Shown here one piece after another: positions 1 through 33,134 of a stretch of DNA of 33,134 nucleotides; position 1 is the first letter of the stretch; each line of letters starts with the position of its first letter. Under the pieces are notes generated by a model. That model saw only the letters and a program-made list of their open reading frames with translations. It had not been told where the DNA came from and did not search any database. The stretch lies in contig JBBDPM010000006.1 of NCBI GenBank assembly GCA_040876345.1, positions 522,547 through 555,680 of the forward strand, read 5' to 3'. The position numbers and the translations under genes are program-made. The stretch comes from Candidatus Woykebacteria bacterium. GTDB lineage: Bacteria; Patescibacteriota; Microgenomatia; Woykebacterales; RBG-16-39-9b.

Positions 1-1
1 C

Positions 2-295
2 CGTTCTCGGTCGAACCTGCTCTTCCTTATGGCCACTTTCCTGATCGTGGGCCAACTGTCAGCCATAATCTATTTGCTGATGGTTGTGGTACTTGCCCTG
101 AAAGCGATCTATATCGTACTGATCAATGGATTGATCTGGGTGCTATATTGGAGAAGTCTTTGGGCTGAGGGTACGCCGTTCGGCGGTGGAGTTACCAAGG
201 GGCAAGTGCACAGTCAGGCTCGGAGAAACTGGCAGGGAGTAGTGGGTTACTTCAGGTACATCTTCCCGAAACCAGTAGGTACTCCGATCCTGTAA
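2..295 (+). CDS. Hypothetical membrane protein, probably 5'-truncated by the window edge
   Basis: Frame is open from position 2 (RSRSNLLFLMATFLIVGQ...) through the ATG at 29 to TAA at 293-295; long hydrophobic stretch; no recognised family. Confidence 0.55.
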   Translation, partial: RSRSNLLFLMATFLIVGQLSAIIYLLMVVVLALKAIYIVLINGLIWVLYWRSLWAEGTPFGGGVTKGQVHSQARRNWQGVVGYFRYIFPKPVGTPIL

Positions 296-334
296 TTCTA
301 GCTCTCGAATTTGAAAATTGAGCAGGGGTAATTC

Positions 335-463
335 TGTGGCCGCTCCTTAAGGTGATTCCTAGTGGAATCTATCAAGGCCACACTCCTAAGCAAATTATGG
401 ATTCGACGAGAATACCATCATAGTTTTCTTAGGGGGCCTTTGAAGCGAAAGCTTCAGAGGTCC
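335..463 (+). ncRNA. Three consecutive hairpins (structured 3' trailer or terminator)
   Basis: TGTGGCC 335-341 / GGCCACA 376-382; CTCCTAAG 383-390 / CTTAGGGG 428-435; GGCCTTTGAAGC-GAAA-GCTTCAGAGGTC 435-462. G-U pairs favour the + strand. Confidence 0.4.
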
Positions 464-468
464 ACCAT

Positions 469-1881
469 TTATACTCTCGGAAAAAGTGGTTTTTCGGATT
501 TGATTTTTGGAAAGGAAAATTGTTTTTCGATTTTTTCGGTGGTTTCTGGAAGAAACGGCGCGAGGTGCGCATTAATCACTTTAATATTGCCTAGTAAAGT
601 AGTAAGTACCACTCTTGCTTTAGCCGGATCTGTTTTGACTAACTCCCACGGTTTTTCTTGGTCGACTATCTTGTCCGCTTCTCGAATTTTTCCCCAGATC
701 CAATCTAGCGCACCTTGGAAGTTTAAATCCTCTAAATACTTTTGGTAATCCTTGTCCAACTCTATTTTCTCTGATTTCCAACCGCCTAAATTAATAGATT
801 CGCAGAGTTTTGCTACCCTAGACACTAAATTTCCCAGGCCATTTGCAAGATCGGAGTTGTGGACCTCGTTTAATCTCTCGAATGAAAAGTCACCATCGTT
901 ACCGAAGGGGATTTCTTTGAAGAGAAAGTAACGCAGAGCGTCAACTCCGTACTCCTTTGCGATTGCCAAAGGATCGATCGCATTTCCAAGAGATTTAGAA
1001 ATCTTTTGCCCATCAATTGTGAAAAATCCATGAGCAAATATTCGCTTTGGTAGCGGGTATCCAGCCGCCATTAACATTGCTGGCCAAATTACAGCGTGGA
1101 ATCTTAAAATATCCTTACCTATTATGTGTAGATCTGCCCCGTCCTTCCAAAATTCTTTTGGAGTGCCTGAATAGTAGCTGAGCAGAGCATCAAACCAGAC
1201 ATAAATTCTCTGACTCTCATCAAACGGTACTTTGATCCCCCACGTAGCATTTTCTCGAGAGATAGAAATGTCTTCCAAGCCTCTTCCAACGAAGGAAGTA
1301 ACTTCGTTGCGTCGTTCGATAGGATCAATAAAATGAGGGTTCTTCTCGTACAATTTGTGCAATTTATCCGCAAAGGCGCTCAGTTTAAAAAAGTAATTTT
1401 TTTCTTCTAATTCTTGGGGCTTAGTTTTGTGATCCGGACAGAAGCCTTTTTCGTCTAAATCGTCCCCTTTGATAAAAGCCTCATGACCCACACAATAAAG
1501 GCCTTTATAAACTCCTTTTTCGATGTATTTATTGTCATAAATTTTTTGGAAGACTTCTGGAACAAATTTCTCGTGATCTTTATTTGTAGTTCTAACGAAG
1601 CCAAATTCCCCGTCTAAAATTTTCAACTCTTTCCAAGTGTTCTGCCAAGTTTTGGCCATACTGTCCGAATACTTCTCAACTGACAATTTTCTTTTCGCCG
1701 CCGCCTCAACCGTTTTCTGAGAATTTTCATCACTTCCAGTAAGTAGGAAAGTTTCTTCACCGAGTAATTTGTGGTAGCGAGCCAAAATATCAGCTGCAAA
1801 AGTTGCGTAGGCATGGCCAATATGCGGCACGTCATTTATATAGTAAATTGGCGTGGTAACAAAGAATTTTTTCTTGGTCAT
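469..1881 (-). CDS. metG: Methionyl-tRNA synthetase (short form without C-terminal tRNA-binding domain)
   Basis: TTPIYY..PHIGHAY (HIGH motif), YVWFDAL, IGKDILRFH, KISKSLGN (KMSKS motif). Confidence 0.97.
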   Translation of the reverse strand: MTKKKFFVTTPIYYINDVPHIGHAYATFAADILARYHKLLGEETFLLTGSDENSQKTVEAAAKRKLSVEKYSDSMAKTWQNTWKELKILDGEFGFVRTTNKDHEKFVPEVFQKIYDNKYIEKGVYKGLYCVGHEAFIKGDDLDEKGFCPDHKTKPQELEEKNYFFKLSAFADKLHKLYEKNPHFIDPIERRNEVTSFVGRGLEDISISRENATWGIKVPFDESQRIYVWFDALLSYYSGTPKEFWKDGADLHIIGKDILRFHAVIWPAMLMAAGYPLPKRIFAHGFFTIDGQKISKSLGNAIDPLAIAKEYGVDALRYFLFKEIPFGNDGDFSFERLNEVHNSDLANGLGNLVSRVAKLCESINLGGWKSEKIELDKDYQKYLEDLNFQGALDWIWGKIREADKIVDQEKPWELVKTDPAKARVVLTTLLGNIKVINAHLAPFLPETTEKIEKQFSFPKIKSEKPLFPRV

Positions 1882-2291
1882 CGTGAGGAGAAGTATACCT
1901 CAATAAGTAAAGCAATCGAAACTATAAAGATAGAATTGATTAGGTTGTCTAAATCGTAAATTTTAAAAATTCCAAGTATCAAGACGGCGGTGGCAAAGAT
2001 AGCGCCCCGCCGAAGGGAAGTTCGGAAGACTCGCCTAGGCCTTAGGTCTTCTTGCAAGGGCAAAGACTTTTTAGGCGCTTCTTGAAAAAGAAAACTAATA
2101 AAATAGAGTAATAGACTAACTAGGGTTGTTAGACCAACCCACAAAGAAGCTGAGAAGTAAACAAGGTTAATTTTTACAAGTTCCCCACCCACCTCTGCGG
2201 GTATTGTCGGGGGAATTTTCCAGATAATGTAAGCAAACACCACCCAAGATATTAACGAGATTAGAAAAACTGGTAATAAAAAGCGTTTCAC
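1878..2291 (-). CDS. Hypothetical 4-TM membrane protein, translationally coupled to metG
   Basis: Four hydrophobic segments; ATGA overlap with the metG start; TAATAT 6 nt before the GTG start. Confidence 0.8.
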   Translation of the reverse strand: MKRFLLPVFLISLISWVVFAYIIWKIPPTIPAEVGGELVKINLVYFSASLWVGLTTLVSLLLYFISFLFQEAPKKSLPLQEDLRPRRVFRTSLRRGAIFATAVLILGIFKIYDLDNLINSIFIVSIALLIEVYFSSR

Positions 2292-2359
2292 TATCTAATA
2301 TTAGTATCAACCACCTCAAGTTTACAAGCAAAGATTCATTTGTTAAGATTGGGCGTACC

Positions 2360-3403
2360 ATGGATCAGCAGACTCTTTTACTAATAATTGGCGCGGTTGT
2401 TGTGATCGGATTTTTCGTGTTCTTTCGCCAACTTCAAGAACTGAAAGAGAAAAAGGATGATAAATCTCAAGATATTCTTATGAAGTGGCTTGAAGAAATG
2501 CGGGGCAGTGTTGATAAAAACACCGAGACTTTGGAAAAACGACTTGAGGCAACAAACAGGGCTATAAATGAAAGGCTGGATAACGCGGCCAAAGTTATCG
2601 GTATGGTTGGTAAGGAAGTGGGGCAAATGAGTGAGATTGGCCGTTCCATGAAGGATCTGCAAGATTTTTTAAGAAGCCCTAAATTGCGGGGAAACATTGG
2701 CGAACAAGTATTAAAAGAACTTCTTGGACAATTTTTGCCAAAGGAAAGTTTTCACCTTCAGTATCGTTTTCGCACTGGTGATATTGTCGATGCGGCTATT
2801 AAAACAGAATCGGGTGTGATCCCTATTGATTCAAAATTCCCGATGGAGAATTTTAAGCAAATGATGAAAGCTGAGTCGGAAGCTGAAAAGAAAGTTTTTG
2901 AAAAAGAATTCGCCCGCGATGTAAAAAAACACATTGATGATATTGCCAAAAAATATATTTTGCCGGAGGAAGGCACAATTGATTACGCACTCATGTACGT
3001 GCCTTCGGAACCTGTCTACTACGAAATTATGAGCAATATCCCCGAGCTCTCCGAGTATTCTCACAAAAAGCGGGTTCTTCCTGTCTCCCCCTCCACTTTT
3101 TATGCATATATGCGGGCAATCCTCATGAGCTTTGAAGGAAAGAAAATTGAAGAAAGAGCACGGTCAATACTCGCTGCCCTTCGGGGTATCAAAGGAGACA
3201 GTGAAAAATTTGGAGATGCTTTGCGAGTGCTCACCAAACATATCAATGACACCAAAAATACTTCTGACCTTGTAAATTCCCGATATATTGCGCTAAATAG
3301 TAAAATAGAAACAGCCGGCGGATTGAAAGGAAAGACCGAGGAGGCTCTTTCCGAGCCTGAGACTCTCCCGCTCGAAGAAGCGGAGGAGATGACCGAGCGA
3401 TAG
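2360..3403 (+). CDS. rmuC: DNA recombination protein RmuC family
   Basis: N-terminal TM helix, coiled coil, then RGNIGEQVL, IPIDSKFP, IAKKYI.P..GT.DYALMYVPSE and VSPST motifs. Confidence 0.93.
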   Translation: MDQQTLLLIIGAVVVIGFFVFFRQLQELKEKKDDKSQDILMKWLEEMRGSVDKNTETLEKRLEATNRAINERLDNAAKVIGMVGKEVGQMSEIGRSMKDLQDFLRSPKLRGNIGEQVLKELLGQFLPKESFHLQYRFRTGDIVDAAIKTESGVIPIDSKFPMENFKQMMKAESEAEKKVFEKEFARDVKKHIDDIAKKYILPEEGTIDYALMYVPSEPVYYEIMSNIPELSEYSHKKRVLPVSPSTFYAYMRAILMSFEGKKIEERARSILAALRGIKGDSEKFGDALRVLTKHINDTKNTSDLVNSRYIALNSKIETAGGLKGKTEEALSEPETLPLEEAEEMTER

Positions 3404-3416
3404 ATGGAGGTTGATC

Positions 3417-3725
3417 GTGCGACTGACTTTGGTGGGACTGATCATTGCTGTTCTTCTCTCATGGTGCCTGCTGTTTAAGAGAAGAAGGGAATGTGCATGG
3501 TCCCTGGCTCTTGGGTTACCGAAGTTCATGCGATGCCCACGTTGCGGGCATGTGGTAAAGCTAGGTCTAATCGAAGACGAGCTGAGTCTAGGCCAAGCGA
3601 CAGTGGAGTTCACCAGCGAGGGATTTCAGTGTGGCTGGTGTGACTTGAGATTCTTCAGTCCTCAACAGGCCAAGGCTTACCAAGCGACTAAACAGGCGAT
3701 AGCTGAACAAGCGGCTCGAGGGTAA
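3417..3725 (+). CDS. Small protein: N-terminal TM helix plus CxxC...CxxC zinc ribbon (YgiT/MqsA-type-like)
   Basis: SD GGAGG 3406-3410 favours GTG 3417 over TTG 3411; CPRC...CGWC followed by FFSPQQAK. Confidence 0.65.
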   Translation: MRLTLVGLIIAVLLSWCLLFKRRRECAWSLALGLPKFMRCPRCGHVVKLGLIEDELSLGQATVEFTSEGFQCGWCDLRFFSPQQAKAYQATKQAIAEQAARG

Positions 3726-3739
3726 GAAGGAGGCGCGTG

Positions 3740-3829
3740 ATGAGACGGGTGCTAACGATCGCCGGACTTTTGCTTGGCGGATTGATGGCCTACTTCGTGC
3801 TCGAAGCCTGGAACCACGAAGTGTCGTAG
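3740..3829 (+). CDS. 29-aa single-TM micro-protein (MRRVLTIAGLLLGGLMAYFVLEAWNHEVS), absent from the ORF track
   Basis: SD AAGGAGG 3727-3733, ATG 3740, TAG 3827-3829; basic N-terminus and hydrophobic core. Confidence 0.6.
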   Translation: MRRVLTIAGLLLGGLMAYFVLEAWNHEVS

Positions 3830-3844
3830 GAAAGGAGGCCATAC

Positions 3845-3997
3845 ATGGCACAGTGTGACCTAGAGATAAGTAGGCTGCGGGAACTTAACTACGCAGTGGT
3901 GAGGTTTGTGTTTGCCTGTTGGGCGATGCCTGTTGTCGTGGCAGCAAACGCCTATCGTCAGATCGACGAGGCGCTGGAAAGGGGGTCACGTCGATGA
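3845..3997 (+). CDS. 50-aa hypothetical protein (MAQCDLEISRLRELNYAVVRFVFACWAMPVVVAANAYRQIDEALERGSRR), absent from the ORF track
   Basis: SD AAAGGAGG 3831-3838, ATG 3845, TGA 3995-3997 overlapping the next ATG. Confidence 0.6.
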   Translation: MAQCDLEISRLRELNYAVVRFVFACWAMPVVVAANAYRQIDEALERGSRR

Positions 3998-4251
3998 TGA
4001 TCGACTGGTGGGAGATCCTGAAGATTCTGACCACCTGCTAGGTAGTGATCGTGGTCGGGCTGTCCCAGATCGTGATGTGGCTTGCCAAGTGGCGGGTTGG
4101 GTACAAGTTCTTTGGCGGAGGTAATGAGGGGACAGTCAACTGGGTGTCGGTCTTCACTGTTCTCTGGCCACCTTGGCTGAATTGGCCCGAGCACATCCGC
4201 GAGATAATCCAAGGTCGTCGTTGGTTCGATATTCCACGACAGCCGCGCTGA
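3994..4251 (+). pseudogene. Small membrane-protein gene interrupted by an in-frame TAG (MMIDWWEILKILTTC*VVIVVGLSQIVMWL...)
   Basis: SD-like AGGGGG and ATGA coupling at 3994; TAG 4039-4041 is in frame with ORF 4045..4251 and lies inside a continuous hydrophobic helix. Confidence 0.55.
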
Positions 4252-4271
4252 CCTGGTCTGGCCGACTCAAC

Positions 4272-4312
4272 AACCGCCGAGCTTTCACCCGAAGGCCCGG
4301 CGGTTTCAGTTT
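4272..4312 (+). terminator. Intrinsic terminator closing the micro-ORF operon
   Basis: AACCGCCG-A-GCTTTC-ACCC-GAAGGC-C-CGGCGGTT hairpin followed by TCAGTTT. Confidence 0.6.
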
Positions 4313-4341
4313 GTGGTTGGTAATGATAGAATTGGTGGGCA

Positions 4342-7308
4342 ATGAGGGATATTTTGAAGAATTTGAATCGGAAACAAAAAGAGGCGGTTACCACCACCGA
4401 AGGCCCGCTTTTGGTAATTGCTGGGGCAGGTACTGGAAAAACCACGGTTATCACCCACCGAATTGCCCATATCATCGAGAAGAAACTTGCAAAACCAGCC
4501 GAGATATTAGCTCTTACATTTACAGAAAAAGCCGCCGGTGAAATGGAAGAAAGGGTCGATATTCTCGTCCCCTACGGATATATAGACACTTGGATTTCTA
4601 CGTTTCACGCGTTTGGTAACCGGGTTCTCCAAGAAAACGCCATCGATCTTGGGCTGCCACCAGATTTTCGGGTAATGACCCACCCCCAGCAGGTACTTTT
4701 TTTTCAGCAAAATCTTTTTGCCTTTGACCTTTCTTATTACCGACCACTCTCCAACCCAACAAAGTTTATTGAAGCAATACTATCATTTATCAGTCGGTGT
4801 AAGGATGAAGACATAATCCCAGAACAATACCTAAAGTATATTGAAAAGTTGAAAAGAGTGTCCAATTCCAAGGCACAAATGTCAAAGGAGGAGTGGAAAA
4901 CAGAGGTCAAGAGACAACAAGAACTTGCTAACGCCTATAAAAAATATGAAGAACTTAAGGCTTCGGCAGGGTTTTTGGATTTCGGCGATTTGGTAGTGGG
5001 GACTCTGCGGCTTTTTAGGGACAGGCCTAGGGTTTTGAAAGAATACCAAGATAGGTTCCAATATATATTGGTCGATGAATATCAAGATACAAACTGGGCG
5101 CAGAATGAATTAGTTAAATTGCTGGCAAGTAGTAAGAAAAATATTTGTGTAGTCGCCGATGATGATCAATCTATTTATCGTTTTCGAGGAGCGGCGATTA
5201 GTAATGTTTTAGAATTTAAAAAAACTTATCCAAAAGCAAAGATTGTTACTTTATCCGAAAACTACCGCTCTACTCAACCACTGCTGGATAGTGCATACCG
5301 CCTGATTCGTCACAACGATCCAGACAGACTCGAAGTTCGGGAAAAAATAAACAAGAAACTGGTTTCCACTAGAAAAGAAAAAGGAATATTGCCGCAAGAA
5401 TTATATGCAGATACATTAAGTGAAGAAGCCGATTTGGTGGCTAAGGAAATCGAAAGATTAACTCGTAAAGGAAAAAGTGGATCGGTTCGTGGACTAAAAA
5501 CCTACGAGTACAAAGATACTGCAATTTTGGTGCGGGCAAATTCCCAGGCGGACTCTTTTTTACGGGCCCTAAATATGAAAGGAATTCCCCACAAATTTGT
5601 GGGATCATCTGGGCTTTATAAACAGGGAGAAGTGAGGCTTTTAATATCGGCCCTTAATTCAATTGCAAATTTCGATGATAGCCTGAGCCTATATAATCTT
5701 TCCTCATCAGAAATTTACCAACTCCCAATCGCCGATGCAATTGTCTGCATGGACCGCGCCAAAAGAAAAAACATGAGCCTTCGAAAAGTTTTTGAAAAGG
5801 TCATCGACGGAGGATCAGAACTTGAGTTAAGCAAAGAAGGCAGAGCTATAATCGAAAAAATTATTGAAGATTTAGATTTTGCCTCTGAGCTTTCCCAAAA
5901 AGAAAATGCTGGTAGAGTCCTTTACGATTTTCTAAAAAGGACTGATTATTTATCAAGGCTCGAAAGAGAAGGCGGCGCGGAAGCAGAAATAAAAATCCAA
6001 AATATCGCTCGTTTTTTTGACAAGATAAAAGAATTTGTTGATCTTGTTCAGAATGAATCCGCCCGCGCTTTTATTGATTACCTGGAAACAATGAGAGGTG
6101 CTGGGGATGATCCGGCGACAGTGGAATTTGACCCAGATTTGGACGCTGTCAACGTGATGACAGTGCACTCTGCCAAAGGCTTGGAGTTTCCAGTAGTTTT
6201 TATGGTCAATTTAGTAGCGGAGCGTTTTCCGTCTCGAGACCGAAGCGATCCAATTTCTATCCCAGACGACTTGATTAAAGAGACGCTACCGGCGGGTTCA
6301 TTTCACATGCAAGAAGAAAGACGGCTTTTTTATGTTGGTATGACCAGAGCAATGGATCGGCTTTACTTTAGCTGGGCAAGAGATACGGGTGGAAAACGAG
6401 TTAAAAAAGTGTCACCGTTTGTCCTAGAGGCTTTAGATAAGACTATCTCGGAAGCAGAGCTAGTTAAGCTCTCCGCGGTTCAGAAAATTGAGCAATTCGC
6501 GCCAATTGAAGCCAAAAGTTATAAATTACCCACAGCTGATCAGAAAATTGTTAAGCTAACCCAAGGATCAATCGATGATTATGAAACCTGTGCGTACAAA
6601 TATCGTTACGCCCACGTACTTCGGCTACCTATATTAAGACACCACGCAGTAGTTTATGGGTTTGCGCTTCACGCTGCCATTGCCGATTTTTACCGAGCAA
6701 AAATGCAAGGACGAGCCCTGTCACTACCGCAACTTTTTGAAGTTTTGGAAAACACTTGGGTGACTGAAGGATTTCTTTCCGCCGAGCATGAAGAAAAAAG
6801 GCTCTCTCAGGCCAAGAAGGTGCTGAAGAGTTTTTATAATAGAGAAAAAGATTCTAAAGACGTTCCGACATATGTTGAGGAAAAAATTCGTTTCTCAGTT
6901 GGAGATGTACTTGTTACCGGGCGGTTTGATCGAGTGGATGTAAATGGTGGAAAGGTGAGAATCATCGACTTTAAGTCGACGGAGAATCGTAGTGAAGAGC
7001 AACTTACAAAAGATGCTAAAGAAAGTGTGCAACTTCGAACTTATGCTTTGGGTTACTACAAAAGTTATAAAGTAGTTCCAGAGTTTGTGGGGATTTATGA
7101 TTTAGAGTCTGGCTTATTAGGCGGTTACGAGCCAACTAAAGAGCTTTTGAAAAAGACAGAGGAAGAGGTAGTAAGTGTTGCAAAAAATATCCGTAGAGAC
7201 TTGCAAAACGATAGCTTCGAAGCAAACCCCAAATATTTTGGAAGATTACCCGCCTGTTTCTACTGTGCCTACAATTCAATCTGCCCGTTCTCCTTGGCGA
7301 GAGGTTAA
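4342..7308 (+). CDS. UvrD/PcrA-family helicase fused to a C-terminal PD-(D/E)XK nuclease with four Cys (AdnA/AdnB/AddAB-like)
   Basis: AGAGTGKT, LVDEYQD, ENYRS, MTVHSAKGLEF, EERRLFYVGMTRA; C-terminal CAYKY...GRFDRVD..IIDFKS..QLRTYA...CFYCAYNSIC. Confidence 0.92.
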   Translation: MRDILKNLNRKQKEAVTTTEGPLLVIAGAGTGKTTVITHRIAHIIEKKLAKPAEILALTFTEKAAGEMEERVDILVPYGYIDTWISTFHAFGNRVLQENAIDLGLPPDFRVMTHPQQVLFFQQNLFAFDLSYYRPLSNPTKFIEAILSFISRCKDEDIIPEQYLKYIEKLKRVSNSKAQMSKEEWKTEVKRQQELANAYKKYEELKASAGFLDFGDLVVGTLRLFRDRPRVLKEYQDRFQYILVDEYQDTNWAQNELVKLLASSKKNICVVADDDQSIYRFRGAAISNVLEFKKTYPKAKIVTLSENYRSTQPLLDSAYRLIRHNDPDRLEVREKINKKLVSTRKEKGILPQELYADTLSEEADLVAKEIERLTRKGKSGSVRGLKTYEYKDTAILVRANSQADSFLRALNMKGIPHKFVGSSGLYKQGEVRLLISALNSIANFDDSLSLYNLSSSEIYQLPIADAIVCMDRAKRKNMSLRKVFEKVIDGGSELELSKEGRAIIEKIIEDLDFASELSQKENAGRVLYDFLKRTDYLSRLEREGGAEAEIKIQNIARFFDKIKEFVDLVQNESARAFIDYLETMRGAGDDPATVEFDPDLDAVNVMTVHSAKGLEFPVVFMVNLVAERFPSRDRSDPISIPDDLIKETLPAGSFHMQEERRLFYVGMTRAMDRLYFSWARDTGGKRVKKVSPFVLEALDKTISEAELVKLSAVQKIEQFAPIEAKSYKLPTADQKIVKLTQGSIDDYETCAYKYRYAHVLRLPILRHHAVVYGFALHAAIADFYRAKMQGRALSLPQLFEVLENTWVTEGFLSAEHEEKRLSQAKKVLKSFYNREKDSKDVPTYVEEKIRFSVGDVLVTGRFDRVDVNGGKVRIIDFKSTENRSEEQLTKDAKESVQLRTYALGYYKSYKVVPEFVGIYDLESGLLGGYEPTKELLKKTEEEVVSVAKNIRRDLQNDSFEANPKYFGRLPACFYCAYNSICPFSLARG

Positions 7309-7357
7309 TTAGATTTCTGCCACCTTTTTCCGAAAAGGCAAAATTGGACACCAAAAC

Positions 7358-7386
7358 TTGACTATGGGGTGCTTTTATGCTATAAT
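7358..7386 (+). promoter_or_regulatory. Near-consensus sigma70 promoter
   Basis: TTGACT 7358-7363, 17-nt spacer ending in TGC (extended -10), TATAAT 7381-7386. Confidence 0.8.
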
Positions 7387-7569
7387 ATGAACATAATTTT
7401 GAAACAAATATAGAAAGATCATTTAGCCCCAGTTTGGATCTAGATTAAGTTCAAAGGGAAGATTGAGAGGGGTATTGTTGTAAGCTGGAATTTGAGTACT
7501 ATAGGTACATATTCAACTTCGGGCTTATAAACCACCTGCGAAAGGTGAGACTGGACAAGGAGGTCTGTA

Positions 7570-7665
7570 ATGCCTAGTTGGATGCGCGAGATGATCAGGA
7601 AGGGGTTATGCCCTTCGTGCGATAGCCACATCGACCCAAACGGCCACTGCCGATGTTCCAAGTAG
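7570..7665 (+). CDS. 31-aa Cys/His-rich micro-protein (MPSWMREMIRKGLCPSCDSHIDPNGHCRCSK), possible zinc finger
   Basis: SD AAGGAGG 7557-7563, ATG 7570, TAG 7663-7665; CPSC...HCRC. Confidence 0.6.
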   Translation: MPSWMREMIRKGLCPSCDSHIDPNGHCRCSK

Positions 7666-7941
7666 CCCGATCCCGGCAAGACGTTATCAACCGTCGAACT
7701 TTTCAGAGGAGGTTCTATCACCATGAAGTGACGGCATGAACAACCAAACTGAAAAGCGCCGGGGCAAGGGGAGTCGTTGAAACGAGTCGGTTCCGATCGA
7801 TGACGCCACACTCCCCTCAGCCCTCAGGGACTTGGCCCGTAAGTAATTACGGGGCTTAAGAGAAAAGGAGGTGAATAAAATCCCCCGAATCTTAAGGGCC
7901 AAATTTTTGAGGGTTAGGAAAAGTAACACCCAAGAGTTAAT

Positions 7942-7998
7942 AACCAAAAACCTGGCTTGGAATTAAGCTAAAAACTATTCTAGGCCAGTTTTTTGGTT
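7942..7998. terminator. Probable bidirectional intrinsic terminator
   Basis: AACCAAAAACCTGGCTTGGAAT / ATTCTAGGCCAGTTTTTTGGTT imperfect inverted repeat with A and T tracts, between convergent units. Confidence 0.7.
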
Positions 7999-8871
7999 CT
8001 AGAAAAATTTGTTAAAGAAAAATATAAACTTAGCGATTGGGTTGTAGAATTTTACAAATGATCCTAGATATGTTTCTTCTTTTCCTCCAAATCCACGCTT
8101 GAAATGAGTAAAGCCTTTCCAGCTTTTGGTGGCCTTTATTCTTTCATCAAATATTCCTTCAAAATCAAATTTTTTGCAGCCTTTCTTTTTGGCAAGTTTT
8201 ATTCCCTCCCAAATAGTTAGATATGGGGCCATCAAGTCACGTCTACTCGTTGACGAGGCGGCCTCGTAGTAATAACAAACTCCATCGAAAAAAATTAAAA
8301 AAGCACCCGCCAGGATTTCATCGTCTTTTTTTGCAAAAAGCAAAGCCCTATTTTCATTTGATAAACTTTCCCAAAGCGCTTTAGAATCTTTTTCGGAAGT
8401 CCAGAACCCCTGCCTCTTGGCTGTTTCTTTGTGAAGAGCGGCGAAGGCGTCAAAATCCCTCGACTCTCCAATTTTTACCCCGTCTCGTTGCGCTTTGCGG
8501 ATACTATAGCGAGTATCCTTTTCCATGTTGGATAGGAGTGTTTCTTCTGATAGGGTTAACTCAATGGAAATTGTTTTTGTGGGTTGCAGGCTCCATCCGT
8601 CCTCGTTAAACCCTTGAAACTTTAGTTTACTTGCCAAACTTTTATCGTCCAAGCCTGTATTTGGTTCCAATTTCACAAATAGAGCCCGGGTTTCTTTGGC
8701 AACTTGATCTATTTCCTTGAAAGGAATTGGAGGTTTAATTCTTGGGATTTTGATTAGAGAGCCGGCGATGGGAAGCTTTCTGGTGTAGATATAATTTTGA
8801 TTTTTTACTACGGCCCAGCCTAATTTTTTTAAATAGGTTGCCCAAAAATCTGATTGACGAACGTCTATCAT
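7999..8871 (-). CDS. FemAB/FemX-family peptidoglycan bridge aminoacyltransferase (tRNA-dependent GNAT)
   Basis: RQSDFW, LFVKLEP, TRYSIRKA, APYLTIWEGIKLAKKKGCKKFDFEG, GFTHFKRGFGG. Confidence 0.88.
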   Translation of the reverse strand: MIDVRQSDFWATYLKKLGWAVVKNQNYIYTRKLPIAGSLIKIPRIKPPIPFKEIDQVAKETRALFVKLEPNTGLDDKSLASKLKFQGFNEDGWSLQPTKTISIELTLSEETLLSNMEKDTRYSIRKAQRDGVKIGESRDFDAFAALHKETAKRQGFWTSEKDSKALWESLSNENRALLFAKKDDEILAGAFLIFFDGVCYYYEAASSTSRRDLMAPYLTIWEGIKLAKKKGCKKFDFEGIFDERIKATKSWKGFTHFKRGFGGKEETYLGSFVKFYNPIAKFIFFFNKFF

Positions 8872-8906
8872 GTTTTTATTTTAGCTTAAACTGGGGAAAA
8901 AGTTTA

Positions 8907-9560
8907 CTATTTGAGGATGTAAAGATCTGTGTAGCGGGCGCTCCACCAGCCAGTTTTGATATTATCAAAGCCAAGGTCAACTATATTTCCTTTAATTGCG
9001 CCACCTGTGTCCCCAGCGATAGCCTTACCATATCCTGGGACATAAACTTTAGAGCCAAGCGGTATTACCTTTGGATCAACGGCGATAACTCCGTAGCCGG
9101 CTTTTAAACCGAGCGCTGTAGTAGCGTTGCATCCTGAACAGTTTGGATCGTAAGAGGTGGCAAACACTCGCAGTTTGTTTTTAAATTTAAAGTTTTTTGG
9201 GAGAGTCTTGCTGGAGTTATTAATTGCCGGGCTCAAGGTAGCCGGGCTGTCTGGGCCCTTGACTGCCCCCAGAGGTGAGCTTTTTATATAGTTTGGTCCA
9301 CGCAGCACCTTTTCTTCTATCTTCGTCAGCTCCGTTTTAAGCGGGCTAAAGTAAGTGTTAAGAGCTGATAAGTTGCGAAGAGTAGGGTCGATTTTAACTA
9401 CCTCCGGTCCGGAATTAATACTTACTTGGGTAAGCAGAGTCGCCGCCAGCAAAAAAGAAGTACCCACTAATTTTGTTGGGGTTCGGGCAAATATTAAAGT
9501 TGAAATATTTTTAGTGGCAGAGAAAGTTTCGCCCACCGCGCCTGCCAGACGGGGAAGCAT
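8907..9560 (-). CDS. 3D-domain cell-wall protein (MltA-like C-terminal domain)
   Basis: ATSY...TALG...VIAVDPKVIPLGSKVYVPGYG.AIAGDTGGAIKGNIVDL. Start codon uncertain. Confidence 0.88.
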   Translation of the reverse strand: MLPRLAGAVGETFSATKNISTLIFARTPTKLVGTSFLLAATLLTQVSINSGPEVVKIDPTLRNLSALNTYFSPLKTELTKIEEKVLRGPNYIKSSPLGAVKGPDSPATLSPAINNSSKTLPKNFKFKNKLRVFATSYDPNCSGCNATTALGLKAGYGVIAVDPKVIPLGSKVYVPGYGKAIAGDTGGAIKGNIVDLGFDNIKTGWWSARYTDLYILK

Positions 9561-9632
9561 AGATATAATGATAAAGTTATTAGGGGCCCGAGTAAAGTTG
9601 ACATGGGGTGTTACAATCCCAATCTAACATCT

Positions 9633-11480
9633 TTAGAATCTGATTGGTATTATGAGTTCCTTAGGTATATCTAAAATAAACCGGGAAGGGGCGCCTTCGG
9701 TTCTAGTTCCAAAATACAGCCTGTTTTGTGTATAAGTTAAGTAGAGCTGATCTTTAGCTCGAGTTATTCCAACGTAACATAGTCTTCTCTCCTCTTCCAA
9801 TTCATGAGTGTCAGTTAGTGATCGACTGTGGGGGAACAAGCCTTCTTCCATACCCACGATAAAAACTATGGGAAACTCCAGGCCCTTGGCAGAGTGCAGG
9901 GTCATTAGGGTTACGGCGCCTTTTTGCTCATTTTCAATTTTTCTAGAACCTTTTGGTAGGTATTCTTTCTCGACCAAAGCCACATTTTCTAAAAAGTCTT
10001 GTAAGTTTGGAAACTCAGCCGCCACGCTTTTTAGTTCTTTCACATTTTCCACTCTGGCAGCTCCTTCCAGTGTTCCATCGTCCAAATGGTCTAAGTATCC
10101 AATCCCACTTTGAATAAGATCAATCGTGTCGATCGTTGGCAGAGAAGCGCTTTTTTCTCTGAAATTCTCGAGAAGATTATTGAAACTTTCAACCTTTGGA
10201 TTACTTGAGTCTTTTAAGGCCGCCGGTCCTATACCACGAGGTGGCACGTTAACTATTCGCTTGAAGCTTATCTCATCCTTGGGGTTTGAGAGAAGTCTTA
10301 GGTAAGAGACAAGATCTTTTATCTCCCTTCTCTCGTAAAACCGGGTACCGCCTACCAAAACATAGGGAATAGCGGATCTAAGGAGGGCTTCCTCTAAAAC
10401 TCGGCTCTGGGCGTTTGTTCTATAAAGAATCGCAAAACTTTTTAAATTAAAATTCTGGTTTGTGTGGATAAGCTTTTCGATGGTCCTTATTACGAAACTC
10501 GCTTCTTCAAGCTCGTCTCTAGACTCATAAAGTACAAGAGGAATCCCTTCCTGGTTGTCAGTCCATAGGTTTAGTACTGGGTGAGAGCGGTTTTTGGATA
10601 TCACTGAGGTGGCCGCGGCCAGGATCTTTTTGGTACTGCGGTAGTTTTGCTCAAGGTTGAAGATCTTTCCTTCTGGGAAATCAGTCGAAAAATTTAAAAT
10701 ATTTCTAAAATCCGCTCCGCGCCAGCCGTAAATTGCTTGGGCCGCGTCCCCAACGATAAATAAATTCCTTTCTTTTTGAGCCAAGATTTTAGTGAAGGTG
10801 TATTGAGCTTTGTTGGTGTCCTGATACTCATCCACCAAAATGTATTTCCAACGCTGTTGATATTTTTCGAGGACTTCTGGATAGTTTTGGAAGAGCAAAA
10901 CAACCTGAAAAATCAAATCCCCAAAGTCTAAAGCTTGATTTTTGTGTAAGGCTTTTTGGTATTCGTTATAGACCCGGGAGACAATTTCTTGGAAATAGCC
11001 TCTTGCAAAGCCTTGGTATTCAGCCGGTCCAATCAGCTCATTTTTGGTGCTTTCAATCGACCCGTTTATGGAGCCGGGCGAGAAGTTTTTTGTATTAATA
11101 TCAAGCTCTTTCATAATATCTTTTACTAGTCGAAGACTGTCATCATCATCAAAAATGGTGAAATTTGGGGAAACGCCGATATGACCACCAGATTCTCTTA
11201 ATATTTTGGCGCAGATGGAGTGAAAAGTGCCCATCCACAAAGGGGTGGTCTTCACCAGGCCGCGGATTCTTGTCTTCATTTCTTTCGCGGCTTTGTTGGT
11301 AAAGGTAACCGCTAAAATATCCCCTGGAGCCACTCCTAGACCATCAATAAGATAGGCTATTCGGTGAGTGATCACTCGCGTTTTTCCAGATCCAGGGCCG
11401 GAAAGGACAAGAGTTGGACTACCCGTGTATTCAACGGCCTGCCTTTGCGCCGGGTTTAAACTATTCAGAATATCTTTCAC
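9633..11480 (-). CDS. pcrA: ATP-dependent DNA helicase PcrA/UvrD
   Basis: SGPGSGKT, TFTNKAA, LVDEYQDTN, LEQNYRST, LYRTNAQSR, LMTLHSAKGLEF, EEERRLCYVGITRA. Confidence 0.95.
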   Translation of the reverse strand: MKDILNSLNPAQRQAVEYTGSPTLVLSGPGSGKTRVITHRIAYLIDGLGVAPGDILAVTFTNKAAKEMKTRIRGLVKTTPLWMGTFHSICAKILRESGGHIGVSPNFTIFDDDDSLRLVKDIMKELDINTKNFSPGSINGSIESTKNELIGPAEYQGFARGYFQEIVSRVYNEYQKALHKNQALDFGDLIFQVVLLFQNYPEVLEKYQQRWKYILVDEYQDTNKAQYTFTKILAQKERNLFIVGDAAQAIYGWRGADFRNILNFSTDFPEGKIFNLEQNYRSTKKILAAATSVISKNRSHPVLNLWTDNQEGIPLVLYESRDELEEASFVIRTIEKLIHTNQNFNLKSFAILYRTNAQSRVLEEALLRSAIPYVLVGGTRFYERREIKDLVSYLRLLSNPKDEISFKRIVNVPPRGIGPAALKDSSNPKVESFNNLLENFREKSASLPTIDTIDLIQSGIGYLDHLDDGTLEGAARVENVKELKSVAAEFPNLQDFLENVALVEKEYLPKGSRKIENEQKGAVTLMTLHSAKGLEFPIVFIVGMEEGLFPHSRSLTDTHELEEERRLCYVGITRAKDQLYLTYTQNRLYFGTRTEGAPSRFILDIPKELIIPIRF

Positions 11481-11534
11481 ACCAGTTATATTAACACAGA
11501 AAATTTACCAAATTCTTTATGATATACTGAAAGA

Positions 11535-11801
11535 ATGGTGGAACTATTGGATTTTTACGCCAATTGGTGTGGCCCTTGCAAGATAATGGAGCCGATTCTG
11601 GCGGAGATGGAAAAAGAAATGTCCGGACAGATAAGAATCACTAAAATTGATGTTGATCAAGAGCAAGATGCTATCTCAAAGTATGGTGTTATGAGTATTC
11701 CCACATATATAATCGTCAAGGATGATAAAGAAGTAGACAGATCCATCGGAGCTATTAGTAAAGAGGCCCTGGCACAGAAAATTAAATCCTACCTCTCGTA
11801 A
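11535..11801 (+). CDS. trxA: Thioredoxin
   Basis: DFYANWCGPCK active site and SIPT cis-Pro motif. Confidence 0.93.
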   Translation: MVELLDFYANWCGPCKIMEPILAEMEKEMSGQIRITKIDVDQEQDAISKYGVMSIPTYIIVKDDKEVDRSIGAISKEALAQKIKSYLS

Positions 11802-11823
11802 ACCTTTCTGGTAAAATTTATTT

Positions 11824-12828
11824 ATGAAATCCGTTAAAGAGGCATTAGTATCTGGGAAAAGGGCGGTTGTGCGTTGTGATCTGGATGACCCAATCTTAGA
11901 TAAGAAGGTAGTTGAAGATACTAGGATAAAAAGCAATATACCGACTCTTAAGTACTTACTAGATAAAGGCGCTAGTCTATTTCTTATCTCTAAATTAGGC
12001 AGGCCAAAAGGCAAAGATCCAAATTTGAGTATGAGAATTGTGGTGGACATTCTTTCCCAAGATCTCGGCGAAAAAGTGACCTTCAAAGAGGATTTAAGAG
12101 AGGAAAAACTTGCCAAAGTGACCCTTTTAGAAAACCTGCGCTTTTGGTCTGGGGAAGAGGCCGGCAGTTTAGAATTTAGTAAGAGCCTAGCATCTTTCGG
12201 CGATTTTTACGTTAATGAGTGTTTCGCAACATCACATCGGAGCGACGCCTCATTTATCGGCATCCCCAAGTTTTTACCCTCCTTTGCAGGGCTTAACCTC
12301 TTTAAAGAAATTAGTGAGTTAAATAAGGTTTTAAAAAGTCCCGAAAGGCCTTTGGTAGCAATAATTTCGGGGGCGAAGCTAGAGACAAAACTTCCGGCCA
12401 TTAATAACTTGGCCACGATTGCAGATAAGGTTTTAGTAGGTGGAAGGCTTATGTTTGAAGTTAGTAAACAAGGGCTACCCCAAAATGTTGTGGTTGCATC
12501 CGACCACATTGACCAAAAAGACATTGGGCAAAGGTCGATCGACGCTTTTACTAAAATAATAGACAGCGCAAAAACTGTTGTGTGGAACGGGCCAATGGGG
12601 GTATTTGAAGAGGAGAAATATATGGCTGGTACCAAAGGCGTGGCGGAAGCGGTTGTGAGATCATCCGCTTACAAAATAATTGGCGGAGGGGATACGATTG
12701 CGGCCTTGGGTAAATTAGGTTTACTTGATAAGATAGACCATGTGTCCACGGGCGGTGGTTCGATGCTTGAGTTTTTAGCCGGAAAAAAACTGCCTGGGTT
12801 AGCTGCCTTAGGGTACTATAATGGCTGA
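11824..12828 (+). CDS. pgk: Phosphoglycerate kinase (compact, 334 aa)
   Basis: LGRPKG, LLENLRF, WNGPMGVFE, IIGGGDT, HVSTGGGS.LEFL.G. Confidence 0.93.
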   Translation: MKSVKEALVSGKRAVVRCDLDDPILDKKVVEDTRIKSNIPTLKYLLDKGASLFLISKLGRPKGKDPNLSMRIVVDILSQDLGEKVTFKEDLREEKLAKVTLLENLRFWSGEEAGSLEFSKSLASFGDFYVNECFATSHRSDASFIGIPKFLPSFAGLNLFKEISELNKVLKSPERPLVAIISGAKLETKLPAINNLATIADKVLVGGRLMFEVSKQGLPQNVVVASDHIDQKDIGQRSIDAFTKIIDSAKTVVWNGPMGVFEEEKYMAGTKGVAEAVVRSSAYKIIGGGDTIAALGKLGLLDKIDHVSTGGGSMLEFLAGKKLPGLAALGYYNG

Positions 12829-12851
12829 TTAAGTCATTACAAGCTTTGCTT

Positions 12852-13394
12852 ATGATTAAGAAATGGGAAATCTTAGAATCAAAGGTGATTTTTTCCTCAC
12901 CGTTTATAACTTTAAGAGAAGAAAAGTTAAAAAGGCCGGATGGTAAGATTGTGCCCTCTTACTATGCAATTGAGCGGCCTGAAGTTGCTTATATAGTACC
13001 AATTACTAAAGATAGGCGGATAGTCCTTGTGTATCAATATAAAAATGGAGTGAAAGAGTTAGTTTGGGAAATACCGGCAGGGTTCATCGATGAAGGTGAA
13101 ACTTCTTTGGAGGGAGCGAAAAGAGAGCTTCTAGAGGAGACTGGATTTGCTAGTAAGGAATTTATTAACTTGGGATCATACAGCTCTAGTTTGGGGCTTG
13201 CCAGAAACAAAAACCACGTCTTTTTAGCTAAAGACGCGGAAAAGGTTGGTGATCAGATGCTTGATCAAAACGAGGAAATTGAGGTTAAAACCTTCCCACT
13301 AGAAGAGATTATAACGGGCATTAAAAATAGACAGAGTGTTATTTTAGAAACCCAAGCCCAACTTGCTGTACTTTTGGCAGAACAAGTTTTATGA
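12852..13394 (+). CDS. NUDIX hydrolase (ADP-ribose pyrophosphatase-like)
   Basis: EIPAGFIDEGET..EGAKRELLEETG Nudix box. ATG 12852 preferred to TTG 12846. Confidence 0.88.
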   Translation: MIKKWEILESKVIFSSPFITLREEKLKRPDGKIVPSYYAIERPEVAYIVPITKDRRIVLVYQYKNGVKELVWEIPAGFIDEGETSLEGAKRELLEETGFASKEFINLGSYSSSLGLARNKNHVFLAKDAEKVGDQMLDQNEEIEVKTFPLEEIITGIKNRQSVILETQAQLAVLLAEQVL

Positions 13395-14107
13395 AACCAC
13401 TCATCATTGCCAACTGGAAAGCGGCTAAAACAATTAAAGAGAGTGTCGAATGGGTTAAGGAAGTTAAATCTGATCTTGAAGAGGTAGATTATGCCGAAAT
13501 TATTATTTGTCCCCCGTTCACTTCTTTACCGTTTGCAGCTTCTCTATTTAAAGATACAAATGTGAAAGTTGGAGCTCAGGATGTATCTAAATTCGAAAAA
13601 GGAGCCTACACTGGAGAAGTAACCGCGGAAATGCTGGAGGGTTTAGTCGACTATTGCATAGTTGGTCATTCCGAGAGGCGGAAATATTTTGGAGAGGAAG
13701 ATGATGATATTGTCCAGAAAGTCAAAAATCTCCTTAAGTATTCGATAACTCCCATACTGTGTGTTAGTAACCTCTCTCAGCTAGATTCGTATCTTGAAAG
13801 AGGCAGGCTAATAATTGATGAGGCCCAAAAAATAGTTTTCGTTTATGAACCACCCTCCGCGATCAGTGGCGGTGGAATCTATCATCCAGAGAGTCCTAAG
13901 GAGGCCAGCGAAAATGCGGGCAAGATTGCCTTAAAGATCGGTAAAAAAGTGACAACTATTTACGGCGGTAGTGTAAATCCAGAAAATGTGGGCAGCTTCT
14001 TTGCTGAAGAAAATATAGAAGGAGCCCTTATCGGACAGGCAAGTCTTGCGGCCGAGACATTTTTAGACCTACTCAAAGCAGCAAAATTGGGTAGTGTGAT
14101 AAAATAA
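13391..14107 (+). CDS. tpiA: Triosephosphate isomerase
   Basis: ANWK, GAYTGEV, VGHSERR, VYEP, YGGSV. Confidence 0.93.
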   Translation: MKPLIIANWKAAKTIKESVEWVKEVKSDLEEVDYAEIIICPPFTSLPFAASLFKDTNVKVGAQDVSKFEKGAYTGEVTAEMLEGLVDYCIVGHSERRKYFGEEDDDIVQKVKNLLKYSITPILCVSNLSQLDSYLERGRLIIDEAQKIVFVYEPPSAISGGGIYHPESPKEASENAGKIALKIGKKVTTIYGGSVNPENVGSFFAEENIEGALIGQASLAAETFLDLLKAAKLGSVIK

Positions 14108-14144
14108 CTTCCCAAAGTCCGTAATTAATTATTAGACTTTCACG

Positions 14145-15302
14145 ATGAGATACGTTGATCTTGGGGTTCTCCCCTATAAAAATAAACAAAAAAGTCGAAA
14201 AAATAAGATACTAAAATTTAGTATTTTGACTTTATTTTTAGGCATAATTATTTATGGAGGTTACTTATTCTATTGGCCAATCTCGAAACTTATTGGCGAG
14301 CTAATTCATCAGCCAGGACTAGTCTTCTCGTTGATAAAAAACCCTCAGGGAGAACTTGCCTCTACTGATGGGAGAACAAATGTTCTCCTTCTGGGAATAG
14401 ACAAACGCTCTAACGTCCCCTACGCCTACAAAGATTATCAAGGTGTTAGTAAAAAAAATGGATTCTTAAGCGATACCGTAATCGTTCTCTCCATTGGTAA
14501 GGAAACAAAAGATGTGGCGATGATATCTATTCCGAGAGACACTTGGGTCGATATACCTTCCTGGGAAGGTTATGGTGGCGGAGAGGGTAAAATTAATTCA
14601 GTTTATTCAATCGGAAATACCCAAGAATACCCTGGAGGGGGATTGGGTTTAATAAAGAAAGTGGCCGCTGATAAGTTGGGAATCACTATCCATTACGCTG
14701 CCAGGATAGATTTTGAAGGATTTAAAAAAGCCGTCGACACTCTAGAAGGCATAGAAGTTGATGTTGAGCGGTCCTTCGACGATTATAAATATCCAATTGA
14801 AGGTCAGGAAAAAGCACTGTGCTCTGATAGAACATTTTCTTGCCGATTCAGACACGTCCATTTTGATACTGGAGTCCAAAAAATGGATGGGGAAAAAGCC
14901 CTAGCGTTTGTCCGCTCTCGGACTGGTACCAACGGAGAAGGTAGTGATTTTGCCAGGGCCGCAAGACAACAAAGGGTTCTAATGGCTTCCCGCAGCAAGG
15001 CCCTTTCTTTAGAAAACCTTCTAAATCCAGCCAAAATTAATGCTTTATTTAGAGATTTTGGGGAGTCGGTCGAAACTGATTTTAGCCTGACGTTGTACCC
15101 AGCTGCCTACAGCTTAATTAAAGATACTAATGTAAATTCTGCGAAAAAACTTGTTTTTGACTCTTCCAAAGAGGGCCTTTTATACACTCCAAACCCCTCT
15201 TCTTATGGTGGAGCCTACGTTCTTTTGCCAGAGGGTGGTTGGAGTAAAATACAGTCTAGAGTCAAAAGTTTCCTTTACCCGCCCGAGGCGCCTAAACAAT
15301 GA
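14145..15302 (+). CDS. LCP (LytR-CpsA-Psr) family cell-wall phosphotransferase
   Basis: N-terminal TM helix; NVLLLGID, SDT, ISIPRDTWV, KIN, ALAFVRSR, SDFARAARQQ. Confidence 0.92.
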   Translation: MRYVDLGVLPYKNKQKSRKNKILKFSILTLFLGIIIYGGYLFYWPISKLIGELIHQPGLVFSLIKNPQGELASTDGRTNVLLLGIDKRSNVPYAYKDYQGVSKKNGFLSDTVIVLSIGKETKDVAMISIPRDTWVDIPSWEGYGGGEGKINSVYSIGNTQEYPGGGLGLIKKVAADKLGITIHYAARIDFEGFKKAVDTLEGIEVDVERSFDDYKYPIEGQEKALCSDRTFSCRFRHVHFDTGVQKMDGEKALAFVRSRTGTNGEGSDFARAARQQRVLMASRSKALSLENLLNPAKINALFRDFGESVETDFSLTLYPAAYSLIKDTNVNSAKKLVFDSSKEGLLYTPNPSSYGGAYVLLPEGGWSKIQSRVKSFLYPPEAPKQ

Positions 15303-15943
15303 AATACGTTGTTCACGGTGATGATATAGTCGCCTCAAGAAGATACGTTAGTTCCTTAAAAAAAAATTACCAAAACTCTTATTTACTCGAAGGTGAAAAA
15401 GGCTCATTAGAAGAAATTTATCAACAGCTTTTAAATGAGCCCTTATTCGATGAAAAAACGCTTGTCATTGTTGAAAACTATTCTGGATCAGATAAAATAT
15501 TTGAAGATACCTACCCAGTCGATGTAGTTTTTTGGTGGTCCAAAACTCTTTCCAAAGTACCCAGAGCCGATAAGTCCTTTTACTTCAGAGATTCAAACGC
15601 CTTTGGTATTTTTAAGCTCGCCGACAGTATTGGTGAGAAGAAGCTGGGGCCCTCATTACTTTTGTTAAATAAATTGTTTGATGAGAGAGTACCACCGGAG
15701 AAAATAATTTCAATCTTGGCGAGACAGTTGAAGCTAATTAACCAAGTTTTGTACGGGGATGTCGAAAGAGTAAGTTCTAGTGAATTCGTAAAACAGAAGT
15801 TGAAGAATCAGGTCAAACTTTGGAATCTAAAAAAACTTCAGAGGGCATTTTTAGCTACCTTTCAAGTTGATTTATTAATCAAGGCCGGGAAAATAAAACC
15901 TCAACCGGCTTTGACTTTCCTCACCGTCAAACTTTGTAGTTAG
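15299..15943 (+). CDS. holA: DNA polymerase III delta subunit-like protein (shortened)
   Basis: PLF..KTLVIVEN, IFKLADSI, C-terminal DLLIKAG; holA-rpsT-lepA neighbourhood. Confidence 0.72.
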   Translation: MKYVVHGDDIVASRRYVSSLKKNYQNSYLLEGEKGSLEEIYQQLLNEPLFDEKTLVIVENYSGSDKIFEDTYPVDVVFWWSKTLSKVPRADKSFYFRDSNAFGIFKLADSIGEKKLGPSLLLLNKLFDERVPPEKIISILARQLKLINQVLYGDVERVSSSEFVKQKLKNQVKLWNLKKLQRAFLATFQVDLLIKAGKIKPQPALTFLTVKLCS

Positions 15944-15946
15944 TAA

Positions 15947-16132
15947 TTATTTGGGGCTTTTTTCTAAATCTTCGATTAATCCAGTGTCAAGGGTGGGGTT
16001 CAGTAGCTCAATCTGCTGTTGAGTGGCTTGGGGTATTGTGGATTTGAAAATCACTTGGGACAGAATTAGCACCATGAATGTTACAACGGTAATTAGGGTC
16101 AGTGTCAAAAGTGTAGTTAGATTTCGCGACAT
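15947..16132 (-). CDS. 61-aa single-TM protein downstream of pilO (PilP position)
   Basis: ATG 16132 directly follows the pilO stop; MSRNLTTLLTLTLITVVTFMVLIL...PTLDTGLIEDL. Confidence 0.7.
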   Translation of the reverse strand: MSRNLTTLLTLTLITVVTFMVLILSQVIFKSTIPQATQQQIELLNPTLDTGLIEDLEKSPK

Positions 16133-16133
16133 A

Positions 16134-16796
16134 TTATTGCGCTCCTTCCGCCTCCTGGCTAGTTTGGTTTGAAGTTCCACTATTGTTAGCGGGAGCCGTT
16201 TGGGCTTGAGGAGCAGTTTGCCCTCCAAGATAGTATGCACTAGCCTGAATGCCAACAGATACTTGGGATTGGTCACCACCAAGCACCGCGGTAGAGACTT
16301 CCGTTGTTCTTATTAAAGTTTCAAGTTGAGTTAGAAATTTTTGGATATTTGCAAATTTACCTTCAAAAGTTGCTGAGTAGTCTATCTGCTTGATGGTTAA
16401 ATTCTGCTTGTTCTCTGGGAGAGATAAAGGAACAGCCGAAAACTGGATACCCGCCATGTTTAACTGGTTAGCATTAGCGGCGTTCTCTATTTGTTTTATA
16501 TAATCTTCGATTGCTGATCCTGTTGGTAAGGCTTGATCCACTATCGAAAGCCTGTCCTTAATATTATTGTAATTAGATTCGGCCTCTTCAAGAGCTACTA
16601 TTTTATCCTTAAGCTTTTGTTCCACCACCTTGCCATCCGAGATTTCTTTATTTAATTTTAAAATATGGTTTACCGCTGGAAAAATCATCACAACTAAAAT
16701 AATTAAAAGTCCAAGTGTTAAGCCGATGCTTAGGTAACTTTTTTGCACCGGAGTTGTTTTACTGTATCGGTTTAATACTCTATCGTAAAATTGCAT
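16134..16796 (-). CDS. pilO: Type IV pilus assembly protein PilO-like
   Basis: TM helix, coiled coil, then ALP...G.FANIQKFLTQLE.LIR domain; follows pilN. Confidence 0.8.
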   Translation of the reverse strand: MQFYDRVLNRYSKTTPVQKSYLSIGLTLGLLIILVVMIFPAVNHILKLNKEISDGKVVEQKLKDKIVALEEAESNYNNIKDRLSIVDQALPTGSAIEDYIKQIENAANANQLNMAGIQFSAVPLSLPENKQNLTIKQIDYSATFEGKFANIQKFLTQLETLIRTTEVSTAVLGGDQSQVSVGIQASAYYLGGQTAPQAQTAPANNSGTSNQTSQEAEGAQ

Positions 16797-16805
16797 ATGT
16801 AGCCT

Positions 16806-17432
16806 TTACTGACTCCCAGTTCCTTGCTGGGTTGTTTGTTCATTGGTAGCTGGGACCGGCGTGTTAAATAAGGATCTTTCTACAACAGCGCTTGCAGACA
16901 AGGTAAATTTCGGATTGTTAGCTGATGGAGAGTTCAGACTGGTTATCTCCAAGTCATGGATCTTATCGGATCTATTAAATGAGTTTATCAAAGTTTGTAG
17001 CTGCGATGCGGTTGGGAAAGATCCAGAAAATGTAACTCCAGTTTCGCTAAGTTCAAGTTTTTCGAGGGTAAGACCTTCGGGTAAAAGGCGATTAAACTCT
17101 TGGATTATTAGGTAGTTATTTACATGTTTTGCGCGCAAGCCCTTGATATTATCAAGCTTTTTTTGAACTTCTCTAAAGGTCGCTTCAAATTCAGATTTTG
17201 AATCTATTCTTCCCTGCGCGTTTTTTATGCTATTGTTAAGATTGTTTTTATCTACCGTCAATTTTAAGCTTAAACCAAATGTTACAAGAGCAACTATTTC
17301 GGTTGCAATTATTAAATAGCGCCCAATTGTGAGAACCCAGTGGATAGTTTCGCCAAACGTACCCCCAAGCTCCTCCTTTGGCATTAAGTTTATATTGAGT
17401 TCAGAAGGTTGTTTCTGGGCAGAACGGGCCAT
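16806..17432 (-). CDS. pilN: Type IV pilus assembly protein PilN-like
   Basis: N-terminal INLMP (PilM-binding INLLP motif), TM helix, coiled coil, LLPEGLTLEKL. Confidence 0.82.
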   Translation of the reverse strand: MARSAQKQPSELNINLMPKEELGGTFGETIHWVLTIGRYLIIATEIVALVTFGLSLKLTVDKNNLNNSIKNAQGRIDSKSEFEATFREVQKKLDNIKGLRAKHVNNYLIIQEFNRLLPEGLTLEKLELSETGVTFSGSFPTASQLQTLINSFNRSDKIHDLEITSLNSPSANNPKFTLSASAVVERSLFNTPVPATNEQTTQQGTGSQ

Positions 17433-17469
17433 CGCCTTTAGTATAGCATTACTTTTAAGAGATTGACAA

Positions 17470-17754
17470 TCATGGTCGAGTCTTAGTGGATTTTTTCTTC
17501 GAGGACTTCTTAGGTTGGTTTAACTGAGCCTTCCTTGTTATAGACGACTTTCGGCGGGAGGCGGTCTTTTTATGAATTAAGCCTCGCTTTGCGGCTTTGT
17601 CCAAAAGGGATTGGGCTTTTTTTAAATCTTCCAGAGATTTTTTTTCTAAGGCGTTTTTGATCGCCGATTTTAATTCTGCAATGCGCTTTCGGTTAGATTG
17701 TCTTCTTTTCTCATCCTGGCGCATCTTTTTAATTGCTGATTTTGTTAAAGGCAT
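17470..17754 (-). CDS. rpsT: 30S ribosomal protein S20
   Basis: KSAIKKMRQ...N....LDKAAKRGLIHKKTASRRKS. Confidence 0.95.
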   Translation of the reverse strand: MPLTKSAIKKMRQDEKRRQSNRKRIAELKSAIKNALEKKSLEDLKKAQSLLDKAAKRGLIHKKTASRRKSSITRKAQLNQPKKSSKKKSTKTRP

Positions 17755-17832
17755 AATGACTCTGTATTAAGTGGAAGTATATTAACAGAATATTGAGAGC
17801 GATTCAAGTAGCTGATATACTTAACTTCACTT

Positions 17833-19512
17833 ATGGTTAAAAGACTTTTTCGTGGCAGTACTTCGATTCTCTTTCGCCGCCAAAAGACTCTTCTCTCCGC
17901 AGCCGTGATAATGATGTTTCTAATGCTTGCTTCAAGAATGCTTGGGCTAGTGCGAAACTGGTTTTTGGCGGGAACTTTTGGGGTAGGAAGCGCTTTAGAC
18001 GCCTACAATACAGGCTTTGTTTTGCCAGATTTAGTGGCGGTAGTTTTAATTAATGGGGCTTTGTCAGTTGCTTTCATACCAATATTTACTACCTATATTT
18101 CCCAAAAAGGGGAAAGAGATGCTTGGGAGATGGCCTCTTCTGTGCTAAATCTTTCTCTGATGGTGTTTTTATTTGCAGGGGTATTTATCTTCCTTTTCCC
18201 AGAACAGTTAAACAAGTTAATAGTGCCCGGATTAGATTCTGATACCGCGTCAGCTGCAGCATCACTTACCCGAGTCATTATTTTTGGAGAGTTGCTTCTT
18301 GTGGTGGGGAGTTTTTTAACTGCTTCACTTCAGAGCTATCATCGATTTATCGCACCAGCCTTAGCACCAGTAGCCTATAATTTAGGTATAATTTTTGGAA
18401 TTGTTTTTTTGAGCCCTCATCTGCACATAATAGGAGTGGGTTTGGGAGTTTTAATTGGCGCTTTTTTCCATGTTCTAATTCAACTCATGATATTAAAACA
18501 CCTAGGTTATGAATACTTTCCCAAGTTAGATTTTAAAAATCCTGGTGTCCAAAAGGTCATTAAACTCTCGATTCCACGTTCAATCGGAATTGGTCTGGGC
18601 CAACTGGAGTGGACAATCAGCATTTTTTTCGCATCCCTCTTACCTCAAGGATCAATTGCAATACTGCGTTTCGCCGGTGATATCCAGAACTTTCCCATTG
18701 CCCTCTTTGGCTCAACCATCGCAATTGCCTCGTTTCCCACGTTTTCTTATGAATGGGCTTCAAACAAGTTGGAACAATTCAAGACAACTTTTTTGTCATC
18801 CCTGCATCAGGTACTTTACCTCGCGATACCATTAAGTGTGATTTTTATGACTCTTAGAATTCCAGTTGTAAGGCTACTTCTTGGGAGCGGTCTCTTTGAT
18901 TGGCCAGCTACTGTTGCTACTGCTACCACGGTGTCGTATTTTGCCGTTGGTATTTTTGCTCAGGCTGGATTCCTCTTGGTAACTCGGGCATTTTACGCAA
19001 TGCACGATACTCTGACGCCATTGAGAGTGGCTTTTGCTAGTCTTGCTCTTCACATTGTTGCCGGCTATCTATTTATAGTTGTTTATTCCCTACCAATCCA
19101 GTTTTTGGGTTTGACAAGCGCCGCGTCTGGAGTTTTTAGCTTTACCCTGTTGCTTTTTATTTTAGATAGAAAGATTGGTGGTTTTGATCGTAAAAAATTG
19201 TTTTTACCAGTAGCAAAAATTGTAGTCTCGGCTCTCGTAATGGCAATCTTCCTTTATATCCCCCTGCATTTTAAACTTGAAGGTAAGTACATTATTGATT
19301 TAATAATCGATACCACCCGGGTTGTGAATTTGATACTTTTGACATCTGTTGTCGCTGGGGCCGGCTTTACCGTCTATTTTCTACTAACTTGGTGGTTTAA
19401 GTCAGAAGAGTTGAAAAGCTTCTTGAATCTACTGCCGGATTTTCGCACTCTTACTAAGATCTTAGTTTTTGAAGAAGTAGTGGATACTGACCATTCCTCG
19501 ATGAAATCATGA
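17833..19512 (+). CDS. murJ: Lipid II flippase MurJ (MviN)
   Basis: SRMLGLVR, DAY, GALSVAFIP, RAFYAMHDTLTP; many TM segments. Confidence 0.93.
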   Translation: MVKRLFRGSTSILFRRQKTLLSAAVIMMFLMLASRMLGLVRNWFLAGTFGVGSALDAYNTGFVLPDLVAVVLINGALSVAFIPIFTTYISQKGERDAWEMASSVLNLSLMVFLFAGVFIFLFPEQLNKLIVPGLDSDTASAAASLTRVIIFGELLLVVGSFLTASLQSYHRFIAPALAPVAYNLGIIFGIVFLSPHLHIIGVGLGVLIGAFFHVLIQLMILKHLGYEYFPKLDFKNPGVQKVIKLSIPRSIGIGLGQLEWTISIFFASLLPQGSIAILRFAGDIQNFPIALFGSTIAIASFPTFSYEWASNKLEQFKTTFLSSLHQVLYLAIPLSVIFMTLRIPVVRLLLGSGLFDWPATVATATTVSYFAVGIFAQAGFLLVTRAFYAMHDTLTPLRVAFASLALHIVAGYLFIVVYSLPIQFLGLTSAASGVFSFTLLLFILDRKIGGFDRKKLFLPVAKIVVSALVMAIFLYIPLHFKLEGKYIIDLIIDTTRVVNLILLTSVVAGAGFTVYFLLTWWFKSEELKSFLNLLPDFRTLTKILVFEEVVDTDHSSMKS

Positions 19513-21287
19513 TTGATCCATCCAAGATTCGTAACTTTGTGATCGCGGCCCACATCGATCATGGAAAATCTACTCTAGCAGACCGTTTTTTGGAAATTAC
19601 GGCTACTATCCCAAAAGATAAGCTTAAAGAGCAATACCTTGATCAGATGGATCTTGAGCGTGAGAGAGGAATTACTATCAAACTTGCCCCGGTAACAATG
19701 AGCTGGAGAGGTCGTAGCCTAAATTTGATTGATACTCCAGGTCACGTAGACTTTTCTTACGAGGTTTCAAGATCGCTCTCGGCTGTTGAAGGAGCAATAC
19801 TTCTGGTTGATGCAACCCAAGGGATAGAAGCTCAGACCCTTTCAAATTATTTATTAGCCAAAGAAAAAGGCTTAGTTATTATCCCAGTGATAAACAAAAT
19901 CGATTTACCAAATGCCCAGGTCGATAAAGTTCGAAAGTCACTCTATGAAACTTTTGGCTTTTCTCCTGAAGAAATACTGCAGATCTCTGCTAAAGAGGGA
20001 ACAGGGGTTGAGGATCTTTTGGATAGAATAGTTGAGATAATCCCATTCCCAGAGGGAAATAGTGAGAGCCCCACTAAAGCCTTAATTTTTGATTCTGTAT
20101 TTGACCAGTTTAAAGGAGTGATTGCTTATGTGAGGGTTTTTGATGGAAAGCTTGTCCAAGGTGAAAAAATTAGAATAATGGGGGCTAGGGTTCAAGCCGA
20201 GGCCTTGGAGATCGGTTACTTTGGGGCAGGGCTAGTCAAAGGAAAAGAACTTGCGGCCGGGGAAATAGGGTATTTGGCAACTGGCCTTAAAGAAGTTGAG
20301 AAGGTAGCGGTTGGCGATACAATAACTTCTTTAGCAAGCAGTGCAGAAGCACCACTTCTAGGATACCGATGGTCTAAACCAATGGTTTTTGCGGGTATGT
20401 TTCCTGTTGATAGGGACGAGTTTCCAAGGTTAAAAGAGGCTTTGGAAAAGCTTAAACTAAACGATTCTTCTCTTTCGTTTGAACCAGAAAATTCCCCTGC
20501 CTTGGGTTTTGGGGTTCGGGCCGGTTTTTTAGGGTTGCTTCACATGGAAATTGTGCAGGAGCGTCTTGAGAGGGAATTTAGTCTTAACCTCATAATCACC
20601 TCACCAACGGTGAACTATAAAGTGCTTTTGACGGACAGCAGCGAAGTGGAAATTTCAAACCCGACAAAACTCCCAGATCAAACAAAGATAAAAGAAATCA
20701 GGGAGCCTTGGATTAAAGGATCCATATTAACTTTAAGTCAGTACGTTGGATCGATAAACCAGCTCGTCCACGGAAGGAGAGGGGAAATATTAGACATGCA
20801 ATACTTATCTGATAAAGTGAAAATCTTGATTCAAATGCCCCTATCCGAAATAGTTTCCGATTTTTATGACAAACTTAAAGGTATATCATCAGGCTATGCT
20901 TCTTTCGATTGGGAGCTTGGAGAGTATAAAAAAATTGAAGCGGTGAAACTGGAAATACTGGTCGCGAAAGAGCCGGTTGATGCCCTTTCCCAGATAGTTC
21001 CTAGGGAAAAGGCGTATACAATGGGTAAAGCTTTAACCCAGAAGTTAAAGGAGGCAATACCTCGGCAGCAGTTTGAAGTTTCCTTGCAGGCAGCAATTGG
21101 TGGAAAGATTGTAGCCGCCGAGAAAATTCCACCTTTTCGGAAAGATGTTACCGCCAAGCTTTATGGTGGAGATAGGACGCGGAAGGATAAGCTTCTGGAC
21201 AAACAGAAAAAAGGAAAGAGTCGAATGAAACGTGTCGGCAATGTTGATATACCGCAAGAAGCATTCCTTAGTGTTCTAAAAATTTGA
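19509..21287 (+). CDS. lepA: Elongation factor 4 (LepA)
   Basis: AHIDHGKSTLADR, DTPGHVDF, GFLGLLH, KDVTAKLYGGD.TRK.KLL.KQK.GK. Confidence 0.97.
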   Translation: MIDPSKIRNFVIAAHIDHGKSTLADRFLEITATIPKDKLKEQYLDQMDLERERGITIKLAPVTMSWRGRSLNLIDTPGHVDFSYEVSRSLSAVEGAILLVDATQGIEAQTLSNYLLAKEKGLVIIPVINKIDLPNAQVDKVRKSLYETFGFSPEEILQISAKEGTGVEDLLDRIVEIIPFPEGNSESPTKALIFDSVFDQFKGVIAYVRVFDGKLVQGEKIRIMGARVQAEALEIGYFGAGLVKGKELAAGEIGYLATGLKEVEKVAVGDTITSLASSAEAPLLGYRWSKPMVFAGMFPVDRDEFPRLKEALEKLKLNDSSLSFEPENSPALGFGVRAGFLGLLHMEIVQERLEREFSLNLIITSPTVNYKVLLTDSSEVEISNPTKLPDQTKIKEIREPWIKGSILTLSQYVGSINQLVHGRRGEILDMQYLSDKVKILIQMPLSEIVSDFYDKLKGISSGYASFDWELGEYKKIEAVKLEILVAKEPVDALSQIVPREKAYTMGKALTQKLKEAIPRQQFEVSLQAAIGGKIVAAEKIPPFRKDVTAKLYGGDRTRKDKLLDKQKKGKSRMKRVGNVDIPQEAFLSVLKI

Positions 21288-21320
21288 TTTCCACGCCCCG
21301 TTTAGTATAATTACCTTGCT

Positions 21321-21656
21321 ATGGATGATCCGAAATTTACAGATTCGGATAGAGACGGTTTAACTGATGCCGAAGAAGCAGAGCTTGGTACTAATCCAAA
21401 CTCTCCCGATACTGATCGGGATGGGTTAACTGATGGCCAGGAAGTAAGATTTCAAGGCACAGACCCAACTACCCCAGATACAGATGGAGATGGGCTTTCT
21501 GACCGCGATGAGGTAGTTTACCACCGGACAGACCCCACAAGAGCTGATACTGATGGTGACCATCTTTCTGATTATGACGAAACCTATTATGGCACTAACC
21601 CCTTAAGCCGCGATAGTGATCGAGATGGGGTTCCCGATAATATTGATGAAGAATAG
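21321..21656 (+). CDS. Stand-alone Ca2+-binding thrombospondin type-3-like (DxDxDGL.D..E...GT.P) repeat protein
   Basis: About 4.5 tandem 22-23-aa repeats make up the whole protein; own TATAAT at 21306-21311. Confidence 0.8.
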
Positions 21657-21674
21657 CCTCCTTTTCGACTCCCC

Positions 21675-21711
21675 TTGACAACCCTTAGCACTCGTGCTAA
21701 ATTGTTGCTAC
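21675..21711 (+). promoter_or_regulatory. hrcA promoter overlapped by a CIRCE-like operator
   Basis: TTGACA 21675-21680, 17 nt, TAAATT; TTAGCACTC 21685-21693, N9, tgtTGCTAc 21703-21711 (CIRCE consensus TTAGCACTC-N9-GAGTGCTAA). Confidence 0.75.
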
Positions 21712-21742
21712 TCAAAAATTAAGTACAAATATATCCTTACAC

Positions 21743-22474
21743 ATGGCTACTTTGACCGAGAGACAAAAAGAACTTCTCCGAGCAATTATTGATGAATACA
21801 TCGAGACCGCTACCCCTGTAGGTTCTGAATCCATTGTAAACAAATACAAGATGGGTGTTTCCCCGGCCACAATTCGCAATGAGATGGCTGATCTTATTGA
21901 AACGGGCTTTCTAAAGCAGCCGCACACTTCAGCTGGCCGAATCCCAACCCCAATGGGCCTTAAATTTTACATTAATGATCTTATGAAAGAACAGGAAGTT
22001 CCGGTCAAAGACGAAGTTCAAGTTAAGGAAAATCTTTGGGATTATCGCTTTCAACACCCAAGACTACTAAAGTTTGCAACAAATGAACTTGCCCAAAAGA
22101 CAGGAGTACTAGCTCTAGCTGTTACTGAGGAAGGGGATATTTATTATTCGGGAGCAGCCAACATTTTGGATATGCCGGAGTTTTACGATATTGATCTTAC
22201 CAAGACTGTTCTTACCATGCTTGACCGGCTTGAGATGCTCAATGAGATTTTTAGTAAAGCTGTTGGCGATGATCCTGTTCATATATTAATCGGAGACGAG
22301 CTTGGTTTTGACTACATGGAGTACGCTGGTATAGTGTTTTCGCCTTACGGGGCGGGGAAGCAAAATGCTGGTGTTGTGGGTGTAATTGGACCGACAAGAA
22401 TGAGGTATTCTTCCGTAATTCCCACGGTCCGATACTTCGGTGATTTGTTAACCGAACTTTCCAGCTCTTGGTAA
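21743..22474 (+). CDS. hrcA: Heat-inducible transcription repressor HrcA (short form)
   Basis: LTERQ..LL.AIIDEYI.TATPVGS, SPATIRNEM, QPHTSAGRIPT, GVIGPTRM.Y. Confidence 0.93.
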   Translation: MATLTERQKELLRAIIDEYIETATPVGSESIVNKYKMGVSPATIRNEMADLIETGFLKQPHTSAGRIPTPMGLKFYINDLMKEQEVPVKDEVQVKENLWDYRFQHPRLLKFATNELAQKTGVLALAVTEEGDIYYSGAANILDMPEFYDIDLTKTVLTMLDRLEMLNEIFSKAVGDDPVHILIGDELGFDYMEYAGIVFSPYGAGKQNAGVVGVIGPTRMRYSSVIPTVRYFGDLLTELSSSW

Positions 22475-22495
22475 CCATCAATATTCTTATAATCT

Positions 22496-22936
22496 ATGGC
22501 GAATAAGGATTCTACCGGCAAAGAATTGGAAGAAACTAAAAACCAACTAAAGAGAGCACTAGCTGACTATTCTAATTTACAAAAAAGAGTTGAGGAACAA
22601 AAAAAAGCACTTGTTAAATTTGCAAACGCGGCTCTTCTAATAAAGATGTTGGATGTGCTCGATACTCTAGAGGTTGCTTCAAGCTCGATTAAGGACCAGG
22701 GGCTTGAGCTTACATTAAAAAAACTAAGGGAAATATTGCTTTCCGAAGGGGTTAGGGAGGTTGACTCAGAGGGAAAGGAGTTTGATCCGAGCCTCCATGA
22801 AGCAGTAGAAGCAGTCAAAGGCGACGAGGATGATATGGTTGTGGAAGTAGTTAATAAAGGCTACACCTTGGAGGACAAAGTTTTGCGCCCCGCAAAAGTT
22901 AAAGTTAGCAAAAAGGACCAGGAGATCCCAAGTTAA
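22496..22936 (+). CDS. grpE: Nucleotide exchange factor GrpE
   Basis: RALADYSNLQKR, FDPSLHEAV, KGYTL.DKVLRPAKVKV. Confidence 0.95.
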   Translation: MANKDSTGKELEETKNQLKRALADYSNLQKRVEEQKKALVKFANAALLIKMLDVLDTLEVASSSIKDQGLELTLKKLREILLSEGVREVDSEGKEFDPSLHEAVEAVKGDEDDMVVEVVNKGYTLEDKVLRPAKVKVSKKDQEIPS

Positions 22937-22944
22937 TATTAAAT

Positions 22945-23202
22945 ATGATAAGAGTATTTTACTTATTTTGGACTTTAATAGCCTCTTTTTTGGTAACGGG
23001 GTTTAGTTATTTCTACGTAAGTAGCCAAGGCGCTCATGGGTTTCCTTTTTCCTTTGCTACCGAAGTGGAAGATGGAATAGTGGGCGGTGAAATAGTTTTA
23101 AAATTTAAAGTTTGGATGCTTGTGTTTGATTTACTTTTTTGGTGGATTCTCTTTAGTATACTTTTAGTAATAGTTAAAAATTATGTTTTTGAATCTGATT
23201 GA
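22945..23202 (+). CDS. Small 2-TM membrane protein between grpE and dnaK
   Basis: Two hydrophobic helices flanking a HGFPF motif; fills the intergenic gap in operon orientation. Confidence 0.7.
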   Translation: MIRVFYLFWTLIASFLVTGFSYFYVSSQGAHGFPFSFATEVEDGIVGGEIVLKFKVWMLVFDLLFWWILFSILLVIVKNYVFESD

Positions 23203-23217
23203 GAGGAGGATCGATAT

Positions 23218-25146
23218 ATGTCTAAGATTATTGGTATAGACCTTGGGACAACAAATAGTGCGGTTGCAGTGGTTGAAGGTGGACAGCCCAAAATCATTCA
23301 CTCTGCTGAGGGTGAAAACATCATACCTTCCGTAGTTGACCCCGTAAAGCGAATTGCTGGACGTGTGGCTAAGAGGCAGCAAATAGTGAGTCCAAAAACC
23401 ACGATATTTTCAGTTAAACGATTGATGGGCAAGCGTTTTAAAGACGCCACTGTGGCTGAGGATATGAAATGGCTCCCCTATACAATAAAGGAAGGCAAGA
23501 ATGGGATGGCGGTAGTTGAAGTGGAAGGCAAAGAATATACTCCTCAAGAAATTTCCGCCCAAATTTTACAAAAGATAAAAGCCGATGCTGAGAGTTACTT
23601 GGGTGGAAAAGTGACCGAAGCAGTAATCACCGTTCCTGCCTATTTCGACGATTCCCAGCGCCAAGCAACAAAACAGGCAGGTGAAATAGCCGGCCTTGAT
23701 GTTAAAAGAATTATTAATGAGCCCACTGCTGCTGCTCTCGCTTATGGTCTAGAAAAGGAAAAAGCGCATATTATTGCTGTTTATGACCTTGGTGGTGGTA
23801 CTTTTGACGTGACAATTTTAGAGCTTGGGGAGGGCGTCTTCGAAGTTAAATCCACCGCCGGGGACACCCATCTTGGTGGAGACGATTTTGATCAGAAAAT
23901 AATCGACTATCTAATCGAAGAGTTCAAAAAAGAACAAGGAGTAGACTTAAAGAGCGATAAACAAGCCCTGCAAAGGCTCCGCGACGCTGGTGAAAAGGCC
24001 AAGGTCGAGCTTTCTACTACCCTGGAAACCGAGATAAACATACCTTATATTACTGCTGATTCGTCTGGTCCAAAACACTTGGTGATGAAGCTCACTCGAG
24101 CAAAGCTCGAATCTCTAACCCAAGACTTAATTGAAAGATCATTCAAGGCAGTAGAACAAGCCCTGAAAGATGCAAAGCTAGAAGGTTCAAAGATCGACGA
24201 AGTGGTTCTCGTTGGGGGGCAGACTAGGATGCCGGCCGTCCAAGAAAAGGTCAAGAGTTTCTTTGGGAAAGAGCCGCACAAAGGAATAAATCCAGATGAA
24301 GTTGTTGCTATTGGCGCAGCTATCCAAGGAGCAGTATTAGCTGGAGAAATGAAGGAAGTCGTGCTGCTAGATGTGACTCCCCTGTCTCTCGGGGTTGAGA
24401 CTCTAGGATCGGTCAGCACTGTATTAATCCCAAGAAACACGACTGTTCCCACTTCAAAATCAGAAGTTTTCTCGACTGCTGCCGATAACCAAACAAGTGT
24501 TGAGATTCACGTTTTGCAGGGTGAGCGGCCAATGGCAGCGGATAATAAATCCCTTGGGAAGTTTATTCTTGAAGGGATTCCACCCGCGCCTCGTGGCATG
24601 CCGCAAGTCGAAGTTACTTTCGATATTGATGCGAACGGAATCTTGCACGTAACCGCTAAAGATAAAACCAGTGGAAAAGAACAAAAGATTACGATAACAG
24701 GATCCACTGGACTTTCCAAAGAAGAAGCGGAAAAAATGGCCCAGGAAGCTGAAGCCCACGCCGAGGAAGACACCAAGAAAAAAGAGCTGATTGAAGCTAG
24801 AAATATTGCTGACAGCTTAGTCTACACTGCTGAAAAATCCCTCAAAGACGCTGGCGATAAAGTACCAGCTGATATTAAAACCGAGGTTGAGGAGAAAGCA
24901 AAAGAAGCAAAAGAAGCTATTGCCGGTGAAGATCTTGAGAAAATGAAAAAAGCGGTCGACGAGCTTGGCCAATCCCTCCAAAAAATTGGCCCGGCGATGA
25001 CCGAGACTCCTCCAGGTTCTGACAAAACCGAGGCTAGTGCTCAAGAAGAAATCCCCGCCGAAGGCAAAGCTGAGCCCAAGGATGAGGACAAGGAAAAAGG
25101 CGAAACTGTTGAAGGCGAGGTCGTCGACGAAGAAAGGAAAGAATGA
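23218..25146 (+). CDS. dnaK: Chaperone DnaK (Hsp70)
   Basis: [36 protein letters not shown]; SD GAGGAGG upstream. Confidence 0.98.
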
Positions 25147-25150
25147 CACT

Positions 25151-25413
25151 ATGGTTTATGATATTGCTGGATGGATTGGTGGTCTCCTGATCTTGTTAGC
25201 TTACGCTTTGGTCTCTACCAAAAAAGTCTCTCCAGTCTCGAAAACTTACCACGCAATAAATCTATTAGGCGCTTTGGGATAACCATCAACACATTTGTAC
25301 AAAAAGCAATCCCCCCCATGGCTTTAAATATTTTCTGGGCTTTCATTGCAATTTTTGGCTTTGTTAAAGCTTTGTCTAAAGCGAGAGTGGTGGATGAGGA
25401 AAAGAAGAAGTAA
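25151..25413 (+). pseudogene. Frameshifted small membrane protein (CBU_0592-like)
   Basis: MVYDIAGWIGGLLILLAYAL...YHAINLLGALG* continues in the -1 frame as ITINTFVQKAIPPMALNIFWAFIAIFG; break at GCT TTG GGA TAA (25271-25282). Confidence 0.75.
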
Positions 25414-25415
25414 CA

Positions 25416-25793
25416 ATGTCTGCGATCAAGATTAGTAACTCCAGAGGTATTAGAGTTATCAATTGTCGTTTTGAAGGATTTGAGACAGACATCGAACTTG
25501 AAAATGTTGAAGATTTCCTTTCAAAAGGCAACAAATTTTCTAGCGGTCTTGATCCACAAACCTTATTAAACTTGTTAGCTAAAGCTATAAGAGAAAGTAG
25601 ACTTCCCAACGATTCAAAAGAACAGTTGTTTAGGGAGATTGTTGAGGTTTTGTCACTGGGCAGATCAAAACCTAATGATAAGGAAGAACCCGTCAAATTA
25701 AAGCTCTTGAAGTTTGTTAGTGATAAAGCGGTTAATTACTTTGTACAACTCGCAGCAGCAGTATCAGCTGGTCTTATAATTAAAAGTAGTTAA
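25416..25793 (+). CDS. Hypothetical protein, 125 aa
   Basis: ATG 2 nt after the previous stop; beta-like N-terminus and helical C-terminus; no recognised family. Confidence 0.7.
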   Translation: MSAIKISNSRGIRVINCRFEGFETDIELENVEDFLSKGNKFSSGLDPQTLLNLLAKAIRESRLPNDSKEQLFREIVEVLSLGRSKPNDKEEPVKLKLLKFVSDKAVNYFVQLAAAVSAGLIIKSS

Positions 25794-25840
25794 ATTCAAC
25801 CCGAAAATTTTTCAAAAGCCCATAAAGCAGGTTCCTACAA

Positions 25841-26030
25841 TTGACACAGAAGGAAATTTATTGTATTTTATTTCCAATGACACTTCGCTTTGAACAAGAT
25901 GTACCAGGAACCGCTGACAATTAAACGTCGGTGGTCTTGTTGTGTCTTGGTTTAAAGCTCCCCCATTTTAAATTTCCCTAACTAAAAACAAAGAAACTAC
26001 TAGGCTCGCCAACGTGAGGTGAGTTTTTTT
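25841..26030 (+). promoter_or_regulatory. Promoter plus structured leader with 15-codon uORF and terminator-like hairpin
   Basis: TTGACA 25841-25846, 17 nt, TATTTT 25864-25869; uORF 25877-25924; long hairpin 25887-25958; GCTCGCC/GGTGAGT plus T-tract 26004-26030. Confidence 0.5.
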
Positions 26031-26051
26031 GTTCCGAAAGGAGAAAGATCT

Positions 26052-26354
26052 GTGGAAATCTCAGGCCAGTATACAGTGGCGAAAGGCCCAAACGACAGCG
26101 AGTTAGATGATCTGAAGGAAGCTGCTGCAACCGGTAAGCGCCCGCGCGCCAAATTCTCATTTCGAGGATTGGGTGGTGTAGTGATAAGGTTAGATGTTCT
26201 TGTTGAAAGAATCAATGGCGGTTGGTTTTTGCAAGGGCGGACACCATCACGGCGGTTGCTAATCGAGATAGAAAATTACAATGGGCAGCCGCGAACTAGT
26301 CAAGCGTCGATTAAATCTCTGCCCAGGATTCAAAGGCATGATTGTGCTCACTAG
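26052..26354 (+). CDS. Hypothetical protein (~100 aa)
   Basis: SD AAAGGAG 26037-26043 favours GTG 26052 over 26019; followed by a terminator. Confidence 0.6.
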   Translation: MEISGQYTVAKGPNDSELDDLKEAAATGKRPRAKFSFRGLGGVVIRLDVLVERINGGWFLQGRTPSRRLLIEIENYNGQPRTSQASIKSLPRIQRHDCAH

Positions 26355-26386
26355 TGGCCCGAATGGTAGGCGGTAGGAGAGGGAGC

Positions 26387-26420
26387 AGGCGGCTTTGCCA
26401 CCACAAAGCCGCCTTTCTTT
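26387..26420 (+). terminator. Intrinsic terminator
   Basis: AGGCGGCTTTG-CCACCA-CAAAGCCGCCT (11-bp stem) then TTCTTT. Confidence 0.8.
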
Positions 26421-26475
26421 ACTAAACCTCTAAAAACCATATTACTCCGGTTTTGTGCGTGGTATAATTCGGCCA

Positions 26476-26946
26476 ATGAGTGAAAGATTTCCCAAAGGTG
26501 TAGAAGTTGTCGGTGGAGGGATAATTGAAAACGACAAAGGTGAGATATTCCTCACCACCCAGCCTAAATGGCACAATAAATGGACTTTGCCCGGCGGTCA
26601 CGTAGAGCCAGGAGAGACTGTGGAGCAGGCTACCTTGAGGGAGCTCGAGGAGGAGATTGGTTTGAAGCTTAAATTTGTTGACGTAATTACTTGGGGTGAA
26701 TTGATTAATTCAAAAGATTTTTACAGACCCGCCCACTTTATTTATTTTGATGTTTACTGCAAAGTCGTCAGCGGAGTCGTAAATTTGGATAAAGAAGAGC
26801 TAGGTGAGTACGAATGGGTAAAACCAGAAGAAGCCCTTAAACTAGATTTGGCCGAAAGCTACGCTGAATCTATTAGGGAATTTATTAAGTATAAAAAAAA
26901 CAAATTCAACAAAAACCCTAAAAACCACGCGATTTCTTGCATTTAA
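26476..26946 (+). CDS. NUDIX hydrolase (NudI/MutT-like)
   Basis: WTLPGGHVEPGETVEQATLRELEEEIG; ATG 26476 lies 7 nt after TGG-TATAAT. Confidence 0.88.
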   Translation: MSERFPKGVEVVGGGIIENDKGEIFLTTQPKWHNKWTLPGGHVEPGETVEQATLRELEEEIGLKLKFVDVITWGELINSKDFYRPAHFIYFDVYCKVVSGVVNLDKEELGEYEWVKPEEALKLDLAESYAESIREFIKYKKNKFNKNPKNHAISCI

Positions 26947-27012
26947 TGTGTATAATATTAATAACGAGAGAGAGGCACTGTATGCAGGTGTGATTCGAGA
27001 AAGGAGTTTTCC

Positions 27013-27357
27013 ATGGTTGGTTTCATCGCCGAGAACCTGGGGATAATCGTGCCTTTGGCGATCGTCCTGTCGTCCGCCACGGTGGGGCCCTACTTCTTCG
27101 GAGATGGCCACAGCACCTACGACAAGTGGGCGTATTGGGTGATGAAGCTCGTGGGCTTCGTCAGCACGCTCGTGGTCATTCCGGTAGCCCCGTACATCAT
27201 GTACAAGGGAGTCGCCGAGTGGAACAGCGATGCCAACGAATCCGGTATCTTCGTCTGGCTTTTGGTGTTGACGATAATGGCGGCTGCGGCTGCGATCGTC
27301 CACATCACGCGCTTCCTGCCGGCTACGTACCAGGTGTTCCGATCGGCATCGCGTTAG
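27013..27357 (+). CDS. Hypothetical 3-TM membrane protein with atypical GC-rich codon usage
   Basis: TATAAT 26951-26956, SD GAAAGGAG, hydrophobic helices, mostly G/C-ending codons; hairpin GGGAAAG/CTTTCCC downstream. Confidence 0.72.
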   Translation: MVGFIAENLGIIVPLAIVLSSATVGPYFFGDGHSTYDKWAYWVMKLVGFVSTLVVIPVAPYIMYKGVAEWNSDANESGIFVWLLVLTIMAAAAAIVHITRFLPATYQVFRSASR

Positions 27358-27461
27358 ACCAAATACCTGTGCGTGGGTTTATACTGCCTATAACGGGAAA
27401 GACGCACCTTTCCCTACATATCCAAAACCTCTAAAACCACGCTTCTGGTATAATTTTCCCA

Positions 27462-28052
27462 ATGATGAAAGCAATTATTTTTGATTTTTTTGGAGTTTTT
27501 TACCTAGATTTATATTGGGTTTGGTTGGGAAAGAAAATCCCCAATTTGGAAAAAAGACGCAGTTTTTTCCAAGACCTTTCCGATAAATTAGATAAAAATG
27601 AATTGACGGAAGAAAAGTTTTTGCAAACTCTTTCTGAAGAGTCTGGAACTCCAAGGGACAGTGTAATAGATGAAATGTTTGGTGAGGTTTCGATTGATCA
27701 GGAACTTATAAGTTTATTATCAAGATTCAAAAACAAATATAAAATTGGCCTTTTATCCAATGCGAGAGGGGAATGGCTACGAGAAATTTTAGAAAAAGAG
27801 GATATTGCAAAATATTTTGACGAATTGGTTATATCATCGGAAGTTGGAACAATAAAACCGCAGCCAGAAATATTCGAGGAAATGCTAAAGTGTCTTGAGG
27901 TTGGTAAAAACGAAGCACTGTTTATTGACGACCGAGCAAAAAACGTCACAGCTGCCAAAAAATTTGGAATCAAAAGCTTGCTTTATGAGTCAAATGAGAA
28001 GTTGATAGGAGATTTGAAAAAACTTGGGTTATTAGATCCTAAAAGTTCCTAA
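27462..28052 (+). CDS. HAD-superfamily phosphatase (YihX-like)
   Basis: IIFDFFGV, LLSN, KPQPEIF, LFIDDR..NV.AA...G. Confidence 0.9.
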   Translation: MMKAIIFDFFGVFYLDLYWVWLGKKIPNLEKRRSFFQDLSDKLDKNELTEEKFLQTLSEESGTPRDSVIDEMFGEVSIDQELISLLSRFKNKYKIGLLSNARGEWLREILEKEDIAKYFDELVISSEVGTIKPQPEIFEEMLKCLEVGKNEALFIDDRAKNVTAAKKFGIKSLLYESNEKLIGDLKKLGLLDPKSS

Positions 28053-28072
28053 AAGTCATGTCTCCTCTGAGA

Positions 28073-28102
28073 TTAGCAAATATTTGCTGAATCTGCTAAA
28101 AT
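28073..28102 (+). promoter_or_regulatory. Degenerate CIRCE-like operator overlapping an extended -10 upstream of dnaJ
   Basis: TTAGCA 28073-28078, N15, TGCTAA 28094-28099 (CIRCE spacing); TG-C-TAAAAT. Confidence 0.55.
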
Positions 28103-28231
28103 CCTCTCTGTTATAACACTCTTAGTAACCAAATCCATTCGCTAGTCGCTCAAGTTATTTGGGTACTCTCGAGTGCTGCGACCACTTTGTGGGCTAGGCA
28201 AAAAAAGATTACTAAGTGATAGTATTTAATT

Positions 28232-29347
28232 ATGGAAAAGCAGGATTATTATCAGGTACTTGGGGTTTCTAAAACTGCAAAAGCAGATGAAATTAAATCT
28301 GCCTATCGAAAGAAAGCTAGGCAGCATCATCCTGATGTAGATAAATCCCCGGATGCCGAGAAAAAATTTAAAGAAATAAACGAAGCTTATCAAGTACTTT
28401 CCGACGCTCAAAAGAAAGAAGCATATGACAGGTTTGGCCACGCTGCTTTTGAGGGAGTTGGAGCTGCAGGTACAGGTGGCGCTGGTGCTGGCAGAGGGCC
28501 AGGCGGTTTCCGAGTGGAATATGGACCGGGAATAGACTTTGATTTTGGAGGATTTCGCGACCCGTTCGAAATATTTGAAGAGTTTTTTGGCGGGGCTTCT
28601 CCTTTTGGACGGTCCGCTCGCCGACAAGGTCCAAGAGGGGGAGAAGATCTTCATTACGAAATAACTATTCCCTTTGAACAGGCCGCTTTTGGGGTTGAGA
28701 AGAGAATTGAACTACAAAGGCACGAAATATGCCCAGAATGTGCTGGTTCTGGAGCCGAAAAAGGATCAAAGCCAAAGACTTGCCCAACTTGTCAGGGTCG
28801 AGGCCAGGTACAACAAACCGCCCAGACGATTTTTGGGAGCTTTATGACCGCTCGTTCCTGCCCTACTTGCGGTGGATCAGGAGAAATTATCGAAAAGAAA
28901 TGCTCAAAGTGTAAAGGAGCTGGCCGGGTAAGGTCCGTCAAAACCACCACCATAAAAATACCGGCTGGTGTGGATGACAGTGATACAATTCGGTTTCAAG
29001 CTCTCGGCGAAGCTGGTGAGAAAGGCAGTGGATATGGAGACCTTTACTTAACAATCCGCGTAGTCTCCCACAAAGATTTTAAGCGACGTGGTTATGATGT
29101 CTACTTTGAGCAGCCAATAACCTTTTCCCAAGCAGCTCTTGGCGATACTCTGGAAATTCCAACTCTTGATGGGGGTGTCAATCTTAAAATTCCCGAGGGA
29201 ACGCAAACCGGGACTGAGTTTAGGGTAAAAGGTAGAGGAATAAAGCACGATGGGGGCCGTGGAGATCAATACGTCCGCGTAAAAATAACTACCCCAACAA
29301 GGCTTTCTTCAAAGCAAAAAGAAACTTTGAGGCAGCTGGAGACTTAG
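28232..29347 (+). CDS. dnaJ: Chaperone DnaJ
   Basis: J-domain HPD, G/F-rich region, four CxxCxGxG repeats. Confidence 0.98.
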   Translation: MEKQDYYQVLGVSKTAKADEIKSAYRKKARQHHPDVDKSPDAEKKFKEINEAYQVLSDAQKKEAYDRFGHAAFEGVGAAGTGGAGAGRGPGGFRVEYGPGIDFDFGGFRDPFEIFEEFFGGASPFGRSARRQGPRGGEDLHYEITIPFEQAAFGVEKRIELQRHEICPECAGSGAEKGSKPKTCPTCQGRGQVQQTAQTIFGSFMTARSCPTCGGSGEIIEKKCSKCKGAGRVRSVKTTTIKIPAGVDDSDTIRFQALGEAGEKGSGYGDLYLTIRVVSHKDFKRRGYDVYFEQPITFSQAALGDTLEIPTLDGGVNLKIPEGTQTGTEFRVKGRGIKHDGGRGDQYVRVKITTPTRLSSKQKETLRQLET

Positions 29348-29999
29348 TCTTAAATTTAAAGGGGAAGTTGATGATAGGTTTTTTGCTTTTATGATCTTTT
29401 ATCCAGGGACCCCAGAGATTTACATTCCTGTTCATCGCCATAACTCTCAAGGCAAAAGTGGTGAGTAAAAGGATGTAAATGAAAGCAGAATTTGGATATT
29501 CTTTACCCCAAAGCGCGTAGACTACTCCTAGAAAAATGGCAGGGGATGCGTAAAAATCACTATAAAAAAGCTTTGGAATTTCTCTAATAGCGATATCTCT
29601 TACTATACCTCCCCCGGCTGCTGTGAGTGGGGCAAAAAATACGATAGCAAAAAATCCCAATTCAGCTTCATCTGCTTTTACTGACCCAATCAACGCAAAG
29701 GTAGAGAGACCAACCGCATCTACCACGAGCATATACTTGTTAATTTTTGAAAAAACTTGATAAATAACAATAGAAGTGATTATTCCAAGCAAAACAGCAT
29801 AAATATAGTTCATATCATAGAAGTAAAAAGGGGTGTGATTAAGAATAAGCTCTCTAAGCGTTCCCCCACCTAGAGCAGTAAGAAAGGCGCAGACAAAGAT
29901 GCCGAATATGTCAAAACCTTTTTTAATAGCAACATGGACGCCATAAATAGCGAAGGTAAAAGTGCCTAATAGATCAAGGATATATATTTCTGATGACAT
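29289..29999 (-). CDS. UPF0126 / TRIC-family membrane protein (YadS/YicG-like)
   Basis: DLLGTFTFAIYG...D.FG....LTALGGGTLRE and DAVGLSTF...TAAGGGIVRD internal repeats. Confidence 0.9.
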   Translation of the reverse strand: MSSEIYILDLLGTFTFAIYGVHVAIKKGFDIFGIFVCAFLTALGGGTLRELILNHTPFYFYDMNYIYAVLLGIITSIVIYQVFSKINKYMLVVDAVGLSTFALIGSVKADEAELGFFAIVFFAPLTAAGGGIVRDIAIREIPKLFYSDFYASPAIFLGVVYALWGKEYPNSAFIYILLLTTFALRVMAMNRNVNLWGPWIKDHKSKKPIINFPFKFKTKSPAASKFLFALKKALLG

Positions 30000-30059
30000 C
30001 GCGTTTTACCTTGTTAAGGTAATAATACACCCAAAAAAAGTAAACAAAAAGGTTTTATG

Positions 30060-30245
30060 AGGTGATATGAAGGGTGGGCAGTTGTGGGCTTCCTTCGAAG
30101 CGATCCACAACTGCCCAGCGGAACTGCGAAGATGGTTCCAAGGTCTGCAGGTGCAAACCCCTTTGCTAGCCTTGGCGAGTCTACCAGCAAAGCCATCTTA
30201 CAAAGTTCCTTAGTCAGACGGGAGGACTCTTCCCCCGTGGACTTC
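30060..30245 (-). ncRNA. Candidate ~190-nt structured RNA directly downstream of the tRNA
   Basis: Perfect 13-bp stem TGGGCAGTTGTGG/CCACAACTGCCCA; a multi-way junction closed by GGAACT/AGTTCC and AAGATGG/CCATCTT; G-U (rather than C-A) appositions point to the - strand. Confidence 0.55.
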
Positions 30246-30248
30246 TTT

Positions 30249-30323
30249 TGGAGCGGAAGACGGGATTCGAACCCGCGACCTCATGGTTGGTAGCCACGCG
30301 CTCTACCACTGAGCTACTTCCGC
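30249..30323 (-). tRNA. tRNA-Gly with anticodon ACC (75 nt, CCA encoded)
   Basis: Minus strand: GCGGAAG-TA-GCTC-AGTGGTA-GAGC-G-CGTGG-CTACCAA-CCATG-AGGTC-GCGGG-TTCGAAT-CCCGT-CTTCCGC-T-CCA; Gly identity elements G1-C72, C2-G71, G3-C70, U73, C35, C36. Confidence 0.93.
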
Positions 30324-30333
30324 TGATCTCTCA

Positions 30334-30372
30334 TTGGCTCGCTCTGGTCGAGTATGTTGGGAACTTTTATCA
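30334..30372 (+). repeat. 39-bp att-like repeat, copy A
   Basis: TTGGCTCGCTCTGGTCGAGTATGTTGGGAACTTTTATCA; 35/39 identical to copy C and 32/39 to copy B (counted by hand). Confidence 0.85.
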
Positions 30373-30394
30373 CAGTATTTGGACTAGGTGAGGG

Positions 30395-30802
30395 TTATTT
30401 TAGATTTAATTGCCACGAAACACCATACTTGTCTGCTACCCATCCAAATTTTTTGCTAAAACCATAATTATCAAGAGACATCATGACACCTCCACCTTTG
30501 GAAAGTTTTTGAAAGAGTAATTCAAGTTCATTTTCGTCTTCGCAATTGACATAAATAGACATTGAAGGAGTGAACGTAAAGTTATGTTCAAGAGTATTTT
30601 CGCTTGCTATATATTCTTGGCCATCAAGTGTAAATGTTGCATTCTTAATTAGCCCTTCTTTACCCCCTGGTTCATCTTTCTTCCAATAGTCAATGTGTTT
30701 TATCTCTGAATTTTTAAAAAGCGAAGTGTAAAACTTTATCGCTTCCTCAGCTTTGCCGCATTGTTCCCCAACGAACATAAGGAATGTAGAAGTTTTTTGC
30801 AT
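30395..30802 (-). CDS. VOC family protein (PhnB / 3-demethylubiquinone-9 3-methyltransferase-like)
   Basis: TFLMF....AEEAIKFY.SLF, FTFTPSMSIYV.C, YGFSKKFGWVADKYGVSWQL. Confidence 0.92.
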   Translation of the reverse strand: MQKTSTFLMFVGEQCGKAEEAIKFYTSLFKNSEIKHIDYWKKDEPGGKEGLIKNATFTLDGQEYIASENTLEHNFTFTPSMSIYVNCEDENELELLFQKLSKGGGVMMSLDNYGFSKKFGWVADKYGVSWQLNLK

Positions 30803-30867
30803 AAATCATATTTTATCACAGATTCCAATGTTCAACTTGGGGTGTTGGAAAAGTGAGGCTAAAGTAT

Positions 30868-30906
30868 TTGGATCGCTCTGGCCAAGTATGTGGGTAACTT
30901 TGACCA
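30868..30906 (+). repeat. 39-bp att-like repeat, copy B (diverged)
   Basis: TTGGATCGCTCTGGCCAAGTATGTGGGTAACTTTGACCA; aligns without gaps to copies A and C. Confidence 0.8.
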
Positions 30907-30940
30907 ACAAAAAGCTAGTCTAACAGACTAGCTTTTTGTT
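30906..30940. terminator. Bidirectional intrinsic terminator
   Basis: AACAAAAAGCTAGTC-TAACA-GACTAGCTTTTTGTT, perfect 15-bp inverted repeat. Confidence 0.8.
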
Positions 30941-30957
30941 TAGAAAATTTAGGTAGT

Positions 30958-31140
30958 TTACTTTTTCCCAAGTTCTTCATTAACCCAGTTTAGCTTTTCT
31001 TCCAACATCTTCTTTTTCATTTCCAGATGTTCTTTTGACATCTTATGTTCCTGACAACAATCCATCATCATTGGCATTCCGTGTCGTCCCTGCGAACAGA
31101 AGCATTTGTCACAATTTTCGCAACATTTTTGATCCATCAT
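30958..31140 (-). CDS. 60-aa Cys/Met/His-rich protein with C-terminal coiled coil
   Basis: SD GAGGGGG before ATG 31140; KCCENCDKCFC...HGMPMMMDCCQEH, then LEMKKKMLEEKL. Confidence 0.7.
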   Translation of the reverse strand: MMDQKCCENCDKCFCSQGRHGMPMMMDCCQEHKMSKEHLEMKKKMLEEKLNWVNEELGKK

Positions 31141-31193
31141 ATAAGTCACCCCCTCTTATTAACTTGAGCATTATTACAGTTTCCTACTAAACC

Positions 31194-31811
31194 TTAGAAA
31201 CCTAGCTCTTCTTTGACAATAATTACATTAACTACTCTACCGAGTCCAGGATTTTCCCCTCTAAAGATAACTATTTTGTTCAATTGTGTCCCGACGCCAT
31301 ACTTTGTTTTCATATTCTTATCTTCAAGAGGAACGACATAATTTTCAAGTCTTTCCAAAGCGTCCTCTAGAGTTTTGACAATTTTTTGCTCCCCCACAAC
31401 AAAGATAAGATTCGGAGAAGTAAAAACTATGTGGGGCAATTGACTACCTGTATTGGAACCGATAACAAACTCTCCCTTCTCAGTCAGAGCGTGTACGCTA
31501 CCCACGTAGTAATCTGAAAGAACAGATTGTTTCCGTAGTGAGCGTTGTTTTATCGGATCCATCTCATTAAGAACTGTTTCGTGTAAGTTATTCCAGCTAT
31601 GACTCGCTGATTTTAGCAGTTGTACAAAACCTATTTGTTCCAATGTTCTGGAAGAACCGTTCATAACCGAGGCTCCAGACGGAATCATCTCTTTTATCTT
31701 ATAGAGAGCCTCTGCTCTATTATTTACAACAAAGGGCTTAATTCCCTTCTCCTCCAAAGAACTCACGGTTTTGGTTATAATATCTTTTGCAATAGCGGTA
31801 TTGGTTTTCAT
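31194..31811 (-). CDS. LUD-domain protein (LutC/YkgG-like)
   Basis: GSSRTLEQIG, SVHALTEKG..VIGSNTGSQL, FVVGEQKIV, VIIVKEELGF. Confidence 0.85.
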   Translation of the reverse strand: MKTNTAIAKDIITKTVSSLEEKGIKPFVVNNRAEALYKIKEMIPSGASVMNGSSRTLEQIGFVQLLKSASHSWNNLHETVLNEMDPIKQRSLRKQSVLSDYYVGSVHALTEKGEFVIGSNTGSQLPHIVFTSPNLIFVVGEQKIVKTLEDALERLENYVVPLEDKNMKTKYGVGTQLNKIVIFRGENPGLGRVVNVIIVKEELGF

Positions 31812-31897
31812 AGTCTGCTTTTAAAAACGGTCTTTACTAAATAGACTAATAGATATATAATTACTACAGAATTAATAGTACTACAATATTTATAGTT

Positions 31898-32212
31898 ATG
31901 TCAAGCTTAGGTAAAGATTTCTGTAAATGCTCTTCAGCTGAACTGCGTATTTTGGGTGATTTCTGGACCCTCGAAGTACTGCAGACTTTAGTCGATGGGG
32001 GGAAAAGATTTTCAGAGCTGGAACGCGCTCTTCCTGATATCAATCCAACTACACTAACCAAACGTCTTAAGAAGCTCGAAAATGAGAAGTTAATTGTAAA
32101 AAAAAGGGAAACTGTTGACAAGCTCTCGGTTGTCTATTTCTTAAGTGAAAAGGGTCAAGACACGATCCCTGTTTTATCCCAAATAAAGGCTTTTGCAGAT
32201 AAACACCTCTAA
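31898..32212 (+). CDS. HxlR-family winged-helix transcriptional regulator
   Basis: LGDFWTL.VL..L..G.KRFSELERALP.INPTTLTKRLKKLE...V.Y.LSEKG; divergent from the LUD gene. Confidence 0.9.
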   Translation: MSSLGKDFCKCSSAELRILGDFWTLEVLQTLVDGGKRFSELERALPDINPTTLTKRLKKLENEKLIVKKRETVDKLSVVYFLSEKGQDTIPVLSQIKAFADKHL

Positions 32213-32237
32213 CTCTTTAGATTGCAGTACATATTCT

Positions 32238-32276
32238 TTGGAGCGCCCTGGTCGAGTATGTTGGGAACTTTTACCA
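32238..32276 (+). repeat. 39-bp att-like repeat, copy C
   Basis: TTGGAGCGCCCTGGTCGAGTATGTTGGGAACTTTTACCA; the first 8 nt equal the + strand sequence at the tRNA-Gly 3' end (30248-30255). Confidence 0.85.
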
Positions 32277-32281
32277 AATAA

Positions 32282-32998
32282 CTAGATAACCCAATCGTAA
32301 ATGAATTTCACCCCAATTAGTAGTATTGCTACTAACACTACTTTCTTAAACTTACCTTGAGGAATTTTGGAGACTACCTGTTTCCCTGTGAAAGAGCCTA
32401 ATAGAGCCACCACTAAGAGGGCTGGGATATACCAATAAAACTTTTCTACCAAAAACCCTTGGCTTAGATAAATTGGTATCCTGGTTAAGTCAACCGCAAG
32501 GGCAATAGCCGCAGCTGTAGCAATATATTTTTCTTTTGGCAGGTTAAAGGCTGTCAAGAAAGCACCTCTCAAAGCCCCGCCTGTTCCAATCAGTCCTGCG
32601 AGAAAACCTGATAAACCCCCGCCTAGTATAGAGGTATTTGTAGAAGCCTTAATTTGAAAGTTCCCACTCCAAGACCAAACAGAATATGAAACTAGAAACA
32701 AACCAAGTAAACCCTTTAAGGTTTCTTGCGGTGTGTAACTAACTAGTAAAGCCCCAATTAAGGTAAGAATAACGCTGGGAATACCAAACCTTAGAATTAT
32801 TCCCTTGTCCAAACCGTGACGGAAAAATCCAATTCTGCCAATGTTGCCAAAAATATGAAGGAAAGCTACTAAAACCAGAGCGGTCCTAAAGTCAAAGAAC
32901 AATAATGATAGTGGCAAGGCGATAGTTGAGGAACCAAAACCTGCGATTGTTCCAATCACTTCTGCAATAAAGGCGGCAGGAAAAAACACGACTTCCAT
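32282..32998 (-). CDS. Sulfite exporter TauE/SafE family membrane protein
   Basis: GTIAGFGSS...P, GGLSGFLAGLIGTGGALR, GSFTGK; multiple TM segments. Confidence 0.9.
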   Translation of the reverse strand: MEVVFFPAAFIAEVIGTIAGFGSSTIALPLSLLFFDFRTALVLVAFLHIFGNIGRIGFFRHGLDKGIILRFGIPSVILTLIGALLVSYTPQETLKGLLGLFLVSYSVWSWSGNFQIKASTNTSILGGGLSGFLAGLIGTGGALRGAFLTAFNLPKEKYIATAAAIALAVDLTRIPIYLSQGFLVEKFYWYIPALLVVALLGSFTGKQVVSKIPQGKFKKVVLVAILLIGVKFIYDWVI

Positions 32999-33125
32999 TA
33001 ATTTAGTCTAGCACAAAATTTTGAACGTACTTGGGTACTAAAAATTGAGGCCAATAAAAAATTGGCTAGAACTTAAAAAGGACTGTTACAACAGGATAGA
33101 TTGTTAGTTTTTGGTGATCGTACAA

Positions 33126-33134
33126 TTGGCTCCC
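33126..33134 (+). other. Start of a fourth repeat copy, or the 3' end (...GGGAG-CCA) of a minus-strand tRNA cut by the window edge
   Basis: TTGGCTCCC matches the first 9 nt of copy A at 8/9; only 9 nt are visible. Confidence 0.35.

Follow-up and report, generated by a model that had tools for sequence, protein, structure and literature searches.

Probable detached tails of large serine recombinase genes between small gene modules behind a tRNA-Asn gene in a Candidatus Woykebacteria genome

Analysis of a 33,134-nt stretch of a Candidatus Woykebacteria genome (the window, at C6:522.5-555.7 kb of the assembly) identified three direct repeats that are probably the right arms of attP sites. Such arms would lie in the 3' ends of large serine recombinase (LSR) genes and would have been stranded by insertions at the end of a tRNA-Asn gene, the LSR genes themselves being gone. 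The window contains remnants or satellites of LSR elements and no complete element. The interpretation offered in a preliminary description of this DNA was partly supported. The features of the array were as follows:

30249..30323, minus strand: tRNA-Gly(ACC), with an unusual A34 (ARAGORN; Rfam RF00005, 73 bits)
30335..30370, plus strand: copy A, detached LSR tail and putative attP right arm, WLALVEYVGNFY
30395..30802, minus strand: cassette 1, PF06983 gene (3-dmu-9_3-mt, glyoxalase/VOC fold), 135 aa, E 2.9e-33
30869..30904, plus strand: copy B, diverged detached LSR tail, WIALAKYVGNFD
30895..30951, no strand assigned: terminator-like hairpin, 27-nt arms, 81% complementary, A/T runs on either side
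30958..31149, minus strand: cassette 2, Cys-rich ORF, 63 aa, without a Pfam family
31194..31811, minus strand: cassette 2, LUD-domain protein, 205 aa (PF02589, 1.1e-26)
31898..32212, plus strand: cassette 2, HxlR-type regulator, 104 aa (PF01638, 5e-19)
32239..32274, plus strand: copy C, detached LSR tail, WSALVEYVGNFY
32282..32998, minus strand: cassette 3, TauE/SafE family permease, 238 aa (PF01925, 2.1e-33)
33127..33134, minus strand: last 8 nt of tRNA-Asn(GTT) (...GGGAGCCA), the remainder at contig C1:1-74 of the same genome

The three repeats reported in the preliminary description were real. They are direct copies without gaps, running start to end from 30331-30372 (A), 30865-30906 (B) and 32235-32276 (C), with copies B and C 79% and 88% identical to copy A, respectively. 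The four synonymous differences listed for them (GCT/GCC, GTT/GTG, GGG/GGT and TAT/TAC) were all present in the sequence. A 26-mer of the repeat core had two matches at three or fewer mismatches, and none in 100 shuffles. Copies A and C, each itself part of the nhmmer model, scored E values of 2.9e-10 and 1.9e-8; copy B, which is outside the training set of the model, scored 0.075. The remnant frame of copy A ends at a stop at 30391. The array was contiguous and free of indels in contigs from four sequencing runs of a single study, three of which possibly represent the source sample.

A degenerate pattern of the repeat had matches in 124 of the 401 genomes of the class, with approximately 183 matches compared with 14 in the reversed control. 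Seven of the 30 pattern loci fetched were look-alike genes (FemAB-like genes with ..HVEYVGTYD.., a transposase with FVDYEGTF and a further two long ORFs) and were excluded from the copy set. A 20-mer pattern run over the genome contigs returned 55 stretches, about 50 of them chance matches in unrelated phyla; only L038, L061, L063, L065 and L077 proved genuine. In a set of 100 unique detached copies, homology extended from the third base of TGG through 12 codons (a 34-nt block), with a mean column entropy of 0.29, 0.41 and 1.00 bits at codon positions 1, 2 and 3. This codon-periodic variation suggests a coding origin of the repeat. The tail arm was near-invariant at the DNA level in the detached copies of many families. 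An imperfect dyad described earlier (TGGTCGAGT...ACTTTTACCA) was not conserved, since conservation over the 100 copies ended after column 35.

A free-standing host element, such as a small peptide gene, a 3'-UTR or terminator element or a small RNA, could account for a sequence that is kept across families and whose reverse complement lies 5-51 nt past the stop codons of neighbouring genes. This explanation is highly improbable, as a start codon and a conserved upstream frame are absent and most copies have an in-frame stop 0-7 codons upstream. Rfam scans gave tRNA alone, with no family matching the repeat, and the short stem of copy A is missing from copies B and C.

Read in the frame proposed earlier, the repeat corresponds to the final ~12 conserved codons of LSR genes. 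A relative, G163, encodes an intact LSR of 498 aa (PF00239+PF07508) with the terminus DDLETWRWLVDYVGTYYKYI (...WRWLVDYVGTYYKYI); another tail, detached, lies 8.4 kb upstream of it, and an LSR C-terminal fragment in locus L204 ends in ...RQAWLRLVDYVRTYF. These matches bear out the suggestion that the repeat is the detached C-terminus of a recombinase gene. Of the 120 best homologues of the G163 LSR, at least 70 continue past the tail W, whose codon TGG is complementary to CCA, into an antisense tRNA, the T-arm of which is translated as ..R-D-S-N-P-R..; native tails, VGTY/VRTF-like, were found in 5 of the 120. The homologues that read from W into an antisense tRNA represent the integrated state, and they agree with the earlier view of the repeat TGG as the counterpart of a tRNA CCA end. 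The genome of the window, G000, carries four LSR genes, at C3:3418, C6:262418, C4:25477 and C5:4503. The terminus of the C6 gene (..NENWSG*) lies within the end of tRNA-Pro(CGG), and the C5 gene continues from W into antisense tRNA-Leu(CAG). The match to LSR tails, together with the integrated-state homologues, thus points to the repeat as the attP arm that derives from the recombinase tail, left at the end of an insertion farther from the tRNA.

The proposed search for the repeat elsewhere did recover LSR C-termini and copies beside tRNAs, but LSR sequence was attached to only 2 of the 104 unique copies. The exact Asn-type tail (WLALVEYVGN..) was seen on no intact LSR, and a long ORF was attached to none of 18 metagenome copies and none of 11 earlier copies. 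The tail of the C4 LSR (WLSQLMEVYH) was considered as that of the cognate Asn-type enzyme and rejected, the similarity being too weak. The codon-periodic variation and close in-frame stops would also resemble the end of a host protein gene, duplicated as each incomer restored its integration target. This is very unlikely: no host gene or peptide of G000 ends in the repeat motif, the only long ORFs carrying the repeat are LSRs, and the repeat is tied to tRNA ends, with its first bases agreeing with the tRNA.

The array had been placed behind a tRNA just past the window, and this was supported. The stretch at 33126-33134 (TTGGCTCCC), previously taken as a possible fourth repeat start, belongs to a tRNA-Asn(GTT) on the minus strand, of which it forms the CCA end, and is not a copy of the repeat. 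The alternative prediction of a tRNA ending GGGAGCCA to the right held instead, through a join of C6 to C1 over a 7-nt overlap, GGCTCCC, that completes the tRNA-Asn CCA. On this overlap, the tRNA-Asn(GTT) at the window end appears to be the integration target and to continue at the start of contig C1. Public contigs extend 311-351 nt beyond the window end. The tRNA-Asn is the anchor of the array, and the tRNA-Gly(ACC) is its outer, tRNA-distal flank. The 5' end of the tRNA-Gly(ACC) lies 11 nt left of the copy A TGG, and the gene is identical to tRNA-Gly(UCC) at 64 of 77 positions. An unoccupied site, in which tRNA-Gly would directly follow tRNA-Asn, was found in none of 11 tRNA-Asn loci in genomes of the family besides G000. 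Copy A begins with 6 nt, TGGCTC, that are identical to the tRNA-Asn end. Two points count against a stack at tRNA-Asn: the first 8 nt of copy C (TGGAGCGC) are those of a tRNA-Gly(GCC) end, unlike the tRNA-Asn end, and the C6-C1 join has an overlap of 7 nt.

Linkage of the repeat to tRNA genes was also seen across the class. Thirty-seven loci were sampled and one (L195) was dropped; in the remaining 36, a convergent tRNA lay on the expected side of 18 of 44 copies, compared with 7 in the mirror-image control. The bases after TGG agree with the target tRNA type (Asn, Gln or Ser), and the type predicted from the first bases of the copy was the one present in 17 of the 18 (GCGG-Ser in 11, GCTG-Gln in 6). 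The other 26 copies had no convergent tRNA in the fetched stretch, 8 of them lying 2.7 kb or less from a contig end.

The geometry of the site was compared with that of known LSR sites, in which attP has its outer (zinc-ribbon) motif 5 bp more distant from the centre than attB (PMC3783163). Against a consensus built from 47 tRNA ends, repeat columns 19-31 aligned best at a shift of +5 (score 0.445; next 0.373), and the inner columns best at a shift of 0. Relative to the tRNA T-arm, the repeat has attP-type geometry, with the 5-bp displacement of the outer motif. Hybrid attL/attR junctions of LSR elements combine one attP arm with one attB arm around a common central dinucleotide. At the joints the right arms are conserved and the left arms are unrelated in most copies, and LSR-tRNA junctions exist in G000. 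The central dinucleotide can be placed no more finely than within the 4-6 bases common to the repeat and the tRNA end.

The stack may have arisen in the following way. The last conserved LSR codons, W-x-x-L-V-[DE]-Y-V-G-[TN]-[YF]-[YF], would double as the recombinase's own DNA half-site, with the TGG of the W codon and the 3-5 bases that follow it forming the complement of the CCA, discriminator and last acceptor bases of the target tRNA. Insertion at the tRNA 3' end would cut the LSR gene in two; the LSR body would then read into the antisense tRNA, and a ~12-codon tail would be left at the other end of the insert, beside the former downstream neighbour of the tRNA. As three stranded tails lie behind one tRNA-Asn, at least three insertions would have piled up. 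The LSR genes of the window insertions would have been lost and the cargo alone kept. We infer this order of events, the loss of the LSR genes through deletion and a crossover inside the shared 4-6 bases. Canonical LSRs recombine attP with attB only (PMC3783163), and renewed insertion beside a tRNA flank that already ends in an element therefore requires an extra assumption. It also counts against this reading that no LSR gene or remnant was found, either within the window, as the preliminary description had noted for recombinase genes, or on the way from any copy to tRNA-Asn, and that LSR coding sequence was absent from the left arms.

Further arrays were present in this genome and in relatives of the same genus. 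G000 has copies behind two tRNA-Asn genes, the second of which (C6:430281) is followed by three to five copies, including those at C6:431.2, 432.1 and 434.2 kb. Copies likewise lie behind tRNA-Asn in G006 and G007, with four in G007, and in both genomes homology is lost ~70 nt beyond tRNA-Asn. The comparison of content among relatives that had been suggested showed that the gene sets of the islands differ between G000, G006 and G007.

A less likely explanation, which retains the same origin of the repeat and differs in the way the stack was assembled and in its present activity, is that the units without a recombinase are true non-autonomous cassettes. These would circularise with a complete att site, formed when the tRNA-proximal end of the cassette meets the tail arm, and be inserted singly at tRNA ends by an LSR acting in trans, as a serine-recombinase counterpart of integron capture. 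Consistent with such cassettes, the copy-tRNA spacings of the 18 tRNA-linked copies are mostly 0.35-2.4 kb, and the intervening stretch holds an LSR match in locus L176 only (two copies), where the LSR does not abut the tRNA. Copy pairs lie 0.35-1 kb apart in several genomes. The left arm GAGGCTAA (one mismatch or fewer) recurs in 16 of 100 copies, compared with 190 of 20000 background windows, and also adjoins real tRNA-Gln(TTG) and tRNA-Gly(GCC) ends in G000. In G007, one internal joint shares its flank with tRNA-Asn itself. The near-invariant tail arm of detached copies and the four LSR genes of G000 would also fit, and trans-mobilisation has its parallel in a proposal for the integrase-less Dehalococcoides islands (PMC3146451).

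Against this explanation, the recurrent motif is missing from 84 of the 100 left arms and, within the window, from three of four joints. A recurrent GAGGCTAAA-N5 is present in the left arm of copy B; on visual inspection, the GAGGCTAAA motif showed no convincing match to LSR 3' coding sequence or to mirror-image half-sites. The array was intact, and neither alternative nor circular joints were seen in the contigs of the four runs, which drop rare variants and are uninformative on rare circular forms. LSRs are not known to act on attL-type sites unless a directionality factor is present. The 0.5-1.4 kb cassettes are possible trans-mobilised units, and decay of full elements gives an identical layout. 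We regard as less likely the broader reading that CPR bacteria of this class capture, stack and exchange recombinase-less cassettes of one to three genes with complete att sites by means of LSRs in trans, that the dual-coded LSR end acts as an attP half-site mimicking the tRNA T-arm, and that a swap of the tail could switch the enzyme between integrating and resident forms.

The array had also been called integron-like, which holds for its layout and fails for its machinery. As in integrons, the units are small, mostly one-gene and promoterless-looking, and are split by recombination-site repeats past the neighbour's stop codon, with a fixed chromosomal anchor. A classical integron, with an IntI tyrosine recombinase, an attI site and cassettes each ending in a folded attC, is nevertheless hardly credible here. 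The three PF00589 genes (C6:51512, 374945 and 386448) are far from the window, IntI, attI and folded attC are absent from the array, and the 34-nt codon-periodic block has no conserved inverted-repeat pair of the kind formed by the core sites (R''/L'' ... L'/R') of attC. The parent of the repeat is an LSR gene, and recombinase class, site structure and the tRNA-end anchor all differ.

In SSV1-type integrases, which are tyrosine recombinases of archaeal viruses, attP lies inside the integrase gene, and the gene is split upon integration into a tRNA gene; their att site copies a long part of the tRNA gene, and the break falls away from the extreme C-terminus. The background sentence of the preliminary description evoked this kind; its recombinase origin stood, but the parent gene here encodes a serine recombinase. 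The Int of myxophage Mx8 is a tyrosine recombinase. Similarly to the present case, Mx8 carries attP inside the integrase coding sequence, and integration gives a recombinant int with a new 3' end; stranded-tail arrays do not figure in the passage on Mx8 in a review (PMC6070905).

In phages, attP is usually intergenic and attB usually lies inside protein genes, whereas here attP is within the last codons of the integrase and attB is a tRNA end. The phage LSRs A118/LI, Bxb1 and phiC31 belong to the same Resolvase + Recombinase + zinc-ribbon family with short att sites, and their attP and attB show the same +5 relation of the outer motif as the repeat and the tRNA T-arm (Rutherford et al. 2013, PMC3783163). 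LSR elements encode their own recombinase, as seen in G163 (PF00239+PF07508) and unlike the window.

The closest published parallel is provided by the ssrA islands of Dehalococcoides, for which the following is taken from the island descriptions in McMurdie et al. 2011 (PMC3146451). The islands form a tandem stack downstream of the end of a tRNA-like gene, with a direct repeat at every boundary. The CcrB-like LSR gene dsiB always overlaps attL by its 3' end, reading into the neighbour or target, and its product was suggested to be fully functional perhaps on the circular form only. Some islands lack an integration module and were proposed to be cis-mobilisable. The present array likewise has the same repeat in tandem behind one tRNA gene (three copies and the tRNA-Asn end in the window), and the 3' end of the recombinase gene overlaps att in the G163 LSR, in 70 or more of its 120 best homologues and in two G000 LSRs. 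The Dehalococcoides islands use ssrA (tmRNA) as their target, with the cut in its T-loop, and their repeat copies 20 bp of the ssrA 3' end (PMC3146451); here the targets are ordinary tRNAs, used at the CCA end or close to it, and the conserved tail of the recombinase itself serves as the repeat, with only 4-8 bases in common with the target. The window repeat shares only TGGCTC (6 nt) with tRNA-Asn, the remainder being LSR tail rather than a copy of the target. The host is a CPR bacterium, and its units of 0.5-1.4 kb are far smaller than the islands described (PMC3146451). A literature search found no paper on CPR LSRs whose own 3' end contains attP and that insert at tRNA CCA ends.

On the preferred reading of stranded LSR tails, the repeats would mark where imported accessory genes were joined into a small stack in a bacterium with a tiny genome, and this would be a second lineage after Dehalococcoides with serine-recombinase islands stacked at a tRNA or tRNA-like gene. 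The reading offers an explanation for a short conserved sequence that is widespread in genomes of the class, and makes the repeat a simple marker for horizontally acquired islets, which are difficult to delimit in CPR genomes by other means. It would also supply natural attP/attB pairs, with attB at the tRNA end, attP coded inside the integrase and tRNA-type specificity legible from 3-5 bases, which could be relevant to understanding, and perhaps reprogramming, serine integrase specificity.

The cargo modules had been described as VOC, Cys-rich + LUD + HxlR and TauE, and the Pfam matches agree, the Cys-rich ORF having no family. The terminator-like hairpin at 30895..30951 sits between copy B and this ORF. 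The PF06983 protein of cassette 1 has a 79%-identical homologue in another family, likewise encoded ~360 nt downstream of a tRNA-Asn gene.

The window (C6:522547-555680) is the 3' end of the largest contig (C6) of this genome (G000; 1.06 Mb, six contigs), and its array is laid out as follows.

Features of the array in the window
30249-30323, minus strand: tRNA-Gly(ACC), lying 11 nt to the left of copy A's TGG
30331-30372, 30865-30906 and 32235-32276: three direct copies of the repeat (A, B and C)
Cargo between copies, in order: a PF06983 VOC-fold gene; a Cys-rich ORF, a LUD gene and an HxlR gene; a TauE gene

The three gap-free direct repeats and the cargo modules were confirmed as first described, and the repeat core gave two matches against none in 100 shuffles, far above chance. 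The window ends in TTGGCTCCC, and contig C1 starts with GGCTCCCGGGGTGGGATTCGAACC..., a minus-strand tRNA-Asn(GTT). Joining C6 to C1 over seven shared bases completes the CCA of this tRNA. A minus-strand tRNA was one of the two outcomes that the preliminary description expected of rightward extension, and the tRNA-Asn(GTT) at the start of C1 places the array behind a tRNA just past the window, as proposed there. The bases at the window end that had been read as a possible fourth repeat are not a copy and belong to the tRNA-Asn(GTT) end.

In the reading frame proposed earlier, the copies encode W-[LIS]-A-L-[VA]-[EK]-Y-V-G-N-F-[YD]. The back-translated pattern L-V-[DE]-Y-V-G-[NTK]-[FY], run with at most one mismatch on 401 genomes of the class, matched 124 of them, with about 183 matches (including two in an unpublished genome, G086) versus 14 in a reversed control. 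Among 30 fetched loci, 22 matches were detached short frames and one fell at the very end of a 498-aa ORF of genome G163; the other seven were look-alikes unrelated to the tail, in long ORFs that included a FemAB-like gene and a transposase. The 498-aa ORF is a large serine recombinase (LSR; PF00239, PF07508) with the C-terminus ...DDLETWRWLVDYVGTYYKYI, and a second, detached tail is present 8.4 kb upstream of it. At another locus (L204), an LSR C-terminal fragment ends in ...RQAWLRLVDYVRTYF. The 120 best database homologues of the G163 enzyme include at least 70 that share its sequence up to the W and then continue as R-R-G-R-D-S-N-P-R or similar, a stretch that translates an antisense tRNA acceptor and T-arm; five of the 120 have VGTY/VRTF-like tails, and many others end within a few residues of the W. 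Of the LSRs of G000 itself, one reads ..AAC TGG TCG GGG TGA and ends within the tRNA-Pro(CGG) end, and a second reads from TGG right through an antisense tRNA-Leu(CAG). These junctions imply that the W codon complements CCA and that attP lies within the last codons of the enzyme, so that on integration those codons are left stranded at the opposite end of the insert. The copies in the window are such stranded LSR codons. Two earlier proposals, a detached recombinase C-terminus and anchoring at a tRNA CCA, are thereby upheld.

In a set of 100 unique detached copies, homology ran from the third base of TGG and stopped after 12 codons. Column entropy was 0.29 bits at codon position 1, 0.41 at position 2 and 1.00 at position 3. 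This codon-periodic variation marks the repeat as coding in origin. The bases after TGG group the copies by tRNA end (GCTC, Asn; GCTG, Gln; GCGG, Ser). Matching to tRNAs was analysed in 37 loci around pattern matches, from which one FemAB look-alike was removed, leaving 36 loci and 44 copies. A convergent tRNA was present on the expected side of 18 copies, and the mirror arrangement was seen seven times; the tRNA was of the predicted type in 17 of the 18 and carried the exact 4-mer in 14. No convergent tRNA was found in the stretch examined for the remaining 26 copies, eight of which lie within 2.7 kb of a contig end. A comparison with the consensus of 47 tRNA ends (..GGATTCGAACC..) gave the best match at an outward shift of 5 bp for the outer part of the repeat (..ATGTTGGAACTTA..) and at no shift for the inner part. 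The zinc-ribbon motif of LSRs occupies positions 16-24 of attP, whereas in attB it is 5 bp closer to the centre (PMC3783163). The repeat thus acts as a P-type half-site, the tRNA being the partner B-type half-site.

Further copies in G000, at C6:431.2, 432.1 and 434.2 kb, each face a second tRNA-Asn (C6:430281-430355) in convergent orientation, and another lies 3.1 kb behind tRNA-Leu(CAA). The repeat is again behind tRNA-Asn in the family members G006 and G007 (two and four copies, respectively); in G011 a copy lies 200 nt from one contig end and a tRNA-Asn 150 nt from another. Homology between the congeneric G006 and G007 ends about 70 nt past the tRNA, their islands have only the repeat in common, and relatives of the island ORFs are absent from G000 except for one distant match. 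Since the contents differ behind a conserved tRNA, the repeat marks a variable island. A homologue with 79% identity to the VOC-fold gene occurs outside the family of G000, again about 360 nt downstream from a tRNA-Asn, but 15 of 16 genomes within the G000 family have no match and the last has only a 36%-identical one; this distribution supports transfer. Related contigs and proteins are labelled as Microgenomates lineages (Curtissbacteria, Gottesmanbacteria), one as 'Saccharimonadales' and two, evidently wrongly, as 'Gammaproteobacteria'.

The left arms, preceding the TGG, are mostly unrelated to each other, as expected of attB-flank/attP-arm junctions. The simplest history would be three successive insertions at the tRNA-Asn end, each followed by a deletion that removed the LSR gene with the bulk of the element and spared cargo and distal arm; copy A would have arrived first and copy C last. 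The absence of any LSR trace in the window sits poorly with this history and leaves room for the reading of the preliminary description, that recombinase-less cassettes with a complete att site are moved in trans. An LSR between copy and tRNA was found only at locus L176 (two of the 18 tRNA-linked copies), where it does not abut the tRNA, and units are often just 0.35-1.4 kb. Movement in trans also gains from a recurrent left arm, GAGGCTAAA-N5, seen in 16 of the 100 copies versus a background of about 1%. Many tail copies have GAGGCTAAA, followed by about 5 nt, immediately to their left, and the motif is likewise found right after the CCA of the tRNA-Gln(TTG) and tRNA-Gly(GCC) genes of G000.

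Sites of GAGGCTAAA
Window: 30853-30867
G000, contig C6: 430.8, 432.1, 432.8 and 435.7 kb
G000, contig C5: 9513-9532, 14373, 15180 and the 3' end

In the tail frame this arm contains two stop codons (TGA GGC TAA); it may serve recombinase-less cassettes as their second att arm, or be a flank common to these sites. In G007, the flank of one internal joint is that of the tRNA itself. However, canonical LSRs are restricted to attP x attB, most left arms lack conservation, and the contigs of four sequencing runs showed the array intact with no alternative joints, although rare forms can escape contigs. We regard movement in trans as rather unlikely, and serial insertion and deletion as the probable history.

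Integron-like machinery, as first suggested, was rejected, as the PF00589 genes are far from the array and the repeat lacks the paired structure of attC. Mx8 and the integrases of the SSV type resemble the present array in that an integrase gene is split or altered, but they are tyrosine recombinases, unlike the present LSRs. In Mx8, attP is described as lying within int, which acquires a new 3' end after integration (PMC6070905). The closest published system is that of the Dehalococcoides ssrA islands (PMC3146451), which stand in tandem behind ssrA with a repeat at each boundary; the 3' end of the CcrB-like LSR gene always overlaps the att site, and some islands have no integrase. The repeat there is a 20-bp copy of the target; in the present array it is the tail of the recombinase itself, and only 4-8 of its bases recur in a tRNA end. 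The literature searched contained no account of attP in an LSR tail at tRNA ends in CPR bacteria.

Several other observations concern tRNA loci. At L188 (G116:C7, about 8100) and L180 (G202:C21, about 7190), a copy borders, on its left-arm side, on the 5' end of the following tRNA of a cluster (tRNA-Arg), like copy A and tRNA-Gly(ACC). Insertion of elements between neighbouring tRNA genes is expected to give this arrangement. A degenerate Gly-type tail array behind tRNA-Gly(GCC) spans the C5/C6 boundary (C5:14373-16979 and C6:1-75), and several G000 contig ends fall inside tRNA genes or adjoin tail arrays. Genes on opposite sides of the G007 tRNA-Asn island (L019) are rearranged in G000 (C6:429.7-446 kb): the gene to its right is directly upstream of the tRNA-Asn at C6:430281, and the counterparts of those left of the tRNA lie at C1:14.3-15.2 kb, close to the other tRNA-Asn. 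Such a layout points to inversion or splitting of the ancestral locus, with breakpoints at recombination sites.

The start of copy C (window 32239-32246; TGGAGCGC) is identical to the tRNA-Gly(GCC) end and matches tRNA-Gly(ACC) at 7/8 positions, although the array is of the tRNA-Asn type; a parent element specific to tRNA-Gly, or a composite origin of the array, may account for this. The tRNA-Gly framing the array has the odd anticodon ACC, alongside Gly tRNAs with GCC, UCC and CCC elsewhere in the genome. The tRNA-Asn at C1:1-74 has C at position 33 instead of the universal U, and its identity to the other tRNA-Asn is only 60/75. Either or both may be decaying or imported duplicates. Between a glycine-transporter-family gene and tRNA-Gly(ACC), a stretch of about 200 nt (window 30040-30248; 51% G+C, window mean 42%) matched no Rfam family; it folds strongly on both strands (-85 and -87 kcal/mol), with a perfect 12-bp stem at 30077-30121, and may be an undescribed small RNA.
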